64,000 nucleotides of DNA. Source: an uncultured bacterium. GTDB taxonomy: Bacteria > Verrucomicrobiota > Kiritimatiellia > RFP12 > UBA3636. The DNA lies in NCBI GenBank assembly GCA_902761575.1, contig CACWKU010000001.1:22435-86434 (forward strand), read 5' to 3'. Shown here one piece after another: positions 1-64,000 of this stretch. How positions within the stretch are numbered: position 1 is the first letter of the stretch; the number at the start of each line of letters is the position of its first letter. Made by a program: the position numbers and the translations under genes. Below the pieces are notes generated by a model. It saw nothing but the letters and a program-made list of their open reading frames with translations. It was not told the origin of the DNA and made no database searches.

Positions 1-2976
1 TAGGAGACGGCGTAGGACGTCGCGTTCGCCCCCTCGTCGTCGGTGCCCATCACGATCCCGGAGAGGGAGATCGTCGCCGTCGTGCCGTTCACCTCGACGG
101 CCGCGGATCCGATCGACGGATCGACGACCGTCGCCCCGCCCGCGCCGAGCTCGCGGACCTGGATGGCGTTGATGCAGGCGTTCCCGGAATACTCGATCGT
201 GAATTCTTCCGAGGCGCCGCTTGCCGTGAAGACGCCGACGAGCGAACTTCCGTATTCCCAGCCCGTTCCGCCGAACTTGACGGTCGTCGTGCCGTCCGGC
301 GCGGTGGCGGACTGCGTCGTATAAGTCTGGTTGAACGCAATGATCTGGACCAGGTACCGCTTTCCGCTCTCAAGGTTGTTCAACTGGATCTTCCGGCCTT
401 TGGGGTTCGCCCACCAGCAGTGTCCCAGCATATTCTTATAGTCGACATCGTCGATGCCGGACGGAGGAGTCGGGGTGGCGGATTGCGCCCCCGTCGTGGC
501 CTCCCATACGACGCAGTCCGCGTTGTTGATGAGGCCACTACTAGCAATGAACGCGACACCGTTGACCGTGTAGTTCCCAGCCGCGTAGGCATACTTAAGC
601 GTGCCGTCGGTTCGTATCGCGGCGCTCGTCGCGCCCAGCGCCTCGCCGGTCCAGCCCTCCTCGGCGGAACCGCCGCCACCGCCGCCCGACGTGCTGATGG
701 CGAACGAGGCGGTCTTGGACGCCGTCTTGCCCTTGTCGGTCGTGATCGTGACTTCGCAGGTGTAGGAACCGTCGGCGAGATCGGCGATCTGGAACGAGGC
801 CGAGGCGGCGGTCTGGTTCGCGAGCACCGCCACCGCGGCCCCGCCGTTCAGCGCGTAGGAGACCGCGTAGGACGTCGCGGCCGCGCCCTCGTCGTCCGTG
901 CCGAGCACGATGTCGGAGAGCGAGATCGTCGCGTTCGAGCTGACGACGCTGGCTGCCGCCGACCCGATCGACGGCGCGACGACCGGCGGCGGCGGCGTGC
1001 CGATCCGGAAGGAGACGGTCTTTTCCGCCGAGGTCTTGTTCTTGTCGGTCGTGATCGAGACCGCGCACGTATACTCGCCGTCGGCGAGGTTCGCGATGTC
1101 GAACGAAGCCGTCGCGGCGGCCTGGCCCGTGAGCGCCTGCACCGCGGCCGCGTCGCCCAGGCGATAGGAGACGGCGTAGGACGTCGCGTTCGTCCCCTCG
1201 TCGTCGGTGCCCATCACGACGCCGGCGAGCGAGATCGTCGCGGTCGAGCCGTTCGTCGAGACGGAGACGGAGCCGATCTTCGGCAGGACGACGACCGGCA
1301 CGCCGCTCTCGCCGAGGTCGCGGACCTGGATGCCGTTGATGCCGTAGTTGCCGTCGGACGTGATGGTGAACGTCTTGGTGGTCTCGGTGGCCGTGAAGGT
1401 TCCCGTCAGCGTGCCGCCGCAGGACCAGCCGTCGCCATAGACCTTGATGAAGTTCGGATCCCAGTACGACTCCTTGATCCAGACATGAGCCTTGCTGTCG
1501 CCGTTGTAGTTGCGGTAGCCGAAGATCTGGACGAGATAGCTGCGTCCGACCGTGAGGTTCTTGAGCGTCACCGCCTTGTCGCCCTGGTTCGCCCACCAGC
1601 AGCGGTCCAGGAGTTCATGGTAGGCACCGGAGACGCTGCTCGGGGCCGACGCGCCCGAGGTCTGGCTGTACGGCCAGGCGATATCGCCCGAGATGTTCGC
1701 GTTGTTGTTCCCGGCGGCCGCGAACGCAACGCCGTTGACCGTGCACGCCGCGGGCGCATACGCATACTCGAGCGTGCCGTCCGTGCGGATGGCGCTGTCG
1801 TCGGTCGGCAGCGGGCTCGCGTACCACGGCTCGGTCATCGTGAAGTCGAGCAGCGTCACGAGCTCCTTGTCGTCGGCCGTCGTGACGGTCACCTTGCAGG
1901 TATGGTCGCCGAGGGCGACGTTCGGGATCGCGAACGAAGCCCGGGTGCCCGTCTGGCCGGAAAGCGCGCGCGTCTTCGCCCCGCCGTCGAGCTCGTAGTC
2001 GATTGCGTAGGACGTGACGGCGTTCGCGTTCGCGTCCGTTCCGAGGTTGACGCCGAAGACCGTGATCGTCGCCGAGCCCGCGCCGTCCGCGTTCGGGGCG
2101 GCCTTGGCGTAGCCGACGGAAGGATCCGCCACGTGCGCCTGGCCGGCGGGAACCGAGAGATACTTGTGCATCGCGTTGGTCAGCGCAGGCTTCCAGAAAT
2201 CCGAATAGGTGAAGAATTCCGGATGGAGGCAGAGTCCCACGGCGTCGTAGCCGCCGTGGCCGCCCTCGCGGTAGCAGACCTTGTCGGGCATCGAATTCTG
2301 CTGGAGGTACTGGCTGCGGAGGTCCACCCAGAACACGCGCTTGTTGTCGACGAACTGGAGGATGTAGTCGTTGACTGCCTCGCTCATGGCCGTCACTTCG
2401 GCCGCTTCGAAGTACCTGCTGTCGAAGCTGTAGGGGAGGATCGGCATCAGGAGGATCTTCGCGTCCGGATGCTTCGTCGCCATCTCGCAGAGCATGAGCC
2501 GGATCGACTCGGCGACATCCTCGGCGCGATCGGCGTGCTCGTTGTGGTCGATGCACTTCTGGTGGCCGTTGTTGATGCCGACCATCAGCGTGAAGTACTT
2601 CGTGGTATAGCCGTCGAGCGCGCCGTTCCGGAGGCGCCACAGGAGGTTCTGGACGCGGTCGCTGCCGATGCCCATGTTGAACGCCGCGGCGTAGTTGAGG
2701 GGATCCCCGTCGAGGGCCAGGCTGGGATTGTTCCAGAAGTCGGTGATGGAGTCGCCAAACAGGACCACGTCGAAGTCCTTGCCCTGGCTGCCGCTGATGT
2801 CGGCGCTGAAGTGGTTCTTGTGGTAGTCGTCCGTGCGCTCCTTCGGCGTGCACGGCTCCGAGCTGGGGTCGGATCCCGGCACCTGGGCGCCGATCACGAT
2901 CGGATCGGCGGACGCGACAGTCCAGGCCATCGCAAGGATCGCCGCCGACAGGAAGTGGAGGAGCTTGAGTTTCATG
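1..2976 (-). CDS. secreted SGNH/GDSL hydrolase with Ig-like repeats and two malectin-like beta-sandwich domains; partial, C-terminus lies beyond window start
   Basis: ATG at 2974-2976 (rc). N-terminus MKLKLLHFLSAAILAMA is signal-peptide-like. SGNH blocks FGDSITDFW, GIGSDRVQNLLWR, GINNG. Malectin-like signature HCWWAN...LVQI...NAIQVREL read on the reverse complement. Paralog of 10964..12616. Absent from the ORF track because it runs off the window edge. Confidence 0.8.
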
Positions 2977-3066
2977 GTGAACCTCGTGTTTGGATGAGCT
3001 GTTGTTTTCCTTGCGTAGTGCCGGTCCGGGCTCCGAGATGGCGGAGGTGCCGTTCGACAAGGCGGA

Positions 3067-3125
3067 ATTCTAGGCGTTGCCCCGTTTCGAAGATAGGGAC
3101 ACGGAACGCGGAAACAAGTAAATTT
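3067..3125 (-). promoter_or_regulatory. promoter of the left-edge SGNH gene: -10 TAGAAT plus upstream ATTTACTTG element 43 nt away
   Basis: rc ATTCTA at 3067-3072. Element ACAAGTAAATTT at 3114-3125. One member of the 11-copy promoter family. Confidence 0.5.
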
Positions 3126-3203
3126 CATTCATTCGCCCGAATCCAACCCGCGGCGCGAAGCGAACGGGTTGCCTCGCGTTCGGCCCGGTCTCCGCGTTCC
3201 CTA

Positions 3204-5243
3204 TCAAACGCGTGCGAGGTCCTTCTCGCGCAGGAGGCGCCAGGCGGCGTCGCGGACGTCCGTGACGTCGTCGCGCAGCCTGCCGCAGCGGCACGGGCGG
3301 AGGCGCACGAGGTGCGTCGCGTGGCCGGGGACGGAGGCCTCGTAGACGCCCATGAAGACGCCCTCGTCCTCCTGCCGCCACACGTCGCGCACGAGCCACT
3401 TGCAGAGCAGCCCGGCCTTCTTGAGGTCGAAGGGCACCATCCGCTCGAAGCCGGACTTGTTGTAGAGGCCGGCGGCGATGGAGCCGTCGGCGAGCGGGCG
3501 CGCCCAGACCTCCCAGCCGTCGCCCTCGGCGATGCAGCCCGCGGCCTTGCCGAGCTCGTCCTGGTCGATCTCGATCACCTCGTCGTTCGTGAGGAGCGAG
3601 CGCGTGAACGGGGAGAGCTTCGTAAGATCGCAACCGATCATGAGCGGCGCCGCGAGGAGCGCCCACATCGAGACGTGCGTGTACTGCTCGTTCGGCGCGA
3701 GGCGCGACTCCTTGCCGTCGTTCCAGCAGACCGCGCCGACGCAGAGCATGTCCGGGTCGTTCCACGCGCCGGGGCCGGCGTAGAGGAAGAGGCGCTTCTG
3801 CTTCTCGATGGCGGCGGAGACCGAGGACCAGGTGTCGAAGACGTCGCCCGTCGTGCGCCAGCTCTGCCCGCCGACGCATCGCCCCCACGCGCTCACGTTC
3901 TCCATGCCGTACTGGCAGAGCGAGAGGACGATGTCCCGCTTCTGGTGGCGCAGCGCGGCGCCCATCACGAGGTAGGGGTACATCGCGCGGAGCACGTCGG
4001 AGCCGAACGCGACGTCGTCGTAGAAGCACCAGTCGTGCTTGAGGTAGTCGAAGCCCCACTCGGCGAACGTCTTCGCGTCGAGCTCCTCGTGCTGCCAGCT
4101 CCCGGCGGCGCGGCCGCAGGTGAACGGACCGGGGCTCGAGTAGATGCCGGCCTTGAGGCCCTTCGCGTGGATGTGGTCCGCGAGCGCCTTCATGTCGGGG
4201 AAGCGCCGGTTCGCGGCGATGCGGCCGTCGGCGTCGCGCAGGGGCCCGTCGAGGTCGGGGTCCTCCTTCGCGCGCTCGGGGATGTTCTGCCAGAAGTCGT
4301 CGACGTTCACGTAGGCGTAGCCGTGGTCCGCGAGGCCCGTCGCGACGAGCGCGTCCGCGGCGGTGCGGACCTTCTCGTCCGAGACGCTTCCGGCGAACGC
4401 GTTCCAGCTGCTCCAGCCCATCGCGGGCGTGAGGCAGATCGTCTCGCCGACCCGGATCGTGAACGGCTTCTCGTCGCTGCCGAGGCGGTTCGTCGCGCGG
4501 ATCGCGAGCGCGTAGTCGCCGGGCTCGTCGATGCGGCCGGAGAGGATCCGCGTGGCGGGGTCGTAGGAGAGGCCCGCGAGCTTCGGACTGTCGAGCCCGA
4601 GGCCGATCACCTCGACGCGGAGCGGCGCGGCGCCGGTCGCGGGCACGCGGAAGAGGATGGGGCGGCCGGGCCGCACGCCGTAGACGCACGGGCCGTTCAC
4701 GCGCGGCTCGGGGCGCTCCGGCGGCGTGAGGATCCCGAGCTGGCGCGACGTGCGCCGGACGTCGTTCGGGAGCACCTTGCCGTCGGCGTAGAGCAGCTTC
4801 GCCCCGCCCCAGACGGCGCCGACGCCCTTCCCCGCCCCGCCGTCCGCCGGCTCGGCGACGAGCGTGAACGTCTGGGCGCCGCTCACGTCCGCGCGCGCCT
4901 TGAGGTCGGCCGTGTCGCCCGCCGCCACGACTCCCGACCAGACTTCGCGGCCGTCGGCGAGGACCTTCAGGGCGACCGTGCCCGGCGCGCCGGCGGCGTC
5001 GATGCCGCAGGACGCCTCGAACGCGGCCGCGTCGCCGCCGACCGGGATCTCCACGGCGAACGGCACGGGCGTGCGCAGCCCGAAGAAGTGCTTCTTCGCG
5101 GGGGTCGAGAAGCGCTTCTCGATCGCCGCGCAGGCGACCTCGCAGACGCCCTCGCCGCGCACGACCCTCGTGACGTCGAACATCTCGGCGGGGACGTAGT
5201 GGACGGCGGCGGGCGCCGTTGTGTGTTTCGTGGAACGTTTCAT
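3204..5243 (-). CDS. alpha-galactosidase, GH27 (melibiase) with N-terminal NPCBM-like and Ig-like domains
   Basis: Motifs LTPAMGWSSWNAF, YVNVDDFWQ, LKHDWC. The ATG (rc of 5241-5243) lies 5 nt after the stop of the upstream CDS. The track ORF 3204..6602 reads through into an overlapping gene in another frame. Confidence 0.75.
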   Translation of the reverse strand: MKRSTKHTTAPAAVHYVPAEMFDVTRVVRGEGVCEVACAAIEKRFSTPAKKHFFGLRTPVPFAVEIPVGGDAAAFEASCGIDAAGAPGTVALKVLADGREVWSGVVAAGDTADLKARADVSGAQTFTLVAEPADGGAGKGVGAVWGGAKLLYADGKVLPNDVRRTSRQLGILTPPERPEPRVNGPCVYGVRPGRPILFRVPATGAAPLRVEVIGLGLDSPKLAGLSYDPATRILSGRIDEPGDYALAIRATNRLGSDEKPFTIRVGETICLTPAMGWSSWNAFAGSVSDEKVRTAADALVATGLADHGYAYVNVDDFWQNIPERAKEDPDLDGPLRDADGRIAANRRFPDMKALADHIHAKGLKAGIYSSPGPFTCGRAAGSWQHEELDAKTFAEWGFDYLKHDWCFYDDVAFGSDVLRAMYPYLVMGAALRHQKRDIVLSLCQYGMENVSAWGRCVGGQSWRTTGDVFDTWSSVSAAIEKQKRLFLYAGPGAWNDPDMLCVGAVCWNDGKESRLAPNEQYTHVSMWALLAAPLMIGCDLTKLSPFTRSLLTNDEVIEIDQDELGKAAGCIAEGDGWEVWARPLADGSIAAGLYNKSGFERMVPFDLKKAGLLCKWLVRDVWRQEDEGVFMGVYEASVPGHATHLVRLRPCRCGRLRDDVTDVRDAAWRLLREKDLARV

Positions 5244-5248
5244 GGGAT

Positions 5249-8200
5249 CTAGCGCGTCAGGATCGCCCGGTAGAAATGGTGCTGGTCCGTGGCGGGCTGC
5301 CACGGGCCGGAAAGCGCGTCGGCGCCGAAGACCGTCACGGTCCCGTTGTAGGTCCCGGCGATGGCCGGAACCGTGCCCGGATCGATTCCCGCGAAGCGGA
5401 ACGCGGACTTCGCCTCGTCGAGGCCGGCCACGGCGCAGTTCAGAAGGTAGGCCGCCGAAAGCGCGTTGTCGGGGTTCCCGTCCGCGTCGAAGGACATCGC
5501 GTTCACGTCCGCGCCGCCGAACGGCACGCCGTTCGCGCGCGCCCACTTCGAGAGCCTGCGCAGCTCCGCCGTCGTGGTGCCGGCCTCCGCGAAGGCGCCG
5601 CCCGTGAGGCCGAGGTCCGCCGGCGAGGTGGCGTCCGTGATCGCCGTGTCGGGGTCCTCGGGCCAGTCCTGGAAGCCGCCGCCGCCGGCCTCGCCGAGGT
5701 CTCGGACCTGGAGGGCGGCGACGTAGCGCGCGGCGCCCGATCCGCCCATCTTGAACGTGACCACATGCGACGATGATTCCGCCGTGAACGAACCGTACAC
5801 CGTCGCGCCGGACGAGCCGTTCCCGTTCTGGATGCTGACGGAGGGCAGATCGCCGATCGTGATGTAGGCGTTTCCATACGAGTTGCGGGCCAGGATCTGC
5901 AGGAGATACGCATGGCCGGCCGTCAATCCCGAAAGCGTCAGATGGATCTCGCCCATGCCCGTATCCACGCCGAAGTCCCAGACCGTACCGAGGAGCGAGC
6001 TGCTCCCGGCGCTCACGTCCGCGCCGACGAAGGTCGGAGCAAAGGAAATGCTCGCCCCGGACAGGTTGGCGCCGGCCTGGAACGTCACGCCGCCCAGGGT
6101 CCGGTCCGTCGAGGCCCCGCGATAGGCGTAGAGAAGCGTGCCGTCCGTCCGGAGCATCGTTTCGTCCGACGCGCTCAGCGTCGCGACGGTCCAGCCCTCC
6201 ACGACGGAACCGCCGCCGCCCGACGTGTTGACGGCGAACGAGACGGACTTCGTGGCCGTCTTGCCCTTGTCGGTCGTGACCGTGACTGCGCAGGCGTAGG
6301 AGCCGTCGGCGAGGTTCTCGATGGAGAACGAGGCGGTGTCGTCGGTCTGGTTCGCGAGCGCCGCGACGGCGGTCCCGCCGTTCAGCGCGTAGGAGACGGA
6401 GTAGGACGACGCGGCCGCGCCCGCGTCGTCCGTTCCGAGCACGATGCCGGAGAGCGTGACCGTCGCGTTCGAGCCTGCAACATTGGCGGTCGCCGCGGCG
6501 ATCGACGGCGCGATGACCGGCGGCGGAGGCGTGCCGATCCGGAAGGAGACCGACTTCGCCGCCGAGGTCTTGCCCTTGTCGGTCGCGATCGTGACGACGC
6601 AAGTGTAGTCGCCGTCGGCGAGGTTCTCGATGGCGAACGACGCCGTCGCGCCGGTCTGGTTCTGCAGCGCCGTGACGGCGGTCCCGCCGTTCAGCGCGTA
6701 GGAGACGGAATAGGAAGTGGCGTCAGTCCCGGCATCGTCCGTCCCCATCACGATGCCGGAGAGAAAAAGCGACGCGGTGCTCCCGTCCGGAGTCGCGGTC
6801 ACGCTGCCGATCGACGGCTCGACGACCGTCGCCCCGCCGCCGCCGCCACCCCCGCCGCCGCCGTCGAGCTCGCGGACCTGGACGGCGTTGAACGGCATCT
6901 TGCCGCTACCGCCCTGATAGGTGATCGTCACGTCCTTCGTCGCGCCGACGGCCGTGAAGACGCCCGTGACGAGCGCGCCGTACTTCCCGCTCGCCTCGTT
7001 GTCGCCGTGGATGTGCACGGGGTCGCACCCGTTCGCGGAGACGGTCGTCGTGTTGTTCCAGTAGTTGTGCGCCAGGAACTGGACGAGGTAGATCTTCCCG
7101 CCTTCGAGATTCGAGAGCGTCAGCGTGACCGTGTGCGTGCCTGATCCGTCGCTGTCCCAGTACCAGCCGTTGCCGAGGGAGAGGCCGAGGTTGCCGCCGA
7201 CGCTTTCGTTCATGAAGTCGCCGGTGAAGCCGTCGATGTTGGGTGTGAAGGAGATCTTCGGAGGATTCTCCGAGGACTGGAGGTTCACGGACCGCTCGAA
7301 CGGGATTCCGTTGATGGTCCCGCCGTTGCAGACATAGCCGTAGACGAACGTGCCCTCCGTGCTGAATGCGGTGCCGCCCGCGTCCATGTATCCGGAGGTC
7401 CAGACATCGGAGACGGCGCTCGTGTTGACGTAGAAGACGACGGACTTCGTCTTCGCTCGCCCCTTGTCCGTCGTCATCGTGACCTCGCACGTGTGGTTGC
7501 CGTCCGCGAGGCCCTCGAGCGTGAACGAGCAGTCTTCCGACGTCTGGTCGGAGAGCGCCGTCACGGCCGCCGCGCCGTCGAGCTTGTAGGCGACGGAATA
7601 CTTCGTCGCGGGAACGGAGTTGGCGTCCGTGCCGAGGACGACGCCCGTGAGCGAGATCGTCGCGTTCGAACCGCTCGGCGCCGCGGCGAGCTCCGCGATG
7701 CGGGGATACTTCGGCCGGTTGTTCGTCGCGCGGTTCTGCGCGAACATCCAGACGAATCGGTGGTTCGGCGCGCCCGCCGTGACGTCGTCCTCCGTGGCGT
7801 AGCACGTCGTCCAGGCGTCGTGGCTGTTGTTCTCGAGCTTCTCGAAGATCACGTCCGATCCGAGCGCCCGGAGCGCCGTGACGATGCCCTCGGTCTGCTC
7901 GACGGGAATGGTCGGGTCTCCGCGGTTGTGCACGGCCAGGACCGGGACGTGCGCGATGTCGGCCGCGCAGGCGGGATCGCCGCCGCCGCAGCACGGCATC
8001 GCCGCGGCGAAGAAGTCGGGCCGGCGGCAGATCGCGTCCCAGGTCCCGTGCCCGCCCATCGAGAGGCCGGTGACGTAGATGCGGTCGGCGTCGACGTCCG
8101 CCATCGCGGCGTAGGCGTCGAGAAGGTCGAACACCGCCTGGAGCGCCGCGGACGGCTTGTCCTGGAACGTGCAGGTGGTCGAGTTCATGGAGAACTCCGC

Positions 8201-10795
8201 CCACTTGACGTCGTTCGGGCACTGGGGGACGAGAAGCTTGTAGCCGCTTGGGCCGCCCGCGCCGTCGAGGTAGCGCTGAATGTTCGACATCTCGTTGATC
8301 GTGAACGAATTGTCGACGCCGCACTGGCCGTATCCGTGAAGGAACACGACGACGGGAACCTTGCCGCCGTTCGGATCGGCCTTCGCCGCGACGCGGTAGG
8401 GGAGCTGAAGCTTGTTGGACGCGATGAAGGTCTTCTTGACGAATTCGCCGGTCAGGTCGTCGCCGCCGCCACCACCGCCGCCGCCGCCACCGCCGAGCTC
8501 GCGGAGCTGAATGGCCTTGACGAGGCATTTGCTGCCGGAGGTGGCGAACGTGACGGTCACGGTCTCCTGCGCGCCCGTCGCCTCGAACACGCGCGAAATG
8601 ACGGCGCCGCACTTGTAGTCGTTCTGCTTGGTGGCCTCGAACGGAACGAGATCGCCGGCGGAGAGCGTCGTCGAGGAATTGTTCCAGTGGTTGGCGGCGA
8701 GAATCTGGACCAGGTACTTCTTCCCGGCCGTGAGCCCCTGGAGGGTGAAGGCAAGGTCCAGCGAGGAGTCGCTCTTCTCCCACACCCAGCCGCCGTTGAA
8801 CACCGGGTTGTTCTCCGTCCAGCCCGCGCCGGCGTACGACGAGGGCGAGACCGTCGCCTGGTCCGAGCCCGGGAAGCCCGCGGAGAACGAGACGCCGTTG
8901 ACAGTGTGCCCGGTGAAGCCGCGCGCGAAGACCTGCGTGCCGTCGCTGCGGAACGCCGAGCCCGTCGCGTCCATCGGCGCGACCTTCCAGCCGACGGCGT
9001 CGGCCTGGGAATCGATCTGGAACTTGACGCGCTTCACGGCGGACATCACGACGCCGTCCGACGAAACCCAGACCGCGCAGGTGTGCCAGCCGTCGGCGAG
9101 GTCCGCGAGCTCGAACGAGGCCGAGGAGCCCGTCTCCGCCGCGGGAAGCGCCGTCTCGGCGCCCGCGTCGAGCTTGTAGGAGACCGCGAAGGACGCAGCG
9201 GCCGCGCCGCTCGCGTCCGTGCCCTTCGTCACGTTCGAAAGCGAGATCGTCGCCGACGTGCCGCTGACCTGCGCGGCGGCGGAGCCGATCGTCGGAAGCA
9301 CGACGGGCGAGGCGCCGGCCGTCGCCATCGCGCTGGCGATCGCGGGCGCGAGGATCTCCTCGTAGGCCTTCGTGGTCAGGTGCAGGAACTGGTCGGGATA
9401 GTCGCCGTTGCCCTGGAGGTACATCTCGCCGCGGTACGTCCCGTCGGCGTTCAGGAACTGGCTGCGGACGTCGACGAGGATCACGCGCTCTCCGTCCGCG
9501 AACGTCCGGATGATCTCGTTCGCCGCCTCGTTGTTGGCGTAGTGCGCGGCGCCCTTCGCGCCGTTCTGCGCGTTCGTGTAGCCGTAGGGGATGATCGGCA
9601 TCAGGAGGACCTTCGACTCGGGATGCTTCGCGAGGATGAGGTCGAGCACGGCGCGCACGCCCGCGGCGATGTCCGCGGGATCCTCGCTCGGATTCTTCCC
9701 GATCGTGTTGTTCGTGCCGATCAGCAGGTTGAAGAACTTCGTCGTGTAGCCGTCGATGCAGCCGCTCTCGAGGCGCCACAGCAGGTTCTCCACGAAGTCG
9801 CCGGTCCGGCCGAGGTTCAGGACGTTGGCGGCGAGTCCGTTCATGGACGAGGCGCTGTTCCCCTCCATCCACTTCTGAGTGAGGGAGTCGCCGAGGAGGA
9901 CGAGATCGAAGCTCCGGCCGTTTTCGCCGATGAGCTTCAGGTCGTCCTCGAACTTCCGCCAGAAGGCGTCCTGCAGATCGGCGTTGACCGCCGTCGGGAA
10001 CGTCGCGATGCGGTCGATCTCGGGACGCGCCGTCGCCACGAGGTCGGCGGGCATCGCGGAGCCGCCCGCCGCGGCGGCGACGTAGGGCGCGACCGCCTGG
10101 GCCCAGACCTCGTAGCCGGCCGCGTTCAGCGTGACGCGGTCGGCATTGAAGAGCGAGGTCTTCAGCGTGTGGTGGTCGTTCTCGAGGAAGAGGTCCGACA
10201 TGTCCACCCAGGCGCATCCCTTCTTCTGCGCGTACGCGCGAACGTCGATGTTCAGGCGGTCGTTGCGCGGACGCACGGGATCGGACTCGTCGAGCCCGCG
10301 CGGAAGCACCGCCTGCACGACGACCTTGGACGCGCCAACGCTTGCGACGAGGTCGTCGATGATTTCGCGCACGCCCAGGTACGTCTTCCCCTCCGGCTCC
10401 TCCTTCTCGGTGTAGATCGCGGCGTTGTTGCCGCCGACCATCAGGAAGACGACCTTGGGGCTGCCGAGCTCGCCGTTCCGGATGCGCCAGAGGACGTTCT
10501 CCGTGCAGTCGCCGGCGAAGCCGAGGTTGAACATTGTCCTGTCGCCGGTGAAGTAGGTCGCGAGCGCGCCCGCGCCCGTCGTCTCCCAGTCCTGCGTCAG
10601 CTCGTCGCCGAGGAAGACGATGTCCTTCCTGATGGAACTGTCGGCCACCGCCGCGACCTTCTCGGCGTGGCGCGCCGTCCACCAGGCGTCGAGCCGCGAG
10701 GCGGGGGTGTTCGCGCGGATGGACACCGCGGGTGCGTTCACAGCGGCCATCGCGAGGATCGCCGCGGACAGGAACGTGAAGGAGTGGGGTTTCAT
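5249..10795 (-). CDS. giant secreted multi-domain carbohydrate esterase: 2x SGNH hydrolase, one alpha/beta-hydrolase esterase (GLSMGGHGTWD), 5 Ig-like and 3 malectin-like domains, two Gly11 linkers, conserved ~130-aa C-terminal domain
   Basis: Real start MKPHSFTFLSAAILAMAAVNA (signal peptide) at 10793-10795, not the upstream TTG/ATG of the track ORF. Domain motifs are read directly from the translation. Confidence 0.8.
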   Translation of the reverse strand: MKPHSFTFLSAAILAMAAVNAPAVSIRANTPASRLDAWWTARHAEKVAAVADSSIRKDIVFLGDELTQDWETTGAGALATYFTGDRTMFNLGFAGDCTENVLWRIRNGELGSPKVVFLMVGGNNAAIYTEKEEPEGKTYLGVREIIDDLVASVGASKVVVQAVLPRGLDESDPVRPRNDRLNIDVRAYAQKKGCAWVDMSDLFLENDHHTLKTSLFNADRVTLNAAGYEVWAQAVAPYVAAAAGGSAMPADLVATARPEIDRIATFPTAVNADLQDAFWRKFEDDLKLIGENGRSFDLVLLGDSLTQKWMEGNSASSMNGLAANVLNLGRTGDFVENLLWRLESGCIDGYTTKFFNLLIGTNNTIGKNPSEDPADIAAGVRAVLDLILAKHPESKVLLMPIIPYGYTNAQNGAKGAAHYANNEAANEIIRTFADGERVILVDVRSQFLNADGTYRGEMYLQGNGDYPDQFLHLTTKAYEEILAPAIASAMATAGASPVVLPTIGSAAAQVSGTSATISLSNVTKGTDASGAAAASFAVSYKLDAGAETALPAAETGSSASFELADLADGWHTCAVWVSSDGVVMSAVKRVKFQIDSQADAVGWKVAPMDATGSAFRSDGTQVFARGFTGHTVNGVSFSAGFPGSDQATVSPSSYAGAGWTENNPVFNGGWVWEKSDSSLDLAFTLQGLTAGKKYLVQILAANHWNNSSTTLSAGDLVPFEATKQNDYKCGAVISRVFEATGAQETVTVTFATSGSKCLVKAIQLRELGGGGGGGGGGGDDLTGEFVKKTFIASNKLQLPYRVAAKADPNGGKVPVVVFLHGYGQCGVDNSFTINEMSNIQRYLDGAGGPSGYKLLVPQCPNDVKWAEFSMNSTTCTFQDKPSAALQAVFDLLDAYAAMADVDADRIYVTGLSMGGHGTWDAICRRPDFFAAAMPCCGGGDPACAADIAHVPVLAVHNRGDPTIPVEQTEGIVTALRALGSDVIFEKLENNSHDAWTTCYATEDDVTAGAPNHRFVWMFAQNRATNNRPKYPRIAELAAAPSGSNATISLTGVVLGTDANSVPATKYSVAYKLDGAAAVTALSDQTSEDCSFTLEGLADGNHTCEVTMTTDKGRAKTKSVVFYVNTSAVSDVWTSGYMDAGGTAFSTEGTFVYGYVCNGGTINGIPFERSVNLQSSENPPKISFTPNIDGFTGDFMNESVGGNLGLSLGNGWYWDSDGSGTHTVTLTLSNLEGGKIYLVQFLAHNYWNNTTTVSANGCDPVHIHGDNEASGKYGALVTGVFTAVGATKDVTITYQGGSGKMPFNAVQVRELDGGGGGGGGGGATVVEPSIGSVTATPDGSTASLFLSGIVMGTDDAGTDATSYSVSYALNGGTAVTALQNQTGATASFAIENLADGDYTCVVTIATDKGKTSAAKSVSFRIGTPPPPVIAPSIAAATANVAGSNATVTLSGIVLGTDDAGAAASSYSVSYALNGGTAVAALANQTDDTASFSIENLADGSYACAVTVTTDKGKTATKSVSFAVNTSGGGGSVVEGWTVATLSASDETMLRTDGTLLYAYRGASTDRTLGGVTFQAGANLSGASISFAPTFVGADVSAGSSSLLGTVWDFGVDTGMGEIHLTLSGLTAGHAYLLQILARNSYGNAYITIGDLPSVSIQNGNGSSGATVYGSFTAESSSHVVTFKMGGSGAARYVAALQVRDLGEAGGGGFQDWPEDPDTAITDATSPADLGLTGGAFAEAGTTTAELRRLSKWARANGVPFGGADVNAMSFDADGNPDNALSAAYLLNCAVAGLDEAKSAFRFAGIDPGTVPAIAGTYNGTVTVFGADALSGPWQPATDQHHFYRAILTR
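6831..6865 (-). repeat. GGC/GGT codon tract encoding a Gly11 linker in the giant esterase (second copy at 8458-8497)
   Basis: CCGCCGCCACCCCCGCCGCCGCC on the plus strand. Protein reads ...LRELGGGGGGGGGGGDDL... Confidence 0.8.
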
Positions 10796-10883
10796 CGTGA
10801 GCCTCGTGCTTTGGTTGCGTGCCCTTTCCGCACGCGTGCCGAATCCGGCCACGCGATGGCGATGGCTCCGTTCGACACCGCGA

Positions 10884-10942
10884 ATCATACCGCCGCGCCC
10901 GCCCGTTCGGCTAGGTAGATTCGCGGCGGATATCAGTAAAGA
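10884..10942 (-). promoter_or_regulatory. promoter of the giant esterase gene: -10 TATGAT plus upstream TTTACTGATA element
   Basis: rc ATCATA at 10884-10889. Element CAGTAAAGA at 10934-10942. Confidence 0.5.
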
Positions 10943-10963
10943 GACGGCTATACGCGCACTCGC

Positions 10964-12616
10964 CTAGCGCGTCAGGTCGCGGACCTGGATGGCGTTGAGG
11001 GCGTAGTTGTTGTCGGCGCAGACGGTGATCGTCTTCGTGGGCGCGGTCGCCGTGAAGGTTCCCGTGAGCACGCCGCCGCGGGCCCAGCCGTCGCCGCAGA
11101 CCTTGATGTAGTTCGTGTCCCGGAACGACTCCTTGATCCAGACGTGCGACTTCTCGTAGCCGTTGAAGTCGCGGAAGCCGACGATCTGGACGAGGTAGCG
11201 GTGGCCGGGCACGAGGTTCCGGAGCGTCACCTCCTTCTCGCCCGCGTTCGCCCACCAGCAGTGGGCCAGCAGGTCGCGGAGCCCGCCGCCCACGACGTCC
11301 GCCGGGACCTGCGAGCCGGAGGTCGGCCCGTAGGGCCAGGCGATGTTCGCGTCGTCGATGGCGCCGTTCGCGGCGGCGAAGGGAACGGAATGGGCCGTGT
11401 AGGTGCCGCTCCCGACGGCGTACGCGCAGACGAGCGTCCCGTCCGTCCGAATCGCGCCGCCGTCGGCGGAGAGCGCCTCGCCCCGCCAGTCCTCGGTCAT
11501 CGTGAAGTCGACCGAGGTCGAGAGCTCCCTGCCGTCCGCGGTCGTGACGGTCACCTTGCAGGTGTGCGCGCCGAGCGCGACGTCCGGGATCGTGAACGAG
11601 TTGCGCGTCTTCGTCTGGTTCGAGAGGACCGGCTTCCTCGGCCCGCCGTCGAGCTCGTAGGCGACCGAGTAGGACGCGACGGGAACGGCCTTCGCGTCCG
11701 TCCCGAGGAAGATGCCGCGGACCGTGATCGTCGCGGTCCCCGGGCCGTCCGCGTTCGGCGCGGCCGACGCGTAGCCGAGCGAGGGGTCCGCCACGTGGGG
11801 CCGGCCCGCGGGGATCGCGCGGTACTTCTGCATCGCGGCCGTCAGGGCGGGCTTCCAGATGGCGGGATAGGCGGAGTCGGCCGGATGCAGGCAGTGCCCC
11901 TTCGAATCGTAGACGCCGGCCTTGTAGCAGCTCTCCTTGCAGGAGGCGTCGGGGTTGAGGAACGCGCCGCGCAGGTCCACCCAGAACACGCGACTGTTGT
12001 CGACGAACCCCAGGATGATGTCGTTGACGTCCTCGTTCACGTTGCGGACGTCGAGCGCCGCGTAGTACCGGCTCTCGAACCCGTAGGGCAGGATCGGCAT
12101 CAGGAGGATCTTCGACTCGGGGTGCTTCGCCACGATCTCGCGCAGGATGAGCCGGATCGACTCGGCGACGTCCTCCGCGCGGTCGCAGGGGTCGTCGTGG
12201 TTGTCGACGTGCTTCTGGTAGCCGTTGTTCACGCCGATCATCAGCGTGAAGTACTCCGCCTGGTAGCCGTCGAGCGCGCCGTTCCGGACGCGCCAGAGCA
12301 GGTTCTGCGCGCGGTCGCTGCCGATGCCCATGTTGATCGTCCTGCCGGCATCCCCGTCGAAGCTCAGGTTCGAGTAGACCCAGAAGTCGGTGATGGAGTC
12401 GCCGAAGAGGACGGCGTCGAACGACTTGCCCTGGCTCTGGCTGCGGTCGTCTTCGAAGTGGCGAACGCCGTACTCGTCCGTGCGACGCGCCGGCGTGCAC
12501 GGCTCCGAATCCGGGTTTGAGCCCGGCACGGGGACGTCGAGCGGTCCGCCGAACGCGGCGGTCGCGGCGACCGCGAGGATCGCCGAGGAGAGGAGCGGGA
12601 GGGCGTGGAGCTTCAT
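10964..12616 (-). CDS. secreted SGNH hydrolase + Ig-like + C-terminal malectin-like domain
   Basis: Track ORF. Signal peptide MKLHALPLLSSAILAVAATAA. Motifs FGDSITDFW, GIGSDRAQNLLWR, GVNNG. Ends ...NAIQVRDLTR. Confidence 0.8.
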   Translation of the reverse strand: MKLHALPLLSSAILAVAATAAFGGPLDVPVPGSNPDSEPCTPARRTDEYGVRHFEDDRSQSQGKSFDAVLFGDSITDFWVYSNLSFDGDAGRTINMGIGSDRAQNLLWRVRNGALDGYQAEYFTLMIGVNNGYQKHVDNHDDPCDRAEDVAESIRLILREIVAKHPESKILLMPILPYGFESRYYAALDVRNVNEDVNDIILGFVDNSRVFWVDLRGAFLNPDASCKESCYKAGVYDSKGHCLHPADSAYPAIWKPALTAAMQKYRAIPAGRPHVADPSLGYASAAPNADGPGTATITVRGIFLGTDAKAVPVASYSVAYELDGGPRKPVLSNQTKTRNSFTIPDVALGAHTCKVTVTTADGRELSTSVDFTMTEDWRGEALSADGGAIRTDGTLVCAYAVGSGTYTAHSVPFAAANGAIDDANIAWPYGPTSGSQVPADVVGGGLRDLLAHCWWANAGEKEVTLRNLVPGHRYLVQIVGFRDFNGYEKSHVWIKESFRDTNYIKVCGDGWARGGVLTGTFTATAPTKTITVCADNNYALNAIQVRDLTR

Positions 12617-12690
12617 CGTGTGCCTCGTGTTGCTTGGGTTGTCGCCGCCGGGTCCGCCGCGATGGCGGGGACGCCGTCCGACAAGCCGGC

Positions 12691-12748
12691 ATTCTACCCG
12701 TACCGGCCTTTCGGCGGAAAGGGAGTCGCCCGGCGATATCGGGTAAAT
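12691..12748 (-). promoter_or_regulatory. promoter of 10964..12616: -10 TAGAAT plus upstream ATTTACCCG element
   Basis: rc ATTCTA at 12691-12696. Element GGGTAAAT at 12741-12748. Confidence 0.5.
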
Positions 12749-12803
12749 TTCGGCCAGTCCGCCGAAGCGGGCGCGGCGCGACGCCTCGGTTCGGGCGCCC
12801 CGG

Positions 12804-14384
12804 TCAGCGGGTCAGGATCGCCTGGAAGAAGCGGTGCTCGGCCGTGGCGGGCGCCCACGCGCCGCCGAGGTCGTCCGCGCCGAGGACCGTCACGCTGCCG
12901 TTGAGGCCGGAGGCGTCGATGGACGGCACCGTCCCGGGCGTGAACTCCGTGAAGCGGAACGCGGCCTTCCTCGCGTCCAGGTCGCCGACGCCGCAGCCGA
13001 GCAGGTACGCCGTCGTGAGATCGGTGTCCGGGTTGCCCGATTCGTCGAAGGCCATCGCGTTCACGTCCGCGCCGGCGTAGCGCACGCCGTTCGCGCTCGC
13101 CCACTTCGAGAGCCTGCGCAGCTCCGCCGTCGTGGTGGCGGACTCCGCGAAGCCGCCCGCGACGAGGCCCAGGTCGATCGGCCGCATCGCGTCCGTGATC
13201 TGCGCGTCGGGATCCTCGGGCCAGTCGAGAAACGGCGGAACGGTCGGACCGCCCTCGTCGGGAAGGCCCGTCAGCGTCAGCGCGCAGAGGCGGGGGACGG
13301 TCACCGCCCTAAAGGTCATGCCGTAGACCGTCTTCTCCTTGGTCTCGCCGCCGTCCGAGACGAGGAAGACGGCGCGAGTGCCGTCACCGAGGATCGGTCC
13401 GAGCGCGATGCCCTCGTAGACGATGATCTGCTCAAGCCCCCCGCCCCGAAACTCCAGCAGGGCGCTTCCCTTCGAGACCGCCTCGTAAGCGTCCGTCTCC
13501 GTCAGCGCGGCAATCTCCGAGACTTCCGTCGCCGCGGCAAGGGCGGCTGTCGTGATCCGGTAGACGCGACAGCGCCCGAAGGTCGTGGTGCTCACCTCGC
13601 GCTCGAGGGTCAACAGCGACCCGTCCGGCAGCGCGCACAGTCCGGAGAGGCCGCACTGGGAGAACTGGGCGAGCTGCGAGATGAGGACCGACGAGCACGG
13701 GTCGCACAGGTAGGCCCATTCGCCGGCCGACTCCCAGTCAGCCTCCGCCGACTCGCGCGTGAAGCGCGTCAGGCGTACGGCGGTGCTCACGGTGCTGTTG
13801 CCGCTCGAGGAATCGCCGTCGCACGTGAGCGCCTGCTCGTTGGCCGTCCACATCGTGAGCCCATCCGGCGAAACCGTGAGCGCCTCGAGCGAAAGGTTGG
13901 ACCGTTTGTAGTTGCGCTGGACGGCGGGAACCGGGGCGGTCCGCCCCGTGGCGACGCCGTCGAGGCCGTATTCGGCGATCGTCGGGGAGGCTTCGTCGCT
14001 GATCCACAGCGCTCCGGTCTGCGGGTCGAGGGCGATCCCCTCCGCGTCGGTGAGCGTCCCGGGCGTGAACTCCGCGCCGATCGACTGGGCGGCGATGGCG
14101 CCGGAGGCGGGATTGATCGCGAACGAAACCGGATAGACCTTCGACTTGTTGTCGCCCGCGTGGTCGCGCAGCACGTAGAAGACGCCGGCTCGCCCGGACC
14201 AGGCGATGCCGCCGCATCCGTCCTTCTCGAAGGAATACTCGGCGACCTTCTCGATCGAAAGCGAGTAGTCGGAGTCCGGACCGGCGACGATCTCTCGGCT
14301 CGCGGCGTGCGCGAGGGAGGCGCCCAGGACGATGGCGAGCGCGACGGCGGGAATGGCATGCATGGCGGGACTTGGGCTGGACAT
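12804..14384 (-). CDS. secreted beta-propeller protein of the phytase-like esterase family, with the C-terminal domain shared with 5249..10795
   Basis: Track ORF with a signal peptide (alternative start at MHAIPAVALAIVLGASLAHA). Motif EGIALDPQTGALWISDE. C-terminal 130 aa can be aligned by eye to the C-terminus of the giant esterase. Confidence 0.55.
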   Translation of the reverse strand: MSSPSPAMHAIPAVALAIVLGASLAHAASREIVAGPDSDYSLSIEKVAEYSFEKDGCGGIAWSGRAGVFYVLRDHAGDNKSKVYPVSFAINPASGAIAAQSIGAEFTPGTLTDAEGIALDPQTGALWISDEASPTIAEYGLDGVATGRTAPVPAVQRNYKRSNLSLEALTVSPDGLTMWTANEQALTCDGDSSSGNSTVSTAVRLTRFTRESAEADWESAGEWAYLCDPCSSVLISQLAQFSQCGLSGLCALPDGSLLTLEREVSTTTFGRCRVYRITTAALAAATEVSEIAALTETDAYEAVSKGSALLEFRGGGLEQIIVYEGIALGPILGDGTRAVFLVSDGGETKEKTVYGMTFRAVTVPRLCALTLTGLPDEGGPTVPPFLDWPEDPDAQITDAMRPIDLGLVAGGFAESATTTAELRRLSKWASANGVRYAGADVNAMAFDESGNPDTDLTTAYLLGCGVGDLDARKAAFRFTEFTPGTVPSIDASGLNGSVTVLGADDLGGAWAPATAEHRFFQAILTR

Positions 14385-14443
14385 GGCTGTCGATTCGCGG
14401 CTTCTCCGGCGCGACCGCCGGGCGGTCGCGTCGAACGGAACCC

Positions 14444-14523
14444 GATTTTACCCAAGCTCCGGCCGCAAGGCAAACGCGAGCGGCGGCGGCGCTGTTGCCG
14501 TGCGCGGGGCGGTCTGCTAGCAT
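14444..14523 (+). promoter_or_regulatory. plus-strand variant: GATTTTACCCAAG element with a TAGCAT hexamer 9 nt before the ATG of the tandem esterase gene (spacing 71, not 51)
   Basis: Element at 14444-14456. TAGCAT at 14518-14523. ATG at 14533. Confidence 0.3.
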
Positions 14524-14532
14524 CCCCCCGCC

Positions 14533-16236
14533 ATGAGCACGATGAAACCCTTCGATCCCGCCGTCGCGGAGCGCCAGCCGGTCTGGCCCGCCGGAGAGAT
14601 GCCCGACCGCCAGCCCCACCAGATCGCCGCGATGACCGACGAGGCGGAAGCCCCCGGCTTCGACCCCGCCGCGCACACGGAGCCCTTCCTCGACTGGTAT
14701 CCGCCGCCCGCGAACCCCATCGGAGCCTGCGCGATCCTCGTCTCCGGCGGCGCCTACCAGAACTGCTGCGACGTGGGCCTGATCAAGGAGTGGCGCGAGC
14801 GCTTCGAGGCGCTCGGCTGCCAGTGCGTGAACTTCGTCTACCGCACGCCGTGGGCGCGCGGGATGGCGATCTACAAGACCGCGTGGGAGGACGCCCGCCG
14901 CGCCGTCCGCCTCGTGCGCTCGCAGGCCGCCGCGCGCGGCTTCGACCCGGAGCGCATCGTCACGGTCTCGATGTCCGCCGGCTCGCACCTCTCGCTGCTC
15001 CTCGCGACGGCGTCGCAGACGAAGGTCTACGAGCCCGTCGACGCGCTCGACGAGATTCCCTGCCACGTGAACGCCGCCGTCGCCTTCGCGCCGGCCGGGA
15101 TGCTCTCCGACGGCCCGATGTGCCCGAACGAGCGCGACGGCGACGGCCTCGACATCGAGCTCGACCCCGCCTTCGCGTTCGACGCGAAGACGCCGCCGGT
15201 CTTCCTCTCGCACGGCGGCGCCGACGCGTACTCGACGTTCAACTCGACGCGCATCTACCGCCGCCTGCGCGCGGCGGGCGTCCCGGCCGAGCTGCACATC
15301 CATCCCGACAAGCCGCACGGCATGTTCGGCCTCGAGCGCGGCGTCGAGTTCCTGCGCCAGATCGGCTTCCTCGGCCCGCTCGGGCCCGAGGTGCCGATCC
15401 TCGAGCGGTTCGCGTCCGACGACGCGCGCGACGGCGCCGCGGAGGCCGCGCCGATCTGGCCGGAGGGGCGCATGCCCCACCCGCAGGCGGACCAGTGCGA
15501 GCCGATCCTCGAGTGGCACCTCCCGAAGAAGCGCACGACCGACGCCATCCAGATCGTCTGGAGCGGCGGCGCCTACCTCGGCAACGACCCGGACGGCTTC
15601 GAGGTCGCGCCCGCGCGGCGCTACCTGAACGGGAAGGGCATGGCCGTCGTCACGGTCCGCTACCGCACGCCGCGCCCCTCCCCTCCCCTCGCCAAGCACG
15701 TCGCGGCGTGGCAGGACGTCCAGCGCGCGGTCCGGCTCGTCCGCGCCGGCGCCGCGGCGCGCGGCCTCGACCCGGACCGCATCGGCGTGATGGGCAGCTC
15801 CGCCGGCGGGCACCTGGCGCTGCTGGCCGCGACCGGCTCGCGCCACCGCACCTACCTTCCGGTCGACGAGACCGACGCCCTACCCTGCACCGTGCAGTGG
15901 TGCGTTGCGATCTACCCGGCCTACACGATCGAGGGCACCTACGACAACGGGACACCCGACGGCTCCAACGACCCGGCGCTGCGCCTCGCCCCGGAGCTGC
16001 CGTTCGACCCCGACACGCCGCCGATCCTCTTCGTGCACGGCGACGCGGACGAACACCCCGCCACGGCATCCGTCGCGACGTGGGAGCAGCTGCGCCGCAT
16101 GGGCGTCCAGGGCGCGGTGCACACGCTCGCCAGGCGCGGCCACTGCTTCTACTTCGCCGCCGCCCCCGGCACCGGCTCCTACACCTTCCTCGACCGGGTC
16201 TGGGAGTTCCTGACGGACAAAGGCTTCAACAAGTAG
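14533..16236 (+). CDS. tandem-duplicated alpha/beta-hydrolase (esterase/lipase) protein, two GxSxG domains, no signal peptide
   Basis: Track ORF. Nucleophile elbows SMSAGSH and GSSAGGH. Each half ends with an HGxADxxV/HP motif. Confidence 0.65.
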   Translation: MSTMKPFDPAVAERQPVWPAGEMPDRQPHQIAAMTDEAEAPGFDPAAHTEPFLDWYPPPANPIGACAILVSGGAYQNCCDVGLIKEWRERFEALGCQCVNFVYRTPWARGMAIYKTAWEDARRAVRLVRSQAAARGFDPERIVTVSMSAGSHLSLLLATASQTKVYEPVDALDEIPCHVNAAVAFAPAGMLSDGPMCPNERDGDGLDIELDPAFAFDAKTPPVFLSHGGADAYSTFNSTRIYRRLRAAGVPAELHIHPDKPHGMFGLERGVEFLRQIGFLGPLGPEVPILERFASDDARDGAAEAAPIWPEGRMPHPQADQCEPILEWHLPKKRTTDAIQIVWSGGAYLGNDPDGFEVAPARRYLNGKGMAVVTVRYRTPRPSPPLAKHVAAWQDVQRAVRLVRAGAAARGLDPDRIGVMGSSAGGHLALLAATGSRHRTYLPVDETDALPCTVQWCVAIYPAYTIEGTYDNGTPDGSNDPALRLAPELPFDPDTPPILFVHGDADEHPATASVATWEQLRRMGVQGAVHTLARRGHCFYFAAAPGTGSYTFLDRVWEFLTDKGFNK

Positions 16237-17158
16237 CCCGAAGCGGGAACCCGGCCGACTCGCGCAGGAGCGCGGTGATGCGCGCGGAGACGGCGTCCTC
16301 CGGCGCGCGGAGGCGCAGGACGCGCGCGTTGCCCGCCGGATCGGGCGCGAAGGGCGTGGAGAGGTCCGGCGCCACGCGGACGCGCCCCGGCTCGCCAAGC
16401 CCGTAGCACTCGTTCTCGCCGTGGACCGCGAGGTCGACGGTGACCGGGTCCCAGCTCGGGCGCGTCATCCCGGGGCCGCAGTAGCGCCGGAACGCCTCGG
16501 CGAGCGGATGCGCGGCGCAGTCCGGCGGCAGGCCGGAGAGGTCGGTGACCACCTTCTCGCCGCTCTCGAACCCGACGAAGACGATCGGGCCGTCCCACGC
16601 GTCGAGGAAGCGGCGCGTGGCCTCCGGGCGTTCGCGGACGTTGGTCTCCGCGTAGCCCGCGCACCGTCCGAAGCCGCCCGCCATCGCCCAGACGGCGCGC
16701 ACCTTGCGTCGGAAGAGCGCGGGGTCCTCCGCGAGGACCTCGTCGAGCGTGTTGAAGAAGCCGATCGAGATCACGTCGACGGAGCCGTCCGCCGCCTCCG
16801 CGAAGACGCGGCGGTAGAGCTCGCGCGCGGCGCACGACGTGGCGGGGTGCGCACCCCGCCACAATGCCGCGAGCGCGGCGAGATACGGGGACTCGTTGCC
16901 GCTCGGCGGAGGCGGGTCGTCCGTGACGCCGACGGGGACGTCCTGCAGGCCCCACGCGGCGAGGACCGCCTTCACCGCGGGCGCGGCGAGCGGCGTCTCG
17001 ACGTTGCACGAGACGCCGCCGATGCGGAACGCGCCGGCGTGGCGGCGCGACTCGGCGCAAAGCAGCGCGAGCGCGGCGACGTCGTCGACGTCGCCGCAGA
17101 AGTCCGTCTCGAGAACGACGGTCGCGCCCGTGCGGGCGGCGAGGGGCTCGGGCGTCAT
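16226..17158 (-). CDS. nucleoside hydrolase (inosine/uridine-preferring family)
   Basis: Start MTPEPLAARTGATVVLETDFCGDVDDVAALALL carries the DxDxxxDD aspartate cluster. ATGA overlap with the upstream CDS stop at 17155-17158. Confidence 0.7.
   Translation of the reverse strand: MTPEPLAARTGATVVLETDFCGDVDDVAALALLCAESRRHAGAFRIGGVSCNVETPLAAPAVKAVLAAWGLQDVPVGVTDDPPPPSGNESPYLAALAALWRGAHPATSCAARELYRRVFAEAADGSVDVISIGFFNTLDEVLAEDPALFRRKVRAVWAMAGGFGRCAGYAETNVRERPEATRRFLDAWDGPIVFVGFESGEKVVTDLSGLPPDCAAHPLAEAFRRYCGPGMTRPSWDPVTVDLAVHGENECYGLGEPGRVRVAPDLSTPFAPDPAGNARVLRLRAPEDAVSARITALLRESAGFPLRATC
16839..16862. repeat. perfect 24-nt palindrome GTGGCGGGGTGCGCACCCCGCCAC inside the nucleoside hydrolase CDS (encodes WRGAHPAT)
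   Basis: Exact palindrome. In-frame translation LWRGAHPATS. Confidence 0.85.
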
Positions 17159-19524
17159 CGCAGAACCAGGATGGTCGGGGGGTCGCCGTAGTGTTCGAAG
17201 CACCCGACGTCGGGGCCGCCGCCGAAGTCGCGTGGCCGCTTGCCGAGGAAGTCGCGCGCGCCGGCCATCCAGTCGCAGAGAACGCCGGCATCCCTCAGCG
17301 GCGACTTCGCGCGGGGAGACCAGTCTCCCTTGTCCGGCTTCGCGAAACGGACGCCCCTTTCGTCGCAGGCCGCCGTGATCCGCGCGGACGCGCCCGACGG
17401 ATCGCGCGCGAGGACCTCCGCGACGGCGTTGGCGCTTCCGCCCTCGACGACCGTGCTCGCGATCCGGACCACGTTGGTCAGGGACGGGCAGTTGTCGACG
17501 GGGGACTCGCACCAGTAGAGGCCGGGCGCGCCCCTGTACTTCCGGCCCCAGGGCCAGCCGTCGGTCTTCGGGAGGTTGTCCCAGAACACGCAGTTGGTGA
17601 TCGCGGGGACCGACGAGTCGTTCTGGAAGTAGACGAGGCCTCCGACGTTGCGGACGAAGGTGCAGTTCGCGAGGGCGGGGAAGCTGCCCAGCTTGAACGG
17701 GCACCGGTTGTCGACGAAGAGCGTGCTGGTGATCTTGGCGACGGACGCGTCCGGCGACCGGAAGAAGGACGGCAGTTGGCTTCCGCTCGACGAGGTGTTG
17801 ATCGTCGTCGCGGTGTCCGAAACCACGCATCGGTCGAGCCGGGCGCGGCCGTAGAAGAGCCCGGCGTTCGAGGAATCGAGCACGTTGCCGGCGATCGTGC
17901 AGGCAACGAGGCGGACGGCTCCGTTCGGGCAGTCGCCGTTGTTGGAGCCGAACGTCATTCCGGCCAGCCCGCCGCCGTCCGAGCGGAGCGTCTGGTTCCG
18001 GAAGACGCAGTTCGTAACGGTCGTGTGGCTCGTCGCGGCGACGGATGTCTGCCCCCGGCTGGCGGTCCGCTCGACGTAGCAGGCGTCGAACGCCGAATTC
18101 TCGATCCAGAGCGAACCGTAGATCGCGCCGCCTGCGTTCCACATATCGGTCCAGGACGTTCCGCACCGGACGAACTCGCATCCGTCGACGATGCCGTATT
18201 CGGACCGCGCGTCGAAGTCCGTGTGCGTTTCGTCGGGGGCGTAGATCGCGCCGCCGAAGCGCGCCGTGCAGTCGACGAAATCGCAGTCGCGGATGGTCGC
18301 CGTGTTGACCGCCGCCGAACCGTCGAGCCGGATCGCGCCGCCCTTGTCCGAGCTGCCGTTCTTGAAGGTGACGCCCCGGACGGTGAAGCCGGACGCGGAC
18401 ACCCGGAGCAGGTTGGCGGACGAATCGCCGTCGAGGATCGTCTTGCCCTTGCCCTCGCGCGAGACGACCGTCAGGTTCGCCGCGGTGACGTCGATCGCCG
18501 ACGTCGCCGTGTAGATGCCGCGGTTCACGACGACCGTCGCGCCGTTGGTCGCGCCCTCGATCTCCGCCTTGAGCCGGGCGAAGTCCCCGACCGTCGCGAA
18601 GATCTCGAAGGAAACGCCCGCCGGCAGAGAGGTCTTGCCCTTGTCGCTTTCGATCGTGACCGTGCAGACGTAGTCGCCGTCGGCGAGGTTCGGGATGGCG
18701 AACTCGGCCGTCTCGCCGGTCTGGTCGCGGAGGACAGTCACCGGATCGCCGCCGTTCAGGCTGTACGAGACGGAATACTTCGTCGCGGGGTTCCCGTCCA
18801 CGTCCGTGCCCATCCCGACGTCCGCGAGCGCGATGGTCGCCGTCCGGCGGAGCGTGGAGGCGGACAGGGAGCCGATCGTCGGATGGGAGCCCGAGATGAT
18901 CTTGCGGACCTGGACCGCGTTGAAGAAGGCGGGTGCGCCCTCGTATTCGAACGTGAACGACTCGGTCCCGTTCTCGGCCGTGAACGTTCCGACGAGGGAG
19001 CCTCCGTACTGGAAGAAATAGCCTTGCGGCCGGGCGGAACACGAATGGTCCGGAGCCCAGACTTCGGTGCCGGCGGCGCCGGTGTTGGAGACGTCCGTGC
19101 AGTGGAGAATCAACTGCACGGCGTAGGTGGCTCCCGGCGTGAGCTTCTTGAGCTGAAGTTCGTGGTCGCCGACGCTCGACCACCATCCGTGCGACAGCAG
19201 GTTGGAGTAGGCGCCCGAAACACCCGGGGGAGGGACGTTCTCGTCCCCGTGCCAATGCCACTCGCCCGAAAAGCCGAAATCGGGGCATCCGGCGACGTCC
19301 TGCCGCCCGACGAACGGAACGCCGTTGACCGCGTTGGTGACGGCGGCGCCGCCGTTCGCCTGGCACCAGGCGTACGCAAGCGTTCCGTTCGTGATGATCG
19401 AATTGCCGGACTGGCTCATCGTGACCTCCTGCCACGTGACGTACGTCGCGGCGCCGGCGACGGGAACGAACAGAGATCCCGAGAGGATGGCGATCAAAAG
19501 TGTCAGAAGGGTCTTGGATTTCAT
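17155..19524 (-). CDS. secreted protein: N-terminal malectin-like domain, Ig-like domain, right-handed parallel beta-helix (pectate-lyase fold) C-terminal region
   Basis: Start MKSKTLLTLLIAILSGSLFVPVAGA at 19522-19524. Motifs ...HGWWSS...AVQLI...FNAVQVRKI, then beta-helix repeats (DGDSSANLLRVSASGFTVRGVTFKNG...). Confidence 0.65.
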   Translation of the reverse strand: MKSKTLLTLLIAILSGSLFVPVAGAATYVTWQEVTMSQSGNSIITNGTLAYAWCQANGGAAVTNAVNGVPFVGRQDVAGCPDFGFSGEWHWHGDENVPPPGVSGAYSNLLSHGWWSSVGDHELQLKKLTPGATYAVQLILHCTDVSNTGAAGTEVWAPDHSCSARPQGYFFQYGGSLVGTFTAENGTESFTFEYEGAPAFFNAVQVRKIISGSHPTIGSLSASTLRRTATIALADVGMGTDVDGNPATKYSVSYSLNGGDPVTVLRDQTGETAEFAIPNLADGDYVCTVTIESDKGKTSLPAGVSFEIFATVGDFARLKAEIEGATNGATVVVNRGIYTATSAIDVTAANLTVVSREGKGKTILDGDSSANLLRVSASGFTVRGVTFKNGSSDKGGAIRLDGSAAVNTATIRDCDFVDCTARFGGAIYAPDETHTDFDARSEYGIVDGCEFVRCGTSWTDMWNAGGAIYGSLWIENSAFDACYVERTASRGQTSVAATSHTTVTNCVFRNQTLRSDGGGLAGMTFGSNNGDCPNGAVRLVACTIAGNVLDSSNAGLFYGRARLDRCVVSDTATTINTSSSGSQLPSFFRSPDASVAKITSTLFVDNRCPFKLGSFPALANCTFVRNVGGLVYFQNDSSVPAITNCVFWDNLPKTDGWPWGRKYRGAPGLYWCESPVDNCPSLTNVVRIASTVVEGGSANAVAEVLARDPSGASARITAACDERGVRFAKPDKGDWSPRAKSPLRDAGVLCDWMAGARDFLGKRPRDFGGGPDVGCFEHYGDPPTILVLR

Positions 19525-19591
19525 GGTTCGCTCCCGGCTACGGGTTGCCTGGTCGGGCGAACGCGACGACGTCCCCCGCCACGAGTCCGGA

Positions 19592-19648
19592 ATCATAGTG
19601 CATCCGGCCTTGCGACGGTAGGGACGGCGCGGCCAAAAATGGGTAAAT
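19592..19648 (-). promoter_or_regulatory. promoter of 17155..19524: -10 TATGAT plus upstream ATTTACCCATTTTTG element
   Basis: rc ATCATA at 19592-19597. Element AAAAATGGGTAAAT at 19635-19648. Confidence 0.5.
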
Positions 19649-19694
19649 ACGAGGGCGGCCCGGTTGCTCGCCCAGGCGTCATTTCCGACGATGC

Positions 19695-21764
19695 CTACTT
19701 GACGATGATGATCGTGCCAAGGACCGGGCCGAACGTGTATTTCCCGTTGCCCTTCGCGGCGAAGCTCCAAAGCCCCGACCCGGGCGGCACGTCGCCCTCG
19801 AACGCCAGCCGGGGCGTGCCGTCCACGCGACTGGCCGTGAACGCCGTGACGGCGGGGTTGTGCGAATACGTCGCCAGGTTCTCCGGATCCGTGATCGTGA
19901 ACGTCGCGCCGGGCGCGAACGTGAGTCCGGCGGGGAAATCCGCGTACCGGCCCGCGAACAGGTCCGCGCACGAGGCGCGCAGGGAGTTCGTCACCGTGAC
20001 CGCGATGTTGGTGGCCCCTGCCGGGTCCGTCACGGCGCCCGCGCCCGCGAACGAGGAGAGAACGATCGAGTCGGCGCCCTCCGGGAGCCGCAGCGTCGCG
20101 CCGTACTCCACGCGCACGGACGTGTTGCTCGGCACGACGCCGTCCGTCTCGGCATGGAGCGTCCCCGACTCGACCGCTATGCCGTAAAACGTGTTGGTGG
20201 CATAGAGGAAGAGATCGTGAGTCCCGCGCTTCACCAGTTCGCCGCCCAGCCCCGCGTTGTCGGAGAGCGTGAGCGCGCATTCGTAGCGCGTAGCGCGGTT
20301 GTAGCTCTCCACATACGCCTTCGCGTTGTCGCTGTAGTCGCATCCGCGCGAGGTGACAACGACCCGCGAATGCGTCTTCGTTTCGTAGTCGTATTCGACG
20401 TAGGCGCTCGCGCCCCAGCCGGTCTCGTCCTCGAACACGATGCGCGCGGGGCCGAAATATGGCTCCGTCGTGTAGTCCCCCTCGGTCGGCAGAGCGACGG
20501 ACGCGACGCCCTTTCCCGTCGGCGCGGCAAACGAAAAAGGCATATGACTCACGGGGTTGTTTCCGGTCAATTCCGACGTGTCGATGACGAGGCCTTTCTT
20601 CCAGACGACGAAATGGCTGGGATTGCCCTTGTAGAAGTCCGCATGAGTCGGCCCAACCCCCGTCCAGTCGCTCGCCATCGTCGGCATCAGCGTTCCGCCG
20701 TCGGCGTTGACGGTAATGAGCGAAGCCGCGCCGGCAGCCCGGTGCTTGAAGAAACGCGCGGCCTTTACCGTCGCGCCGTCCTTCACGTTGAACACGTTTG
20801 TGGAAATCGTTCCGTTCCCGCCGCCAAACCGAAGCGTCTCGGTCGTAAGCAGCGTCCCCTCGCCCGACACCGTGACGTCGGAACAGCCACCGTAATCGCT
20901 AAGAAGAAAGCGCTGGGTCTGTCCGCCTTGCGTAACGCACGTGTCGTTCGTGCCGCCGGCCAGGTGGAACACGGCCGTTCCGGCGCGACTGGCGTGCACG
21001 GCGCTCTTGCTCCCGCCCTCCAGTTTGAAGAGCCCGCCCGTCTGGATAAAGCTGCCAAAACTGCCGGCGGTATGCGCGACATGGACGTTGTTGCTCACGT
21101 ACGCTTCGCCGCCCGACATGGCCCAGTGCCCTATGTCCGTGGCATTCATGCCGACTGCCGTTTCACCCTTCGCGACAAGGATGCCGCCCGTCTGGTGGAA
21201 CACGCCATAGCCGTCGTTTCCAACGCGAACCTTGTTGAGAAGCGTGTGCCCGTCGCCCATCAGAGACCGGCTTCCGCCTTTCACGATGAACCAATCGCGG
21301 AACACGCGCGATGCCGTGCTGATCATTTGCATAAGACCTTGGTCGATTTGCACACCGCACGCGAGGTCGACATTGCCGTTTAGGTACAGTACGCCCGTCC
21401 CCCTCTTGCGGAACAAGATGTCCGACGTGGTGGTCGAGCCGCGGGTCAAGGTTCCGTTGAGACGCAATTCGTTTGATCCGGCGGTTTCGATGTAGAGAGC
21501 GCCTTCCTCGATCACCACGTCGCCCGAATACTCCGTCGTCGTCGTCCGCAGCACCACCGTTCCGGCACCCCTCTTCACGACCCGCGAGAAACCGTCAATC
21601 GCCGCAACGACCGTATACTCTTCGCCGGCGTCGGCCGTCACGACGTAGTCCGTACCTTCCGCACCCTCGCTGCCGGCCCGCGCCGAGAGCGGGGCGAACA
21701 ACGTGCACGATGCGATGGTCGCCGCGAGGGTGGCGGCGGCGTTTCTCCTTGCGATGCATTTCAT
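19695..21764 (-). CDS. secreted autotransporter-associated beta-strand repeat (PATR-like) protein
   Basis: Track ORF. N-terminal signal/lipobox-like AATLAATIASC. Repeated G-rich beta-strand units (GTGVLYLNGN..., GGTLM...). Confidence 0.5.
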   Translation of the reverse strand: MKCIARRNAAATLAATIASCTLFAPLSARAGSEGAEGTDYVVTADAGEEYTVVAAIDGFSRVVKRGAGTVVLRTTTTEYSGDVVIEEGALYIETAGSNELRLNGTLTRGSTTTSDILFRKRGTGVLYLNGNVDLACGVQIDQGLMQMISTASRVFRDWFIVKGGSRSLMGDGHTLLNKVRVGNDGYGVFHQTGGILVAKGETAVGMNATDIGHWAMSGGEAYVSNNVHVAHTAGSFGSFIQTGGLFKLEGGSKSAVHASRAGTAVFHLAGGTNDTCVTQGGQTQRFLLSDYGGCSDVTVSGEGTLLTTETLRFGGGNGTISTNVFNVKDGATVKAARFFKHRAAGAASLITVNADGGTLMPTMASDWTGVGPTHADFYKGNPSHFVVWKKGLVIDTSELTGNNPVSHMPFSFAAPTGKGVASVALPTEGDYTTEPYFGPARIVFEDETGWGASAYVEYDYETKTHSRVVVTSRGCDYSDNAKAYVESYNRATRYECALTLSDNAGLGGELVKRGTHDLFLYATNTFYGIAVESGTLHAETDGVVPSNTSVRVEYGATLRLPEGADSIVLSSFAGAGAVTDPAGATNIAVTVTNSLRASCADLFAGRYADFPAGLTFAPGATFTITDPENLATYSHNPAVTAFTASRVDGTPRLAFEGDVPPGSGLWSFAAKGNGKYTFGPVLGTIIIVK

Positions 21765-21833
21765 GGGGAGTCTCCTGGCTGGGTCGGGTTTTCTGTCGTC
21801 CGCCGCGGACGATGCCCGCGCCGGACGCCCCCG

Positions 21834-21891
21834 ATTCTACGCCCACACGCTCGCGGAAGGATAGGTACAAGATGCGCAAAATCTGGTAAAT
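21834..21891 (-). promoter_or_regulatory. promoter of the PATR protein gene: -10 TAGAAT plus upstream ATTTACCAGATTTTG element
   Basis: rc ATTCTA at 21834-21839. Element TGGTAAAT at 21884-21891. Confidence 0.5.
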
Positions 21892-21947
21892 ATGAGACCA
21901 GGCCACCGCCCGCGACGAAGTCGCGTGGCGGCATTCTCGGTTCGCGG

Positions 21948-23765
21948 TCAGGTTCTTTCGACGGTAATCCGCGCGGAGAACGCGAGGCCGGCGCGGAGGG
22001 GCGCCGTCAGGTAGGCGTAGAGGAATCCCGCGATCGGGGAAAAGGCGCGGTCGCCGCGGTCGGTCTTCGCAAGTTCGAACGGCAGGTCGGATTCGACCGT
22101 GACGACCGCGTCGCCCCGCCGGATTCGGACGCGCCCGTCCGCGAGTTCGACGCGGTCGGCGGCCGTCGCGACGAGCGGAAGCACGAAGCGCGCGTCCGCC
22201 TCGCACATGCCGACGATCGAGAACGCGTTCCCGTCCACGCGCGAAACCAGTTCGTAGGCCGCGCCGCGCGTCCCGTCGCGCCCCGTCAGACGGCCGCGCG
22301 CGCGGCATTCGACGGCGCCCGCGGCGGATGTTGACTCCATCTCGGCGTCCGCGTCCCGCGCGGAGCTCGAAGAATCGTTCGCCTCGATGCGCGGCATCAT
22401 CGAAAGCACCGTCCGCTCGTGGCGGAGGTCCTGCAGGTTGCGGGCCTCGACGATCGCGTAGTCCGCCATCGTGCCGACGACGAGCGGCCCGACCGCTTCG
22501 TGCCAGACCATCGACGGACCGCCGCCGGAAACCCGGAGCCCGGTCATGCCCTGCGCGAAGGAGTCTCCGCCCGCGAACGTGACGCGCCAGGGACCGACGG
22601 CGGCGAGCGCCACGCCGATCGAGGGGAAGGACTTGAGTCCGTAGGCGCGTTCGCGCGGCAGGGGCGCATCGGCGCCCCGCTCGGGGATCGAATCGTCCAG
22701 GAGGACGTCGACGACGGACTTCGCGTGCGTGAACGAATGGTGGATGCATGCCGGCTCGCCGGCCGCCTCGTACTGCACGCCGCCCGCCAGAAGGCCGGAG
22801 GCGTTCGTGCAGCGCTCGTACAGGGCGAGGTGGAGCCCCATCGCCCTCGCGGCCCAGGGCACGCCCGACTTGGCGAGGGCGCCGAGGATCGGCAGGAGGC
22901 CGTCCGACGTGCGGCTGCCGTAGTACGTCCACTTCGCGCTCCGGCTCCCGAAGGAGTCGTCCACGCCGCCGTCGGGTAGGAGGAACTCGGCATGCACGGC
23001 CGCCGAGGCGAGGACGGCGTCCTTCATCCGCCCGTCGCCGCAGAGTTCGGCATACGCGAACAGAGACGGCAGCGACTCCTCCAGATTGTAGCCGAGGTCG
23101 ACGTACGCGTGCCCGCGCGGCGAGCGGTGCGACATCGGCGCGCCTTCGCCCGTGAAAAGTCCGTCCGGAAGGAACGACTTCATCACGCGGTCGGCCATCG
23201 ACCGGGCCAGAGCCGTCCTGCCGGCGTCGCCCAGTACGCGCCCGGCGAGCGCCATCGCCTCGCAGAAGGACGCCGGATAGTTCACGTTGGTGGACTCCAC
23301 GAACGACTCGTCGAACCGCTCGACGACGAAGTCCGTGTCCCGCTCGAAGAGCGCGCTCCAGCGCACGCGCAGGTCCCGCGGCAGCCGGTCGCCGAAACGG
23401 AGAAGCGTCTTGCCGAGGGCGATCTGCGCGAACACGGTGATGGCCCACCACTGGCTCTGGAAGTCGTTGTAGAGGCCGCCGTCCTCCCGGCGCATCGCGG
23501 CCTCCGTCCAGTCGACGGCCCGCTCCGCCGCCGCGAGGTACTTCTCGTCCCCCGTGCGCGTCCAGCGGTAGGCCAGCGGATAGGCGAGGTCGCCGACGCG
23601 CCCGTGGAGGACGCCGCACGCGGGGCACGCGATCGCGCCGTCGAGCATTGGGTCGCCCGTTCCCGCGATCTGCCGCGCGAGGAGGGCGTCGCACCACCGG
23701 GCGACGAGCCCCTCGGCGGCCTCCCGGCTCCAGGACGAAGACGTTGAAAGCGTGTTGGATTCCAT
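21948..23765 (-). CDS. hypothetical ~605-aa protein, possibly an alpha/alpha-toroid glycoside hydrolase or lyase-like enzyme (family not recognised)
   Basis: Start MESNTLSTSSSWSREAAEGLVARW at 23763-23765, 20 nt after the upstream stop. The long track ORF 21948..27086 is a read-through across the upstream gene. Confidence 0.4.
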   Translation of the reverse strand: MESNTLSTSSSWSREAAEGLVARWCDALLARQIAGTGDPMLDGAIACPACGVLHGRVGDLAYPLAYRWTRTGDEKYLAAAERAVDWTEAAMRREDGGLYNDFQSQWWAITVFAQIALGKTLLRFGDRLPRDLRVRWSALFERDTDFVVERFDESFVESTNVNYPASFCEAMALAGRVLGDAGRTALARSMADRVMKSFLPDGLFTGEGAPMSHRSPRGHAYVDLGYNLEESLPSLFAYAELCGDGRMKDAVLASAAVHAEFLLPDGGVDDSFGSRSAKWTYYGSRTSDGLLPILGALAKSGVPWAARAMGLHLALYERCTNASGLLAGGVQYEAAGEPACIHHSFTHAKSVVDVLLDDSIPERGADAPLPRERAYGLKSFPSIGVALAAVGPWRVTFAGGDSFAQGMTGLRVSGGGPSMVWHEAVGPLVVGTMADYAIVEARNLQDLRHERTVLSMMPRIEANDSSSSARDADAEMESTSAAGAVECRARGRLTGRDGTRGAAYELVSRVDGNAFSIVGMCEADARFVLPLVATAADRVELADGRVRIRRGDAVVTVESDLPFELAKTDRGDRAFSPIAGFLYAYLTAPLRAGLAFSARITVERT

Positions 23766-23785
23766 GGTTCCGATTCGTCGGGAGG

Positions 23786-26700
23786 CTACCGGAGGAACTC
23801 CTCCGCGTCGTCGCCGTAGTAGAACAGATGCGTCGAGTGGAGGGCGGCGTCGAACGAGAACACGTCCGTGTCGCGGGCGACGACGCGGCGGCCGACCAGG
23901 TCGACGACGGTCGTCCTGCGCGGCAGGCGGACGGTCTTCGCGCCCGCCGTGCGCGCATGCAGCGTGAACAGCGCGTCGTTCGCCTCGATCGGATCGTCCG
24001 AGTCGCACCAGACGTGCACGCCGGCCTTCGCGGCGAGCGACCGGATGAAGGGGATGTCGAGCTGCCACGCGCCCGAGAAGTACGACGGCGAGCCGTCGAC
24101 CGTCGAGACCGTCAGACCCGGCTTGCCGTTCGCGTAGACGCCCAGCACCTCGTCGGCCGCGACCGGGGCGAACGCCTGCGCGACCTGTGCGTCCGGCATG
24201 CCCATCCAGCGGCCGTCGCTCTCCATCTTCACGCCGGCCACGGTCGGCTCCGCGATGCGCTCGAACCCGATGCCCGTGAGGGCCTTCATGTCCGCGAGCG
24301 AATTCCCCCTGCTCCACCCGGGCGCGTAGAGCCAGAGGATCGTCGCGCCGCGCGCGCGGATCCGCTCCACCGCCTCGCGGACGGAGTCGTCGAAGGTCAG
24401 CTGGTTCAGGAAGACGTACAGCCTGTAGTCGCCGGCGTACCGGCCGAGGTCCTCCGCCAGCAGGAAGTCGACGGGCGTTCCGGAGCGCGCGAACTTCGTG
24501 TGCAGGGCGCCGAAGATCTCGCCGTTGTAGACCGCGAGCCTCTCCTCGGCGCGCTTCACGGTGCCGTCGGGGGCGTACTCCTGCGTCCAGCGGCCCGTCC
24601 GGGCGAACGGGCGCCGGTTGAGCGACGGCGTCGCCACGATCGACCGCTCGCTCGCGACGAGCGCCACCTCGGCATGGCGGCCGACCCGGCGCCCGAGGCA
24701 GAAGCGCATCGCGTCGAGCACGTCGCGTCCGACCTTCGCGCATTCGGGGGAATCGCAGTCGACGCCCGTCGCGAGCGCGTAGAAGTACGGCCAGCCGCCG
24801 CGGCACATCGTGGCGGCCGCGTCGCGCAGCAGCACCGCGGCGGTCTGCTCGGGGGTCAGGGTCTGCTTGAAGCCGTAGAAGTTCGGCCGGATCCGGTTGT
24901 GCGTGCGCGTGTCGTCCTCGTTGACGGCCAGGATGCCGGCGGCGTTCAGCGTGGCGGACGGCTTCATGTCGCCGCAGGCGTCGCCGATCCGGCGCTCGCC
25001 GTAGCTCTGGGGCGAAAGCAGGAAGTCGATCCGCCCGTCGTTCCCGTCCAGCAGCGTCTTGAGGGCGAAGTGCCCGCGCCACTGGTCGAACCCGTTCGCG
25101 TTCAGGTAGAACGTGTAGCCGTAGTAGGTCCCCACGAGCTTGGTGCGCCCGAGCGACCGCAGCACGTCCTTCGCGTGCCCGCACGCCTCCAGCGCGTCCT
25201 TCGCGATGATCCACGAGTTGTAGTCCATGTAGGCGATCGCGTTCCGATGCCGCTCCCCGTCCCAGAGGACGTCCAGGGGCGAATCGAGCGCCTGCCGCTC
25301 GGCGAGGTCGGGGACGTGCGGGTCCGCGAGCCCGGGATACCGTTCGGCGGCGAACGCCGCGAAGGCCTTCTTGTTGACGTCCGAGAAGTCGCGCACGTGG
25401 CCGGGCTTCGCGTCCCATCCCAGCCATTCCACCGTCACGCCCGAGTTCACGCGGTAGCCGATGATCCGGTTGGCGTAGGGGGACGATTCCAGGCGGCGGA
25501 TCGCCCGCTCCGTCATCTCCTTGATCTCGTCGAGCCCGAGGCGGGAGGCATAGCTCCAGCTGAAGCGGCTGGCCGGGACGATGTCCCCGGTTTCGTCGGC
25601 GGACATCTCTTGCGGGTACTTCTGCGCGAAGTCCGCCGGCGGATAGACCGAGAGGTCCCAGACGAAATACGCGTCGGGATTCGCCCGGCGGTATTTCTCG
25701 GCGATGCGGTCGAACGAGGAGAAGTCGTACGTACCGAGCCGCGGATGCCAGTCCACGCAATTGTTGTAGACCGTGACCGCGGTGAGCGGCATGTCGCTGT
25801 GGCGCGGCAGGCGGTCCGGGCGCCGCAGGTACTGGACGCCGCCCCACAGGAGCGGGAACGGCTTGTCGTCCAGATGGACCGTGGGGACGCCCGACACCGG
25901 CTTCACCTCGGCCCGGACGGGACGGTCGAATCCCGGAATCTCGGACGCCTTGCGCGCGGAGATCCGCAGGCGCCCTCCGGGCCATCCTCCCCCGTCGCAG
26001 CAGACGCCGGAGGACGAGAGCCGGATCTCGTATTCGCCCGAATGGCAGTAGAGGGGCGTCTCGAACGGAATCTCCAGCCGCCAGCGGCCGTCCGCGAGGC
26101 GGACGACGTTCGAGCTCCCCAGCGACAGCGTCTCGTCCCACCACGTGGCGTCGTTGCGGCGCAGCGCGAGGTCGGCCTCGAAGTCTCCTTCCGGCGGCGT
26201 CCCCTCGAACTCGTAGCGGAGCGTCGCCGTCTCGCCCGCCCGGACGCGCGGCGACTCGGGCCCGCCGCCGAGGAAGCGCTGCGGGCGGGCGAAGTCGCGG
26301 TAGACGAGGCGCGTGCAGCGCGGCGGCGCCGGCGGCGGGTCGGAGCAGACGACCCCCGTCCAGGCCCTTCCGTCCACGGACGACTCGAACGAGTCGTCGG
26401 TGTCGATGCGCTCCGTCGTTCCGTCGGCGTAGGCGACGAAGAGCTCCGCCAGCACGCCGCCGGGGTAGGGCCTGCGCACGCCGTACTCCATCCGGGCGTT
26501 GATCGTGTACTCCACGTCCAGCACGTTCTCCCCTTCGCGGAGCAGGGAGCGGACGTTCGCGGACGCCGGCACGCCGTCCGCCGCGCTGCGATCGTAGGCG
26601 GAGCGCATGGCGACGCTCCCGTTGAGGCTGAACGTGGCCATCGTGTCGCCGACGCCCTGGAGCCAGGCGTCCGCGGGCGCGGCCTTCAGCGCGAAGCGCC

Positions 26701-26947
26701 GGCGAAGCCGGTACTTCGGCTCGGGGTCGGCGCCGCCGGCGCGTCCTTCGGCGTCGGCGGCCGCGGAGACGAAGCGGCCCCCGAAGTACGGGCCCCGGAC
26801 GCTGCACGCCGGGTCGTTCGCGGCGTCGTAGAAGTGCGGCGTCACGTCGGGCCATTCGGGGGCGTCCAGTTTTCCCTCCCACGCCGGCCCGGCCATCGCC
26901 GCCGCCGCCGCGAAGACCGCCGCCATCGCCATTCTGTGAACGAACAT
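23786..26947 (-). CDS. secreted glycoside hydrolase, beta-galactosidase-like (GH42/GH35-type TIM barrel) with N-terminal beta-sandwich domains
   Basis: Start MFVHRMAMAAVFAAAAAMA at 26945-26947 (signal peptide). Central region resembles GH42-type beta-galactosidases by eye. Confidence 0.45.
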   Translation of the reverse strand: MFVHRMAMAAVFAAAAAMAGPAWEGKLDAPEWPDVTPHFYDAANDPACSVRGPYFGGRFVSAAADAEGRAGGADPEPKYRLRRRFALKAAPADAWLQGVGDTMATFSLNGSVAMRSAYDRSAADGVPASANVRSLLREGENVLDVEYTINARMEYGVRRPYPGGVLAELFVAYADGTTERIDTDDSFESSVDGRAWTGVVCSDPPPAPPRCTRLVYRDFARPQRFLGGGPESPRVRAGETATLRYEFEGTPPEGDFEADLALRRNDATWWDETLSLGSSNVVRLADGRWRLEIPFETPLYCHSGEYEIRLSSSGVCCDGGGWPGGRLRISARKASEIPGFDRPVRAEVKPVSGVPTVHLDDKPFPLLWGGVQYLRRPDRLPRHSDMPLTAVTVYNNCVDWHPRLGTYDFSSFDRIAEKYRRANPDAYFVWDLSVYPPADFAQKYPQEMSADETGDIVPASRFSWSYASRLGLDEIKEMTERAIRRLESSPYANRIIGYRVNSGVTVEWLGWDAKPGHVRDFSDVNKKAFAAFAAERYPGLADPHVPDLAERQALDSPLDVLWDGERHRNAIAYMDYNSWIIAKDALEACGHAKDVLRSLGRTKLVGTYYGYTFYLNANGFDQWRGHFALKTLLDGNDGRIDFLLSPQSYGERRIGDACGDMKPSATLNAAGILAVNEDDTRTHNRIRPNFYGFKQTLTPEQTAAVLLRDAAATMCRGGWPYFYALATGVDCDSPECAKVGRDVLDAMRFCLGRRVGRHAEVALVASERSIVATPSLNRRPFARTGRWTQEYAPDGTVKRAEERLAVYNGEIFGALHTKFARSGTPVDFLLAEDLGRYAGDYRLYVFLNQLTFDDSVREAVERIRARGATILWLYAPGWSRGNSLADMKALTGIGFERIAEPTVAGVKMESDGRWMGMPDAQVAQAFAPVAADEVLGVYANGKPGLTVSTVDGSPSYFSGAWQLDIPFIRSLAAKAGVHVWCDSDDPIEANDALFTLHARTAGAKTVRLPRRTTVVDLVGRRVVARDTDVFSFDAALHSTHLFYYGDDAEEFLR

Positions 26948-27035
26948 GACTTGACTTCTCCTTCTCGCCGCCGTTCGGGCGTCGCACGGACGGTCTCGCG
27001 GAACGGTCGCCCCCGCCCGCGCGCCACGAACCAGA

Positions 27036-27092
27036 ATGATAGAGGATTCCGGACGGCGGGACAAGGGATGAATCACGCAGATTCAAGTAAAA
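27036..27092 (-). promoter_or_regulatory. promoter of the beta-galactosidase-like gene: -10 TATCAT plus upstream TTTTACTTG element
   Basis: rc ATGATA at 27036-27041. Element CAAGTAAAA at 27084-27092. Confidence 0.5.
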
Positions 27093-27103
27093 CCGCGAGA
27101 CAT

Positions 27104-27144
27104 CTCCCTCGCGTGTCGTGGTGGCACCCCGCCACGCGAGGGAG
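27104..27144 (-). terminator. 12-bp-stem hairpin CTCCCTCGCGTG / CACGCGAGGGAG downstream of the 2097-aa gene stop, followed on the sense strand by TTTT
   Basis: Loop contains a half-copy of the palindrome (GTGGTGGCACCCCGCCAC). Confidence 0.45.
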
Positions 27145-27173
27145 GCGCGCGGCTCGCTTCGTCGGTCGCGCGG

Positions 27174-30100
27174 CTATTCCGGCATGCGCACCCAGACCCG
27201 GAAGAAGCGGCTGTCGGCGTTCGGCGCGGTCCAGACCTCGTTCGTGAGGAAGGGCTTGCCCTCTATGGTGTAGACGCGCTTGGCGCCGAGGTCCGGATGC
27301 CAGGAGATCTCCGGCTCGTCGCCGGGCACGAGGATGTCCGCGAGGAAGCGCGAGAGCGCATCGAGCGGGTTCAGGCCCGCGACGAACTCCTCCCAGAGCG
27401 TGTCGCCCTTGCCCGACGGCAGCGGCTTCAGCGCCTCGTAGCCGCTGGTCGACCCGATGCCGTGGAAGTCGATCCACGCCTCCCATTCGCCCTTCGTCGC
27501 CTCCGGAATCCACTGCACGCAGTCGAGGAAGCCGCGGTCTTCGCCGTCGGCCATTCCGGAGTCCTTCGCGTAGGTCCAGCGCAGCGTGTGCGCCCCCTCC
27601 CCCTCGACGGCGAACGACGCCCGCTCCCACTTCGTCCGCCCGTCGAGACGCGCCTTCTCGACGCCGTCGACGAGAAACGCAAGGTGGTCCCAGTCGCGAT
27701 AGCCGCTGTCGTCGCGCTCGCACGAGGCGCGCCAGCGGAAATCGATCTGTCCCGGTCCTTCGACCGTCGTCTCGATCCAGCTTTCGCCGTTGTCGCCGGG
27801 CGACGCGGAGGTCGCGCGGTGGACGCCGTCCGCCGAGTCCTCGGTCGCCTCGGGAACCCACGGATCGTCGTCCCCGGTCGTGAAGGCGAGCTGCGGCATG
27901 TTGACCGCCGTCGCGAGCCCGAGCGTCGAGCCGAGCGCCGGAACGCCCGCCCCCGAACGGCCCGCGAGGTTCTCCGAGACAACGAAGTAGTAGTAGGTCT
28001 TCCCGGGCTCGACCGTCACGTCGGTCCACGAAAGGCCCTCCGTCGTCCCGAGCTCCTCCGCCGCCGCGAGGTCGGGCGACGTCCCGCGGCAGACGCGGTA
28101 GGAGTCCGCCGTCTCCACGGCGTCCCACGAGAGCGCGATGCCCGCGCCTTCCTGCGCCGCCGCGAGGCCGTCCGGCGCCTGCGCCACGTAGACATGGACG
28201 ATCGTCGCGGTCGCGACCTCGCTCGCCCAATCGCCGCGCACCACGGCGATCGCCTTCACCGTCGTCGTCTCAAGGATCGAAAACTTGACGGAAGTCGCGC
28301 TGTTCGTCGCCGGGTCGGAACCGTCCACCGTGTGGTAGATCTTCGCGTCCGGATCGGTGCACGTGAGCATCACCGACTGCGAGTTCTTGTTCGCGAACTG
28401 CGTTCCGTCCGGCGGATCGATGACGGGCGTCGCCGGTACGCCGTATTCGTAGCAGCCCATGTCCACCGCCGCGTGCGCGACGCGCGGATTGCCGGCGAGG
28501 TCCGTCTTCCCCGCCGCCCACGACGTGTCGCCCGCGTCGACGCACGGCGCCACCGCGCGCACGCGGTAGTCGCCGTTCGCCGCGTCGAAGAAGAGGTCCG
28601 CCGCCGACGCGACGATATTGCTAGTCCCGACGGTTTCCGTGTCGAGGCAGGAATAGTCGACGTTGCACGTCGCGGCATGGACTTCGGTTCCGACCGGTAC
28701 ATTCTCGACGAAATTGCCGACAATGACGCAGTTTGTCGCGACGCATTTTCCGATGGCGCATGCCCCCAGACTAATGGCGTTCGTATTCGCGGCAACGGTG
28801 CAGTTCGCAAGCGAACATTTGTAGGCGGCACTGGGTGCACAACCGCTGTGATCGTCGTTCCAGACGACATTGCCGGCAATCAGGCAGTTCTCCATGTCGG
28901 CTTCGTACGCCGCGCCCCATTTCCGGCTGACATTACCGGTCAAAATGCAGTTCTTCAATGTCGCAGTCAGAACGGCCGACCCCCCACCCGAACAGTATCC
29001 ATTACGGAACATGAATCCTTCCATTGTCACGAGCCCGCGGAGGGTTTCGTAGTAATAGGCGCTCGGATCCGTCGGCTGATACGCCGCCATCTGGATACAG
29101 CGCCGGAGCCCTTGACCGTCGATGATCGTCGTCGCGGGACCGTTTGCGCTTCGAATGCGCAGGTGTGCGCTTTTCCAGTTCACGATGGAACTGGAAGCCT
29201 GCGCATCGCCCGTATAGACGCCGTCCGCCACGACGATTTCGTCGCCGTCCGCCGCCCAGTCGATGGCATTCTGGATGGTCGCCTTCGCCGTTTCCCAGGA
29301 GAGGCCGTCGTTCGCATCGTCGCCCGTCGCCTGCGCGACGTATTGCGTCGCCGCCGCGTAGTGGGTGGCCCATTCGTAGCAACCCATGTCGGTCCCGACG
29401 CCGATCCACCGCGAGTGGCCATCGAGGTCGGTTCCAAGCTTGGCCTCGGTTGTCAGTCCGCCCGCGTCGATGCACGGCGAGCCCGCCGTGAGCCGGTAGT
29501 CGCCGTTCGCCGCGTCGACGAAGAGCGGATCGGCGTCGATGTTGCCCGAGCCGGAGACGGCCGAACCGAAGCAGGAATAGGTCGCGGTGGAATTGTAGAT
29601 ATCGTTTGCGGCTCCGCTCGTGTAGGCGTTTCCGTAGACGATGCAGGATTCGAGCGTGCAGAAGTCGCAACCGCCGCCGCCGGGCTTGCTGGAAGAACCG
29701 TAGACGGCCCGGTTGTCCACAATCGTGCACCGGACCGCATCGCAGCTGCCAAGTCCGCCGCCCGTCGTGGCGGCGACGATGTTGTTCGCCAGATTGTCCG
29801 CAATCAAGCAATCTTCCAGCCGGGAATTCATGGCGCCGCCCCCGCCGGCGGACGAAACGTTGTTGGAAACGATGCATCGAAAGGCAATGCTGCATTGAAG
29901 TCCCCCGCCGTAGCCGCGGAACGAAGGGTCGTCGTCTTTCCCGGCGTAGTTCCCCGTCACGATGCACGCTTCCAGAATTCCGCCGCGAACGCCGGCTCCG
30001 TGGTCGTTCCGGCCGTTCCGCAACGTAAAGCCGACAAGCGTCGTTTTCACGGCATCGGTCCTTTCGGCACCTAGCGTCGCGCAGCGGTTCGTGCCGCCGC

Positions 30101-33100
30101 CGTCGACGATGGTCTTCTCCGCGCCTTCGACGCTGCGGATGACGATGTCCTTGTTCCTTGCGACGAACGGTTCGTAGACGCCGTTCGTGACGAGGACCGT
30201 GTTGCCCGCGACGGTGCGGTCCGCCGCGTTCTGGATCGTCCGCAGCGCGTCGTCCCACGAACGCCCCGTGTTCTCGTCATCGCCGCGTTCCGCGTCGACG
30301 TACCAGACCGTTTCCGCGGGTTCCGGATCTTCGCAGACAAGACGGAAGCCGACGTCGCTGTATTTGGTAGAAGCGCCGTCTTGGATGCGAAAGGCCGAAC
30401 GGCAACGATTGGCCGCGAACTTCCATCCGCCGCCGCGCCTCGAACGATGCGTTCCGGAACCGGCCCCCGCGGGATTGACCGCGGGTCCGCCGTCCAATTC
30501 GGCATACCAGTCGAGGCACCATTCGTAAACGTTGCCGTGCATGTCGAAAAGGCCCCATCGGTTCGGAAGATAGGACCCGACCGCTGCATGGTGGTCGTTC
30601 CCCCGGTTGTCGACGTATCGTCCGAGTTCCGCCAGATTGGCGCTGTAGCCCTCCGCTGATTCCAGATTCTTTCCAGAGTTCAAGGAGGATTCTGTCCCCG
30701 CGCGGCAGGCATATTCCCACTGCGCTTCGGTCGGGAGGTCGAAGCCGTCCAGGCCCGTCTTCGCGCGGAGGACGCCGAGGAAGCTCGAAGCGTCCACGGC
30801 GCTGCTCGCCGGGAAGTTCGTTCCCGCGTCGTCGCCGCGGATCATGTCGTAGGAAACCGTCTCGATCGGGTGGGTTCCTCCGAGATTCTGCGCCACGTTC
30901 GTTCCCATCACGAGTTCCCATTGCTTCTGCGTCACCTCGAAAACGCCGGCGTAGAAGCCGCGCGAGAGCGTGACGCGGTGGAGCGTCTCGTTGTCCTGAC
31001 GGCCTAGCTCGTCCTCCGGGCTGCCCATCCAGAACGAGCCCTCCGGCACATTGCGGAGGACGAGTTTCGTCGTCTTGTATTCCTCGGTCCAGCCGCCCGC
31101 GGGAACGTCGGAGAGGTAGGAGACCGGATAGGAGGTCGCGTTCGTTCCACCCGAGAGGTCGACGACGAGGAAGCGGGTCTCGTCGACCGGATCGATGCCG
31201 AACGGATAGACGAACGTGCCCTCGTAGTTGTTCTTGCCGGTCACGCGGACGCCCGCCGTGCCGACGTCCACGTTGTCGACGTATTCGACGTCGTAGTTCT
31301 CCGCGCCGAGGATGTCCGGCCAGCCGTCGCGGATGTGGACCTCGGGCGTCTTCGGCGTTCCGTCCCACACCTGGTCCGGAACGACGCACATCATCGAGGG
31401 GTCGATCCGCTTCTTCCGGACGGTGAGCGTCGCGGCGTTCGTGACGGCGGGATAGCCCGGCGCCGTCGCGACGACCCAGACCGGATGCTCGCCCGCGTCC
31501 GTGAACGACGGCGCCTCCGCCGTGAACGGGCCTTCCGCGGAAAGACCGTAGAGAATCGTCGCCTCCGCGCCGGGGAAGTCCGCCGTCACGGAGAGCGCGT
31601 TCGGGCCGCCGTTGTAGACGACATCCGTCCCCTCGACCTTGAGCCACGACTCCGGTCCCGCCTCGTAGGCGCCGATGTCCACGTGCGCGCCCTGCACGCG
31701 CGCGTTGCCCCAGAGGTCGGAGTCGCTCACCGCGTTCGCGTCGCTTCCCGCGTCGATGCAGGGCGACGAACCGAGCAGGCGGAAGTCGCCGGCAGCCTCG
31801 TCCGCGAACTTCGGGAACGCGACGATGTTCCCTTCGCCCTCCTTCAGCGACGTGAGGCAGCAGTGGTCGAGCGTGCACGCCGCCACGTCCGCTGCGATGC
31901 CGCCCACCGTGTTCCCCGTCACGATGCAGTTGTAGACCTTGCAGTCGTAGAGCCCTCCGGCGGGAGCCCCGGCAACGGCCTCGTTCCCGATGACCGTGCA
32001 GTTATAGAGGTCGCACTGGTAGGCACCTCCCGCGGCGGCGGTTCCGTCGGACGACAAAGACGCGTTTCCGAGAATCAGGCAGTTTACGAGTTTACAGCCG
32101 CCCGCGCCGCCGACCGTTTTCTCCGCATTCAGGCATTTCGTGGTCGTGCAATCCTGGATGACGCAGTTTTCCACGATACCGTGCGAAACTCCTCCTAGGT
32201 TCGTGAACAAGCCGTTTGTAATCGTAAAACCGACGAGCGTCGCAACGCGATCCGCCGTCCTTCCGTCGAGAGAAGCCGAAAGTTTTGCGCAACGGTATTT
32301 GCCTTCTCCGTCGAGAATCGTCTTTTCCGGTCCGTTCACACTTTTGATCAGGAGCTTGCCGCTGGTAGCATGGCAGTCGAGAACCATGTTTCCCGAGACC
32401 CTTTTGTATGTTCCGTCGTTCACGAGAACCGTGTCCCCGTCGATCGCCTCGTCCACCGTGGATTGGATGGACTTCTTCGCCGCGCTCCAGGAGAGACCGT
32501 CGTTCGAGTCGTTTCCGGAGGCGGCGTCCACGTGCCACGTCACGGGTTCACGGTATTCGTAGCAGCCGGCGTCCACGATTCCGTTCACGATGCGCCGACT
32601 TCCGCGAAGATCGTAATTCGTCGGAACCAATTCGTTCGTACCCGCGTCGACGCACGGCGATTCCGGGCGGAGACGGTAGACGCCGGCCGCGGCGTCGACG
32701 AACGGCGATTCGGAAAGGACGCCGTTGTTCGAGCCAGGAAGAACAACTTCGGCAAACGAGTTTGTGGCGGAAAAACTGGAGGAAACAAGCGATGCGGATC
32801 CTGTTTCGTTGCCGAACACGACGCAGTTGGCCAGGACGGAATCCGAAAACACGGCGCCAGATCCGTCAAAACCGCCATTGTTCGAAAACGTGCAATTGAA
32901 AGCGGTCGAATTCCGGACGAGGCATTGCAAAGCCCTGTTTCCGACGACCAGGCAATTGTCCATTCGGACTGTGTGGAGGACGACTTTGGAGTTCAAAGAC
33001 GTTCCCTTCACAATGCACTTCCTCAGTTTGGTCCAAGCTACTCCTCCGGTGTCTTGATGCAATCCGTTCTGCAACGTGAATCCGTCGAAAAGCAGGCAAT

Positions 33101-33467
33101 GGTCCATCCAGTCATTTTGATGGGCCGTGTTCGTTCCCTTGGCGACGCGGCGCTGACCATCGGCGTCGATGATCGTGACGAGAGGGCCGTCCGTGCTGCG
33201 GACCGTAGCAGAACGCCCATTGGAATTATAGACGGCACCAACGGAGTCCGCCGTCTCCTTGTAGGTTCCCGGGCCGACGAGGATCAAGTCGCCGTCGGAG
33301 CAGGAAGTCACCGCCTTTTGGATCGTTTTGAAGGGCTTTGCGGAAGTGCCTTCGTTCGAGTCGGAACCCGAAGAGGCGGAAACGTACCAGTTCTTCGCGA
33401 ACCCGGAGGGCGCGAAACCGGCGAGAAGAAGAAGGAACGAGACTGCGGGGAGGCGCGAGCGGAGCAT
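27174..33467 (-). CDS. 2097-aa secreted protein: four right-handed parallel beta-helix modules, internal FGE-sulfatase (SUMF1-like) domain, Ig/Fn3-like domains, unknown C-terminal domain
   Basis: Track ORF with signal peptide MLRSRLPAVSFLLLLAGFAPSGFA. Four module starts have the form W(Y/H)V(D/S)A..G(D/N)D.N.G(T/L)SW..A..(T/S)IQ.A.D.A..GD.(I/V)LV, each ending ...FVDAA.GDYRL...SPC(I/V)DAG. The FGE-like stretch includes HGNVYEWCLDWY...RGGGW. Confidence 0.8.
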   Translation of the reverse strand: MLRSRLPAVSFLLLLAGFAPSGFAKNWYVSASSGSDSNEGTSAKPFKTIQKAVTSCSDGDLILVGPGTYKETADSVGAVYNSNGRSATVRSTDGPLVTIIDADGQRRVAKGTNTAHQNDWMDHCLLFDGFTLQNGLHQDTGGVAWTKLRKCIVKGTSLNSKVVLHTVRMDNCLVVGNRALQCLVRNSTAFNCTFSNNGGFDGSGAVFSDSVLANCVVFGNETGSASLVSSSFSATNSFAEVVLPGSNNGVLSESPFVDAAAGVYRLRPESPCVDAGTNELVPTNYDLRGSRRIVNGIVDAGCYEYREPVTWHVDAASGNDSNDGLSWSAAKKSIQSTVDEAIDGDTVLVNDGTYKRVSGNMVLDCHATSGKLLIKSVNGPEKTILDGEGKYRCAKLSASLDGRTADRVATLVGFTITNGLFTNLGGVSHGIVENCVIQDCTTTKCLNAEKTVGGAGGCKLVNCLILGNASLSSDGTAAAGGAYQCDLYNCTVIGNEAVAGAPAGGLYDCKVYNCIVTGNTVGGIAADVAACTLDHCCLTSLKEGEGNIVAFPKFADEAAGDFRLLGSSPCIDAGSDANAVSDSDLWGNARVQGAHVDIGAYEAGPESWLKVEGTDVVYNGGPNALSVTADFPGAEATILYGLSAEGPFTAEAPSFTDAGEHPVWVVATAPGYPAVTNAATLTVRKKRIDPSMMCVVPDQVWDGTPKTPEVHIRDGWPDILGAENYDVEYVDNVDVGTAGVRVTGKNNYEGTFVYPFGIDPVDETRFLVVDLSGGTNATSYPVSYLSDVPAGGWTEEYKTTKLVLRNVPEGSFWMGSPEDELGRQDNETLHRVTLSRGFYAGVFEVTQKQWELVMGTNVAQNLGGTHPIETVSYDMIRGDDAGTNFPASSAVDASSFLGVLRAKTGLDGFDLPTEAQWEYACRAGTESSLNSGKNLESAEGYSANLAELGRYVDNRGNDHHAAVGSYLPNRWGLFDMHGNVYEWCLDWYAELDGGPAVNPAGAGSGTHRSRRGGGWKFAANRCRSAFRIQDGASTKYSDVGFRLVCEDPEPAETVWYVDAERGDDENTGRSWDDALRTIQNAADRTVAGNTVLVTNGVYEPFVARNKDIVIRSVEGAEKTIVDGGGTNRCATLGAERTDAVKTTLVGFTLRNGRNDHGAGVRGGILEACIVTGNYAGKDDDPSFRGYGGGLQCSIAFRCIVSNNVSSAGGGGAMNSRLEDCLIADNLANNIVAATTGGGLGSCDAVRCTIVDNRAVYGSSSKPGGGGCDFCTLESCIVYGNAYTSGAANDIYNSTATYSCFGSAVSGSGNIDADPLFVDAANGDYRLTAGSPCIDAGGLTTEAKLGTDLDGHSRWIGVGTDMGCYEWATHYAAATQYVAQATGDDANDGLSWETAKATIQNAIDWAADGDEIVVADGVYTGDAQASSSIVNWKSAHLRIRSANGPATTIIDGQGLRRCIQMAAYQPTDPSAYYYETLRGLVTMEGFMFRNGYCSGGGSAVLTATLKNCILTGNVSRKWGAAYEADMENCLIAGNVVWNDDHSGCAPSAAYKCSLANCTVAANTNAISLGACAIGKCVATNCVIVGNFVENVPVGTEVHAATCNVDYSCLDTETVGTSNIVASAADLFFDAANGDYRVRAVAPCVDAGDTSWAAGKTDLAGNPRVAHAAVDMGCYEYGVPATPVIDPPDGTQFANKNSQSVMLTCTDPDAKIYHTVDGSDPATNSATSVKFSILETTTVKAIAVVRGDWASEVATATIVHVYVAQAPDGLAAAQEGAGIALSWDAVETADSYRVCRGTSPDLAAAEELGTTEGLSWTDVTVEPGKTYYYFVVSENLAGRSGAGVPALGSTLGLATAVNMPQLAFTTGDDDPWVPEATEDSADGVHRATSASPGDNGESWIETTVEGPGQIDFRWRASCERDDSGYRDWDHLAFLVDGVEKARLDGRTKWERASFAVEGEGAHTLRWTYAKDSGMADGEDRGFLDCVQWIPEATKGEWEAWIDFHGIGSTSGYEALKPLPSGKGDTLWEEFVAGLNPLDALSRFLADILVPGDEPEISWHPDLGAKRVYTIEGKPFLTNEVWTAPNADSRFFRVWVRMPE

Positions 33468-33681
33468 GGCGGAATCCTTGCCCCGGGGTGTAGAGCCGAA
33501 GGCGGGTTCGGGGCGAAAGAGCCTACCTTCGGTGTCTGCCGTCCGTATGAAACGGCAGGTGCCGAGGCGGGGATGTTTGCCCCGTCACGGCGCGACGGGG
33601 CGTAGGATACCAGAACCGCCCCATGAATACAAGCGCAGTTTGCGGCAAAGCGGGCGCGCGCGAAGGTCCTGGCGGAGCCCG

Positions 33682-33950
33682 CTAGTCCGCGAGCCATTCA
33701 TGGGCCGGGACGACGCGGATGGCTCGGCCGTCCTCGCGGGCGAAGTCGCGCTGCCTCAGCGTGACGATCGTCCCTTCGCGCAGGCCGAACTGCCGCAGGG
33801 CGCCGAGAATCCCGGCCAGTTCGCGCTCGCGGTTCTCGGACACAAGCTCGTAGCAGACCTGCTCCGCGGAGAACGCGCCGGAGGCGTCGGCGAAGACGAA
33901 GTCGCACTCGGAGGCGTCGTCCGCCCAGTAGAAGCGCCGCGCGCTCCGGC
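33682..33950 (-). pseudogene. truncated C-terminal fragment of a COG1373/DUF4143 AAA+ ATPase homolog (no start codon, in-frame stop just upstream)
   Basis: Translation RRFYWADDASECDFVFADASGAFSAEQVCYELVSENRERELAGILGALRQFGLREGTIVTLRQRDFAREDGRAIRVVPAHEWLAD matches the conserved C-terminal block of COG1373 ATPases (..YWRD.SG.EVDFV..). An AT-rich junction at 33985-34040 is adjacent. Confidence 0.5.
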
Positions 33951-34096
33951 GGCGGATCCGCGCCCAGGCGCAACGGAGACGACCATTATTTTACCACGAT
34001 TGCAATATTTTTTTTCTATTGTTGAAATATCTGCCGCGCGTCCAGTTGCTTTCCGAATCAAGGGCGAATCGGACGCGAAGGGCGCGAGGGCGCGTC

Positions 34097-34121
34097 GTGG
34101 CGGGGTGCGACACCCCGCCAC
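34097..34121 (-). terminator. GC-rich palindromic hairpin GTGGCGGGGTGCGaCACCCCGCCAC 8 nt downstream of the GH36-like gene stop
   Basis: Copy of the recurring 24-nt palindrome family. No U-tract. Confidence 0.45.
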
Positions 34122-34128
34122 GGCATCC

Positions 34129-35724
34129 TCAACGAGGCGCGATCTTGACCCAGACGAAGTCGAGCTTGTCGCGGACGGCGACCGTGAGGACGCCGCCTTC
34201 GATCCGCGCTTCGCCGCGACCGCCGATGACGGTCGGCTCCAGGCCGTCCGAGGGCAGGTAGTCGGCGAGGGGCAGGGAGAACTCCTCGCGCGCGTCCAGC
34301 TCGCGGAAGAGAAGCGCCGTTCCCGCCGTTCCGTCGCGGGACGCCGACACGAAGCCCGTCCAGGAGAGGCCGTCCGGCGCGCTCCCGACGGGATGGACGT
34401 AGCCCTCGTGGATCGCGTCGCGCTCCCGCTTCCATCGGGCGATGAGGGGCTTCCACGCCTCGACCGTCTCCCGCGAGAGGTTCTGGATCTCGAACCATCC
34501 GAGCGGCGAGGAGTACATCGCGATCGCGAAGATCGCGTCGCGCGGCCAGCGCAGGGGCGCGAGCGAGTCGCCATCGGGATACAGTTCCGGCTGGCGCTCG
34601 GGGTTCAGGACCTCCATCCGCAGACGCACGGGATCGACGGCGTGCGCGAGGCCCCAGAGGTTCCGCAGCGTGCGGTGCGGCCACCAGAGGCGGCCGTCGC
34701 CCTCGCGGACGTAGCGGTTTTCCACGAAAACGGGGCCGATGCGCGGGAACGCGAAGTAGCCGGGGCGCCGCCCCGCCGTGACGTCGAGGTCGACGGTGAT
34801 GCGGCCGCCCGACCCGTCCATCAGCCGGTCCATCAGCATCCCCTGGCGCGCGAATGCGAGAGGGGTCGGCGTGTCCATCGAGTCGAACTTGAAGTAGTCG
34901 ATGCCGAAAGAGCGGTGGAGGGACAGGAGGAAGTCGGCGTCCCGCCGCCAGTTCGCCGCCTCGTCGGAGGAGTCCGGCCCGAACCACAGCCCGAACTTCA
35001 GGCCCTTCGCGCGCGCCTCCGCGATGAGCGGCGCGAGCCCGCCCGGGAACCGGACGGGGTCGACGTCCCAGAACCCCGCCTCCTCCCACCAGGAGCCCCA
35101 GCGCCCCTTTTCGCCCCTCGCGACGCGGACGGAATTGGCCGTGTAGCCCTTCTCCCAGCCGTCGTCGATCTGGATCACGTCCACGCCGAGCTCGGCCCCC
35201 GCCGCGATCTCGCCCCGCAGGAAGCGCTCGTTGACGCAGGCGTCCTGGTGCCCGTCGCCCCAGGTGTTGGAGAGGAAGAGCCCGTCGCGCCCCGCGACGT
35301 ACGGGCGGAACGACCGGTGGAAGTCCGTGGCCGCGCGGACGCGCCCCGCCCTCCCGCCGCGATAGCCGACGCGGAAGCACCGGTAGGGACTGGAAAGGAT
35401 GCGCAGCATCTGCCGCCCGGGATCCACGTGCCAGTCGGGCGAATCGTCCGCCCGCGCGTGCGGCAGCGGCGCCTGGCGGAAGAAGGCGACGCCCTCCCCG
35501 CCGAGCGAATCCTCGAGGAAGAGCGCCGGTCCGGCAACGTCGAACGGCCTCTCGCAGCGGGAAAGCAGGCGCTCCTTCTCGAAGTAGAGGTCATCGTGCC
35601 GGTCCGTGTCGTCCACCAGCTGGACCTCGACCAGCCGCGGATGCTCCCACGTGTAGCGGAACTCGCCGCCCTCCTCCGCTCCGTACGGAAGCGCACGGAC
35701 CTCGGGCACGACGGAATCGGGCAT
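34129..35724 (-). CDS. alpha-galactosidase-like glycoside hydrolase (clan GH-D, GH36/melibiase-like)
   Basis: Track ORF. Motifs VIQIDDGWEKG and DYFKFDSMD. 14-nt gap to the upstream CDS. Confidence 0.55.
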   Translation of the reverse strand: MPDSVVPEVRALPYGAEEGGEFRYTWEHPRLVEVQLVDDTDRHDDLYFEKERLLSRCERPFDVAGPALFLEDSLGGEGVAFFRQAPLPHARADDSPDWHVDPGRQMLRILSSPYRCFRVGYRGGRAGRVRAATDFHRSFRPYVAGRDGLFLSNTWGDGHQDACVNERFLRGEIAAGAELGVDVIQIDDGWEKGYTANSVRVARGEKGRWGSWWEEAGFWDVDPVRFPGGLAPLIAEARAKGLKFGLWFGPDSSDEAANWRRDADFLLSLHRSFGIDYFKFDSMDTPTPLAFARQGMLMDRLMDGSGGRITVDLDVTAGRRPGYFAFPRIGPVFVENRYVREGDGRLWWPHRTLRNLWGLAHAVDPVRLRMEVLNPERQPELYPDGDSLAPLRWPRDAIFAIAMYSSPLGWFEIQNLSRETVEAWKPLIARWKRERDAIHEGYVHPVGSAPDGLSWTGFVSASRDGTAGTALLFRELDAREEFSLPLADYLPSDGLEPTVIGGRGEARIEGGVLTVAVRDKLDFVWVKIAPR

Positions 35725-35737
35725 GGAAGGAAGGCCC

Positions 35738-36388
35738 TTACTTGACGGTAATGACCGCCGGCTTCCCCGCCGGTTCGTCCGACGGAAGCTCGCGCACCTG
35801 GATGGCGTTGATCAAAGCCTGGCCGCTGTACGAGATCGTGAACTCCTCCGTCGTGGCTTCGGCGGTGAACTGGCAGATCAGCGAACCGCCGTATTCCCAT
35901 CCGGTTCCGGCGAACTTGGCAACCGTCGTTCGGTCCGGCGCGGTCGCCGACTGCGTCGTGTAGTCGTTGCGGAAGGCGACCATCTGGACCAGATACCGCT
36001 TCCCGGATTCCAGATTCTTCAACGCGATCGGCCGGTCCTTGCCGTTTGCCCACCAGCCATTCGACAGCAGATCCTTGTAATCGCCCGACTCGGTGTCGGA
36101 GGGAGGCGACGAAACGGCGTTGCCGGCTCCGCCCGAGGCTTCCCAGACGACGCAGTCCGCCGTATTGACGATTTTGTCGCCGACACCGGCGAACGAAACG
36201 CCGTTGACCGTGTAGTTTCCGCGGGCGTAGGCGTACTTGAGCGTTCCGTCCGTGCGGATCGACGTGCTGCTCGCCGTCAGTGGCGTAGCAGACCACGTGA
36301 CGTCCGTTGCCGCCCCGGCGGGGGCGGCGACGAGCGCGGCGGCGGCCGCGAGGGCGAGGGCGGCGGTTTTCCTGACGATGCGATTCAT
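35738..36388 (-). CDS. small secreted stand-alone malectin-like beta-sandwich (putative carbohydrate-binding) protein
   Basis: Start MNRIVRKTAALALAAAAALVAAPAGA at 36386-36388. Motifs NGWWAN...YLVQMV...INAIQVREL. AAGGAG Shine-Dalgarno site 7 nt upstream. Confidence 0.6.
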   Translation of the reverse strand: MNRIVRKTAALALAAAAALVAAPAGAATDVTWSATPLTASSTSIRTDGTLKYAYARGNYTVNGVSFAGVGDKIVNTADCVVWEASGGAGNAVSSPPSDTESGDYKDLLSNGWWANGKDRPIALKNLESGKRYLVQMVAFRNDYTTQSATAPDRTTVAKFAGTGWEYGGSLICQFTAEATTEEFTISYSGQALINAIQVRELPSDEPAGKPAVITVK

Positions 36389-36476
36389 GGGACGTCTCCT
36401 TGTCCGGGACGGGGTTGTCGTCGGCCGGTTCTCCCGGCCGCCTCCGACGGAGGCCGTGGCGGTGCCGACGTCCCGT

Positions 36477-36534
36477 ATCATACCCCCGCGCCCCAGCGGG
36501 CGAGTAGGTTCAAATCGGGCAAAAACGGGTAAAG
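36477..36534 (-). promoter_or_regulatory. promoter of the malectin-like/GH36-like operon: -10 TATGAT plus upstream CTTTACCCGTTTTTGCCCGATTT element
   Basis: rc ATCATA at 36477-36482. 23-nt element at 36512-36534. Confidence 0.55.
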
Positions 36535-36549
36535 CGCCCAGCCCTTCGC

Positions 36550-36573
36550 GTGGCGGGGTGCGGACCCCGCCAC
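36550..36573 (-). terminator. palindromic hairpin GTGGCGGGGTGCGgACCCCGCCAC 25 nt downstream of the 36598..39927 stop
   Basis: Same palindrome family with one mismatch. Confidence 0.45.
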
Positions 36574-36597
36574 GGCGGCGAACGCCACAAGGGGCGG

Positions 36598-39500
36598 CTA
36601 CTTGATCCGGTAGACGTGCCGGCTGAAGCCGTCGAAGGCGTCGGAGAAGACGCCGCCCTTCGCCTGGAGGGTGCGGTTCTCGTAGAGGACCTCGACCGTG
36701 GTGTCCTGCGGGACGTCGTCCGGGAGGCGGAACGAGACCCGGGCGTTCGGGTGCGGGTTGACGTTGGCCGTGTAGATGCGGCGCTCGCTCCCGTGCCGGC
36801 GCGTGAGGCAGCGGATGTAGTTCTCGGTCTCGCTCGCGATGGCGCCGCCGCAGAGCTCGTCGGAGCAGAGGAAGTCGACGTTGTCCAGCAGCTCGCGGTT
36901 GATGTCCACGAGCGCGTCGTAGCAGCAGCGCGAGGTGGGCATGTTGACGAACCAGGAGAGGCCCGTCGCGCCGGCGGCGACACAGCCCCAGCACTGCGCG
37001 ACCTGCTCCTTGTAGGTCGGGATCCGCGGATGGAGCGAGTTCTCGCTCTCCATGAAGTACCAGCACGGCTTGCCGGGCGCGATGGAGCGCAGGACGTCGA
37101 CCTTCGAGACGACCATGTCGAGCGTGGTGCCGTCGACGGTCAGGTAGTAGTCGACCATCAGGATGTCGGTCGGGAGCCCCGCGAAGCGCCCGGAGATGCC
37201 GAGCCAGCAGTTGTTCATCTGCACGGGGTTGTAGGGGAAGAGGGCCTTCGTCCGCTTCATGAACGCCTTGCAGTCGTCGGCGTTGCGGTACTCGGGCTCG
37301 TCGAGGACGAGCCAGTTGATCACGTTCGGGCTGTCGAGCATGCCGTACATCTTCCGGCGCGACCAGTCGGTGACGGAGTTGTCCTCCCAGCGCCGGATCT
37401 CGCCCACGTCGTCGAGGGTCTGGCCCTCGCCGGTCCAGATCGTGAACTTCATGCCTTTCTGTGCCGCGTACGCGAGCGTCTTGCGGTTCATCTCGATGTC
37501 GCGGACGTTGAGGTTGTTCTGCAGGTTCAGGTACTTGAACCCGGCGTCGGCGAGGATGTCGACCGGACGCGAGGTGCCGTCGTCCATCGGCCCGTTCTCG
37601 CGGCCGATGAGGCACGGCGAGCTCATGAACACCTTCTCGCCGTCGTGGACGAGCGTGCGGGACCACTGGTTGATCTGCGTCGCGCCCTTCTTGAAGGGCA
37701 GCTTGCGGACCTCGGCCTTCCACTCGCGGCCGAGCGCGCGGACCGTGACGGCGTTGGTGCCGCAGGGCATCCCGGAGATGTCGATCGAGACCTGCTCGAA
37801 GCCGCCCTTGCCGTCCCACGCGCGGAAGTCGGCGGTCCTCTCCTCCATGTAGAAGTCGTAGTGGCCGAGGAGGAGCCCCTCGGGCGGGAGCGGATAGCCG
37901 CAGAGCGCGTTCTCGGCGGGCGTGAGCGGCGCCGTGCGCTCGGGCTTCGCGTGCGGGGTCGGCTTGCCGAGCGCGAAGTTCTCCGCGTCGCCGGACTTCG
38001 GCTTGTACTCCGTCGCGTAGGTCTTCGCGGGGTCGAAGCCGCCGGCCGGCGGGTCGACCATCTCGAGCTGCAGGTCGTCGAGCCAGATCGAGGCCTCGGT
38101 CGTGCGGTCGCGAAGGCCGGGGACGTCGAACCAGACGGGGCTGAAGATGCCGGGCGCGGGCAGGTTGGTCGTCGTGACCTCGTAGCGCGTCCATTCGGTC
38201 GTGAGGTCCACGATCCGGGCGTTGTCGGAGAGCTTCGCCTTGAACTGGACGCCGGGCTCGGACGCCTTCGCCCAGAAGGAGAGGACCGCGCTGCGGCCCT
38301 TCTGCGTGGGCGTGTTCCAGGCGAAGAAGTCGAAGCTGCGGACGAACGGCCCGATGCGCAGCCGGAGCGACTGCTTCCCGGAGTGCCTCTCGGCCGTGTC
38401 GACCATGAAGCACTTGAGGTACTTCTCCTTGTAGTCCTCGATCGAGACCTTCGACATCTCGCAGGAATTGCGGTTGCAGTAGTGCAGCGGCACGCCGTCG
38501 CCGTCGAACTCGAAGCCGGAGTTCGAGATCAGGTTCGGGCTGTCCTCGCCCTTGAGCGCGTAGATCGTGACGCGGCGCACCTCGAAGGGGCACTTGAAGT
38601 TCTCGATGCCGAGCGGGGCCCAGTGCGCGACGCCGTCGAAGCCGACGGTCTTCCTCGGCGTGGGCGCCGTGTAGTAGTTGCCCAGGACGCCGTTGAGGAA
38701 GAAGGCGTAGCCCATCATCGTCTCGCCGATCTTGCGACGCTCGAAGCGGACCGTGACCGGCTCGCCCTCCTTGAAGTTGGCGATCCAGGGGTAGGCGCTG
38801 CGCGTCGGCTGGTCGGCCACCGGCTGGTAGAGGGTCACCCCGTAGCCGTCGCTGCGGACGCCGAACGTGCCGTAGTCGCCGGTCATGACCGCCCAGTGGT
38901 AGTCGCCGTCCTTCGGGTCCTTGATCTCGCTCCACGCGGGGTAGACCGCGATCTCGGCCTCGGCCGCGAACTCGTCCGGCAGCTCGCCCTTCCACTGGAT
39001 GCCGTCGCCGGTGCCGCCGCTCGGGATGCGCACCGCGCCGTCCTTCACCTCGATGTCCTTCTGCGCGTGCCCGCGGAAGCTCCAGCGCTCGGCGAAGACC
39101 TTGGGCTCGGAGAAGTCGTCCTCGAAGATCGGGACCGAGAAGTCGGAGACCGGCCCGCCCGGCGCGCGGGCGGCCCCGGCGGCGTTCGCGGGCTCCTTCT
39201 TCTCGTAGCGCGGCCCCGCCTCGAGCGGCACGTCCGTCGCGCTTGCGTAGAACTTCCCCGTGACCTCCTCGTAGAGGCCGGCGACGCCGCCCTTCACGAC
39301 CGGGACGAAGCGCGCGAGCGGCTTTCCGTCCCGGTAGAACTCCGCCCCGTAGAGCGCGAGGTCGTAGCAGGCGTAGGACTTCACCGACCCGTCGTCGCAG
39401 GTCATCCCGAAGAACGAGACCGGGACCTTGCCGGCCGCGGTGCGCTCGCCCTCGAGCTTCATGTCGAAGCTGCCCCAGGTGACGTGCCGGCCGTCGTAGA

Positions 39501-39927
39501 CGATCGACACGCGGGTTCCGATGGCGGAGTCGTTCACCTCCTGGAGGCCGCAGTGGATCCACTTCTCGCGGCTCTTGCGGCCCAGGCTCGCGAACGTCTG
39601 GTAGGCCTGCGCCTCGTGCCCGCCGAGCGCGAGCTGGAAGAGGTCGCGGAAGCCCTCCGCGTCCTGCGCGTCCTCCTGGCCGAAGAAGACCGTCGTGTTC
39701 TTCGCGTGGTCGAACTTCCCGCCGAAGATCTGGTTGAACGGGCCGTCGAACCGGACGTCCATCCGGAACGTCGTCCCGGGCTGCGGCACGAGGTCGGTCT
39801 TCACGCAGCTGCCGTGCGTGGACTTGACGTATTCGACGCGGTAGTCGAAGTCCGCGGCGGCGGCGGACACGGCGGCGGCGGCGAGGCAGGCCGCGACGGC
39901 GCGGGCGTTTCGTTCGATGGCGTTCAT
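36598..39927 (-). CDS. 1109-aa secreted putative glycoside hydrolase of unrecognised family with CBM4/9-like domain; paralog of 43645..46467
   Basis: Track ORF with a signal peptide. C-terminal ~400 aa shared with 43645..46467 (MPCGTNAVTVRA.GR.W, TIWTGE/ILWTGD, PVQMNN, CW(Y/F)F, YENRTL). Confidence 0.55.
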   Translation of the reverse strand: MNAIERNARAVAACLAAAAVSAAAADFDYRVEYVKSTHGSCVKTDLVPQPGTTFRMDVRFDGPFNQIFGGKFDHAKNTTVFFGQEDAQDAEGFRDLFQLALGGHEAQAYQTFASLGRKSREKWIHCGLQEVNDSAIGTRVSIVYDGRHVTWGSFDMKLEGERTAAGKVPVSFFGMTCDDGSVKSYACYDLALYGAEFYRDGKPLARFVPVVKGGVAGLYEEVTGKFYASATDVPLEAGPRYEKKEPANAAGAARAPGGPVSDFSVPIFEDDFSEPKVFAERWSFRGHAQKDIEVKDGAVRIPSGGTGDGIQWKGELPDEFAAEAEIAVYPAWSEIKDPKDGDYHWAVMTGDYGTFGVRSDGYGVTLYQPVADQPTRSAYPWIANFKEGEPVTVRFERRKIGETMMGYAFFLNGVLGNYYTAPTPRKTVGFDGVAHWAPLGIENFKCPFEVRRVTIYALKGEDSPNLISNSGFEFDGDGVPLHYCNRNSCEMSKVSIEDYKEKYLKCFMVDTAERHSGKQSLRLRIGPFVRSFDFFAWNTPTQKGRSAVLSFWAKASEPGVQFKAKLSDNARIVDLTTEWTRYEVTTTNLPAPGIFSPVWFDVPGLRDRTTEASIWLDDLQLEMVDPPAGGFDPAKTYATEYKPKSGDAENFALGKPTPHAKPERTAPLTPAENALCGYPLPPEGLLLGHYDFYMEERTADFRAWDGKGGFEQVSIDISGMPCGTNAVTVRALGREWKAEVRKLPFKKGATQINQWSRTLVHDGEKVFMSSPCLIGRENGPMDDGTSRPVDILADAGFKYLNLQNNLNVRDIEMNRKTLAYAAQKGMKFTIWTGEGQTLDDVGEIRRWEDNSVTDWSRRKMYGMLDSPNVINWLVLDEPEYRNADDCKAFMKRTKALFPYNPVQMNNCWLGISGRFAGLPTDILMVDYYLTVDGTTLDMVVSKVDVLRSIAPGKPCWYFMESENSLHPRIPTYKEQVAQCWGCVAAGATGLSWFVNMPTSRCCYDALVDINRELLDNVDFLCSDELCGGAIASETENYIRCLTRRHGSERRIYTANVNPHPNARVSFRLPDDVPQDTTVEVLYENRTLQAKGGVFSDAFDGFSRHVYRIK

Positions 39928-39966
39928 GGTCGTTTTCCCCTGGATGGTTCCGGTCGGACTTGCGGG

Positions 39967-41121
39967 CTAGAGCCCGAGCTCCTTCGCCTGCTTGGAGGCG
40001 ACGCGCTCGGATTCGGCGGCGGCCTTCACGCGGTCGATCTGGAGGCCGAAGTCGCCGCTCTCCGCGTGGTCGCGGTCGGCGATCGGCTCGTCGCCGAAGC
40101 TCGTCGCCATGATCGAGAAGATGCGCGCGAAGTTGCCGTCGCAGGAGCTGAAGTGCGTGTCGTTCTCGTTGAGGCGGTTGGTGAGCACCACCTCGACGGC
40201 GTCGAGGCCCGGGTCGATCAGGAGGAAGCACCCCGTGGCGCCGGCGTGGCCGACGGCCTCCATCGTGTTCACCTCGCCGAAGTACTGGCCGAAGCCGACG
40301 TAGCCGGACTTGATGAAGAACGCCGGCGTGCGGTTGAACTCGGGCCTGAGGCAGCGGCGGAAGAGCGCGTCGGCACCCTGCGGCGTGAGGATGCCGGCCT
40401 TGCGCGTGCGGCGGATGTCGAGCAGGTGCCGGCCGAACTTCACGAGGTCCGGCGCGGTGATGTGAAGCCCCGACTGCCCCTGGTGCGCGGCGAAGGCGGA
40501 GTGCTCCATGCCGAGCGGGCGGAAGATGCGGTCGCGCGCGAGGTCGGCGACGTCCGCGGCGCCGGTGACCTTCTCGCAGATCTCGGCGAGGATGTCGTAG
40601 CCCTGCGACATGTAGCGGAACTTCTCGTTCACCTCGAAGTCCTGGTACATCGTGGCGTAGAACTCGTCGTGGCGCTTCTCATCCACGGCCTTCGCGACGT
40701 GCCCGGTGCGGTTGCGCCAGCCCGAGGTGTGCGTCATCAGGTTGATGATCGGCACGTTCTCGCCGGGGAACTCCGGAATGTACTTCCTCACGTAGTCGTT
40801 GAGGGAGAGCTTGCCCTCCTCCGAGAGCTGCATCAGCAGCGTCGCGGTGAAGACCTTGGTGATCGAGGCGACGTGGAGGGGCGTGTTCTCGTCGAACCCC
40901 TCCCAGCCCTTCTGCGCGACGAACCGGTAGCGCGTCTCGCCGTGCTGCTCGTAGACGCAGCTCATGCACTTGAGGGCGCCGCCCTCGAACTCGCTGGCGA
41001 GGAACGCGTCCACGCGGGACTTGGCGTCGGCGCCGTCCGCCGCGAACAGCGATCCGGCGAGCAGGGAGGTCGTTCCGACCGCGATGGCGCGGACGGCGTG
41101 GTTCCGAACGATGCGTTTCAT
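39967..41121 (-). CDS. secreted serine hydrolase, beta-lactamase/transpeptidase fold (esterase-like)
   Basis: Track ORF. SxxK motif ASITKVFTA. Confidence 0.7.
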   Translation of the reverse strand: MKRIVRNHAVRAIAVGTTSLLAGSLFAADGADAKSRVDAFLASEFEGGALKCMSCVYEQHGETRYRFVAQKGWEGFDENTPLHVASITKVFTATLLMQLSEEGKLSLNDYVRKYIPEFPGENVPIINLMTHTSGWRNRTGHVAKAVDEKRHDEFYATMYQDFEVNEKFRYMSQGYDILAEICEKVTGAADVADLARDRIFRPLGMEHSAFAAHQGQSGLHITAPDLVKFGRHLLDIRRTRKAGILTPQGADALFRRCLRPEFNRTPAFFIKSGYVGFGQYFGEVNTMEAVGHAGATGCFLLIDPGLDAVEVVLTNRLNENDTHFSSCDGNFARIFSIMATSFGDEPIADRDHAESGDFGLQIDRVKAAAESERVASKQAKELGL

Positions 41122-41203
41122 GGGAGGGCTCCGGACGATGGGGATGTCGTTCCTTCGGCGCGCCGCCCCCCCCGGGGGACGGCACCCGCGCCGAACGCCG
41201 CCG

Positions 41204-41261
41204 AGTATACCCCACGGACCGCTCGCGAAGAAAGGGCGAAATCGGGCAAAGACGGGTAAAT
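41204..41261 (-). promoter_or_regulatory. promoter of the serine-hydrolase/large-GH operon: -10 TATACT plus upstream ATTTACCCGTCTTTGCCCGATTT element
   Basis: rc AGTATA at 41204-41209. 23-nt element at 41239-41261, almost identical to 36512-36534. Confidence 0.55.
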
Positions 41262-41316
41262 CAATGTCACCCCCGTCTTTTCCCGTTCCTCGCCGGTCGG
41301 GCAGTGGAGGCGCGGG

Positions 41317-43515
41317 CTACTCTTCCGCGAAATCGATCTTCCAGCGGAAGAAGAGCCGGGGCGGGCTGCCGCCGGCGGCGGGCTTCCAGGTGCCGTCGCC
41401 GCCGTCGTACGCCATCGGAACCAGATTCTCGTCGGACCAGTCCGCAAGGTCTTCGGTGGCTTGCACCGTCAACGCCGCCCCCTCGGTGTTCACCGGCTCC
41501 GGAATCGTGACGGACGGATTGCCGTCCTCATCGAAGCCGATGTCGAGCAGCGGCTCGGTTAGGTCTGCGGGGCCGATCGAGGGGTCGATGTCGAAGACAT
41601 ACCGCACGCCGGCCGGGATTCCGTTCACCATATCTTCCGGTTTCGGCATGTCTTCCGGTTTCGGTTCGTCGGTAATGCCAACGTCATTCAGCCAGAGCTC
41701 GTACGCGCTGAAGAACGTCCGCAGGTACGGATACGTCTCTTCGTCGATCTTCCAGACGTCGACGAAGTCGAGGGCTGTGAAGGACTCTTTCCGCTGCATC
41801 TCCTCGTCGCCGAGCGGCGTGATGCCGGCGTAGTCGTCGGAGCCGCTACTCGTGCCGGCGGCCTTCAGGCCGTTCTCGGTGTCTTCATAGTAGGAACCCG
41901 TGACGAGACCGGAACTGGCCAGGCCGACGAACGCGCCGCGATAGTGCCCACCATCGCTCGAGACGTAGCTGTAGCACCAGGAGGTGTCGATTCGGGCCGC
42001 CTTCGACACGCCGCCCGCGAAGCCGCCGACATTGTCGCCACCATTGCCGCCGTAGCCGTCGCTGCTATCCACTGACGATTGGGCGCTGGAGTCCGCGATG
42101 AAGCCGCCGCCGTGGTTGCCGACGAAGCCGCCCGTGTACGACTTGCCGGACTCGTTCGCCACATAACTTTCCACGCAGCAGCGGAGAATGACGGGCGCGT
42201 CTGCGGTGTAGCCGACGAAACCGCCGGCGTTGACGCTGTTTGTATTCCAGACTTCTCCGACGAACCAGCAGCCGTCCACTAGCGACTTGGAGTCGATCTT
42301 GCCCGCGAGACCGCCGACGCCGACGTCCTCCAATCCGGAGTCGGCCGGACCGCCGGTGACATAACCCTCCTCCACTTGCACGCCGCTCACGCGGCCGCCG
42401 TTGATCTTGCCGAAGAGTCCCGCATACTTGTCCGTGGTGTCGATGTAGAAGTTGCTGATCTTGTGGTTCTGTCCGTAGAACTCGCCTTTGAACGGGGTTC
42501 TGTAGTTGCCGATGGGCTCGATGGTCTCGCCGTCGAAGTCGATGTCCGCCGTCAGCACATAGCTGCCCGAGAGGTTGTTCGTGACGGCGAGCAGTTCCTC
42601 GGGAGTCGAAATCGGAATCATCGCGCTGGACTTGGCGCGTTTCGGCGCTTCCGGCCACTTGGCGGAGCGTGCCTTTATGTCCGCCTGCGTGAGCCTGCCG
42701 CCCGTGATGGCCGGGTCGTTCCCGCAGAACGGACGCGGCCCGTTGGCGTAGGCCGAAACCGCGCAGTTGACATTCGTTCCTCTCACGTGGTGGCCGATGA
42801 ACGACCCAATGTCGCCGCCCGTGCCCCACACGGCGCCGGAGCACCAGCAGTCGCTGATCGTCGCATCGTCGTGGGCGAGCCGCCCGACGAAGCCGCCGTA
42901 GTAGCTGGCGGCGGAGCGCACGTCGCCGCGCGCCACGCAGTTGGAGATCACGGCTGGCGCATAAACGTAGCCGATGAATCCGCCCGCCATGCCGGAACCG
43001 CTGACGAAGCCGTCCGCACGGCAGTCGACGATTCGATTGGTCGCGCTGCCGCCGGCGCAGGCCCCGACCAGACCTCCGGCGTAGGAGTTGGTCGCCGCGA
43101 TCTCGACCGTCGCGATGCAGTTGCTGATGACCGTTCCGCCCGTGATGCATCCGACGAGACCGCCGACGTACTGCTTGCCCGCGACCGTTCCCGAGACGGA
43201 AACACGCTTGATCGTCGCATTGCTCGCGCAGCCGAAGAGCCCGCGATAGTCGCTGCCCGACAGGCTGTTCGTGCAGAAGAGGTTGCGGATGGCGCGGTCG
43301 TTGCCGTTGAACGTGCCGGTGAACGGCGCCGAATCGGTGCCGATGGGCGTCCAGTCCGCCCCGCCGAGGTCGATGTCCGAGCCAAGCTCGTAGGAGCCGG
43401 CGAGGTTCTCCGCGATCGCCGCGAACCCCTCGCGGGTGGTGACGAGCGTGGGCTCGGCGACCGCGTGCGCTGCCGCGAAGGCGAAGAGCAGGGGAAGAAG
43501 GGGACGGTGCTTCAT
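41317..43515 (-). CDS. secreted GLUG-motif repeat protein
   Basis: Track ORF. Many YxGG(L/F)(V/A)G repeats (YVGGLVG, YAGGLVG, NAGGFVG, NVGGFAG). Confidence 0.6.
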   Translation of the reverse strand: MKHRPLLPLLFAFAAAHAVAEPTLVTTREGFAAIAENLAGSYELGSDIDLGGADWTPIGTDSAPFTGTFNGNDRAIRNLFCTNSLSGSDYRGLFGCASNATIKRVSVSGTVAGKQYVGGLVGCITGGTVISNCIATVEIAATNSYAGGLVGACAGGSATNRIVDCRADGFVSGSGMAGGFIGYVYAPAVISNCVARGDVRSAASYYGGFVGRLAHDDATISDCWCSGAVWGTGGDIGSFIGHHVRGTNVNCAVSAYANGPRPFCGNDPAITGGRLTQADIKARSAKWPEAPKRAKSSAMIPISTPEELLAVTNNLSGSYVLTADIDFDGETIEPIGNYRTPFKGEFYGQNHKISNFYIDTTDKYAGLFGKINGGRVSGVQVEEGYVTGGPADSGLEDVGVGGLAGKIDSKSLVDGCWFVGEVWNTNSVNAGGFVGYTADAPVILRCCVESYVANESGKSYTGGFVGNHGGGFIADSSAQSSVDSSDGYGGNGGDNVGGFAGGVSKAARIDTSWCYSYVSSDGGHYRGAFVGLASSGLVTGSYYEDTENGLKAAGTSSGSDDYAGITPLGDEEMQRKESFTALDFVDVWKIDEETYPYLRTFFSAYELWLNDVGITDEPKPEDMPKPEDMVNGIPAGVRYVFDIDPSIGPADLTEPLLDIGFDEDGNPSVTIPEPVNTEGAALTVQATEDLADWSDENLVPMAYDGGDGTWKPAAGGSPPRLFFRWKIDFAEE

Positions 43516-43644
43516 GGCGGGGAACGGCGCCGCATTCTACCAGATTCCCGCGTGCGCGCAAACGCCCCCGCCTCCCGGCGGCACGGGGACCGGAATGGAG
43601 CCCGCACGCGGCCGCCGAGGAGGCGATGCCCGGCCCGGCGCGCG

Positions 43645-46467
43645 CTATGGCGCCGGATGGATGCGGTAGAGGTGGCGGTAGTGCCCGGGATAGAAGTCGG
43701 CGAAGGAGCCGTCCGCGAGCGGGAGGGTGCGGTTCTCGTAGAGGACCTCGACGGTGCCGGCGCGCGGGGCGTCGGGCGGGAGCGTGAAGGTCACGGCCTC
43801 GAGCGGGTCGGCGTCGATGTTGCACGAGAAGATATACCAGTCGTCGCCGCACTTCGAGGTGCGGTGGCGGAGGAGGTCCGGCCCGACAGAGGCGCGCGCG
43901 GGCTCGCAGACCTCCTCGCTCAGGATCTTGTCCTTGAGCTCCTGTGCCTCGCGGTTGAAGTCGACCATCGCGCGCCAGTTCGCCTCGGAGCCGACCATGT
44001 TCACGAACCACGTGACGCCGGAGCAGCCGGCGCAGATCGCGCCCCAGCACTGCGCGGTCTGCTCGGCGTAGGAGGGCTGCTTGTAGTGGATCGAGTTCAT
44101 CCCCGCGAGGAAGAACCAGCACGGGACGCCCTCGCGCGCCTTGAGCATCTCGTCGACGTTGCGCAGGATCTGGTCGACGGTGCCGAACTCGGCGGCGGTG
44201 AGATAGGCGTCGAGCATGAAGACGTCGGTCCGCAGGTCGGCGAACCGGCTCGGGAAGCCGAACGTCGTGTTGTTCATCTGCACCGGCGTGTAGGGATAGT
44301 GCCTCTTCTCCTCGATCATGAAGTCGCGCACCTCGTCGCTCGGGCGGGAGAGCTCGGGCTCGTCGGTCGCGACGCGGCTCACGATGTTGTCGAAGTCCTT
44401 CAGCCGCTCGCGCGTCTCGGCGCGCGTCTCGGTGGCGCCGTCGCGGTCGCCCGTCCAGAGGATGAAGTCCATCCCGATCTTCCGCCCGTACTCGAGCATC
44501 GCGATCGTCCGGTCGGTGCCCGCCTTGTCGGAGAAGGTGCAGACGTGCGCGTAGCGGAAGCCGCGCGCCTTCATCGCGTCGAGCATCGCGAAGCGGCCGT
44601 CCTCGCGGGGCGGGTTCTCGCGGACGACGAGGCAGTTGGCCGCCATCAGGACCTTCTCCCCTCCCCTCTCGAGGCAGCGCGCGAAGCGGTTGATCTGCGT
44701 GGCGCCCCTCCAGTACGGGAGCTTCACGACCTCGACGGGCCAGTCGCGGCCGTGCGCGCGGACCGTGACGGCGTTCGTGCCGCAGGGCATGCCGCGGATG
44801 TCGAGCGCGACCTCCTCGAGGCGGCCCTCCTCGTCCCAGATGCGCCAGCGCGCCTCGGGCTCGCGCATGTAGAAGTCGAGGCGGCCGAGGACGACCGGCT
44901 CCGGCGCGGCCTTCTTCGCGGCGGCGGCGCGCGCCCACTTCGCGTGGACCTCGGGCGGCAGGTCGAGCGAGGCCCAGAAGGCGTCGTCGCGGAAGTCGCC
45001 GTTCTTGGAGTAGGAGGTCCCGGGGCACTGCGGGTTCTCCCCGTGGCGGTCGTTGCGGCCGAGGTTGAAGAGCCAGTGCGCGTCCATGCCGCGCTCCGCG
45101 AGGTCCGCGAAGGGGACGGTGACGAGGTACTCGACCGCGCCGCCCGCGTCGCGCGCCTGCACGGTCCAGGAGCCGTCCCAGGTCTTGTCCTCGCCGTAGG
45201 CGTCGGCGCGGCAGCCGTTCGGCGCGCAGAAGAGGTGGTAGTTCTTCTTCTCCTCCGTCGGGCGCAGCAGCACCTCCACGGAGTCGCGGATGCAGATCTC
45301 GGTCGCGTCCTTGAAGTAGGGCGCGTGGCCGATCTCCGCGGGATCCTCGCCGAAGTTGCGGAAGCCGATGTAGAGGCGGTCGTCGTCGCACGCGAGGAAG
45401 GCCTGCGTGCGCTGGACCGGCTCCTCGCGCTTCACGTAGAACCGGCCGGCGTCGGCCGCGTGAGCCTCCCACGAGGAAAGATCGACGGTGGGCCGCACGC
45501 CCGCGGGGAGCTTTTTCACCCGAACGGTCGGCGGGCGCTCCGCCTTCTCCTGCCGCCCGAAGCGCGTGGCGTCGAGGTCGCTCGGACGCCACTGCGTCGC
45601 CGCGTCGCCGAACTCGAGCTGGAGGTCGTCGAGCCAGATGCAGCCGTCGTAGCGCGACGGATTTCGCACCTCGAACTGGACGGGGCTGAAGAGGCCTGGC
45701 GCCGGCATGTTCGTCGTCGCGAGCTCGTAGCGGGCCCACTCGGTCGAGAGCGCGAACGTGCGCCGCTCGGGGCCGAGCGACACGGTGATCTCCATCCCGG
45801 GCCTCTCCGCCTTCATCCAGCCCGAGAACACCCCGTGGGCACCCTTGCGCGTCGCCGTGCGCCACGGGTAGAACGACACGTTCGCGCAGTACGGCCGCAC
45901 CGCGAGGCGGAACGACTGCCTGCCCGAGTGCTTCTCCGCGGTGTCCACCGCGAAGCCCTTCGTCCACTCCTCGTACTCCGCGCCGCCGTAGTGGCGCCAG
46001 TCGAACGCGCCGCGGTTGCAGAAATAGGGCGGGACGCCGTCCTCGTCGAACTCGAAGCCGGAGTTCACGATGAGGTTCGGCGAGGCGTCGGCGTCCTCCG
46101 GGAGCGAGACCACGACGTCGTCGATCAGGCGCGGGGCCGCGCCCCGCGCCTCGAAGACGACGGCCGGGCTCTTCGCCCGCTCGCGCTCCTCGCGGCGAGG
46201 CGCGCGCTCCTCGCCCTCGACCCACTCCAGGACGTATTTCTCGGGCACGGCGCCGCGCCACGTCGCCTTCGCGCCGGGCGAGACGACGAGCCGGCCGCCC
46301 TCGCTGCGGATCTCGCCGTCCGCGCGCCAGTGCTCGGCGAGCGTCTGGCTCGTGGCGAAGTCGTCGGAGAAGACGGAGATCCCGGCCGCCGGAGCGGACG
46401 GCGCGGCCGCGGCCGCGAGCAGGACGAGGGCCGCCGGGAGGCGGGCGTTCCGGAAAGTCGCTTTCAT
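43645..46467 (-). CDS. 940-aa secreted putative glycoside hydrolase of unrecognised family with CBM4/9-like domain; paralog of 36598..39927
   Basis: Track ORF with a signal peptide. Shared C-terminal catalytic-like domain and central NSGFEFD.DGVP..CNR...VDTAE.HSG.QS.RL module. Confidence 0.55.
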   Translation of the reverse strand: MKATFRNARLPAALVLLAAAAAPSAPAAGISVFSDDFATSQTLAEHWRADGEIRSEGGRLVVSPGAKATWRGAVPEKYVLEWVEGEERAPRREERERAKSPAVVFEARGAAPRLIDDVVVSLPEDADASPNLIVNSGFEFDEDGVPPYFCNRGAFDWRHYGGAEYEEWTKGFAVDTAEKHSGRQSFRLAVRPYCANVSFYPWRTATRKGAHGVFSGWMKAERPGMEITVSLGPERRTFALSTEWARYELATTNMPAPGLFSPVQFEVRNPSRYDGCIWLDDLQLEFGDAATQWRPSDLDATRFGRQEKAERPPTVRVKKLPAGVRPTVDLSSWEAHAADAGRFYVKREEPVQRTQAFLACDDDRLYIGFRNFGEDPAEIGHAPYFKDATEICIRDSVEVLLRPTEEKKNYHLFCAPNGCRADAYGEDKTWDGSWTVQARDAGGAVEYLVTVPFADLAERGMDAHWLFNLGRNDRHGENPQCPGTSYSKNGDFRDDAFWASLDLPPEVHAKWARAAAAKKAAPEPVVLGRLDFYMREPEARWRIWDEEGRLEEVALDIRGMPCGTNAVTVRAHGRDWPVEVVKLPYWRGATQINRFARCLERGGEKVLMAANCLVVRENPPREDGRFAMLDAMKARGFRYAHVCTFSDKAGTDRTIAMLEYGRKIGMDFILWTGDRDGATETRAETRERLKDFDNIVSRVATDEPELSRPSDEVRDFMIEEKRHYPYTPVQMNNTTFGFPSRFADLRTDVFMLDAYLTAAEFGTVDQILRNVDEMLKAREGVPCWFFLAGMNSIHYKQPSYAEQTAQCWGAICAGCSGVTWFVNMVGSEANWRAMVDFNREAQELKDKILSEEVCEPARASVGPDLLRHRTSKCGDDWYIFSCNIDADPLEAVTFTLPPDAPRAGTVEVLYENRTLPLADGSFADFYPGHYRHLYRIHPAP

Positions 46468-46497
46468 CGGGTGCGTTCCATCGGTTGTCTGCGGAAC

Positions 46498-46555
46498 ATC
46501 CTACCACACCGTCCCGAGGGGCGGCTAGGTACGCCGGGGCCTGAAAGCGGTAAAA
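46498..46555 (-). promoter_or_regulatory. promoter of 43645..46467: -10 TAGGAT plus upstream TTTTACCGCTTTC element
   Basis: rc ATCCTA at 46498-46503. Element CGGTAAAA at 46548-46555. Confidence 0.45.
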
Positions 46556-46566
46556 CCCCGCCGGCG

Positions 46567-47484
46567 TCAGACGACGAACGCCTTCTCCCAGCGGCGCGCG
46601 GTGTGGTCGCGGAAGAAGACGCCGTAGGACGCGCCGCCGTACCACTCGACGACCGCCGAGCGGATCGCGTTGCCGCGGCGGTTCTCGAGCGAGGCGACGT
46701 CGAACTGCGTGACCGCGGAGCCGTCGATCCCGGAGATCTGGCGCAGGCAGTCCTTGCCGCCCCACTGGAAGTCTCCGACGTGGCAGTGGCCGTAGAAGTG
46801 CGCGACGACGTTCTCCGGCAGCGGCAGCAGCGTCCCCATCAGGTCCGAGGCGCGGTTGCCGCCCGGGAAGGCGTAGTGGCTCATCGTGAAGACGGGCTTG
46901 CCGAGCGCGGCGATCGCCGCTCGCGCCCGCTCCGCGGCTCCGGGGTCGGGGTAGTCGATCCGGTTCTCGCCGTCGGTCGCGCCGCCGTGGACGCAGAACC
47001 ACGAGCCGTCCGGCGCGGCGTGGTCGGAGAAGATCGCGAGCGCCAGGTCGCCGAAGTCCGCGACGAGCAGCCAGTCGCGGACGGAGGGCGTCGTGTGCCA
47101 CTGCGTCTCCCGCAGGACGCGCTCCCGCATCGGGATCGTGACGCGCCCGCTTCCGCGGCCGCCGCCCCACCGGTGGTAGTCGAACTCGTGGTTGCCCATC
47201 GCGTACCAGACCGGCGCGTCGACCCGCGCGAGGGCCTCGACCTGCATGTCGGCCATCTCGCGCAGGTGCGCCGGATCGGTCCCCTCGGTCGTGTCGCCGA
47301 GGTAGCACACGGCGTCCACGGGAAGGCGCAGCGAGAGGAAGTCCTCCACGCCCGCGTGCATGCAGCGGCGGGCGTTCGCCGGATCGCGCTGCTGCAGGTC
47401 GGAGATGACCCAGAGGCGCCGGCGCGCGGGACGGAGCAGGCCCGCGCGGAAGTCCGCGGGCGGCGTGGCGGGGTGCGCGCTCAT
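46567..47484 (-). CDS. calcineurin-like metallophosphoesterase
   Basis: Start MSAHPATPP at 47482-47484 with ATGA overlap onto the upstream gene. Motifs GDTTEGTD, GNHEFD, GHCHVG. Confidence 0.65.
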   Translation of the reverse strand: MSAHPATPPADFRAGLLRPARRRLWVISDLQQRDPANARRCMHAGVEDFLSLRLPVDAVCYLGDTTEGTDPAHLREMADMQVEALARVDAPVWYAMGNHEFDYHRWGGGRGSGRVTIPMRERVLRETQWHTTPSVRDWLLVADFGDLALAIFSDHAAPDGSWFCVHGGATDGENRIDYPDPGAAERARAAIAALGKPVFTMSHYAFPGGNRASDLMGTLLPLPENVVAHFYGHCHVGDFQWGGKDCLRQISGIDGSAVTQFDVASLENRRGNAIRSAVVEWYGGASYGVFFRDHTARRWEKAFVV

Positions 47485-48212
47485 TTCGACTTCCTCCGGT
47501 AGAGCGCGGCCGGACGGTGCCCCGCGCCGCCGCGCACGCCGCCCGCCGGCTCGACGAACGGTCGGATCTTGCGGCGGAAGTTCGCGGGGTCGTCGGCCGA
47601 GAGCCCGAACGCCAGGAAGACCTCGCGCAGCTCGGCGAGCGTGAAGGTCCGTGGCACGAACGCGAAGGCCAGGTCGCGCGCGGCGTCCGGCCCGCGCAGC
47701 CGCGCGAGCGCGCCGGCGAGGATCTCGTCGTGGTCGAAGGCGAGCCGGCGCCCCGGCTCCGCGAGCTCGCGCCATTCGGCGGCCGCGGCGTCGTCGCCGC
47801 CGCGCACGCCCTCGGCGCCCGCCGTGACGATGCACAGATACGGGCAGGAGAGGATCCACCCGCGCGGGTCGCGCCCGGGCTTGCTCCGCGGCGCGAGCGG
47901 AACGAGCGCGCTCGCCTCGAGGCCCGTCTCCTCGCGCAGCTCGCGCCGCGCGCACTCCTCCAGCGACTCGCCGGGCTGGAGGAACCCGCCCGGCAGCGCC
48001 CAGCGCCCCTTGAAGGGATGCCCGCCGCGCCTCACGAGCAGGATCGCGGCGCGGCGGCGCTCCGGCGCGCGCCAGTTGCCCGTCGGCTCGCAGCGCAGCG
48101 TGAGCGCGACGATGTCCGCCGCGACCGACGGCCGCGGGTACTTCTCGAGACTGTAGTGGGCGAGGAAGCTCGCCTCGTCGTCCAACGCGGATGGCTTGTC
48201 GTTCTTCTTCAT
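47481..48212 (-). CDS. nrtR: Nudix hydrolase-domain transcriptional regulator, NrtR-like (Nudix box plus C-terminal winged-helix-like tail)
   Basis: Track ORF. Nudix box GGFLQPGESLEECARRELREETGL. C-terminal FTLAELREVFL...NFRRKIRPFV. Confidence 0.55.
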   Translation of the reverse strand: MKKNDKPSALDDEASFLAHYSLEKYPRPSVAADIVALTLRCEPTGNWRAPERRRAAILLVRRGGHPFKGRWALPGGFLQPGESLEECARRELREETGLEASALVPLAPRSKPGRDPRGWILSCPYLCIVTAGAEGVRGGDDAAAAEWRELAEPGRRLAFDHDEILAGALARLRGPDAARDLAFAFVPRTFTLAELREVFLAFGLSADDPANFRRKIRPFVEPAGGVRGGAGHRPAALYRRKSK

Positions 48213-48228
48213 CGGCGCAGGGCCTCCG

Positions 48229-48756
48229 CTAGACGATGTCGCACTGGATCGAGCCGAGGACCGCCAGCGCGTGGACCTTCAGCTCCGGCGTCACGTCCGC
48301 CGTGGCGTCCGCGTGGACGACGATCGTCGCGTCCGGGAACCGCGCGCGCAGGATCGCCGCGTTGGAGAGGACGCAGATCGACGTGCATACGCCGCAGAGG
48401 TGCAGCTCCGCCGGCTCGTCGCCGATCCGCGCCGCGAGCGCGTCCGCGAGCGCGAAGCTGCCGAACGTGGGCTTGTCCACGACGATCGCGCCCGGCGCCT
48501 CCGCGAAGGACCGCAGCGCCGGCGCGATCTGCCAGCCGTCCGTCCCCTCGAGGCAGTGCGGGACCGGGAGCTTGCGCCCCTCGAGCGTGGAGGTGTAGTT
48601 TTCGTGGTGCGTGTCGCGCGTGAACGCGACGGCGTCCCACCCGCCCTGCGCGAGCAGCGCGCGGACGGGCTCCGCCGACGCCGCGCATTCGGCGTTCCCG
48701 AGGCTTCCCGTGAGGAAGTCGTTCTGCATGTCGATGACGACGAGGATCTTTTTCAT
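48229..48756 (-). CDS. pncA: nicotinamidase/pyrazinamidase (isochorismatase-family cysteine hydrolase)
   Basis: Start MKKILVVIDMQNDF at 48754-48756. Catalytic Cys context CGVCTSICV. Confidence 0.6.
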   Translation of the reverse strand: MKKILVVIDMQNDFLTGSLGNAECAASAEPVRALLAQGGWDAVAFTRDTHHENYTSTLEGRKLPVPHCLEGTDGWQIAPALRSFAEAPGAIVVDKPTFGSFALADALAARIGDEPAELHLCGVCTSICVLSNAAILRARFPDATIVVHADATADVTPELKVHALAVLGSIQCDIV

Positions 48757-48809
48757 GGGTTGAAGGGGCTGTCCTTTCGTGGTTCGGGGTGGTTTGTGTT
48801 CAACGCGTA

Positions 48810-48841
48810 CTGATACTATCAAAAATGAATTATCAGGTCAA
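48810..48841 (-). promoter_or_regulatory. pncA-nrtR operon promoter TTGACC-N17-TAGTAT overlapped by the palindrome CTGATA-N15-TATCAG (candidate NrtR operator)
   Basis: rc GGTCAA at 48836-48841 and rc ATACTA at 48813-48818. Palindrome 48810-48836 sits in a local AT-rich patch. Confidence 0.5.
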
Positions 48842-48943
48842 GCAAGAAATTGTACCATCCGCTCCGTGCCCTCCCCGTGCCCCTCGCTCGCCCCGCGCCG
48901 GGTCGGCGGTGGTCGTAGCTCGCATCGCTCGGTCCCGAAAACC

Positions 48944-49025
48944 AACAAACTCCCGAGTGTTTATTCAACAAACTCCCGAACGATTCTTCAACAAACTCCC
49001 GGACGAAATTTCAACAAACTCCCGA
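48944..49025 (+). repeat. four direct repeats of CAACAAACTCCCGA (period 22-23 bp) immediately upstream of the ATPase promoter
   Basis: Copies at 48944, 48967, 48989 and 49012. The third copy ends in G. Confidence 0.85.
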
Positions 49026-49030
49026 ACAAC

Positions 49031-49059
49031 TTGACATTTCCTTAGATTTCTCATAGAAT
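49031..49059 (+). promoter_or_regulatory. near-consensus sigma70 promoter TTGACA-N17-TAGAAT for the COG1373 ATPase gene; no Shine-Dalgarno site
   Basis: TTGACA at 49031-49036, 17-nt spacer, TAGAAT at 49054-49059, ATG at 49068. Confidence 0.6.
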
Positions 49060-49067
49060 TCGCCACC

Positions 49068-50348
49068 ATGAAACGGTACGCGAAGAGAGTGGCGGATAGT
49101 TTGCTCGCCCGAAAGCTCCAAGGGCTAGGCGCCGTTCTCGTCCAAGGGGCCAAATGGTGCGGCAAGACAACGACCTGCGAACAGGTCGCCAAGAGCGTTC
49201 TGTACATGGGCGACCCGAAGAAGCGCAAGGAGAATCTGGAGATGGCGTCGATCGACGTCACATCGCTTCTGGAGGGTGCGAAGCCAAGGCTCATCGACGA
49301 ATGGCAGGTCGCACCCGTGTTTTGGGACGCGATCCGCCACGCGGTGGACCACGCCGACGGTCCGGGGCAGTTCATCCTGACCGGCAGCGTGGTTCCCCCG
49401 AAGACCGAGGAGAAGACCCATAGCGGGACGGGGCGGATCGCCCGTCTCACCATGCGCCCGATGACGCTCTGGGAAAGCGGTGAGTCGAGCGGAACGATCT
49501 CCCTCGCCGAACTGTTTTCGGGAACGGCCCCGGATAGCGCCCGCGCCATGGGGCGCGAACTGGAGGAGATCGCGTTCCTCGCCTGCCGGGGCGGATGGCC
49601 CCAGGCGGTCCTTCGGAAGGGCGACGTCGCCCTCGACCTCGCCTTCGACTACGTGGACTCGGTCGCGGACGAGGACATCTCGCGCGTGGACGATGTGAGG
49701 CGCGACCCCGCGCGCGCCCGACGCCTTCTGCGCTCCTACGCGCGGCTCCAGGGCTCTCAGGCGAACCTCAAGGCCATCAAGCTTGACATGGCGGGCGGCG
49801 GGATCGACGCCCCGGACGAGGACACCGTCGCCTCCTACCGCGGCGCCCTCGAAAAGCTCTTCGTCGTGGAAGACGTGCCGGCCTGGTGTCCGAACCTTCG
49901 GTGCCGGACCCCTATCCGCACGAGCGGCACGCGCTGCTTCGTCGACCCGTCCATCGCTGCGGCGTCCCTCGGTCTCGGCCCGGGCGGCCTGATGTCCGAC
50001 CTGACGACGTTCGGCTTTTTCTTCGAAACGCTGGCCGTCCGCGACCTTCGCGTCTACGCAGAAGCCCTGTCCGGGAGCGTCGCCCACTACCGTGACGCCT
50101 CCGGGCTCGAATGCGACGCCGTCATCCATCTCCGCAATGGCGCCTACGGTCTCGTCGAGGTCAAGCTCGGCGGCGACCGACTCGTTGCCGAAGGCGTGGA
50201 AACCCTCCTGGCCTTCTCAGGCAAGATCGACACCGACGCAATGAAGGCGCCGGCGTTCCGTATGGTCCTTACGGCCGTCGGCGACTATGCCTACCGTCGT
50301 CCGGCCGATGGCGTCTACGTCTGTCCCCTCTCCGCTCTCTGTCCCTGA
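49068..50348 (+). CDS. AAA+ ATPase of the COG1373 family (DUF4143 C-terminal domain)
   Basis: Track ORF. Walker A GAKWCGKTT. C-terminal ..YRDASGLECDAVI..GLVEVKLG block. GC is lower than the surrounding DNA. Confidence 0.75.
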   Translation: MKRYAKRVADSLLARKLQGLGAVLVQGAKWCGKTTTCEQVAKSVLYMGDPKKRKENLEMASIDVTSLLEGAKPRLIDEWQVAPVFWDAIRHAVDHADGPGQFILTGSVVPPKTEEKTHSGTGRIARLTMRPMTLWESGESSGTISLAELFSGTAPDSARAMGRELEEIAFLACRGGWPQAVLRKGDVALDLAFDYVDSVADEDISRVDDVRRDPARARRLLRSYARLQGSQANLKAIKLDMAGGGIDAPDEDTVASYRGALEKLFVVEDVPAWCPNLRCRTPIRTSGTRCFVDPSIAAASLGLGPGGLMSDLTTFGFFFETLAVRDLRVYAEALSGSVAHYRDASGLECDAVIHLRNGAYGLVEVKLGGDRLVAEGVETLLAFSGKIDTDAMKAPAFRMVLTAVGDYAYRRPADGVYVCPLSALCP

Positions 50349-50362
50349 TCCTAGCTCCGCGC

Positions 50363-50389
50363 CCGCCCCGTCGCTTCGCGCCGGGGCGG
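50363..50389. terminator. candidate bidirectional terminator hairpin CCGCCCCG-N11-CGGGGCGG between the convergent ATPase and ABC genes
   Basis: 8-bp GC stem lying within the 61-bp convergent spacer. Confidence 0.35.
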
Positions 50390-50409
50390 AGACGGTCGGA
50401 CGCGGCGCG

Positions 50410-53025
50410 CTAGTTCTTCGCGGGCGTGCCGGCGCCGGCGCCGGCCTTGAACTCCATCCTGCTCAGGCGCTGGAGCTGAAGGACGGTGAAGCCGATCAGC
50501 ATGGAGCCGAGCACCCAGGCCATCGCCGTGGCGGGACCGAAGCGCAGGTAGCCGAACGCCTCCCAGAAGATGTGCAGCCCGACGACCTCCGTCGCGCCGT
50601 ACGGCGTGTAGGGGCCGCCGCCCGTCATCGCGAGCACGAACTCGCCGCCGCTCTTCATCGCGCCGATCGCGGCGCCGACGAAGTTGATCAGGATCAGCGA
50701 CCGGATGCCCGGCAGCGCCACGTGGCGGATCTTGCCGAAGAGGCCCGAGCCCTCGAGCTCGGCCGCCTCGTAGAGGTCGTCCGGGACGGTCTTGAGGGCC
50801 GCGAGGTACACGAGGCAGCCCGGCCCCATGCCGGCCCAGATCGTCGGCAGGAGGCACAGCAGGAGCGCCGCCTTCGGCTCGGAGAGCCAGGCCTTCGCGA
50901 GGTCCGGATAGGAGGTGCCGAACACGTAGTTCACGGCGTGGACGCAGCCGTTGATCATCTGGTTGAGGGCGCCGTAGGGACCGTAGAAGCCCTTCCAGAG
51001 GAAGATCACGACAACGCCCGAGAGCACGGCGGGGAGGTAGTAGATCGTGCGGTAGAGGATCTTGCCGCGCGGCACCTCGGAGAGGAGCAGGGCGAGGACG
51101 ATCGGCGCGACGAACCCGAGCCCGAGGTAGAGCGCGGCGTATTCCGCGGAGACGAGCATCGCGTGCCAGAACTCGCCGCTGAAGAGGACGTTGGCGAAGT
51201 TGTCGAGCCCGACCCACTGCGAGTAGCCGCGGACGTTGTAGTCCTGGAACGCCATCGCCGTGCCGCGCGCGAGCGGCCAGTAGGACCAGACCGCGAGCGA
51301 GAGCAGCGCGGGGAGCAGCAGCAGGTAGGCGGCGCCGCGCCCGGAGTCGTTGCGGCGCGAGCCGCCCGCCGGGTCGCGCGGGACCGCGGCGGCGAAGGTG
51401 CGCATCACGCGGCGGAAGACGAAGAAGAACGCGAGCGCCATGCCGACGACGACGACCGCCGCGACGCGGCGGCGGAAGCGCATCTTCTCCGGCGGCACGC
51501 GCCCGATCATCTTCTCGTCGGCGAGCGCGACGCGCTCGCGCAGGATCGCGCCGATGCGCTCGCGCGCGGCGGGGACGTCGCCGCGGCGGATGGCGTCGCG
51601 CACGGCGCCGTCGTTGCGCGCCTGGTCGATGGCGCGGGACATGTAGGTGTAGACGAGCTGGCAGTTGCGGCCGTAGGGCTCGGGGACGCCGTTCTCGCGC
51701 GCGACGGCGGCGGCCTCGTCCCAGCCCTCGGGGCAGGCGAAGGCCTCCGGGTCGAAGCCCGCCTCGCGCAGCGCGGAGGGCGGGACGAAGCGGCCGAGGC
51801 CGTTCTCGACGTAGGTGCGCGTCCGGATCTTGCGCGCCTCGCGCCCGCCCATGAACCACGCCCACTCCCACGCGAGCTCCGGCACGCGCGGGTCGCGGTC
51901 GCCGCTGCCGGCGTAGACGCCGAGCATGCCGCAGTTGTACTCGCTGCCGCGGCGGCCGGACGGGCCGCGGGGCACCGGGCCGAAGCCGATCAGGTTCGGG
52001 TCGATCTGCTGGAAGGTGTCCTGGTCGAGGTAGGAGAACCACATCGCGGAGCGCTGGCCGGGCGTGAAGGCCTCGCCCGTGTCGACGCACGTCGGGAGCG
52101 TGCCGCAGGCGTTGGTGAAGGGCTCCAGGTAGAGGCGGCAGACGAACGCGTAGGCGTCCGCCGCCTCGGGCGAGTCGAACGCGCAGCGCCAGGCGCCGTC
52201 CGCGTCGCGCTTCACGGCTCGGCCGCCCCACGAGTAGAGGAACGAGAGCGTGCTCCAGCCCGTCTCGCCGGTCGGGAGCGAGAGGCCCCAGGTCTTGTCC
52301 GCCGGGTTCGTGACGCGGCGCGCCCAGTCGAGGAGCTCGTCCGCCGTCTCCGGCACGCGGTCCGGGAGCCCCGCCTCCGAGAAGACGTCGCGCCGGTAGA
52401 AGAGCGCCATCACGAGCTGCTTGTGCGGGACGGCGAAGGTGTGGAAGTGCTCCGCGCACGGCTCGCGGCCCCATTCGCGCAGGTAGGGGCAGTCCTCGCC
52501 CCACGGGCACTCGCGGCGGATGACGTCCCACAGCACGGGCGGGAGGCGGTCGCGCAGCTCCTCCTCGAAGCGCGGGCCGGTCCGGAGCAGGTCGAGATAC
52601 TCCGGGTTGGGGAGCCGGTGCGCCTCGCGCGTCGCCTCCGGCGAGAGGCCGTCCTCCCGCTCGAGCCAGGCGTCGAGCGGCATCAGGAAGCGGTTGCGGA
52701 CGTAGGTGTCGGACTGGCGGAAGTTCACGTACATCGCGTCCGGCGCGACGTCGCCCGCAATCTGCATGAGCGGGGTCGTGTCCATCGCGCGACCGCCGGG
52801 CAGGACGAGCCCGCCGGAGGACTCGAGCCGCGCCTCGGGGTGCAGCGCGCGGAAGGCGTCCGCGACGCGGACGGAGCATTCGCCCTCGACGCCCTGCGGC
52901 TCGCCGCTGGGGACGCCCCACGAGCGCACGACGGGCGGGCCGTCCTCCGCCGCCGCGAACGCGGCGCACGCGAGGAGGACGGCGATCGCCGGCAGGCGAC
53001 GGAAGGGACGGATCGTTGCGTTCAT
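50410..53025 (-). CDS. ABC transporter fusion protein: family-1 sugar-binding periplasmic domain fused to a MalF/UgpA-type permease domain
   Basis: Start MNATIRPFRRLPAIAVLLACAAFAAA at 53023-53025. Permease EAA loop EAAELEGSGLFGKIRHVALP. No partner permease or ATPase gene adjacent. Confidence 0.6.
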   Translation of the reverse strand: MNATIRPFRRLPAIAVLLACAAFAAAEDGPPVVRSWGVPSGEPQGVEGECSVRVADAFRALHPEARLESSGGLVLPGGRAMDTTPLMQIAGDVAPDAMYVNFRQSDTYVRNRFLMPLDAWLEREDGLSPEATREAHRLPNPEYLDLLRTGPRFEEELRDRLPPVLWDVIRRECPWGEDCPYLREWGREPCAEHFHTFAVPHKQLVMALFYRRDVFSEAGLPDRVPETADELLDWARRVTNPADKTWGLSLPTGETGWSTLSFLYSWGGRAVKRDADGAWRCAFDSPEAADAYAFVCRLYLEPFTNACGTLPTCVDTGEAFTPGQRSAMWFSYLDQDTFQQIDPNLIGFGPVPRGPSGRRGSEYNCGMLGVYAGSGDRDPRVPELAWEWAWFMGGREARKIRTRTYVENGLGRFVPPSALREAGFDPEAFACPEGWDEAAAVARENGVPEPYGRNCQLVYTYMSRAIDQARNDGAVRDAIRRGDVPAARERIGAILRERVALADEKMIGRVPPEKMRFRRRVAAVVVVGMALAFFFVFRRVMRTFAAAVPRDPAGGSRRNDSGRGAAYLLLLPALLSLAVWSYWPLARGTAMAFQDYNVRGYSQWVGLDNFANVLFSGEFWHAMLVSAEYAALYLGLGFVAPIVLALLLSEVPRGKILYRTIYYLPAVLSGVVVIFLWKGFYGPYGALNQMINGCVHAVNYVFGTSYPDLAKAWLSEPKAALLLCLLPTIWAGMGPGCLVYLAALKTVPDDLYEAAELEGSGLFGKIRHVALPGIRSLILINFVGAAIGAMKSGGEFVLAMTGGGPYTPYGATEVVGLHIFWEAFGYLRFGPATAMAWVLGSMLIGFTVLQLQRLSRMEFKAGAGAGTPAKN

Positions 53026-53105
53026 CGAAAGGGGTTCCAAGGGTTGTGTCGCGGTCCCGCGGCCGGCCCGGATCCGATCGCCCCGACCCGCCGAAGACGG
53101 AACCG

Positions 53106-53163
53106 ATGCTATCACCTCGCGCGCGTTGCGGGTAGGGACGGACCGCCCAAAAAGCGGTAAATC
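53106..53163 (-). promoter_or_regulatory. promoter of the ABC fusion gene: -10 TAGCAT plus upstream ATTTACCGCTTTTTGGG element
   Basis: rc ATGCTA at 53106-53111. Element GCGGTAAAT at 53155-53163. Confidence 0.5.
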
Positions 53164-53231
53164 CGAGCAATGCCCGCCATTCTACCACAACTCCCCCGTC
53201 CCGCGCCAACCCGCCCCTGCGGCGGCGTGGC

Positions 53232-54626
53232 TCAGGCGAAGTGCGAGAGCGGCGCCTTGCCGATGGCGCGGACGTGGAACCCGAGCTCGAAGAGCTCGCG
53301 GCGGTCGAGGCAGTTGCGGCCGTCGAAGACGAAGGCCGGCTTGCGCATCCTCGCGAAGATCCGCGCCCAGTCGAGCTCCGGGAACTGGCGCCAGTCCGTG
53401 AGGACCGCGACGGCGTCCGCGCCCTCGACGGCCGTGTAGGGATCCTCCTCGAACGAGACGAGGTCGCCGTGGCGCGCGAGCTCCTTCCGCGCGTTCGGGA
53501 GCGCGTAGGGGTCGCACACGACGAGCTGCGCGCGCTCCTCGGCGAGCAGGTCCGCGACGACCTTCGCGGGCGTCTCGCGCGTGTCGGACGTGTCCGCCTT
53601 GAACGCGTAGCCGAGGATCGCGATGCGCTTGCCCGCGACGGTGTTGAACATCGCGTGGACCATCTCGGCGACGAAGCGCGTCTCCTGGTGCTCGTTCATC
53701 TCGACGACGGAGTTCCAGTAGGCCGCGGCCTCCGTCAGGCCCCGCTGCTCGCAGAGGTAGACGAGGTTGAGGATGTCCTTCTTGAAGCACGAGCCGCCGA
53801 AGCCCACGCCGGCGCGGAGGAACTTCGGCCCGATGCGCGAGTCGCGGCCGATGGCGCGCGCGACCTCGTCGACGTCGGCGCCCGTCTTCTCGCACAGCTC
53901 CGTGAGCGCGTTCACGCTCGAGATGCGCTGGGCGAGGAAGGCGTTGGCGGCGAGCTTCGAGAGCTCGGAGGACCAGACGTTGGTGGTGAGGATGCGGTCG
54001 CGCGGCACCCACTCGGCGTAGATGTCGACGACCGCCTCGCGCGCGGCGGCGCCGGTCGGGGTCTCGTCGGAGCCGACGAGCACGCGGTCGGGCTTCTCGA
54101 GGTCGGCGATCGCGGTGCCCTCGGCGAGGAACTCGGGGTTGGAGAGCACCTCGAAGCGGTGCGCGCCGCCGGACTCGAGCACGCGCTTCATCGCCGTCGC
54201 GGTGCGGACGGGGAGCGTGCTCTTCTCGACCACGATCAGGTCGTGCGTCGCGCACTCGCGGATCTCGTGCGCGGTCTTCTCCCAGTACTGCAGGTCGGCC
54301 GCGCGCCCGGCGCCCTGGCCGAAGGTCTTGGTGGGCGTGTTGACCGCGACGAACACGACGTCCGCCTCCGCGATCGCGGCGGGGATGTCGGTCGAGAAGA
54401 AGAGGTTGCGCCCGAGCGTCTCCGCGACGACCTCCTTGAGGCCGGGCTCGTAGAACGGGAGCGCGTCGGACTGCCACGCGGCGATGCGCTTCGCGTCGAT
54501 GTCGACGACCGTGACCTTGCGGTCCGGGCACTTTTTGGCGATCATCGCCATCGTGGGGCCGCCGACGTAGCCGGCGCCGATGCACAGGATGTTCGTGAGC
54601 TTTTTCGGGGTCTTGACGGTCTTCAT
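53232..54626 (-). CDS. ugd: UDP-glucose 6-dehydrogenase, long eukaryote-type form
   Basis: Start MKTVKTPKKLTNILCIGAGYVGG. Motifs GGSCFKKD, NPEFLAEGTAI. Long identical stretches to animal UGDH as I recall it. Confidence 0.85.
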   Translation of the reverse strand: MKTVKTPKKLTNILCIGAGYVGGPTMAMIAKKCPDRKVTVVDIDAKRIAAWQSDALPFYEPGLKEVVAETLGRNLFFSTDIPAAIAEADVVFVAVNTPTKTFGQGAGRAADLQYWEKTAHEIRECATHDLIVVEKSTLPVRTATAMKRVLESGGAHRFEVLSNPEFLAEGTAIADLEKPDRVLVGSDETPTGAAAREAVVDIYAEWVPRDRILTTNVWSSELSKLAANAFLAQRISSVNALTELCEKTGADVDEVARAIGRDSRIGPKFLRAGVGFGGSCFKKDILNLVYLCEQRGLTEAAAYWNSVVEMNEHQETRFVAEMVHAMFNTVAGKRIAILGYAFKADTSDTRETPAKVVADLLAEERAQLVVCDPYALPNARKELARHGDLVSFEEDPYTAVEGADAVAVLTDWRQFPELDWARIFARMRKPAFVFDGRNCLDRRELFELGFHVRAIGKAPLSHFA

Positions 54627-54706
54627 GGTCTGGATGGTCTGGATGGTCGGGATGGTCGGGATGGTCAGAGGGTCAGAGGGTCGGGATGGTCCTGATGGTC
54701 GGGAGG
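54627..54706 (-). repeat. nine tandem 8/9-nt GACCATCCN units filling the whole ugd 5-prime leader up to the ATG
   Basis: Sense strand reads GACCTCCC GACCATCAG GACCATCCC GACCCTCT GACCCTCT GACCATCCC GACCATCCC GACCATCCA GACCATCCA GACC-ATG. Confidence 0.9.
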
Positions 54707-55648
54707 TCACCGCTCCACGCGCATCGGGTTCTCGAGGAAGTCCCTGTAGGCGAGCTTGAGGCCGTCCTCGAGGGAGGTCTTCGGCCTCCAGCCGAGGGCG
54801 ATGGAGCGGGAGAGGTCGAGCAGCTTGCGCGGCGTGCCGTTCGGGCGGGTGCGGTCCCAGCGGATCTCGCCCTCGTAGCCGACGGTGCGCGCGACGAGCT
54901 CGGAGAGCGCCTTGATCGTGATCTCGCGCCCGGAGCCGGCGTTGATCGGGTCGTCGCCGTGGTAGCGCTCCATCACGAGGAGGCAGAGGTCGGCCAGGTC
55001 GTCCACGTAGAGGAACTCGCGAAGCGGCGAGCCGTCGCCCCAGCAGGTCACGAAGGGCGCCTTCGCCTCCTTCGCCTCGTGGAAGCGGCGGATCAGCGCG
55101 GGCAGGACGTGGCTGTGCTCCGGGTGGTAGTTGTCGTTCGGGCCGTAGAGGTTCGTCGGCATCACGGAGACGTAGTCCGCGCCGTGCTGGCGGTTGAGGT
55201 AGGCGCAGTACTTGAGGCCCGCGATCTTCGCGAGCGCGTAGCCCTCGTTCGTCGGCTCGAGCGCGCTCGTGAGCAGGCAGGACTCCGGCATCGGCTGCGG
55301 CGCGAACTTCGGGTAGATGCACGACGAACCGAGGAAGAGGAGCTTCCGGCAGCCGTTCCTCCACGCGGCGTGGATCGCGTTCATCTCCAGCATCGCGTTG
55401 TCGTAGAGGAAGTCCGCCGGCGCGGCGGCGTTCGCCGCGATGCCGCCGACCTTCGACGCGGCGAGGAAGACGTAGTCCGGCCTCTCCTCCGCGAAGAAGG
55501 CGTCCGTGGCGCGCTGGTCGCGCAGGTCGAGCTCCGCGTGCGAGCGGACGACGATGTTCTCGAAGCCGCGGCGCTTCAGCGCGCGGATGATGGCGGAGCC
55601 GACCATCCCGCGATGGCCTGCGACGTAGATCTTGGCGTTTGGTTCCAT
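54707..55648 (-). CDS. fcl: GDP-L-fucose synthase (GDP-4-keto-6-deoxymannose 3,5-epimerase/4-reductase)
   Basis: Track ORF. N-terminus [15 protein letters not shown]. Motifs YxxxK and LYGPNDNY. Confidence 0.8.
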
Positions 55649-55687
55649 GGTCTGGATGGTCCGATGGTCCGGATGGTCCGATGGTCA
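55649..55687 (-). repeat. four tandem GACCATC(G/CN) units forming the fcl 5-prime leader
   Basis: Sense strand reads GACCATCG GACCATCCG GACCATCG GACCATCCA GACC-ATG. Confidence 0.9.
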
Positions 55688-55804
55688 GAAGTGGCGCGCG
55701 GCATCATGAATTCGACATGGCGCGTTGCGATGGGCGCGGAGTCTAGCAGAGGGGTCGGCGGGAACGGAAGGGACGGAGTTGACCGTTTCTAGCACGATTT
55801 TGAC

Positions 55805-55833
55805 TTGCTTTCCGGGCGGGCCGATGATAGCAT
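55805..55833 (+). promoter_or_regulatory. candidate araC promoter TTGCTT-N17-TAGCAT with a very short leader
   Basis: Hexamers at 55805-55810 and 55828-55833. ATG at 55840. Confidence 0.35.
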
Positions 55834-55839
55834 GGACCC

Positions 55840-56691
55840 ATGAAACGTGCGCAGAACGAGGAGTCCGCCCCCCGGCGGCGGCTCTGCACACCGGACGGTT
55901 TTGCACGGTCGTCTCTCCTCCACGTGCAGGAGATCGGCGAGCTTGCTCCGTCACGTCCGATGACGAGCCGGCGCGCGGGATTCCCGTCGCTTCTCTTCCT
56001 GCTCGCCGAGTGGGGCGAAGGCGTGGTCCGCGAGGGCGCCGAGGAGCGTCCGCTGCGCGCCGGGGAGTGCGCGCTGCTGGACTGCCGCCGCGGGTGCGGA
56101 CACGCGACGGGCGAGCCGCCGTGGCGGCTCAAGTGGATCCACTTCGACGGACCCGGCGCGGCGGCGTTCGGCGAGAGATGGCGTGAGCGCGCCGGCGGAC
56201 CGGTCCTGCGCGCGACGTCGCCGGAGCGCTACCGGCGCGCGTGGGAGGAGGTCTGGGCCGCGGTCTCGTCGGAGGACGACCCGATCCGCGACCTCCGCGC
56301 GAACGAGGGGCTCGCCTCGCTCTGCACGCTGCTGATGCAGGACGCTCTCGGGACGGAGCCCGACCGGCGCGCGGAGCGCCTCGCGGCGGTGCGCTCCTGG
56401 ATCGATGCGCACTGCGCGGAGGAGGTCGCGCTCGACCGTCTCGCGGCGGTGGCGCACCTCAACAAGTACACGCTCGTGCGCGAGTTCCGCGCGCGGTACG
56501 GCGTGCCGCCGATGCGCGCCCTGGCGCAGGCTCGCGTCTCGAGGGCCAAGCGCCTGCTCCGCTTCACGGACGACACCGTCGAGACGATCGGCGCGGCGGT
56601 CGGAGTCCCCGACCCGAACTACTTCGCGCGCCTCTTCCGCCGCGTCGAGGGCCTCTCGCCGCGCGCCTTCCGCGAACGCTGGCGGGAATGA
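55840..56691 (+). CDS. AraC-family transcriptional regulator (cupin sensor + HTH)
   Basis: Track ORF. C-terminal HTH ...YTLVREFRARYGVPPMRALAQARVSRAKRLL. Confidence 0.75.
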   Translation: MKRAQNEESAPRRRLCTPDGFARSSLLHVQEIGELAPSRPMTSRRAGFPSLLFLLAEWGEGVVREGAEERPLRAGECALLDCRRGCGHATGEPPWRLKWIHFDGPGAAAFGERWRERAGGPVLRATSPERYRRAWEEVWAAVSSEDDPIRDLRANEGLASLCTLLMQDALGTEPDRRAERLAAVRSWIDAHCAEEVALDRLAAVAHLNKYTLVREFRARYGVPPMRALAQARVSRAKRLLRFTDDTVETIGAAVGVPDPNYFARLFRRVEGLSPRAFRERWRE

Positions 56692-56713
56692 CGCCCGCCC
56701 TTCCCCTGGTAGA

Positions 56714-57556
56714 ATGACGGACTTAGTTCCCAGACTCTCCTTCTCGACCCTCGGCTGCCCCGGATGGGACGCTTCGCGCATCGTCGAGACCGCCGTCGCC
56801 TCCGGCTACGGCGCCATCGACTTCCGAGGCTATCTCGACGACGTCGAGCTTCCCGAAAGCCCTGCCTTCCGCTCCGGCGCGCTCCGGGAGCTCGCCGCGC
56901 GCGTCCGCGACGCAGGTCTCGCGGTCTCGTGCCTCGGCAGCGGCGCGAAGATGACTGCCCCCGACGCCGCCGCCCGCGCGCGAGAGCTCGACACGATGCG
57001 CCGCTACGCCGACCTGTGCGCACCGCTCGGGTGCCGGCAGGTCCGCATCTTCGGCGGAGCGGCGGAGGAGATCGCGGACCCCGTCCAGAACGCGGCCGAA
57101 ACGCTCGTCGCGGCATCGGAGATCGCGCGGAACGCGGGGATCGAGTTCGCCGTCGAGACCCACGACTCCTGGACCGATACGGGGAAGCTGCGCGCGGCGT
57201 TCGACGCCGCGGGCCGTCCGGACGGCATCACGCTGCTCTGGGACGTCCACCATCCGTGGGCGGCGAAGGGCGAAGCGCCGGAGGTCTCGGCGCGGAATCT
57301 CGCGCCGTTCATCGGCAACACGCACTGGAAGGACTCCCGCCCGATGCCCGGCGGAAAGCGTCGGCTCTGCCTGCCGGGCGAGGGAGACGCGCCCCTGGGC
57401 TCGATCCTCGAAGCGCTCTCCTCCACCGGATACGACGGCTGGCTCACGTTCGAATGGGAGAAGCGCTGGCACCCCGAGATCGAGGAGCCCGAAGTCGCAA
57501 TCCCCGCGTTCGCGCGCTTCATGCGAGGCCTCTTCGCAAAGGCACTCGAGCCGTAG
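56714..57556 (+). CDS. sugar-phosphate isomerase/epimerase, xylose-isomerase-like TIM barrel
   Basis: Start MTDLVPRLSFSTLGCPGW, in frame with the longer track ORF 56405..57556. 22 nt after the AraC stop. Confidence 0.6.
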   Translation: MTDLVPRLSFSTLGCPGWDASRIVETAVASGYGAIDFRGYLDDVELPESPAFRSGALRELAARVRDAGLAVSCLGSGAKMTAPDAAARARELDTMRRYADLCAPLGCRQVRIFGGAAEEIADPVQNAAETLVAASEIARNAGIEFAVETHDSWTDTGKLRAAFDAAGRPDGITLLWDVHHPWAAKGEAPEVSARNLAPFIGNTHWKDSRPMPGGKRRLCLPGEGDAPLGSILEALSSTGYDGWLTFEWEKRWHPEIEEPEVAIPAFARFMRGLFAKALEP

Positions 57557-57573
57557 GGGCGCGCCGGAGTCCG

Positions 57574-59790
57574 TCAGCGAACGTCGATCCGCGCGGAGGC
57601 GCGGAGGGAGGCGGAGAGCTCGAATTCGCCCGCCTCGAAGCGGCGGGTGCCGTCGGGCTGCATCGCGGCGAGATCCTTGCGCGAGAGCGACAGCTTCACC
57701 GTCTTCGTCTCGCCCGGCTTCAGCGAGACCTTCTCGAATCCGACGACGCGCCGCACCGGCTGGGTGCTCGTGCTCTCGAGGTCCGAGAGATACCAGATCA
57801 CGGTCTCCGCGCCGGCGCGCCTGCCGGCGTTCCTCACCGTCACGGACGCCTCGACGCGCCCGCCGCGGCGCACGGCGGCCTTCGCCTTCCCGTATTCGAA
57901 CGTCGTGTAGGAGAGGCCGTAGCCGAACGGCAGCCACGGGTCGTTCTCGTGCGGACAGTCGAGGTAGTCGAAGAGGTTCTCGCGGCTGCGCGGCTGGGCG
58001 TTGTAGAACACCGGGATCTGCCCGACGGCGCGCGGGAAGGTCATCGCGAGGCGGCCGGAGGGGTTCGCGGCGCCGGTGACGAGCTCCCACGCGGCCTGGG
58101 CGGCGCGCGAGCCGCCCTGCCAGAGGTAGAGGATCGCGTCGAGCTTCGCGGCGGTCTCGGAAAACGCGAGCGGACGTCCCGCGGCGACGAGGCCGACGAG
58201 CGGCCGGCCGGTCTCCGCGAGGGCGTCGACGAGCGCCTCCTGCGCGGGCGAGAGGCGGATGTCGCGGCGCGACTTGTATTCGCCCGAGAGCCAGCCCGGC
58301 TCGCCGAGCGCGACGACGACGACGTCCGCGGCGCGCGCGGCGCGGACCGCCTTCGCGATCGCGGCGCGGTCCGGCGGCAGGCCCGGATCGAGGATCGAGC
58401 CCTCGACGAAGTCGACCGTACGCAGCCGCGGCGCGCCCTCGGGCGGCAGCGCGCAGCCCGGCGCGTAGTCGATCCTCGCGTTCGGGAAGAAGCGCGCGGC
58501 CTCGTCCCGGAGCGACGGCGTCTCCTCGTGGTTCTTCGCGCACATCGCCGCCCACGTGCCGACGAGCGCGGGGCAGTCGTCCGCCGCCGGGCCGACGAGC
58601 GCGAGGCGCTTCACCTTCCTCGGATCGAGCGGGAGCAGCCCCCCCTCGTTCTTGAGCAGGACGGCGCAGCCGCGCGCGCACTCGGCCGCGAGGTCGAGGT
58701 CGGCGGGCAGGCGGCAGGTCCTCTCGCGCGGGAGCTCGGGGACGTAGGGATGCTCGAAGAGGCCGCACTCGAACTTGACGCGCAGCACGCGCTCCACGGC
58801 GCGGTCGAGCACGTGCATCGGAAGGCGGCCGGCCTTGACGAGGGCCGGGATGTTGCGGAAGACGTCGTCCGACATGTCCATGTCGTTGCCGGCCGTGAGC
58901 GCGGCGAGCGTCTGGACGGCCGGGTCGGAGCTGTAATGCTGGATGCGCAGCTGCGAGACGGCGCCCCAGTCGGAGACGACGAAGCCGTCGAAGCCCCATT
59001 CGCCGCGGAGGATGTCCGTCAGCGTCTCCCGGTTCGCGACGGCGGGCGTGCCGTCGATGCAGTTGAAGGAGCTCATGAGCGTCCGCGCGCCGGCGCGCAC
59101 GCCCGCCTCGAACGGCGGCAGATACCACTCGCGCAGCGCCCGCGCCGAGATCTCCGTGTAGGAGTAGTCGCGCCCGCCCTCGCTCGCGCTGTAGCCGACG
59201 AAGTGCTTGAGGCAGGCGACGACGCGGCCCGGCTTCCGCAGGTCCGCGCGGCGGCGCCCCTGGTAGCCGCGGACGGCGGCCGCGGCGAAGACGCCGTTCG
59301 TGAACGGGTCCTCGCCGTAGCCCTCGACGTTGCGGCCCCAGCGCGGATCGTGCCCGACCTCGACCATCGGGGAGAAGGTCCAGTCGACGCCGCCGTCCGT
59401 CCAGCACTCGCGCGCCGCGACTCGGCACGCCCTCTCCGTGAGCGACGGGTCGAACGAGCAGGACTGCGCGAGCGGGACGGGGAAGCCCGTGCGCCAGCCG
59501 TGGATGACGTCGTAGCCCCAGAGGATCGGGATGCCGAGGCGCGTCCCCTCGACGGCCATGCGCTGGAACGCGTTGCGCGCGGCGGCGCCGCCGGTGAAGG
59601 AGAGGACGGAGCCGATCGTCGGGTCGAACGGATGGTCGGGCCCGACGTTGTTCGGATTGGTGTCGCGGCCGATCGGGTTCTGGATCAGCTGCGCGGCCTT
59701 CTCCTCGAGCGTCATGCGGCGGAGCAGGTCGCGCACGCGCGCCTCGGCGGGCTTCTTCGGATCCTTGTACGGGGGGAGTTTCGTTTTCAT
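57574..59790 (-). CDS. beta-glucosidase, GH3 (BglX-like), no signal peptide
   Basis: Start MKTKLPPYKDPKKPAEARVRDLLRRMTLEEKAAQL at 59788-59790. Nucleophile context GFDGFVVSDW. Confidence 0.8.
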   Translation of the reverse strand: MKTKLPPYKDPKKPAEARVRDLLRRMTLEEKAAQLIQNPIGRDTNPNNVGPDHPFDPTIGSVLSFTGGAAARNAFQRMAVEGTRLGIPILWGYDVIHGWRTGFPVPLAQSCSFDPSLTERACRVAARECWTDGGVDWTFSPMVEVGHDPRWGRNVEGYGEDPFTNGVFAAAAVRGYQGRRRADLRKPGRVVACLKHFVGYSASEGGRDYSYTEISARALREWYLPPFEAGVRAGARTLMSSFNCIDGTPAVANRETLTDILRGEWGFDGFVVSDWGAVSQLRIQHYSSDPAVQTLAALTAGNDMDMSDDVFRNIPALVKAGRLPMHVLDRAVERVLRVKFECGLFEHPYVPELPRERTCRLPADLDLAAECARGCAVLLKNEGGLLPLDPRKVKRLALVGPAADDCPALVGTWAAMCAKNHEETPSLRDEAARFFPNARIDYAPGCALPPEGAPRLRTVDFVEGSILDPGLPPDRAAIAKAVRAARAADVVVVALGEPGWLSGEYKSRRDIRLSPAQEALVDALAETGRPLVGLVAAGRPLAFSETAAKLDAILYLWQGGSRAAQAAWELVTGAANPSGRLAMTFPRAVGQIPVFYNAQPRSRENLFDYLDCPHENDPWLPFGYGLSYTTFEYGKAKAAVRRGGRVEASVTVRNAGRRAGAETVIWYLSDLESTSTQPVRRVVGFEKVSLKPGETKTVKLSLSRKDLAAMQPDGTRRFEAGEFELSASLRASARIDVR

Positions 59791-61496
59791 GGTGTGGTGT
59801 ACCGGGAACTTGATGAGCGGGAAGCGGAAACATCCGGCGTGGCGCCGTCGGCGCGGAGGCGCAGGGCGAGCCCGCCCTCCGGGGGCTCCTCGACGATCGC
59901 CTCGACGCGACCGAGCCCGGCCGCGGCGTGGAAGGCGAGGACGGCCGCGTCGAGAATCCCGGAGACCTCGGGGTCGAGGCGCAGCCCGAACTTCGCCGCA
60001 AAGCCCGCGAGCGCGTTCGCCGTGCGGACCTGCGCCGCGAGGCGCGGCATGTCCGCGCGCAGCGCGAGGAGCGCGGCGGGGTGCGCACCCCGCCACGCCG
60101 CCACGACCTGGCCGACGGTCTCGCCGCTCCCCTCCCCCGCCCCGCCGGTCAGCGCGTTCCACGCGCCCCGGCCGAGGCCGAGGTCGAGCCGACCCGCGGT
60201 AGCGTCCTCGGAGACGAACGCGCAGTCCGCCTCCGGCGTCTGGCCGAGCAGCTCGAACTTCTTCGCGCGGACGAGCCGCGTGGCGGGGTCCGGCGCCGAG
60301 TCGCGAAGGCGCAGGTCCACGTCCGCCTTGAGCGCCTCGAACCACGGCGGCCACCACTGCGCGAGCGGCGCCGCGGGATCGGCGGGAAGCGAAAGCGCGA
60401 GCGACGGCACCTCGAGGATCGCCAGGTGCGTCGCGTTCGGACGGTCCGCCGCCCACGCGACCGCCGTGCCTTCGCCGAAGGGCGGCAGGCCCGAGTCGGC
60501 CGGGATCCACCCCTTCGCGACCGGCGCGGCGACGAGGAGGAACGCCGCGTCCGCCGGCGCACGCGCCGCGGCGCCCGCGAGGGGCGCGGCGGCGCCGAGC
60601 GACGGGTCGGGGAGGCTGGACCGTATCCCGGAGCCGACCATGGCGTCGAGCTCGATGCCCGGGCGCCTGAACGACGCGAGGTCGAGCGTGAAGGGATTGC
60701 AGTCGAACGCGTAGGGACCGAGGTCGTAGGGCTGCACCCAGATGCGGTGGCGCTTGCGGATCTCGCGCCAGGGCTCCGGTTCGCGGTCGGCCTGGACCGG
60801 GCCGCCTGCCTTGAAGCATCCGGCGAGACGCTGCCAGGAGTCCGTCTTCCCCGCGACGCGCGCCGCGAGCTCGGCTACGCGGTCCGGGTCCTGCGCGAGG
60901 ACGGCGACGAGGACGCCGTCGACGATATCGAGGCCGAGGACGATGCCATTGTCGCGCAGCTCGCGGGCGTGCGGGAACTCCATGTAGCGCGTGCCCTTCG
61001 CGGTGGTGCGCAGCGGCCCGAGGCCGGGCACCCACCTGATGCGCCAGAGCAGCTCCAGCGCGCGCGCCTTCCAGCCGACGTAGCTCGCGCCCGCGAGGTA
61101 GCCGCCGAGCCCGGCGCATTCGCCCTCCTCCGGGACGACGCCGACGACCGAGTTCTCGCCCGTGAGCCAGAAGAGCGTCCAGAAGACGCCGGCGTTGTCG
61201 TCGATCGCGTCCTCCGGATCGCCGCCGAGCGCGCGCAGCGCGTACTGGAACGACGGGTTGCGCAGGAGTGCGCGGTCCTCCATCGCGAGGTTGCGCACGT
61301 AGGCCGCGGCGGCGGTCCGCTCCGGCAGCGCATAGAAGAGCTCCGCCCGGTCCATCGGATACCAGAAGAACCAGAGCGCGACGGCGGCGATCGCGCAGCG
61401 ACGCAGCGCCTTGCGGCGCCGCCGCGCCCAGGCGCGCGGCCCCGTGGCGGGGTCCGCCCCCGCGGCGAGAAATTCGTCGTCGTCCATGTCGCCCAT
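59787..61496 (-). CDS. hypothetical single-pass membrane protein
   Basis: Track ORF. One hydrophobic helix AIAAVALWFFWYP. ATGA overlap with the GH3 start. Carries an in-frame copy of the 24-nt palindrome (WRGAHPA). Confidence 0.45.
   Translation of the reverse strand: MGDMDDDEFLAAGADPATGPRAWARRRRKALRRCAIAAVALWFFWYPMDRAELFYALPERTAAAAYVRNLAMEDRALLRNPSFQYALRALGGDPEDAIDDNAGVFWTLFWLTGENSVVGVVPEEGECAGLGGYLAGASYVGWKARALELLWRIRWVPGLGPLRTTAKGTRYMEFPHARELRDNGIVLGLDIVDGVLVAVLAQDPDRVAELAARVAGKTDSWQRLAGCFKAGGPVQADREPEPWREIRKRHRIWVQPYDLGPYAFDCNPFTLDLASFRRPGIELDAMVGSGIRSSLPDPSLGAAAPLAGAAARAPADAAFLLVAAPVAKGWIPADSGLPPFGEGTAVAWAADRPNATHLAILEVPSLALSLPADPAAPLAQWWPPWFEALKADVDLRLRDSAPDPATRLVRAKKFELLGQTPEADCAFVSEDATAGRLDLGLGRGAWNALTGGAGEGSGETVGQVVAAWRGAHPAALLALRADMPRLAAQVRTANALAGFAAKFGLRLDPEVSGILDAAVLAFHAAAGLGRVEAIVEEPPEGGLALRLRADGATPDVSASRSSSSRYTTP
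60073..60096. repeat. near-perfect copy (GCGGCGGGGTGCGCACCCCGCCAC) of the 24-nt palindrome inside the CDS 59787..61496 (encodes AWRGAHPA)
   Basis: One mismatch at position 2. The same WRGAHPA peptide as at 16839-16862. Confidence 0.8.
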
Positions 61497-61528
61497 TCTA
61501 GCAGAACGGGCGCCGGACTTCCACCCGC

Positions 61529-61557
61529 TTGCGTTTGCATGCCCTTTTCGCTAGTAT
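61529..61557 (+). promoter_or_regulatory. candidate rdgB promoter TTGCGT-N17-TAGTAT
   Basis: Hexamers at 61529-61534 and 61552-61557. ATG at 61588. Confidence 0.4.
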
Positions 61558-61587
61558 TCCGGCCCCGCACGCCACCCCCGCCCCTCC

Positions 61588-62205
61588 ATGCGCCTCGTCC
61601 TCGCCTCCCGCAACTCCAACAAGCTCGTCGAGCTCCGCGCCCTCTGCGGCCTGCCGGCGGACTTCCTCGTCTCCGCCGCCGAATGCCCCGGCGCGCCCGA
61701 CCCCGAGGAGGATGCCGACACGTTCGTCGGCAACGCGCTCATCAAGGCGCGCGCGCTGCGCGACTTCTCGGGCGAGTGGGCGCTCGCCGACGACTCCGGG
61801 CTCGAGGTCGACGCCCTCGGCGGCGCGCCCGGCGTCCATTCCGCGCGCTACGCCGGCGTCCACGGCGAGGACGGCGCGAACAACGCGCTCCTCCTGCGCA
61901 ACCTCGACGCGCTCGGCCCGAAGGCCCCGCGCACATGCCACTTCTCCTGCGCGCTCGCCCTCGTCGCGCCCGACGGCCGCGAGTTCGTCGCGCTCGGCCA
62001 GTGCCCCGGCACGCTCCTGCGCGAGGGCCGCGGCACCAACGGCTTCGGCTACGACCCCCTCTTCCTCCCCGACGGCCGGGACAAGACCTTCGCCGAGCTT
62101 CCGCGCGAGGTGAAGTGCACCTTCTCCCACCGCGCCCGCGCCGCCGAACGCATGCGCCCCCTCCTCCGCTCCCTCTTCCCGACCCTCCCCCCTCCCCAAC
62201 CATAG
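61588..62205 (+). CDS. rdgB: non-canonical purine NTP pyrophosphatase (Ham1/RdgB family)
   Basis: Track ORF. N-terminus MRLVLASRNSNKLVEL. Motif GFGYDPLF. Confidence 0.7.
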   Translation: MRLVLASRNSNKLVELRALCGLPADFLVSAAECPGAPDPEEDADTFVGNALIKARALRDFSGEWALADDSGLEVDALGGAPGVHSARYAGVHGEDGANNALLLRNLDALGPKAPRTCHFSCALALVAPDGREFVALGQCPGTLLREGRGTNGFGYDPLFLPDGRDKTFAELPREVKCTFSHRARAAERMRPLLRSLFPTLPPPQP

Positions 62206-62242
62206 ACCATCGGACCATCCCGACCATCGGACCATCCCGACC
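62205..62242 (+). repeat. four tandem GACCATC(G/CN) units forming the galE 5-prime leader (the entire rdgB-galE spacer)
   Basis: Reads GACCATCG GACCATCCC GACCATCG GACCATCCC GACC-ATG. Near-identical to the fcl leader. Confidence 0.9.
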
Positions 62243-63265
62243 ATGCACATCCTCGTCACCGGCGGCGCCGGCTACATCGGCAGCCACACCTGCGTCGCGG
62301 CCTATGCCGCGGGCCATACGATCACGATCCTCGACAACCTGTCGAACAGCTCGCCCGAGTCCCTGAACCGCGTCGAGAAGATCAGCGGGAGGCGCCCGCG
62401 CCTCGTCGTGGGCGACATCGGCGACCGCTCCGTCGTCCGCTCCGTCCTCGACTCGGAGAAGTTCGACGCCGTCATCCACTTCGCCGGCTACAAGGCCGTC
62501 GGCGAGTCCGTCGCGAAGCCCTGGGAGTACTACCAGAACAACGTCGCGGGGACGCTCGTCCTCCTGGACGAGCTCCGGAGGCACGGGGTGCGCAACTTCA
62601 TCTTCTCCTCCTCGGCGACGGTCTACGGCAACCCCGACCCGAAGGACCTCCCGCTGAAGGAGACCGCGCCCCTTTCCGCCCTCAACCCCTACGGCGCGAC
62701 GAAGCTCTGGCTCGAGGAGATCATGCGCGCGATGGCCGCCGCCGATCCGGCGTGGCACTTCCTGCTGCTGCGCTACTTCAATCCCGTCGGCGCGCACGAG
62801 AGCGGCCTCATGGGCGAGGATCCCGCCGGCATCCCGAACAACCTGATGCCCTACATCACGCAGGTGGCGGTCGGCCGCCTGAAGGAGCTCACGATCTTCG
62901 GGAACGACTACCCGACGCCCGACGGCACCGGCGTCCGCGACTACATCCACGTGTGCGACCTGGCGGAGGGGCACGTCGCCGCGCTCGCAAAGGTCGCGGA
63001 CCTCCCCGGCTGCACCGCGATCAACCTCGGCTCCGGCTCGGGCGTATCCGTCGCGCAGCTCGTCGCCTCGTTCGAGAAGGCGATCGGCCGCCCGCTCCCG
63101 CACCGGTTCGGCCCGCGCCGCCCCGGCGACGCCGCGGCCTGCTACGCGGACGCCTCGAAGGCGCTGCAGCTCCTCGGCTGGAAGACGAAGCGCAACTCCG
63201 ACGACATGTGCCGCGACGCCTGGAACTGGCAGTCGAAGAACCCCAACGGCTACAAGAATGCGTAG
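62243..63265 (+). CDS. galE: UDP-glucose 4-epimerase
   Basis: Track ORF. Motifs MHILVTGGAGYIGSH and YGATK. Confidence 0.85.
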   Translation: MHILVTGGAGYIGSHTCVAAYAAGHTITILDNLSNSSPESLNRVEKISGRRPRLVVGDIGDRSVVRSVLDSEKFDAVIHFAGYKAVGESVAKPWEYYQNNVAGTLVLLDELRRHGVRNFIFSSSATVYGNPDPKDLPLKETAPLSALNPYGATKLWLEEIMRAMAAADPAWHFLLLRYFNPVGAHESGLMGEDPAGIPNNLMPYITQVAVGRLKELTIFGNDYPTPDGTGVRDYIHVCDLAEGHVAALAKVADLPGCTAINLGSGSGVSVAQLVASFEKAIGRPLPHRFGPRRPGDAAACYADASKALQLLGWKTKRNSDDMCRDAWNWQSKNPNGYKNA

Positions 63266-63770
63266 GCCCGCCGCCCGCTCCCGCGCAATCGGCGGCCGCG
63301 CTTCGCCCCGCCCTTCCGGAGACCGCCCGTCGGAGTTCCGTTCCGCGGGCGGGCATACTTGCCCGCCGGTCGACTGGCCCGCGCTCGTCGCCGCGGCGCG
63401 CGCCGCGGCCGCGCGCTCGTACTCGCCGTACTCGCGCTACGCCGTCGGCGCGGCGCTCCTCGCGGAGGACGGCCGCGTCTTCGCCGGCTGCAACGTCGAG
63501 AACGCCTCCTACGGCCTCACGAACTGCGCCGAGCGCACCGCGCTCTTCAAGGCCGTCTCCGAGGGCGCGCGGCGCTTCCGCGCGCTCGCCATCGCGGGCG
63601 GGACGGCGCGCTCCCCCGCCCTGCCCTGCGGCGCGTGCCGGCAGGTCCTCGCGGAATTCTGCGCGCCGTCGACGCCGGTCGCCGTCGCGCCGCTGCGCCG
63701 CGGCGCGCCCGTCGTCCGCGCCCTCGGCGACTACCTTCCCTTCTCGTTCGGCCTCGACGGGGCGCGCTAG
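63258..63770 (+). CDS. cdd: cytidine deaminase (start uncertain; possibly a long N-terminal extension or an internal start)
   Basis: Motifs CAERTAL and PCGACRQ. 8-nt overlap with the galE stop. Confidence 0.65.
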   Translation: MRRPAARSRAIGGRASPRPSGDRPSEFRSAGGHTCPPVDWPALVAAARAAAARSYSPYSRYAVGAALLAEDGRVFAGCNVENASYGLTNCAERTALFKAVSEGARRFRALAIAGGTARSPALPCGACRQVLAEFCAPSTPVAVAPLRRGAPVVRALGDYLPFSFGLDGAR

Positions 63771-64000
63771 AAGAGCCCGCCCTTCTCGGTGGCGAGGGAG
63801 TCGTCCCAGAAGCGGGGCGGCTTGTCGCCGCCCGCGATGGCGGAGATCGGCTTGGTGGTGATCTGCTTGCCGCGCGCGCGCACGCCTTTCACCGCAACCT
63901 CCTGCGAGGGGTCGAACTTCTTCTGCAGGATGCGCTGGCCCTTCGCCGGACGGAACTTGATCCAGATCGTCGGCGGCGTCCCCTCCTCCAGGAGCCGGAT
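63767..64000 (-). CDS. partial CDS (C-terminal ~77 aa only), unknown function
   Basis: Reverse-strand frame is open to the window end and terminates ...SLATEKGGLF with a stop at 63767-63769. Not in the ORF track because it is partial. Confidence 0.3.
   Translation of the reverse strand: MRLLEEGTPPTIWIKFRPAKGQRILQKKFDPSQEVAVKGVRARGKQITTKPISAIAGGDKPPRFWDDSLATEKGGLF

Follow-up and report, generated by a model that had tools for sequence, protein, structure and literature searches.

GACCATC repeat arrays fused to start codons as a candidate Shine-Dalgarno-independent leader in high-GC rumen Kiritimatiellae

Tandem arrays of the heptamer GACCATC ran directly into the start codons of three nucleotide-sugar genes, fcl, ugd and galE, in the window analysed here (the whole stretch of 64,000 nucleotides), which is part of an 82-kb scaffold from a cattle-rumen metagenome (STEW19-1) and of a genome with 69% GC. 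We propose, at a probability of roughly 0.5, that the GACCAUC array is an mRNA translation-initiation region with no need of a Shine-Dalgarno sequence, used lineage-wide and built by slippage. From the position and composition of the arrays we infer their transcription into mRNA, the recruitment of ribosomes and any effect of copy number. Rather than an operator of glycan genes, the arrays look like a lineage-wide element of high-GC rumen Kiritimatiellae.

How translation starts without a Shine-Dalgarno sequence is a question of special weight in high-GC genomes, where mRNA structure is a hindrance. An uncultured rumen lineage appears to solve this by a recognisable, quickly evolving repeat leader, which is shared by genes for housekeeping functions and carbohydrate-active enzymes and by a phage gene. 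If true, this would be a second independent case beside the TAACTGA repeats of Beggiatoaceae, turning a curiosity into a class; it would also provide a simple marker of real start codons in metagenome-assembled Kiritimatiellae genomes, and a natural system in which repeat number is able to tune protein output. Of practical concern, GACCATC arrays break short-read assemblies and can mislead gene callers.

Arrays at the start codons of fcl, ugd and galE

The arrays, the genes that they precede and the flanking features were located as follows:

53232..54626, minus strand: ugd, UDP-glucose 6-dehydrogenase, 464 aa (Pfam)
54609..54626, minus strand: start of ugd with array-like codons (ATG AAG ACC GTC AAG ACC), read from the sequence
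54627..54708, minus strand: ugd leader array, about 10 units, mostly of 9-nt period, two of them degenerate (GACCCTC)
54707..55648, minus strand: fcl, GDP-L-fucose synthase-like, Epimerase family, 313 aa (Pfam), with the Epimerase domain from residue 7
55646..55648, minus strand: fcl start codon, formed by the ATG that ends the last unit (GACC-ATG)
55649..55686, minus strand: fcl leader array, four full GACCATC units (spacers G, CG, G and CA) plus GACC
55740..55748, minus strand: extended -10-like box TGCTAGACT, ~50 nt 5' of the fcl array
61588..62205, plus strand: Ham1/RdgB-like gene, 5' of galE on the same strand (Pfam)
62205..62242, plus strand: galE leader array, four units plus GACC
62243..63265, plus strand: galE, UDP-glucose 4-epimerase, 340 aa (Pfam)

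On the minus strand, the fcl leader (55686 to 55649) reads GACCATCG GACCATCCG GACCATCG GACCATCCA GACC and is followed by the ATG at 55648-55646; on the plus strand, the galE leader (62205-62242) reads GACCATCG GACCATCCC GACCATCG GACCATCCC GACC, followed by the ATG at 62243. The ugd leader comprises about 10 units on the minus strand, from about 54708 to 54627, and leads to the ATG at 54626. The sequence-only reading was right that the fcl and galE leaders are nearly identical (36 of 38 positions match, and both differences are spacer bases) and that the three leaders are one type of element tied to start codons. All three arrays lay on the sense strand of their own gene, and the last unit of each was completed by the start codon, so that GACCATC became GACCATG. 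The ugd array spans the entire 80-nt gap from the fcl stop codon (54707-54709) to the ugd ATG, and the galE array fills the whole Ham1-galE gap, its first G being the final base of the Ham1 stop codon TAG. Immediately 5' of the arrays the sequence ran ...cacttct at fcl and ...ccaTA at galE, and the last ~8 codons of Ham1 were degenerate array-like sequence, forming part of a strain-variable segment.

GACCATC was found 34 times in the window against an expectation of 8.4 +/- 2.9, a count reached in none of 100 shuffles. Tandem Repeats Finder called all three arrays, those of fcl and galE with a 17-nt higher-order period at 95-100% match, and these three were the only GACCATC arrays in ~82 kb of this genome. 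The same sequences recurred in independent assemblies from several cattle-rumen samples, with the fcl array identical in five independent contigs and the fcl and ugd arrays invariant across 4-5 independent rumen assemblies. An Rfam scan of the whole window returned no match, and no tRNA genes were present in the window.

Since the Pfam domains begin so near the N-terminus (at residues 3-12 in fcl, ugd and galE, and at residues 1-5 in the array-led proteins surveyed below), we regard the ATGs at the array ends as true starts. Translated repeats at the three genes were rejected on the same domain boundaries and on the absence of an in-frame upstream start. The ugd product carries an N-terminal MKTVKTP extension encoded by the array running into the gene, where most orthologues begin with MKKLTN instead.

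The TGCTAGACT box, which also precedes the array in contigs L098 and L203, is inferred to be a candidate promoter of fcl; as such, it would place the fcl array in the 5' UTR. The promoter region at fcl is divergent, and an AraC-family gene (Pfam) adjoins fcl on the opposite strand. A scan of the fcl-ugd and Ham1-galE gaps for promoter and terminator consensus sequences found none; the promoter consensus TTGACA-17-TAGAAT was found at 49025-49059. Separate from the GACCATC arrays, four 23-bp direct repeats lie upstream of a promoter (48943-49027). At about eight genes of the scaffold a TAGAAT/TAGCAT-type -10 box lay only a few nt 5' of the ATG, which suggests that the leaders of those genes are short or absent.

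Array-led genes in related genomes

We scanned 185,579 species genomes without anchoring on an ATG, and metagenomes with an anchor on GACCATG; the figures given for both cover the matches listed. Genome-scan matches listed came from many phyla and were mostly His/Asp-coding repeats or 8-mer non-coding arrays. Among those listed from high-GC rumen Kiritimatiellae and "Verrucomicrobia" bins, seven of 10 arrays abutted a sense-strand ATG. Two other arrays were in frame and translated as DHP repeats, one within a GH2 gene (L071) and one in a linker (L017), and inverted array pairs existed as well (L055, L059 and L207/L227), so the sequence is found outside leaders as well.

The anchored metagenome scan gave at least ~45 high-GC contigs, among the matches listed, in which an array led into an ATG that opened a genuine N-terminus. 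Re-scanning 284 kb of these contigs without the anchor recovered more, non-seed arrays, again at starts (L125 fcl, L129 8989, L153 803 and two in L222). The GACC-ATG ending was shared by all three window arrays and nearly all of those in the 45 related loci, and the matches listed from related high-GC Kiritimatiellae contigs included upwards of 35 unrelated genes led by an array in the same register. Rather than lying without association to start codons, an outcome that the sequence-only reading had named as telling against it, the arrays keep register with the ATG.

A Pfam survey of the gene set, covering 20 array-led proteins, included carbohydrate-active and envelope functions (GH2, GH3, GH10, GH130, polysaccharide deacetylase, RmlA, NAD-dependent epimerase and LpxA), enzymes of central metabolism (a metY-like Cys/Met PLP enzyme, isocitrate/isopropylmalate dehydrogenase (Iso_dh), an enolase-superfamily enzyme, cytidylate kinase (cmk), IspF and IlvD), and a remainder comprising a sodium:solute symporter, a phosphodiesterase, DUF1846, a Gfo/Idh/MocA oxidoreductase and a WG-repeat protein. 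Several array-led proteins had signal-peptide-like N-termini. In an IMG/VR viral contig (GC 0.70), arrays preceded a phage-type C5 DNA methylase and a small ORF beside a DnaB-like helicase. Further copies of fcl and ugd were array-led in relatives with a changed copy number, the array being kept across diverged lineages. Such breadth indicates a leader common to the lineage at large rather than one that marks glycan genes. A literature search on GACCATC and on Kiritimatiellae repeats found nothing specific.

Shine-Dalgarno pairing and predicted structure

Pairing of the fcl, ugd and galE leaders with the anti-Shine-Dalgarno sequence was predicted at -0.4 to -3.2 kcal/mol, and ~13 of 33 other scaffold genes paired at -5.5 to -9.5 kcal/mol. 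The arrays did not show Shine-Dalgarno complementarity to the 16S 3' tail in the 4-13 nt before the start, an exception being an acpP-like gene in L141 that has both an array and AAGGA. In cultured Kiritimatiellae the anti-Shine-Dalgarno sequence is canonical and ~63% of genes are able to pair with it (PMC10783764).

Array leaders contained 15% G versus 25% in other leaders. From -40 to +30 relative to the start, mean folding energy was -7.3 kcal/mol for 42 array leaders, whereas 29 other starts averaged -14.1 and random 70-mers -25.6 kcal/mol (Mann-Whitney p = 3e-6), making array start regions the least structured, and this weak predicted structure follows almost automatically from the low G content. 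The galE leader together with the first 30 nt of its gene folded at -17.3 kcal/mol and was not unusually open. By prediction, the arrays provide an unstructured tract of 38-80 nt 5' of the start, where a standby site calls for at least ~16-18 nt. We rejected a structured RNA, as fold z-scores were 0.23, 0.04, +2.31 and +1.93 for the three leaders and the alternative galE allele. Against E. coli rrsH 16S rRNA, which may differ from that of the host, the arrays paired no better than shuffled arrays; the only match to the 16S tail, AUCCGACC with GGUUGGAU of E. coli, was discarded as it lies mostly within helix 45.

A proposed initiation leader

A role in initiation at the mRNA level is argued by the sense orientation of the arrays, their fusion to the ATG, their use inside operons and the absence of another ribosome-binding signal, and also by their retention at orthologous fcl and ugd genes and their use by a mobile element. 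In such a role, the array would give the 30S subunit a G-poor, single-stranded landing or standby platform within surroundings of 69% GC, to be bound through S1, through another single-strand RNA-binding protein or by ribosomes coming from the upstream cistron. The platform would serve equally behind a promoter, as at fcl, and within operons, as at ugd and galE. Slipped-strand mispairing would make and resize the arrays, and even swap in other G-poor heptamer families, and resizing may tune expression heritably.

Recognition of the repeat unit

A doubtful alternative is that a putative sequence-specific factor reads the GACCAUC units and so governs a broad post-transcriptional regulon. Such a reader might be an oligomeric or multi-domain RNA-binding protein that acts as CsrA, TRAP or the cold-shock proteins do, or else a small RNA with GAUGGUC repeats; the start codon falls within its last site, so that the bound factor would either prevent or permit initiation. 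In 258 units from 43 leaders of several species, each core position held its consensus base in 89-99% of cases (G 0.89, A 0.93, C 0.99, C 0.98, A 0.94, T 0.96, C 0.96), figures that are inflated in part by ascertainment, as units were gathered with at most two mismatches. The spacers of 1-2 nt were free in sequence (22 different forms) and in length, with unit steps of 9 nt in 205 cases and 8 nt in 47, a flexibility that suits recognition of single-stranded RNA better than helical phasing on DNA. The last unit overlaps the AUG in nearly all arrays, inverted arrays able to sequester the leader exist (L207/L227), and MacGregor proposed a reader likewise for the TAACTGA repeats (PMC4679880).

A reader of this kind would require its motif, however, and the motif was replaceable. 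In L240, L242 and L244, which encode a GalE protein identical to that of the window between flanks of 99-100% identity, the Ham1-galE gap holds an unrelated array, (TCGTCAC) x6, up to tgaaATG. A ugd orthologue of 88% identity has about ten copies of a third heptamer family, ACCTTCG/ACTTTCG, up to its ATG, another overlaps the gene upstream and has an AAGGA Shine-Dalgarno site, and others have G-poor leaders that are A-rich or C/T-rich. The lack of a functional theme among the array-led genes also weighs against such a reader. That other G-poor heptamers or non-repeat leaders are interchangeable with the arrays suggests selection for an unstructured, G-poor landing region rather than for the word GACCAUC itself; conversely, a core conserved at 89-99%, itself an inflated figure, would be unexpected if composition alone mattered. 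The heptamer core was uniform across genes and species although other families can take its place.

We think it rather unlikely that recognition goes further, with GACCAUC arrays and their sister heptamer families forming a lineage-specific code. A dedicated factor or ribosome feature would bind the units and select the AUC-to-AUG unit as the start, slippage would set a heritable, adjustable translation rate, and new starts would arise by one C-to-G change in an in-frame (9-nt) array. The dominance of 9-nt steps possibly serves to keep upstream ATC codons in frame, so that a C-to-G change could move the start; the MKTVKTP extension of ugd hints at such a shift and suggests an origin of new starts within 9-nt arrays. 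Initiation at the near-cognate AUC codons themselves was considered and rejected, as in many arrays the 8-nt steps break the frame of the AUCs and leave no consistent rule.

Copy number and its possible consequences

Arrays contained 3-15 units (median 6) in the 43 leaders and 4-10 in the window, and their length varied by whole units. L098 and L203 were identical at 633 of 633 positions except for one 17-nt (8+9) indel in the array, L056 and L125 shared 99.0% identity with a 36-nt array indel, and further array indels separated L167 from L171 (9 nt) and L207 from L227 (36 nt). Such whole-unit indels, as the sole difference between otherwise identical DNA in L098 and L203, are what would be expected of a neutral or selfish simple-sequence expansion that has no function and is tolerated in leaders, an explanation that we consider unlikely. 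Many more repeat families of 7-9 nt, among them AATGCTG, TTCAACCA and TCGTCTCA, fill the intergenic DNA of these contigs, often several in series from a stop codon to the next start; GACCATC arrays also sit in frame within genes (L071 GH2, L017) and run over gene boundaries into the ends and beginnings of coding sequence, and assemblies break at them, leaving N-gaps. Neutral expansion does not explain why orientation is strictly sense and the ATG register fixed, why arrays are kept at orthologous fcl and ugd across diverged lineages, or why a mobile-element gene uses one. Array-led genes are also without another ribosome-binding signal, so the array must at least be the initiation region.

The same polymorphism might instead mark contingency loci, in which repeat number switches or grades expression stochastically and heritably, as does the (ATCTTTC)n tract of hmw1A. 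Copy number is polymorphic between near-identical strains, one population has two galE leader alleles, the three genes of the window make precursors of surface glycans, and the hmw tract is transcribed, with expression dropping as it lengthens (PMC12721329). We judge this reading very unlikely. Array-led genes are not restricted to surface or host-interaction functions, and many are housekeeping genes in which switching makes little sense (ilvD, ispF, cmk and lpxA, beside the Iso_dh gene and the Cys/Met PLP enzyme). Furthermore, the fcl and ugd arrays were unchanged in 4-5 independent rumen assemblies, changes of 8-9 nt in an untranslated leader cannot alter a reading frame, and fcl and ugd lack an evident G-rich partner arm of the hmw kind.

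DNA-level and glycan-specific explanations

An action on DNA is highly improbable, whether as iterated operators (for example for the divergent AraC-family protein) or as a two-tetrad G-quadruplex of the antisense GGATGGTC. It is true that fcl has the AraC-family gene as its neighbour in the opposite orientation, that the G-rich strand is the antisense one and lies no more than 50 bp from the ORF, as in the GGGNATC repeats (PMC4692102), and that the four 23-bp direct repeats at 48943-49027 show iterated DNA sites to be in use in this genome. Of the three arrays, however, two are operon-internal, in gaps of 37 and 80 nt without a promoter; the 8-9 bp spacing is out of helical phase, fusion to the ATG would have no rationale, and GGATGGTC has GG doublets only, in arrays that do not favour four units (median 6, range 3-15).

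The sequence-only reading had suggested a post-transcriptional or transcriptional regulon for nucleotide-sugar, capsule or exopolysaccharide precursors; an mRNA-level role is the most plausible part of this, and the glycan or capsule specificity is one that we have abandoned as scarcely credible. All three arrays in ~82 kb do precede nucleotide-sugar genes, a weak residual point in its favour, and rmlA, another epimerase, lpxA and more copies of fcl and ugd are array-led in relatives, but most array-led genes there have no part in glycan synthesis, the arrays preceding housekeeping, CAZyme, transporter, secreted and phage genes; conspecific strains can dispense with the galE array and carry an unrelated heptamer before an identical GalE, and ugd orthologues do without GACCATC arrays, using other G-poor leaders or a Shine-Dalgarno site.

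Comparison with known repeats and leaders

Leaders with multiple sites for an RNA-binding protein are known from the GGA sites of CsrA and the (G/U)AG repeats of TRAP. Like these, the GACCATC arrays offer several short motifs with variable spacers, the last one over the initiation region; unlike them, the GACCATC motif is replaceable by other repeats at the same locus.

G-rich GGGNATC heptamer repeats occur in Xanthomonas and Nostoc, where a quadruplex has been proposed (PMC4692102). Both repeats are abundant intergenic heptamers with the G-rich strand antisense and no more than 50 bp upstream of ORFs, a variable copy number and no gene theme. The GACCATC arrays are, in contrast, fused to the start codon and show no preference for four units, and, having no GGG tracts, they could form at best a weak two-tetrad quadruplex.

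The (ATCTTTC)n tract of Haemophilus influenzae hmw1A is a 5'-UTR simple-sequence-repeat contingency locus (PMC12721329, PMC8262952). GACCATC arrays resemble it as a heptamer tract placed between a promoter and the start, with whole-unit length polymorphism and, in this window, a link to surface-glycan genes. They differ in abutting the ATG and replacing the ribosome binding site, in being also operon-internal, in preceding many housekeeping genes and in having no evident hairpin partner (fcl, ugd).

The omega leader of TMV is a translational enhancer that works without a Shine-Dalgarno site. Other elements that act independently of Shine-Dalgarno pairing include 5' standby tails of CA repeats (PMC5934652) and ACA motif enhancers (PMC3879156), and also C-rich ribosome binding sites without a Shine-Dalgarno sequence, chosen by ribosome display; sites selected in this way in vitro performed poorly in living E. 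coli (PMC3310771), a point that tells against the initiation reading of the GACCATC arrays. GACCATC arrays share with standby and enhancer elements a G-poor, C/A-rich composition, a predicted single-stranded state and a position directly 5' of the start, and they are longer than the 16-18 nt that give standby tails their full effect. The experiments that defined those elements were carried out in E. coli, mostly with a Shine-Dalgarno sequence alongside; the GACCATC arrays are natural, conserved heptamer arrays known from sequence, and they occur without one.

The closest precedent for the GACCATC arrays is the TAACTGA repeats, a similarly poorly understood element found in marine Beggiatoaceae and also in some Cyanobacteria and Bacteroidetes (MacGregor 2015, PMC4679880). 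In the 169 sets described, TAACTGA repeats are mostly forward and end ~1 nt before start codons; a Shine-Dalgarno sequence is rare in these leaders, the downstream genes have no functional theme, some copies lie at ORF ends or inside ORFs, and S1, cold-shock and CsrA proteins have been proposed as possible readers (PMC4679880). GACCATC is likewise a tandem direct 7-nt unit with one G per unit, placed forward at the start, as a rule without a Shine-Dalgarno sequence and without a gene theme, and with some copies in ORFs. The differences lie in the period (7 nt in TAACTGA, 8-9 nt in GACCATC owing to a free spacer of 1-2 nt), in the number of units (2-6 against 3-15), in the junction with the gene, as the last GACCATC unit includes the start codon where TAACTGA repeats end ~1 nt before it, and in the host, a high-GC rumen member of the PVC group. 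GACCATC arrays, unlike TAACTGA repeats, also come with evidence of strain-level resizing and of replacement by other heptamer families. With a unit of GACCATC and not TAACTGA, they would represent the same kind of element outside that sequence family.

Tandem heptamer families in leaders and genes

The gap between the Ham1 gene and galE, filled in the window by the GACCATC array, has a second allele: in three contigs of conspecific strains that encode identical GalE (L240, L242 and L244), (TCGTCAC)6-7 replaces the array. These strains are 99-100% identical to the window outside the gap, and their Ham1 protein is 3 aa shorter. The TCGTCAC family was found again in a related locus (L222, 1277-1305). 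Several distinct 7-9 nt tandem families, placed in series, make up intergenic regions of these Kiritimatiellae, as in the arrangement stop-(AATGCTG)5-(TTCAACCA)4-(GACCATC)n-ATG, and the AATGCTG/CAGCATT family recurs across many contigs in both orientations.

Positions of repeat features (L numbers denote loci and contigs)
L240, L242 and L244 about 9947-9997: TCGTCAC allele, equivalent in position to window 62150-62242
L056 1679-1837; L125 2724-2934; L118 6117-6194; L204 8728-8802; L236 2589-2678: tandem families in series
L207 98-224; L227 1416-1570; L055 320-390; L059 2522-2700: adjoining antisense and sense arrays
L006, L011, L014, L045 and L096: adjoining antisense and sense arrays, other phyla
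L240 about 2331-2447: N-run, ugd leader
L239 15713-15812: N-run, 5' of valS

A composite leader precedes an acyl-carrier-protein-like gene located 3' of a FabG-like SDR (L141, 2170-2260), comprising in order (GAATGCT)2, four GACCATY units, a CA-rich stretch (CAAAACAACAACAACCCCCAACCCAAACC) and, 8 nt 5' of the ATG, a Shine-Dalgarno site (AAGGA); GACCATC-type arrays and Shine-Dalgarno sites are therefore able to coexist. Antisense arrays, (GGATGGTCN)n, directly adjoin sense arrays, (GACCATCN)n, in Kiritimatiellae, and genome bins of Gemmatimonadales and Anaerolineae show this arrangement too. Such pairs would form long hairpins, which might serve as terminator-like elements or sequester the leader.

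GACCATC arrays also occurred in frame within coding sequences. One (L071, 3514-3591, minus strand) encodes 26 residues (DHPDHP...TIQ) that are inserted between domains of a GH2 enzyme, and another (L017, 727-778, minus strand) a DHP/EHP linker following an N-terminal membrane helix. A longer tandem duplication in the window (6258-6828; 309 nt, 1.8 copies, 80% match) lies within a very large minus-strand ORF encoding a GDSL-lipase/Ig-like-domain protein, and probably reflects repeated protein domains.

Runs of N fell exactly at known or expected repeat-leader positions. Because scaffolding from short reads is interrupted at the arrays, counts of them in genome bins are probably too low.

Promoters and proposed short leaders

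A segment of the window (48943-49067) contains a 23-nt unit (CAACAAACTCCCGA plus 9 nt) in four direct copies, with a near-consensus promoter (TTGACA-17-TAGAAT) following directly downstream. An AAA_14/DUF4143 gene has its ATG (49068) 8 nt beyond this promoter. The repeats look like iterated transcription-factor sites, and the mRNA appears to be leaderless or to have a very short leader. Many genes had a -10-like box (TAGAAT, TAGCAT or TAGACT), often preceded by TGn, 0-25 nt 5' of the ATG:

Window 55826-55842, 61484-61505 and 14520-14545: -10-like boxes close to ATG
L239, L245 and L248: the same at gene starts

This proximity suggests that leaderless or short-leader mRNAs are widespread in the organism. 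As some called ATGs fall within the -10 box itself, those start calls are probably wrong.

Arrays on a predicted viral contig

GACCATC/GACCACC arrays preceded two genes on a predicted viral contig, IMGVR_UViG_3300031994_004278 (GC 0.70), namely a C5 DNA methylase and a small ORF adjoining a DnaB-like helicase:

L301 98-643, minus strand: locus with array, predicted viral contig
L304 146-442, minus strand: locus with array, predicted viral contig

Such arrays may help in tying this phage or prophage to a host among the Kiritimatiellae.

Follow-up and report, generated by a model that had tools for sequence, protein, structure and literature searches.

The galE leader of an uncultured rumen Kiritimatiellae bacterium is one of at least four apparently interchangeable G-poor leaders

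The window, by which we mean the whole 64-kb stretch of DNA that was analyzed, carries rdgB followed by galE on its forward strand and fcl followed by ugd on the reverse strand (Table 1); gene identities were confirmed against NCBIfam profiles. The stop codon of rdgB (TAG, 62203-62205) and the start codon of galE (ATG, 62243-62245) are separated by a 37-nt spacer (62206-62242). An earlier note on this DNA had described the entire spacer as a GACCATC repeat, and both its coordinates and its sequence proved to be correct. From the G of the rdgB TAG at 62205 through the galE ATG, the tract reads GACCATCG-GACCATCCC-GACCATCG-GACCATCCC-GACCATG, the first unit opening with the G of the stop codon and the last unit holding the ATG at its bases 5-7. 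TRF described the array as a repeat of period 17 with 2.4 copies, 100% matches and a score of 80. The N-terminus of GalE, MHILVTGGAGYIGSH, aligns with homologues from residue 1. The array is not an assembly artefact, because the same junction is present in three further independent metagenome assemblies (L208, L209 and L211).

Table 1. Coordinates of the repeat arrays, promoter-like hexamers and coding features in the window.
Feature	Position	Strand	Remarks
TAGTAT, -10-like hexamer of the lineage's TAGnnT type	61552..61557	+	Likely promoter of an rdgB-galE(-cdd) transcript
rdgB (non-canonical purine NTP pyrophosphatase) CDS, 205 aa	61588..62205	+	NCBIfam TIGR00042/PRK14822 profiles match residues 1-197
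GACCCTC heptamer (part of codons P-T-L)	62181..62187	+	Equals two variant units of the ugd array
Allele-specific C-rich preface CCCCCTCCCCAACCATA (17 nt)	62188..62204	+	Translated as tail PPPQP plus the first two bases of the stop codon
GACCATC(N1-2) array, four full units and a fifth, GACCATG	62205..62245	+	Whole intercistronic spacer; its ATG is the galE start
galE (UDP-glucose 4-epimerase) CDS, 340 aa	62243..63265	+	TIGR01179, 432 bits
TAGACT, -10-like hexamer upstream of the fcl leader	55740..55745	-	Conserved in 12/12 fcl loci
GACCATC array, five units, the last GACCATG	55646..55686	-	3' part of the fcl 5' UTR
GACCATC/GACCCTC array, nine units plus GACCATG	54624..54700	-	Fills the 80-nt fcl-ugd spacer and supplies the ugd ATG
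First nine ugd codons, MKTVKTPKK = GACCATGAA GACCGTCAA GACCCCGAA	54600..54626	-	Array-like 9-nt units running in frame into the CDS

The heptamer GACCATC occurs 34 times in the 64-kb window, against 8.4 +/- 2.9 expected and a maximum of 15 in any shuffle; 14 of these copies sit inside three arrays. With one mismatch allowed, these three are the only arrays of at least four units in the window, and each ends in phase on an ATG, that of galE, fcl or ugd. At two of the three loci the array fills the stop-to-start spacer entirely. The galE array and the fcl leader are identical at 39 of 41 positions. Ectopic gene conversion of the galE array from the fcl leader was considered and rejected: homology is absent from both flanks, so a homologous transfer from fcl to galE is unsupported, and the likeness may instead stem from one shared 17-nt seed or from expansions that converged. 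At ugd, where array-like units continue past the ATG, family profiles match the protein only from residue 12.

Beyond the window, related high-GC rumen Kiritimatiellae MAGs carry sense-oriented GACCATC(N1-2) arrays before dozens of unrelated genes, including those for GH2, GH3, GH10, GH16, GH130, AraA, a FabG-like SDR, PanB, NusB, DciA and NadE. The genome scan demanded a terminal GACCATG, and the share of arrays in the fetched loci that end on a start codon is biased accordingly. In the related loci, arrays either follow directly on the stop codon of the preceding gene or come shortly after a -10-like hexamer, which places them in transcribed leaders; TAGACT, the hexamer found upstream of the fcl leader, also directly precedes another array, in L011. 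Arrays are retained at orthologous genes, while the number of units and the 1-2 nt spacers vary, total length ranging from 1.5 to 12 units across loci. Among 219 units in 39 arrays, positions 1-6 of GACCATC are at least 95% conserved, a figure that is partly circular because unit detection allowed one mismatch, and the spacers take at least 15 forms. Unit periods are 9 (105 cases), 8 (73) or 7 (2). Position 7 is C in 173 units and G in 34, with G mostly in the terminal unit. The core is common to several MAGs, each with its own spacer habits, and several other 7-9-nt repeat families fill the same kind of position in the lineage. The fetched loci also contain secondary arrays that lie within coding sequence, 50 nt ahead of acpP, or in antisense orientation; L067 has a sense and an antisense array directly adjoining each other, with a predicted hairpin of -75 kcal/mol (z = -7.5). 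Scan matches outside the Kiritimatiellae (Vibrio, Nostoc, Morganella and others) were set aside as unrelated His/Asp-rich coding repeats (GACCATCAC = DHH). Among the papers searched, none contained the array 15-mers and none tied Kiritimatiellae or Verrucomicrobia to tandem-repeat leaders. Leaders of this kind, in which an array supplies the start codon, are thus a real, lineage-wide and apparently undescribed way of building gene starts, with a function that is inferred.

Close galE alleles were gathered from homologous proteins and the contigs that encode them; a search of metagenome contigs with GalE gave only galE genes of about 60% identity from other phyla. Among strains whose GalE proteins are 99-100% identical, the leader is of at least four types: GACCATC, (ATTCAGC)n, (TCGTCAC)n and a plain C-rich tract. 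Three of these are tandem repeats. All four alleles contain 6-16% G, compared to 35% in the genome, and none contains GGAG. The leaders turn over where flanking identity is 98.5-100%. Repeat number also varies: the units directly before the ugd ATG number 1.5, 3, 4, 5, 6 or 9 among strains with identical Fcl, and the (ATTCAGC)n allele of galE has 2, 4 or 5 copies. No such variation was seen among the assemblies compared for the GACCATC array at galE (same copy number in 4/4) or for the fcl leader, which has five units and differs only by point changes in 12/12 strain sequences. Gene order changes at the arrays as well: L203 has the arrangement fcl-array-cmk, with cmk replacing ugd, and in L214 galE lies behind a different, thrH-like gene instead of rdgB, the rearrangement breakpoints falling at the arrays in both. 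Judged from these sequences, strains of this bacterium have at least four G-poor leaders that are interchangeable before galE, among them the one in the window.

The exchange reaches into rdgB, whose 3' end reads ...CCCGACCCTCCCCCCTCCCCAACCATAG. In an alignment of 120 RdgB homologues, as the earlier note had proposed, the C-terminus could be aligned as far as ...LFP (approximately residue 198) and was hypervariable afterwards, so that the Pro-rich tail is lineage-specific and indeed allele-specific rather than conserved in homologues. In strains with identical flanking DNA the protein ends in PTLPPPQP, PAVVS, or PTL/PSL according to the leader cassette downstream. The tail differs in this way because the swapped cassette begins inside rdgB, after the codons L-F-P. 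The preface CCCCCTCCCCAACCATA is missing from the other three alleles (B, C and D) despite identical flanks on either side of the spacer, and sister alleles end rdgB with TGA directly after GACCCTC. The resemblance that the note had seen between the rdgB end and variant units of the ugd array holds for GACCCTC, which is identical to two of them. L196 and L197, alleles whose leader is of the (ATTCAGC)n type, have this heptamer too (L189 has it in the form GTCCCTC), and it therefore need not derive from the galE array. Nor does CCCCCTCCCCAACCATA look like decayed GACCATC units, the preface instead resembling C-rich prefaces before arrays at L064, L016 and L102 and the C-rich leader allele of L214. 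Thus, the proposal that the rdgB coding end was derived from repeat-like units is borne out only in part: the tail is allele-specific, but apart from GACCCTC it is a C-rich preface without clear units. Entry of repeats into coding sequence, one of the two directions that the note had raised, is seen directly at other genes: a GH2 gene contains (DHP)8 in frame in one case and (DHP)3 in the other (L008/L105), and N-terminal codons are built from array units at L023/L027 and at ugd in the window (MKTVKTPK).

Between 61480 and 62245 the only TANNNT hexamer is TAGTAT at 61552, upstream of rdgB; none lies within rdgB or the spacer (61558-62245), and a consensus promoter scan for a galE promoter in rdgB and the array returned 0 sites. 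A promoter inside rdgB, where the note had placed any promoter of galE's own, is consequently less likely than co-transcription, and galE is most likely co-transcribed with rdgB, given that rdgB and the spacer are devoid of a -10-like hexamer. TAGnnT is found 6-30 nt before many other gene starts in the window, and at leaderless-type genes it lies 6-9 nt before the ATG (49054 to 49068, 55828 to 55840 and 14518 to 14533).

None of the motifs GGAG, GAGG and AGGA occurs within 20 nt of the ATG of galE, fcl or ugd. Kiritimatiellae have a canonical anti-Shine-Dalgarno (anti-SD) sequence and use SD sequences on many genes (PMC10783764), which makes the array leaders a distinct SD-less class. Other genes of the lineage do have SD sequences, such as the GGAGG before rplJ in L107 and GGAGG or AAGGAG elsewhere. 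By inspection against the canonical anti-SD tail only, the repeat unit has no complementarity to it. Leaders in the window are generally skewed towards C over G (G 0.24 and C 0.41, compared to 0.35 and 0.34 overall). Predicted accessibility of the start codon was 0.64-0.90 for alleles B-D and the ugd leader of the window, compared to 0.42 +/- 0.10 for random spacers of genome composition, and 0.55 for the galE allele of the window (allele A), a value equalled by 12% of random spacers and not significant. The CGG spacers of allele A permit small hairpins. Shuffled spacers were predicted to be as accessible as the real ones, so the gain comes from composition alone, and the view that the leader is unusually unstructured was discarded except for its G-poor part. 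Compared with shuffled sequences, leader folds in the window showed no excess stability (z = -0.19 to +1.34). The idea that the fcl array pairs with its complement GGGAUGGUCGG, which lies in the GMVGS codons 45 nt inside fcl, was likewise discarded because the fold leaves this pairing unused (z = -0.85). No G-rich pairing partner was predicted for the arrays in the window; one exists in L067. An Rfam search of the arrays gave no match beyond two sub-threshold ones, both inside the galE coding sequence. The units are direct repeats, and no REP/BIME-type palindrome or significant hairpin was found in the window arrays.

The reading we favor, with confidence that stands at about an even balance, is that of a weakly structured leader between cistrons that acts at the RNA level, independently of SD pairing, and changes by slippage and recombination. 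The 37-nt tract would be the complete galE leader within an rdgB-galE(-cdd) transcript, and one allele of a cassette-like, hypervariable, SD-less leader of 8/9-nt GACCATC(N1-2) units, with the AUG of galE supplied by the last unit. The C-rich front end of the cassette would be read as the last five rdgB codons because allele A lacks the TGA that closes rdgB in sister strains. As a G-poor and weakly structured stretch in a genome of 69% G+C, the leader could allow ribosome loading, or re-initiation after the rdgB stop codon, without SD pairing, with that stop, 37 nt upstream, as the putative point of termination before galE re-initiation. Unit number and type would set spacing, and may thereby tune galE output. 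Replication slippage, together with recombination inside or beside such arrays, is the probable source of the array and of its changes, and recombination there could also reshuffle which gene follows which. A model based on composition alone leaves unexplained the exact 7-nt core, the variable spacers, and the register between unit and ATG.

Alternatively, the GACCAUC units could be multi-site targets of a dedicated trans-acting factor: of an oligomeric RNA-binding protein of the TRAP or CsrA/Hfq-Crc kind, of an sRNA, or of a non-SD ribosomal contact; the factor would coat the leader and cover or present the AUG in the last unit, and the array-led genes would form a post-transcriptional regulon. 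The arrays have the sequence form of such a target, with a repeated short core, variable spacers and overlap with the start codon. The core is nearly invariant (subject to the partial circularity noted above) against at least 15 spacer forms and a period alternating between 8 and 9, the AUG is in register with the unit, several MAGs share the core with genome-specific spacers, the arrays are sense-oriented relative to the gene, and the antisense array of L067 would sequester its sense neighbor, showing that the sequence can be masked by pairing. Core conservation at first led us to favor this explanation. We now regard it as unlikely because of the four galE leader alleles: a galE encoding an identical protein has three other, unrelated leaders in sister strains, so regulon membership would be gained and lost very easily. 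In addition, the array-led genes are functionally mixed (CAZymes beside NusB, PanB, DciA and NadE), comparable positions are taken by several other 7-9-nt repeat families, no candidate factor or Rfam family was found, and by inspection the unit is not complementary to the canonical anti-SD tail. A broader form of the idea, which strikes us as quite improbable, holds that a dedicated factor or ribosomal contact reads the start-codon-phased GACCAUC arrays as a second initiation signal, independent of SD, and that the arrays are portable leader cassettes as well, such that array recombination would shuffle operons with built-in starts while slippage would tune expression from strain to strain. 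Because every cassette ends in GACC followed directly by AUG, recombination could join any upstream gene to any array-led gene; the pairs fcl-ugd versus fcl-cmk and rdgB-galE versus thrH-like-galE may be examples.

Conversely, the arrays might have no function at all. They would then be slippage-prone microsatellites in unconstrained sequence (spacers, protein loops and termini) that are tolerated before genes, with G-poverty and sense orientation stemming from mutational or transcription-strand bias and with recombination hot spots as their main effect. The extreme turnover between nearly identical flanks, the many repeat families in the lineage, the copy-number-variable arrays inside a GH2 coding loop, the breakpoints in L203 and L214, and the failure of repeat order to add predicted accessibility beyond composition are all consistent with this explanation. 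Nevertheless, we consider it unlikely: the three arrays of the window, like most of those at related loci, run precisely up to the start codon and keep register with it, upstream units end in ATC and not ATG, as if upstream AUGs were counter-selected, the fcl leader is fixed at five units in 12 assemblies, and the G-poor, SD-less character of all four galE alleles suggests a constraint on the spacer. Action at the DNA level, either as tandem weak -10 elements (GACCAT = nAnnAT) for a leaderless galE that starts at the A of its ATG or as repeated operator sites to which a regulator binds, is very improbable. Leaderless genes are clearly used in the lineage, the GACCAT of the last full unit is suitably placed, 7 nt ahead of the ATG, and TAGACC overlaps the rdgB stop codon. 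However, GACCAT and TAGACC do not match the lineage's -10 (TAGnnT/TANNNT), TAGACC lacking the invariant final T, and the consensus scan was empty, with no -35 partner at 16-18 nt spacing. Arrays of 1.5 to 12 units in 5' UTRs downstream of recognizable promoters fit a transcribed element, and an operator would not be expected to keep register with an ATG.

The array leaders belong with the known short-repeat (SSR/VNTR) leaders, as a variant of them. In Haemophilus influenzae hmw1A and hmw2A, a copy-number-polymorphic (ATCTTTC)n tract in the 5' UTR sets expression at the RNA level through repeat number, and the repeats pair, as one arm, with a G-rich partner to give a long hairpin that is cleaved by RNase III (PMC12721329). 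The arrays described here share with this system a tandem unit of 1-9 nt that lies between promoter and start, in the 5' UTR (fcl) or an intercistronic leader (galE and ugd). Copy number is polymorphic for the ugd array and the (ATTCAGC)n allele of galE, and constant in the assemblies compared for the GACCATC array of galE and for fcl. They differ in their 8/9-nt units, AUG register, additional location in intercistronic spacers, and occurrence at housekeeping and catabolic genes by the dozen, where the Haemophilus repeats serve a few genes for surface proteins, and their effect on expression is putative. Mycobacterial interspersed repetitive units (MIRU-VNTR; PMC3184786, citing Supply et al. 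1997) lie between the genes of polycistrons with their ends overlapping adjacent ORFs, vary in number between strains, and have units of approximately 40-100 bp that are G+C-rich and contain internal inverted repeats and small ORFs. The arrays at rdgB-galE, fcl-ugd and many related loci are similarly placed between operon genes, oriented with transcription, and overlap stop and start codons at their ends, but their units are only 8-9 nt long, G-poor and non-palindromic, without self-complementarity, and the mixed period of 17 nt is not a multiple of 3.

Cyanobacterial STRR sequences are lineage-restricted families of 7-nt tandem repeats spread over many intergenic regions, and their function is unsettled. 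They resemble the vocabulary of 7-9-nt repeats seen here but occur in a different phylum with different unit sequences, and we know of no systematic ending of STRR heptamers on start codons. The TMV omega leader is almost without G and contains direct 8-nt repeats, and CA-rich or pyrimidine-rich S1/standby leaders are also SD-independent. The galE leader is comparable in being nearly G-less, with direct 8-nt repeats abutting the AUG and a proposed role in unstructured, SD-independent loading or re-initiation; unlike these single viral or synthetic leaders, it belongs to a genomic family, one whose function is putative. TRAP, an 11-mer protein with a small, defined regulon, binds (G/U)AG repeats in the trp leaders of Bacillus, where the 3-nt motif recurs every 5-6 nt. 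TRAP sites and the arrays both contain many copies of a short conserved motif with short variable spacers that overlap a translation start, but the GACCATC motif is 7 nt long with a period of 8/9, and a binding factor is hypothetical. Where ribosomes scan and re-initiate between cistrons, coupling efficiency usually falls with distance, according to a review (PMC12548453); the spacers here measure +37 to +191 nt.

If the arrays drive or tune initiation, they would represent a simple, sequence-defined alternative to the SD sequence in a high-G+C bacterium and would account for translation of internal cistrons where the lineage otherwise depends to a large extent on leaderless mRNAs. Turnover at galE, ugd and fcl would let rumen populations cheaply vary the supply of envelope and exopolysaccharide precursors. 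The arrays also mark recombination breakpoints, which matters for MAG annotation and strain typing, and they mislead gene callers, with ugd called at lengths from 464 to 521 aa and rdgB tails that depend on the allele. Lastly, they break or chimerize metagenome assemblies: one contig ends in the repeat, and in one scaffold an N-gap joins two alleles.

The window has a G+C content of 69%, and the heptamer GACCATC occurs in it 34 times, against an expected 8.4 ± 2.9. A one-mismatch scan of the window located only three arrays of at least four units; each of them extends to a gene's ATG, and the register is shared by all three. These repeat arrays at gene starts are real and lie well above chance expectation. 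NCBIfam profiles confirmed rdgB, galE, fcl, ugd and cdd, together with a nearby AraC-type regulator. The tract between rdgB and galE, including the G of the TAG stop and the galE ATG, reads GACCATCG GACCATCCC GACCATCG GACCATCCC GACCATG. As an earlier note had held, this spacer is repeat throughout: all 37 nt lie in the array, which TRF describes with period 17, 2.4 copies and 100% matches. The galE and fcl leaders of the window are identical at 39 of 41 positions, and no flanking homology was found around them.

Coordinates of the array-associated features in the window
Feature	Position	Strand	Remark
rdgB	61588..62205	+	stop TAG 62203-62205
galE	start ATG at 62243	+	37-nt spacer after rdgB
galE array	62205..62245	+	one-mismatch scan
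fcl array	55686..55646	-	one-mismatch scan
ugd array	54700..54624	-	occupies the entire 80-nt fcl-ugd spacer

When one genome per species was searched for the pattern GACCATC-N1-2-GACCATC-N1-2-GACCATG, 105 loci emerged, which are a biased sample because the terminal GACCATG was required. Matches in Vibrio, Nostoc, Morganella and other non-relevant genomes were ruled out as His/Asp-rich coding repeats. Relevant matches were concentrated in a few rumen or gut MAGs of 68-73% G+C labelled Kiritimatiellae or 'uncultured Verrucomicrobia' (CAMNDA01, CAMVRE01, JAFPUX01, JAFTHC01, CADBEF01 and CAMOEO01), each with several loci where the array leads up to the ATG that opens a long ORF. Over fcl-ugd, the related locus L006 (from CAMNDA01) and the window share 98.5% identity, which places the source of the window among rumen Kiritimatiellae near CAMNDA01. 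The array-led genes are a diverse set: among them are genes for GH2, GH3, GH10, GH16, GH130, a polysaccharide deacetylase, AraA, an enolase-superfamily dehydratase, SDR, GFO/IDH/MocA and Zn-ADH, as well as PanB, DciA, NusB and a probable NadE (a CN-hydrolase).

Across 219 units from 39 arrays, core positions 1-6 are at least 95% conserved, a figure that is partly circular because detection allowed one mismatch; at position 7 the upstream units have C, and G is found mostly in the terminal unit. Inter-unit spacers in these arrays take at least 15 forms, giving a period of 9 (105 cases), 8 (73) or 7 (2). Arrays start directly behind the upstream gene's stop codon or a little 3' of a -10-like hexamer (TAGACT, TAGAAT, TATACT or TATAAT), positions that point to transcribed leaders. 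The fetched loci also hold secondary arrays elsewhere: in frame within coding sequence, 50 nt 5' of acpP (L016) and antisense (L067). In L023 and L027, arrays continue beyond the ATG into N-terminal codons.

The decisive evidence comes from sister strains: contigs whose GalE is 99-100% identical to that of the window carry at least four leader alleles at galE despite identical flanking DNA. The variable cassette ends at the base before the galE ATG and begins within rdgB, after ...LFP. Metagenome assemblies may collapse or misjoin repeats, yet the four independent assemblies that carry allele A agree exactly; each other allele type is recorded as recurring in several, with L214 the one listed for allele D. 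At 83-88% identity, galE orthologues have other neighbours and no array, and more distant rdgB orthologues have other genes downstream.

Leader alleles at the rdgB-galE junction
Allele	Contigs	Junction sequence	rdgB tail or upstream gene
A	window, L208, L209, L211	...CTCTTCCCGACCCTC CCCCCTCCCCAACCATAG + GACCATC array, 37 nt	PTLPPPQP-stop
B	L210, L212, L213, L215	...CTCTTCCC CGCCGTCGTCTCCTGA + CCACCCTCTC(TCGTCAC)n TGAA, 63 nt	PAVVS-stop
C	L189, L196, L197	...GACCCTCTGA (GTCCCTCTGA in L189) + (ATTCAGC)x2, x5 or x4 + ACCCTCTCACCTCCAACCTCTCACCTCTCG; spacer 56-76 nt	PTL-stop or PSL-stop
D	L214	C-rich leader of 31 nt, no repeats	HAD/ThrH-like gene instead of rdgB

The suggestion that the rdgB tail is lineage-specific was borne out by an alignment of RdgB C-termini from 120 homologues, which are hypervariable after ...LFP; the tail is encoded by the hypervariable cassette and is not conserved. 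A homologue 93% identical in RdgB (L108) ends in yet another 8-nt repeat, at the contig end. The earlier note had also likened the end of rdgB to variant units of the ugd array, and proposed that the repeat tract may have expanded into or out of coding sequence. The likeness is there in GACCCTC (encoding P-T-L), but this heptamer is also present in allele C, which has no GACCATC array. In sister strains a TGA stop follows GACCCTC immediately; this TGA is missing from allele A, where translation would run on for five codons, through a C-rich preface, up to the TAG. Similar prefaces precede arrays at three other loci (L064, L016 and L102) and resemble allele D. Together with GACCCTC in allele C, they indicate that PPPQP stems from the leader's C-rich preface and not of decayed GACCATC units. 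Repeats do adjoin and enter coding DNA, more clearly so elsewhere, in a GH2 (DHP)n tract and in the Ugd N-terminus MKTVKTPK.

The GH2 tract is an in-frame GACCATCCC array of 9-nt period in a glycosidase loop, encoding (DHP)8 in L008 (~3507-3592) and (DHP)3 in the orthologous L105. Codons 1-9 of ugd (MKTVKTPKK; 54600-54626, minus strand) are in-frame, array-like 9-nt units, GACCATGAA GACCGTCAA GACCCCGAA; Ugd family profiles begin at residue 12, so that MKTVKTPK precedes the match. Other assemblies have ugd called at 509-521 aa, gene callers having extended through in-frame arrays. Before the ATG at 39927 (minus strand), the leader GTCCGACCG GAACCATCCA GGGGAAAAC GACC|ATG (39928-39960) is possibly a decayed array that has kept its terminal GACCATG.

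In the 5' UTR of fcl, 12 of 12 sequences have an array of five units, with point changes only. Strains with identical Fcl have fcl-ugd spacers of 80, 139, 155, 157, 173 or 191 nt, mosaics of (TGCTGAA)n, (AACCATTC)n and (AACTGTTC)n with 1.5 to 9 GACCATC units before the ATG; in one further scaffold, an N-gap in this spacer joins two allele types. Neighbours are also exchanged: L203 (2130-2210) has the same fcl stop and array, with identical Fcl, followed by cmk in place of ugd, and L214 (500-545) has an identical GalE behind the HAD/ThrH-like gene. These swaps across leaders show arrays or leader cassettes coinciding with rearrangement breakpoints.

No SD-like motif was found in the galE, fcl or ugd arrays. 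In the class Kiritimatiellae the anti-SD is canonical and ~63% of genes use SD (PMC10783764), and in related locus L107 rplJ and rplA have GGAGG and AAGGAG. All leader alleles contain 6-16% G, compared with 35% in the genome, and window leaders in general are C>G skewed. Predicted unpaired probability near the start is 0.54-0.90 for the leaders versus 0.42 ± 0.10 for random spacers that match the genome in composition; shuffled spacers are equally accessible, so the gain is attributed to composition. The value for allele A (0.55) is not significant, being reached by 12% of random spacers. In minimum-energy folding the leaders show no greater stability than shuffles, and an Rfam search matched no family.

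The reading with the best support, held with moderate confidence, is that of an RNA-level, SD-independent, weakly structured leader or intercistronic spacer. Its weak structure would let ribosomes load, or re-initiate once they have terminated at the upstream stop (PMC12548453 reviews such models), without an SD; repeat number and type would tune downstream output, and the leader would change by slippage and recombination. That a specific factor recognises the array seems unlikely, but composition alone does not explain why the core is conserved so exactly or why it is in register with the AUG, and this keeps the model alive. We also think it improbable that the arrays are neutral microsatellites, and very improbable that they act at the DNA level.

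Looser parallels are the STRR heptamers of cyanobacteria, the TMV omega leader, which contains repeats and lacks G, and the (G/U)AG repeats of TRAP. The nearest characterised analogue is the transcribed 5'-UTR repeat (ATCTTTC)n of H. influenzae hmw1A (PMC12721329). MIRU-VNTRs resemble the array in intercistronic position and in overlapping the flanking stop and start codons, but differ in unit size and structure (PMC3184786). In the literature searched, we found no match to the array sequences and no leaders of this kind tied to this phylum. Short tandem repeats in leaders are a known type; distinctive here are the start-codon register, occupation of an entire intercistronic spacer, the dozens of ordinary genes that have such arrays, and the way strains differ by cassette-like replacement.

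TRF identified many 7-9-nt repeat families over 333 kb of related loci, the most widespread being GACCATC variants and AATGCTG/CATTCAG. The latter heptamers are intergenic, occur in both orientations and often adjoin GACCATC arrays (L006 1679-1711, L011 80-112, L016 ~2170-2195, L065 2433-2473 and the L189, L196 and L197 spacers). Other long arrays are (TCCCTGA)x18 in L063, (GACCGTGT)x17 in L067 and (GCGACAT)x7.7 in L190-192. At L067 2790-2935 (minus strand), an antisense array of GATGGTC units after the purM stop adjoins a 12-unit sense array before a dciA-like gene; the predicted hairpin (-75 kcal/mol, z = -7.5) ends just before the AUG.

A 98%-identical GalE homologue (P0122) is called at 535 aa, with a ~195-aa Arg/Ala-rich C-terminal read-through; the probable cause is an error of assembly or a frameshift close to the 3' end, and not an rdgB fusion. 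The longest cdd ORF has an ATG overlapping the galE stop (63258-63265, plus strand; ATGCGTAG); because family profiles do not match before about residue 38, the true start is probably further downstream.

Any promoter of galE's own had been expected to lie within rdgB, where we found no -10-like candidate. TAGTAT at 61552, which precedes rdgB, is the one TANNNT hexamer between 61480 and 62245, and a consensus promoter scan gave no site, which argues that galE is most likely co-transcribed with rdgB. The -10 element of the lineage appears to be TAGnnT, often after TGn (window sites include 14518, 49054, 55828 and 61552 on the plus strand and 61500, 55745, 46503 and 43539 on the minus strand), and it is often 6-9 nt ahead of an ATG. 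Such close spacing in several genes suggests that many mRNAs of the lineage are probably leaderless. At L057 5665-5714, directly 5' of a GACCATC array, each unit of a 9-nt tandem repeat CCGCTAGAA holds a -10-like TAGAA(T/C), a possible iterated promoter. The ATG at 49068 follows a near-perfect promoter at 49030-49059 (TTGACA, 17 nt, TAGAAT) at a distance of 8 nt, which points to a leaderless gene. Directly 5' of this promoter (48943-49027, plus strand) are four copies of CAACAAACTCCCGA(A/G) with a 23-nt period, which resemble a repeated binding site for a regulator between divergent promoters.
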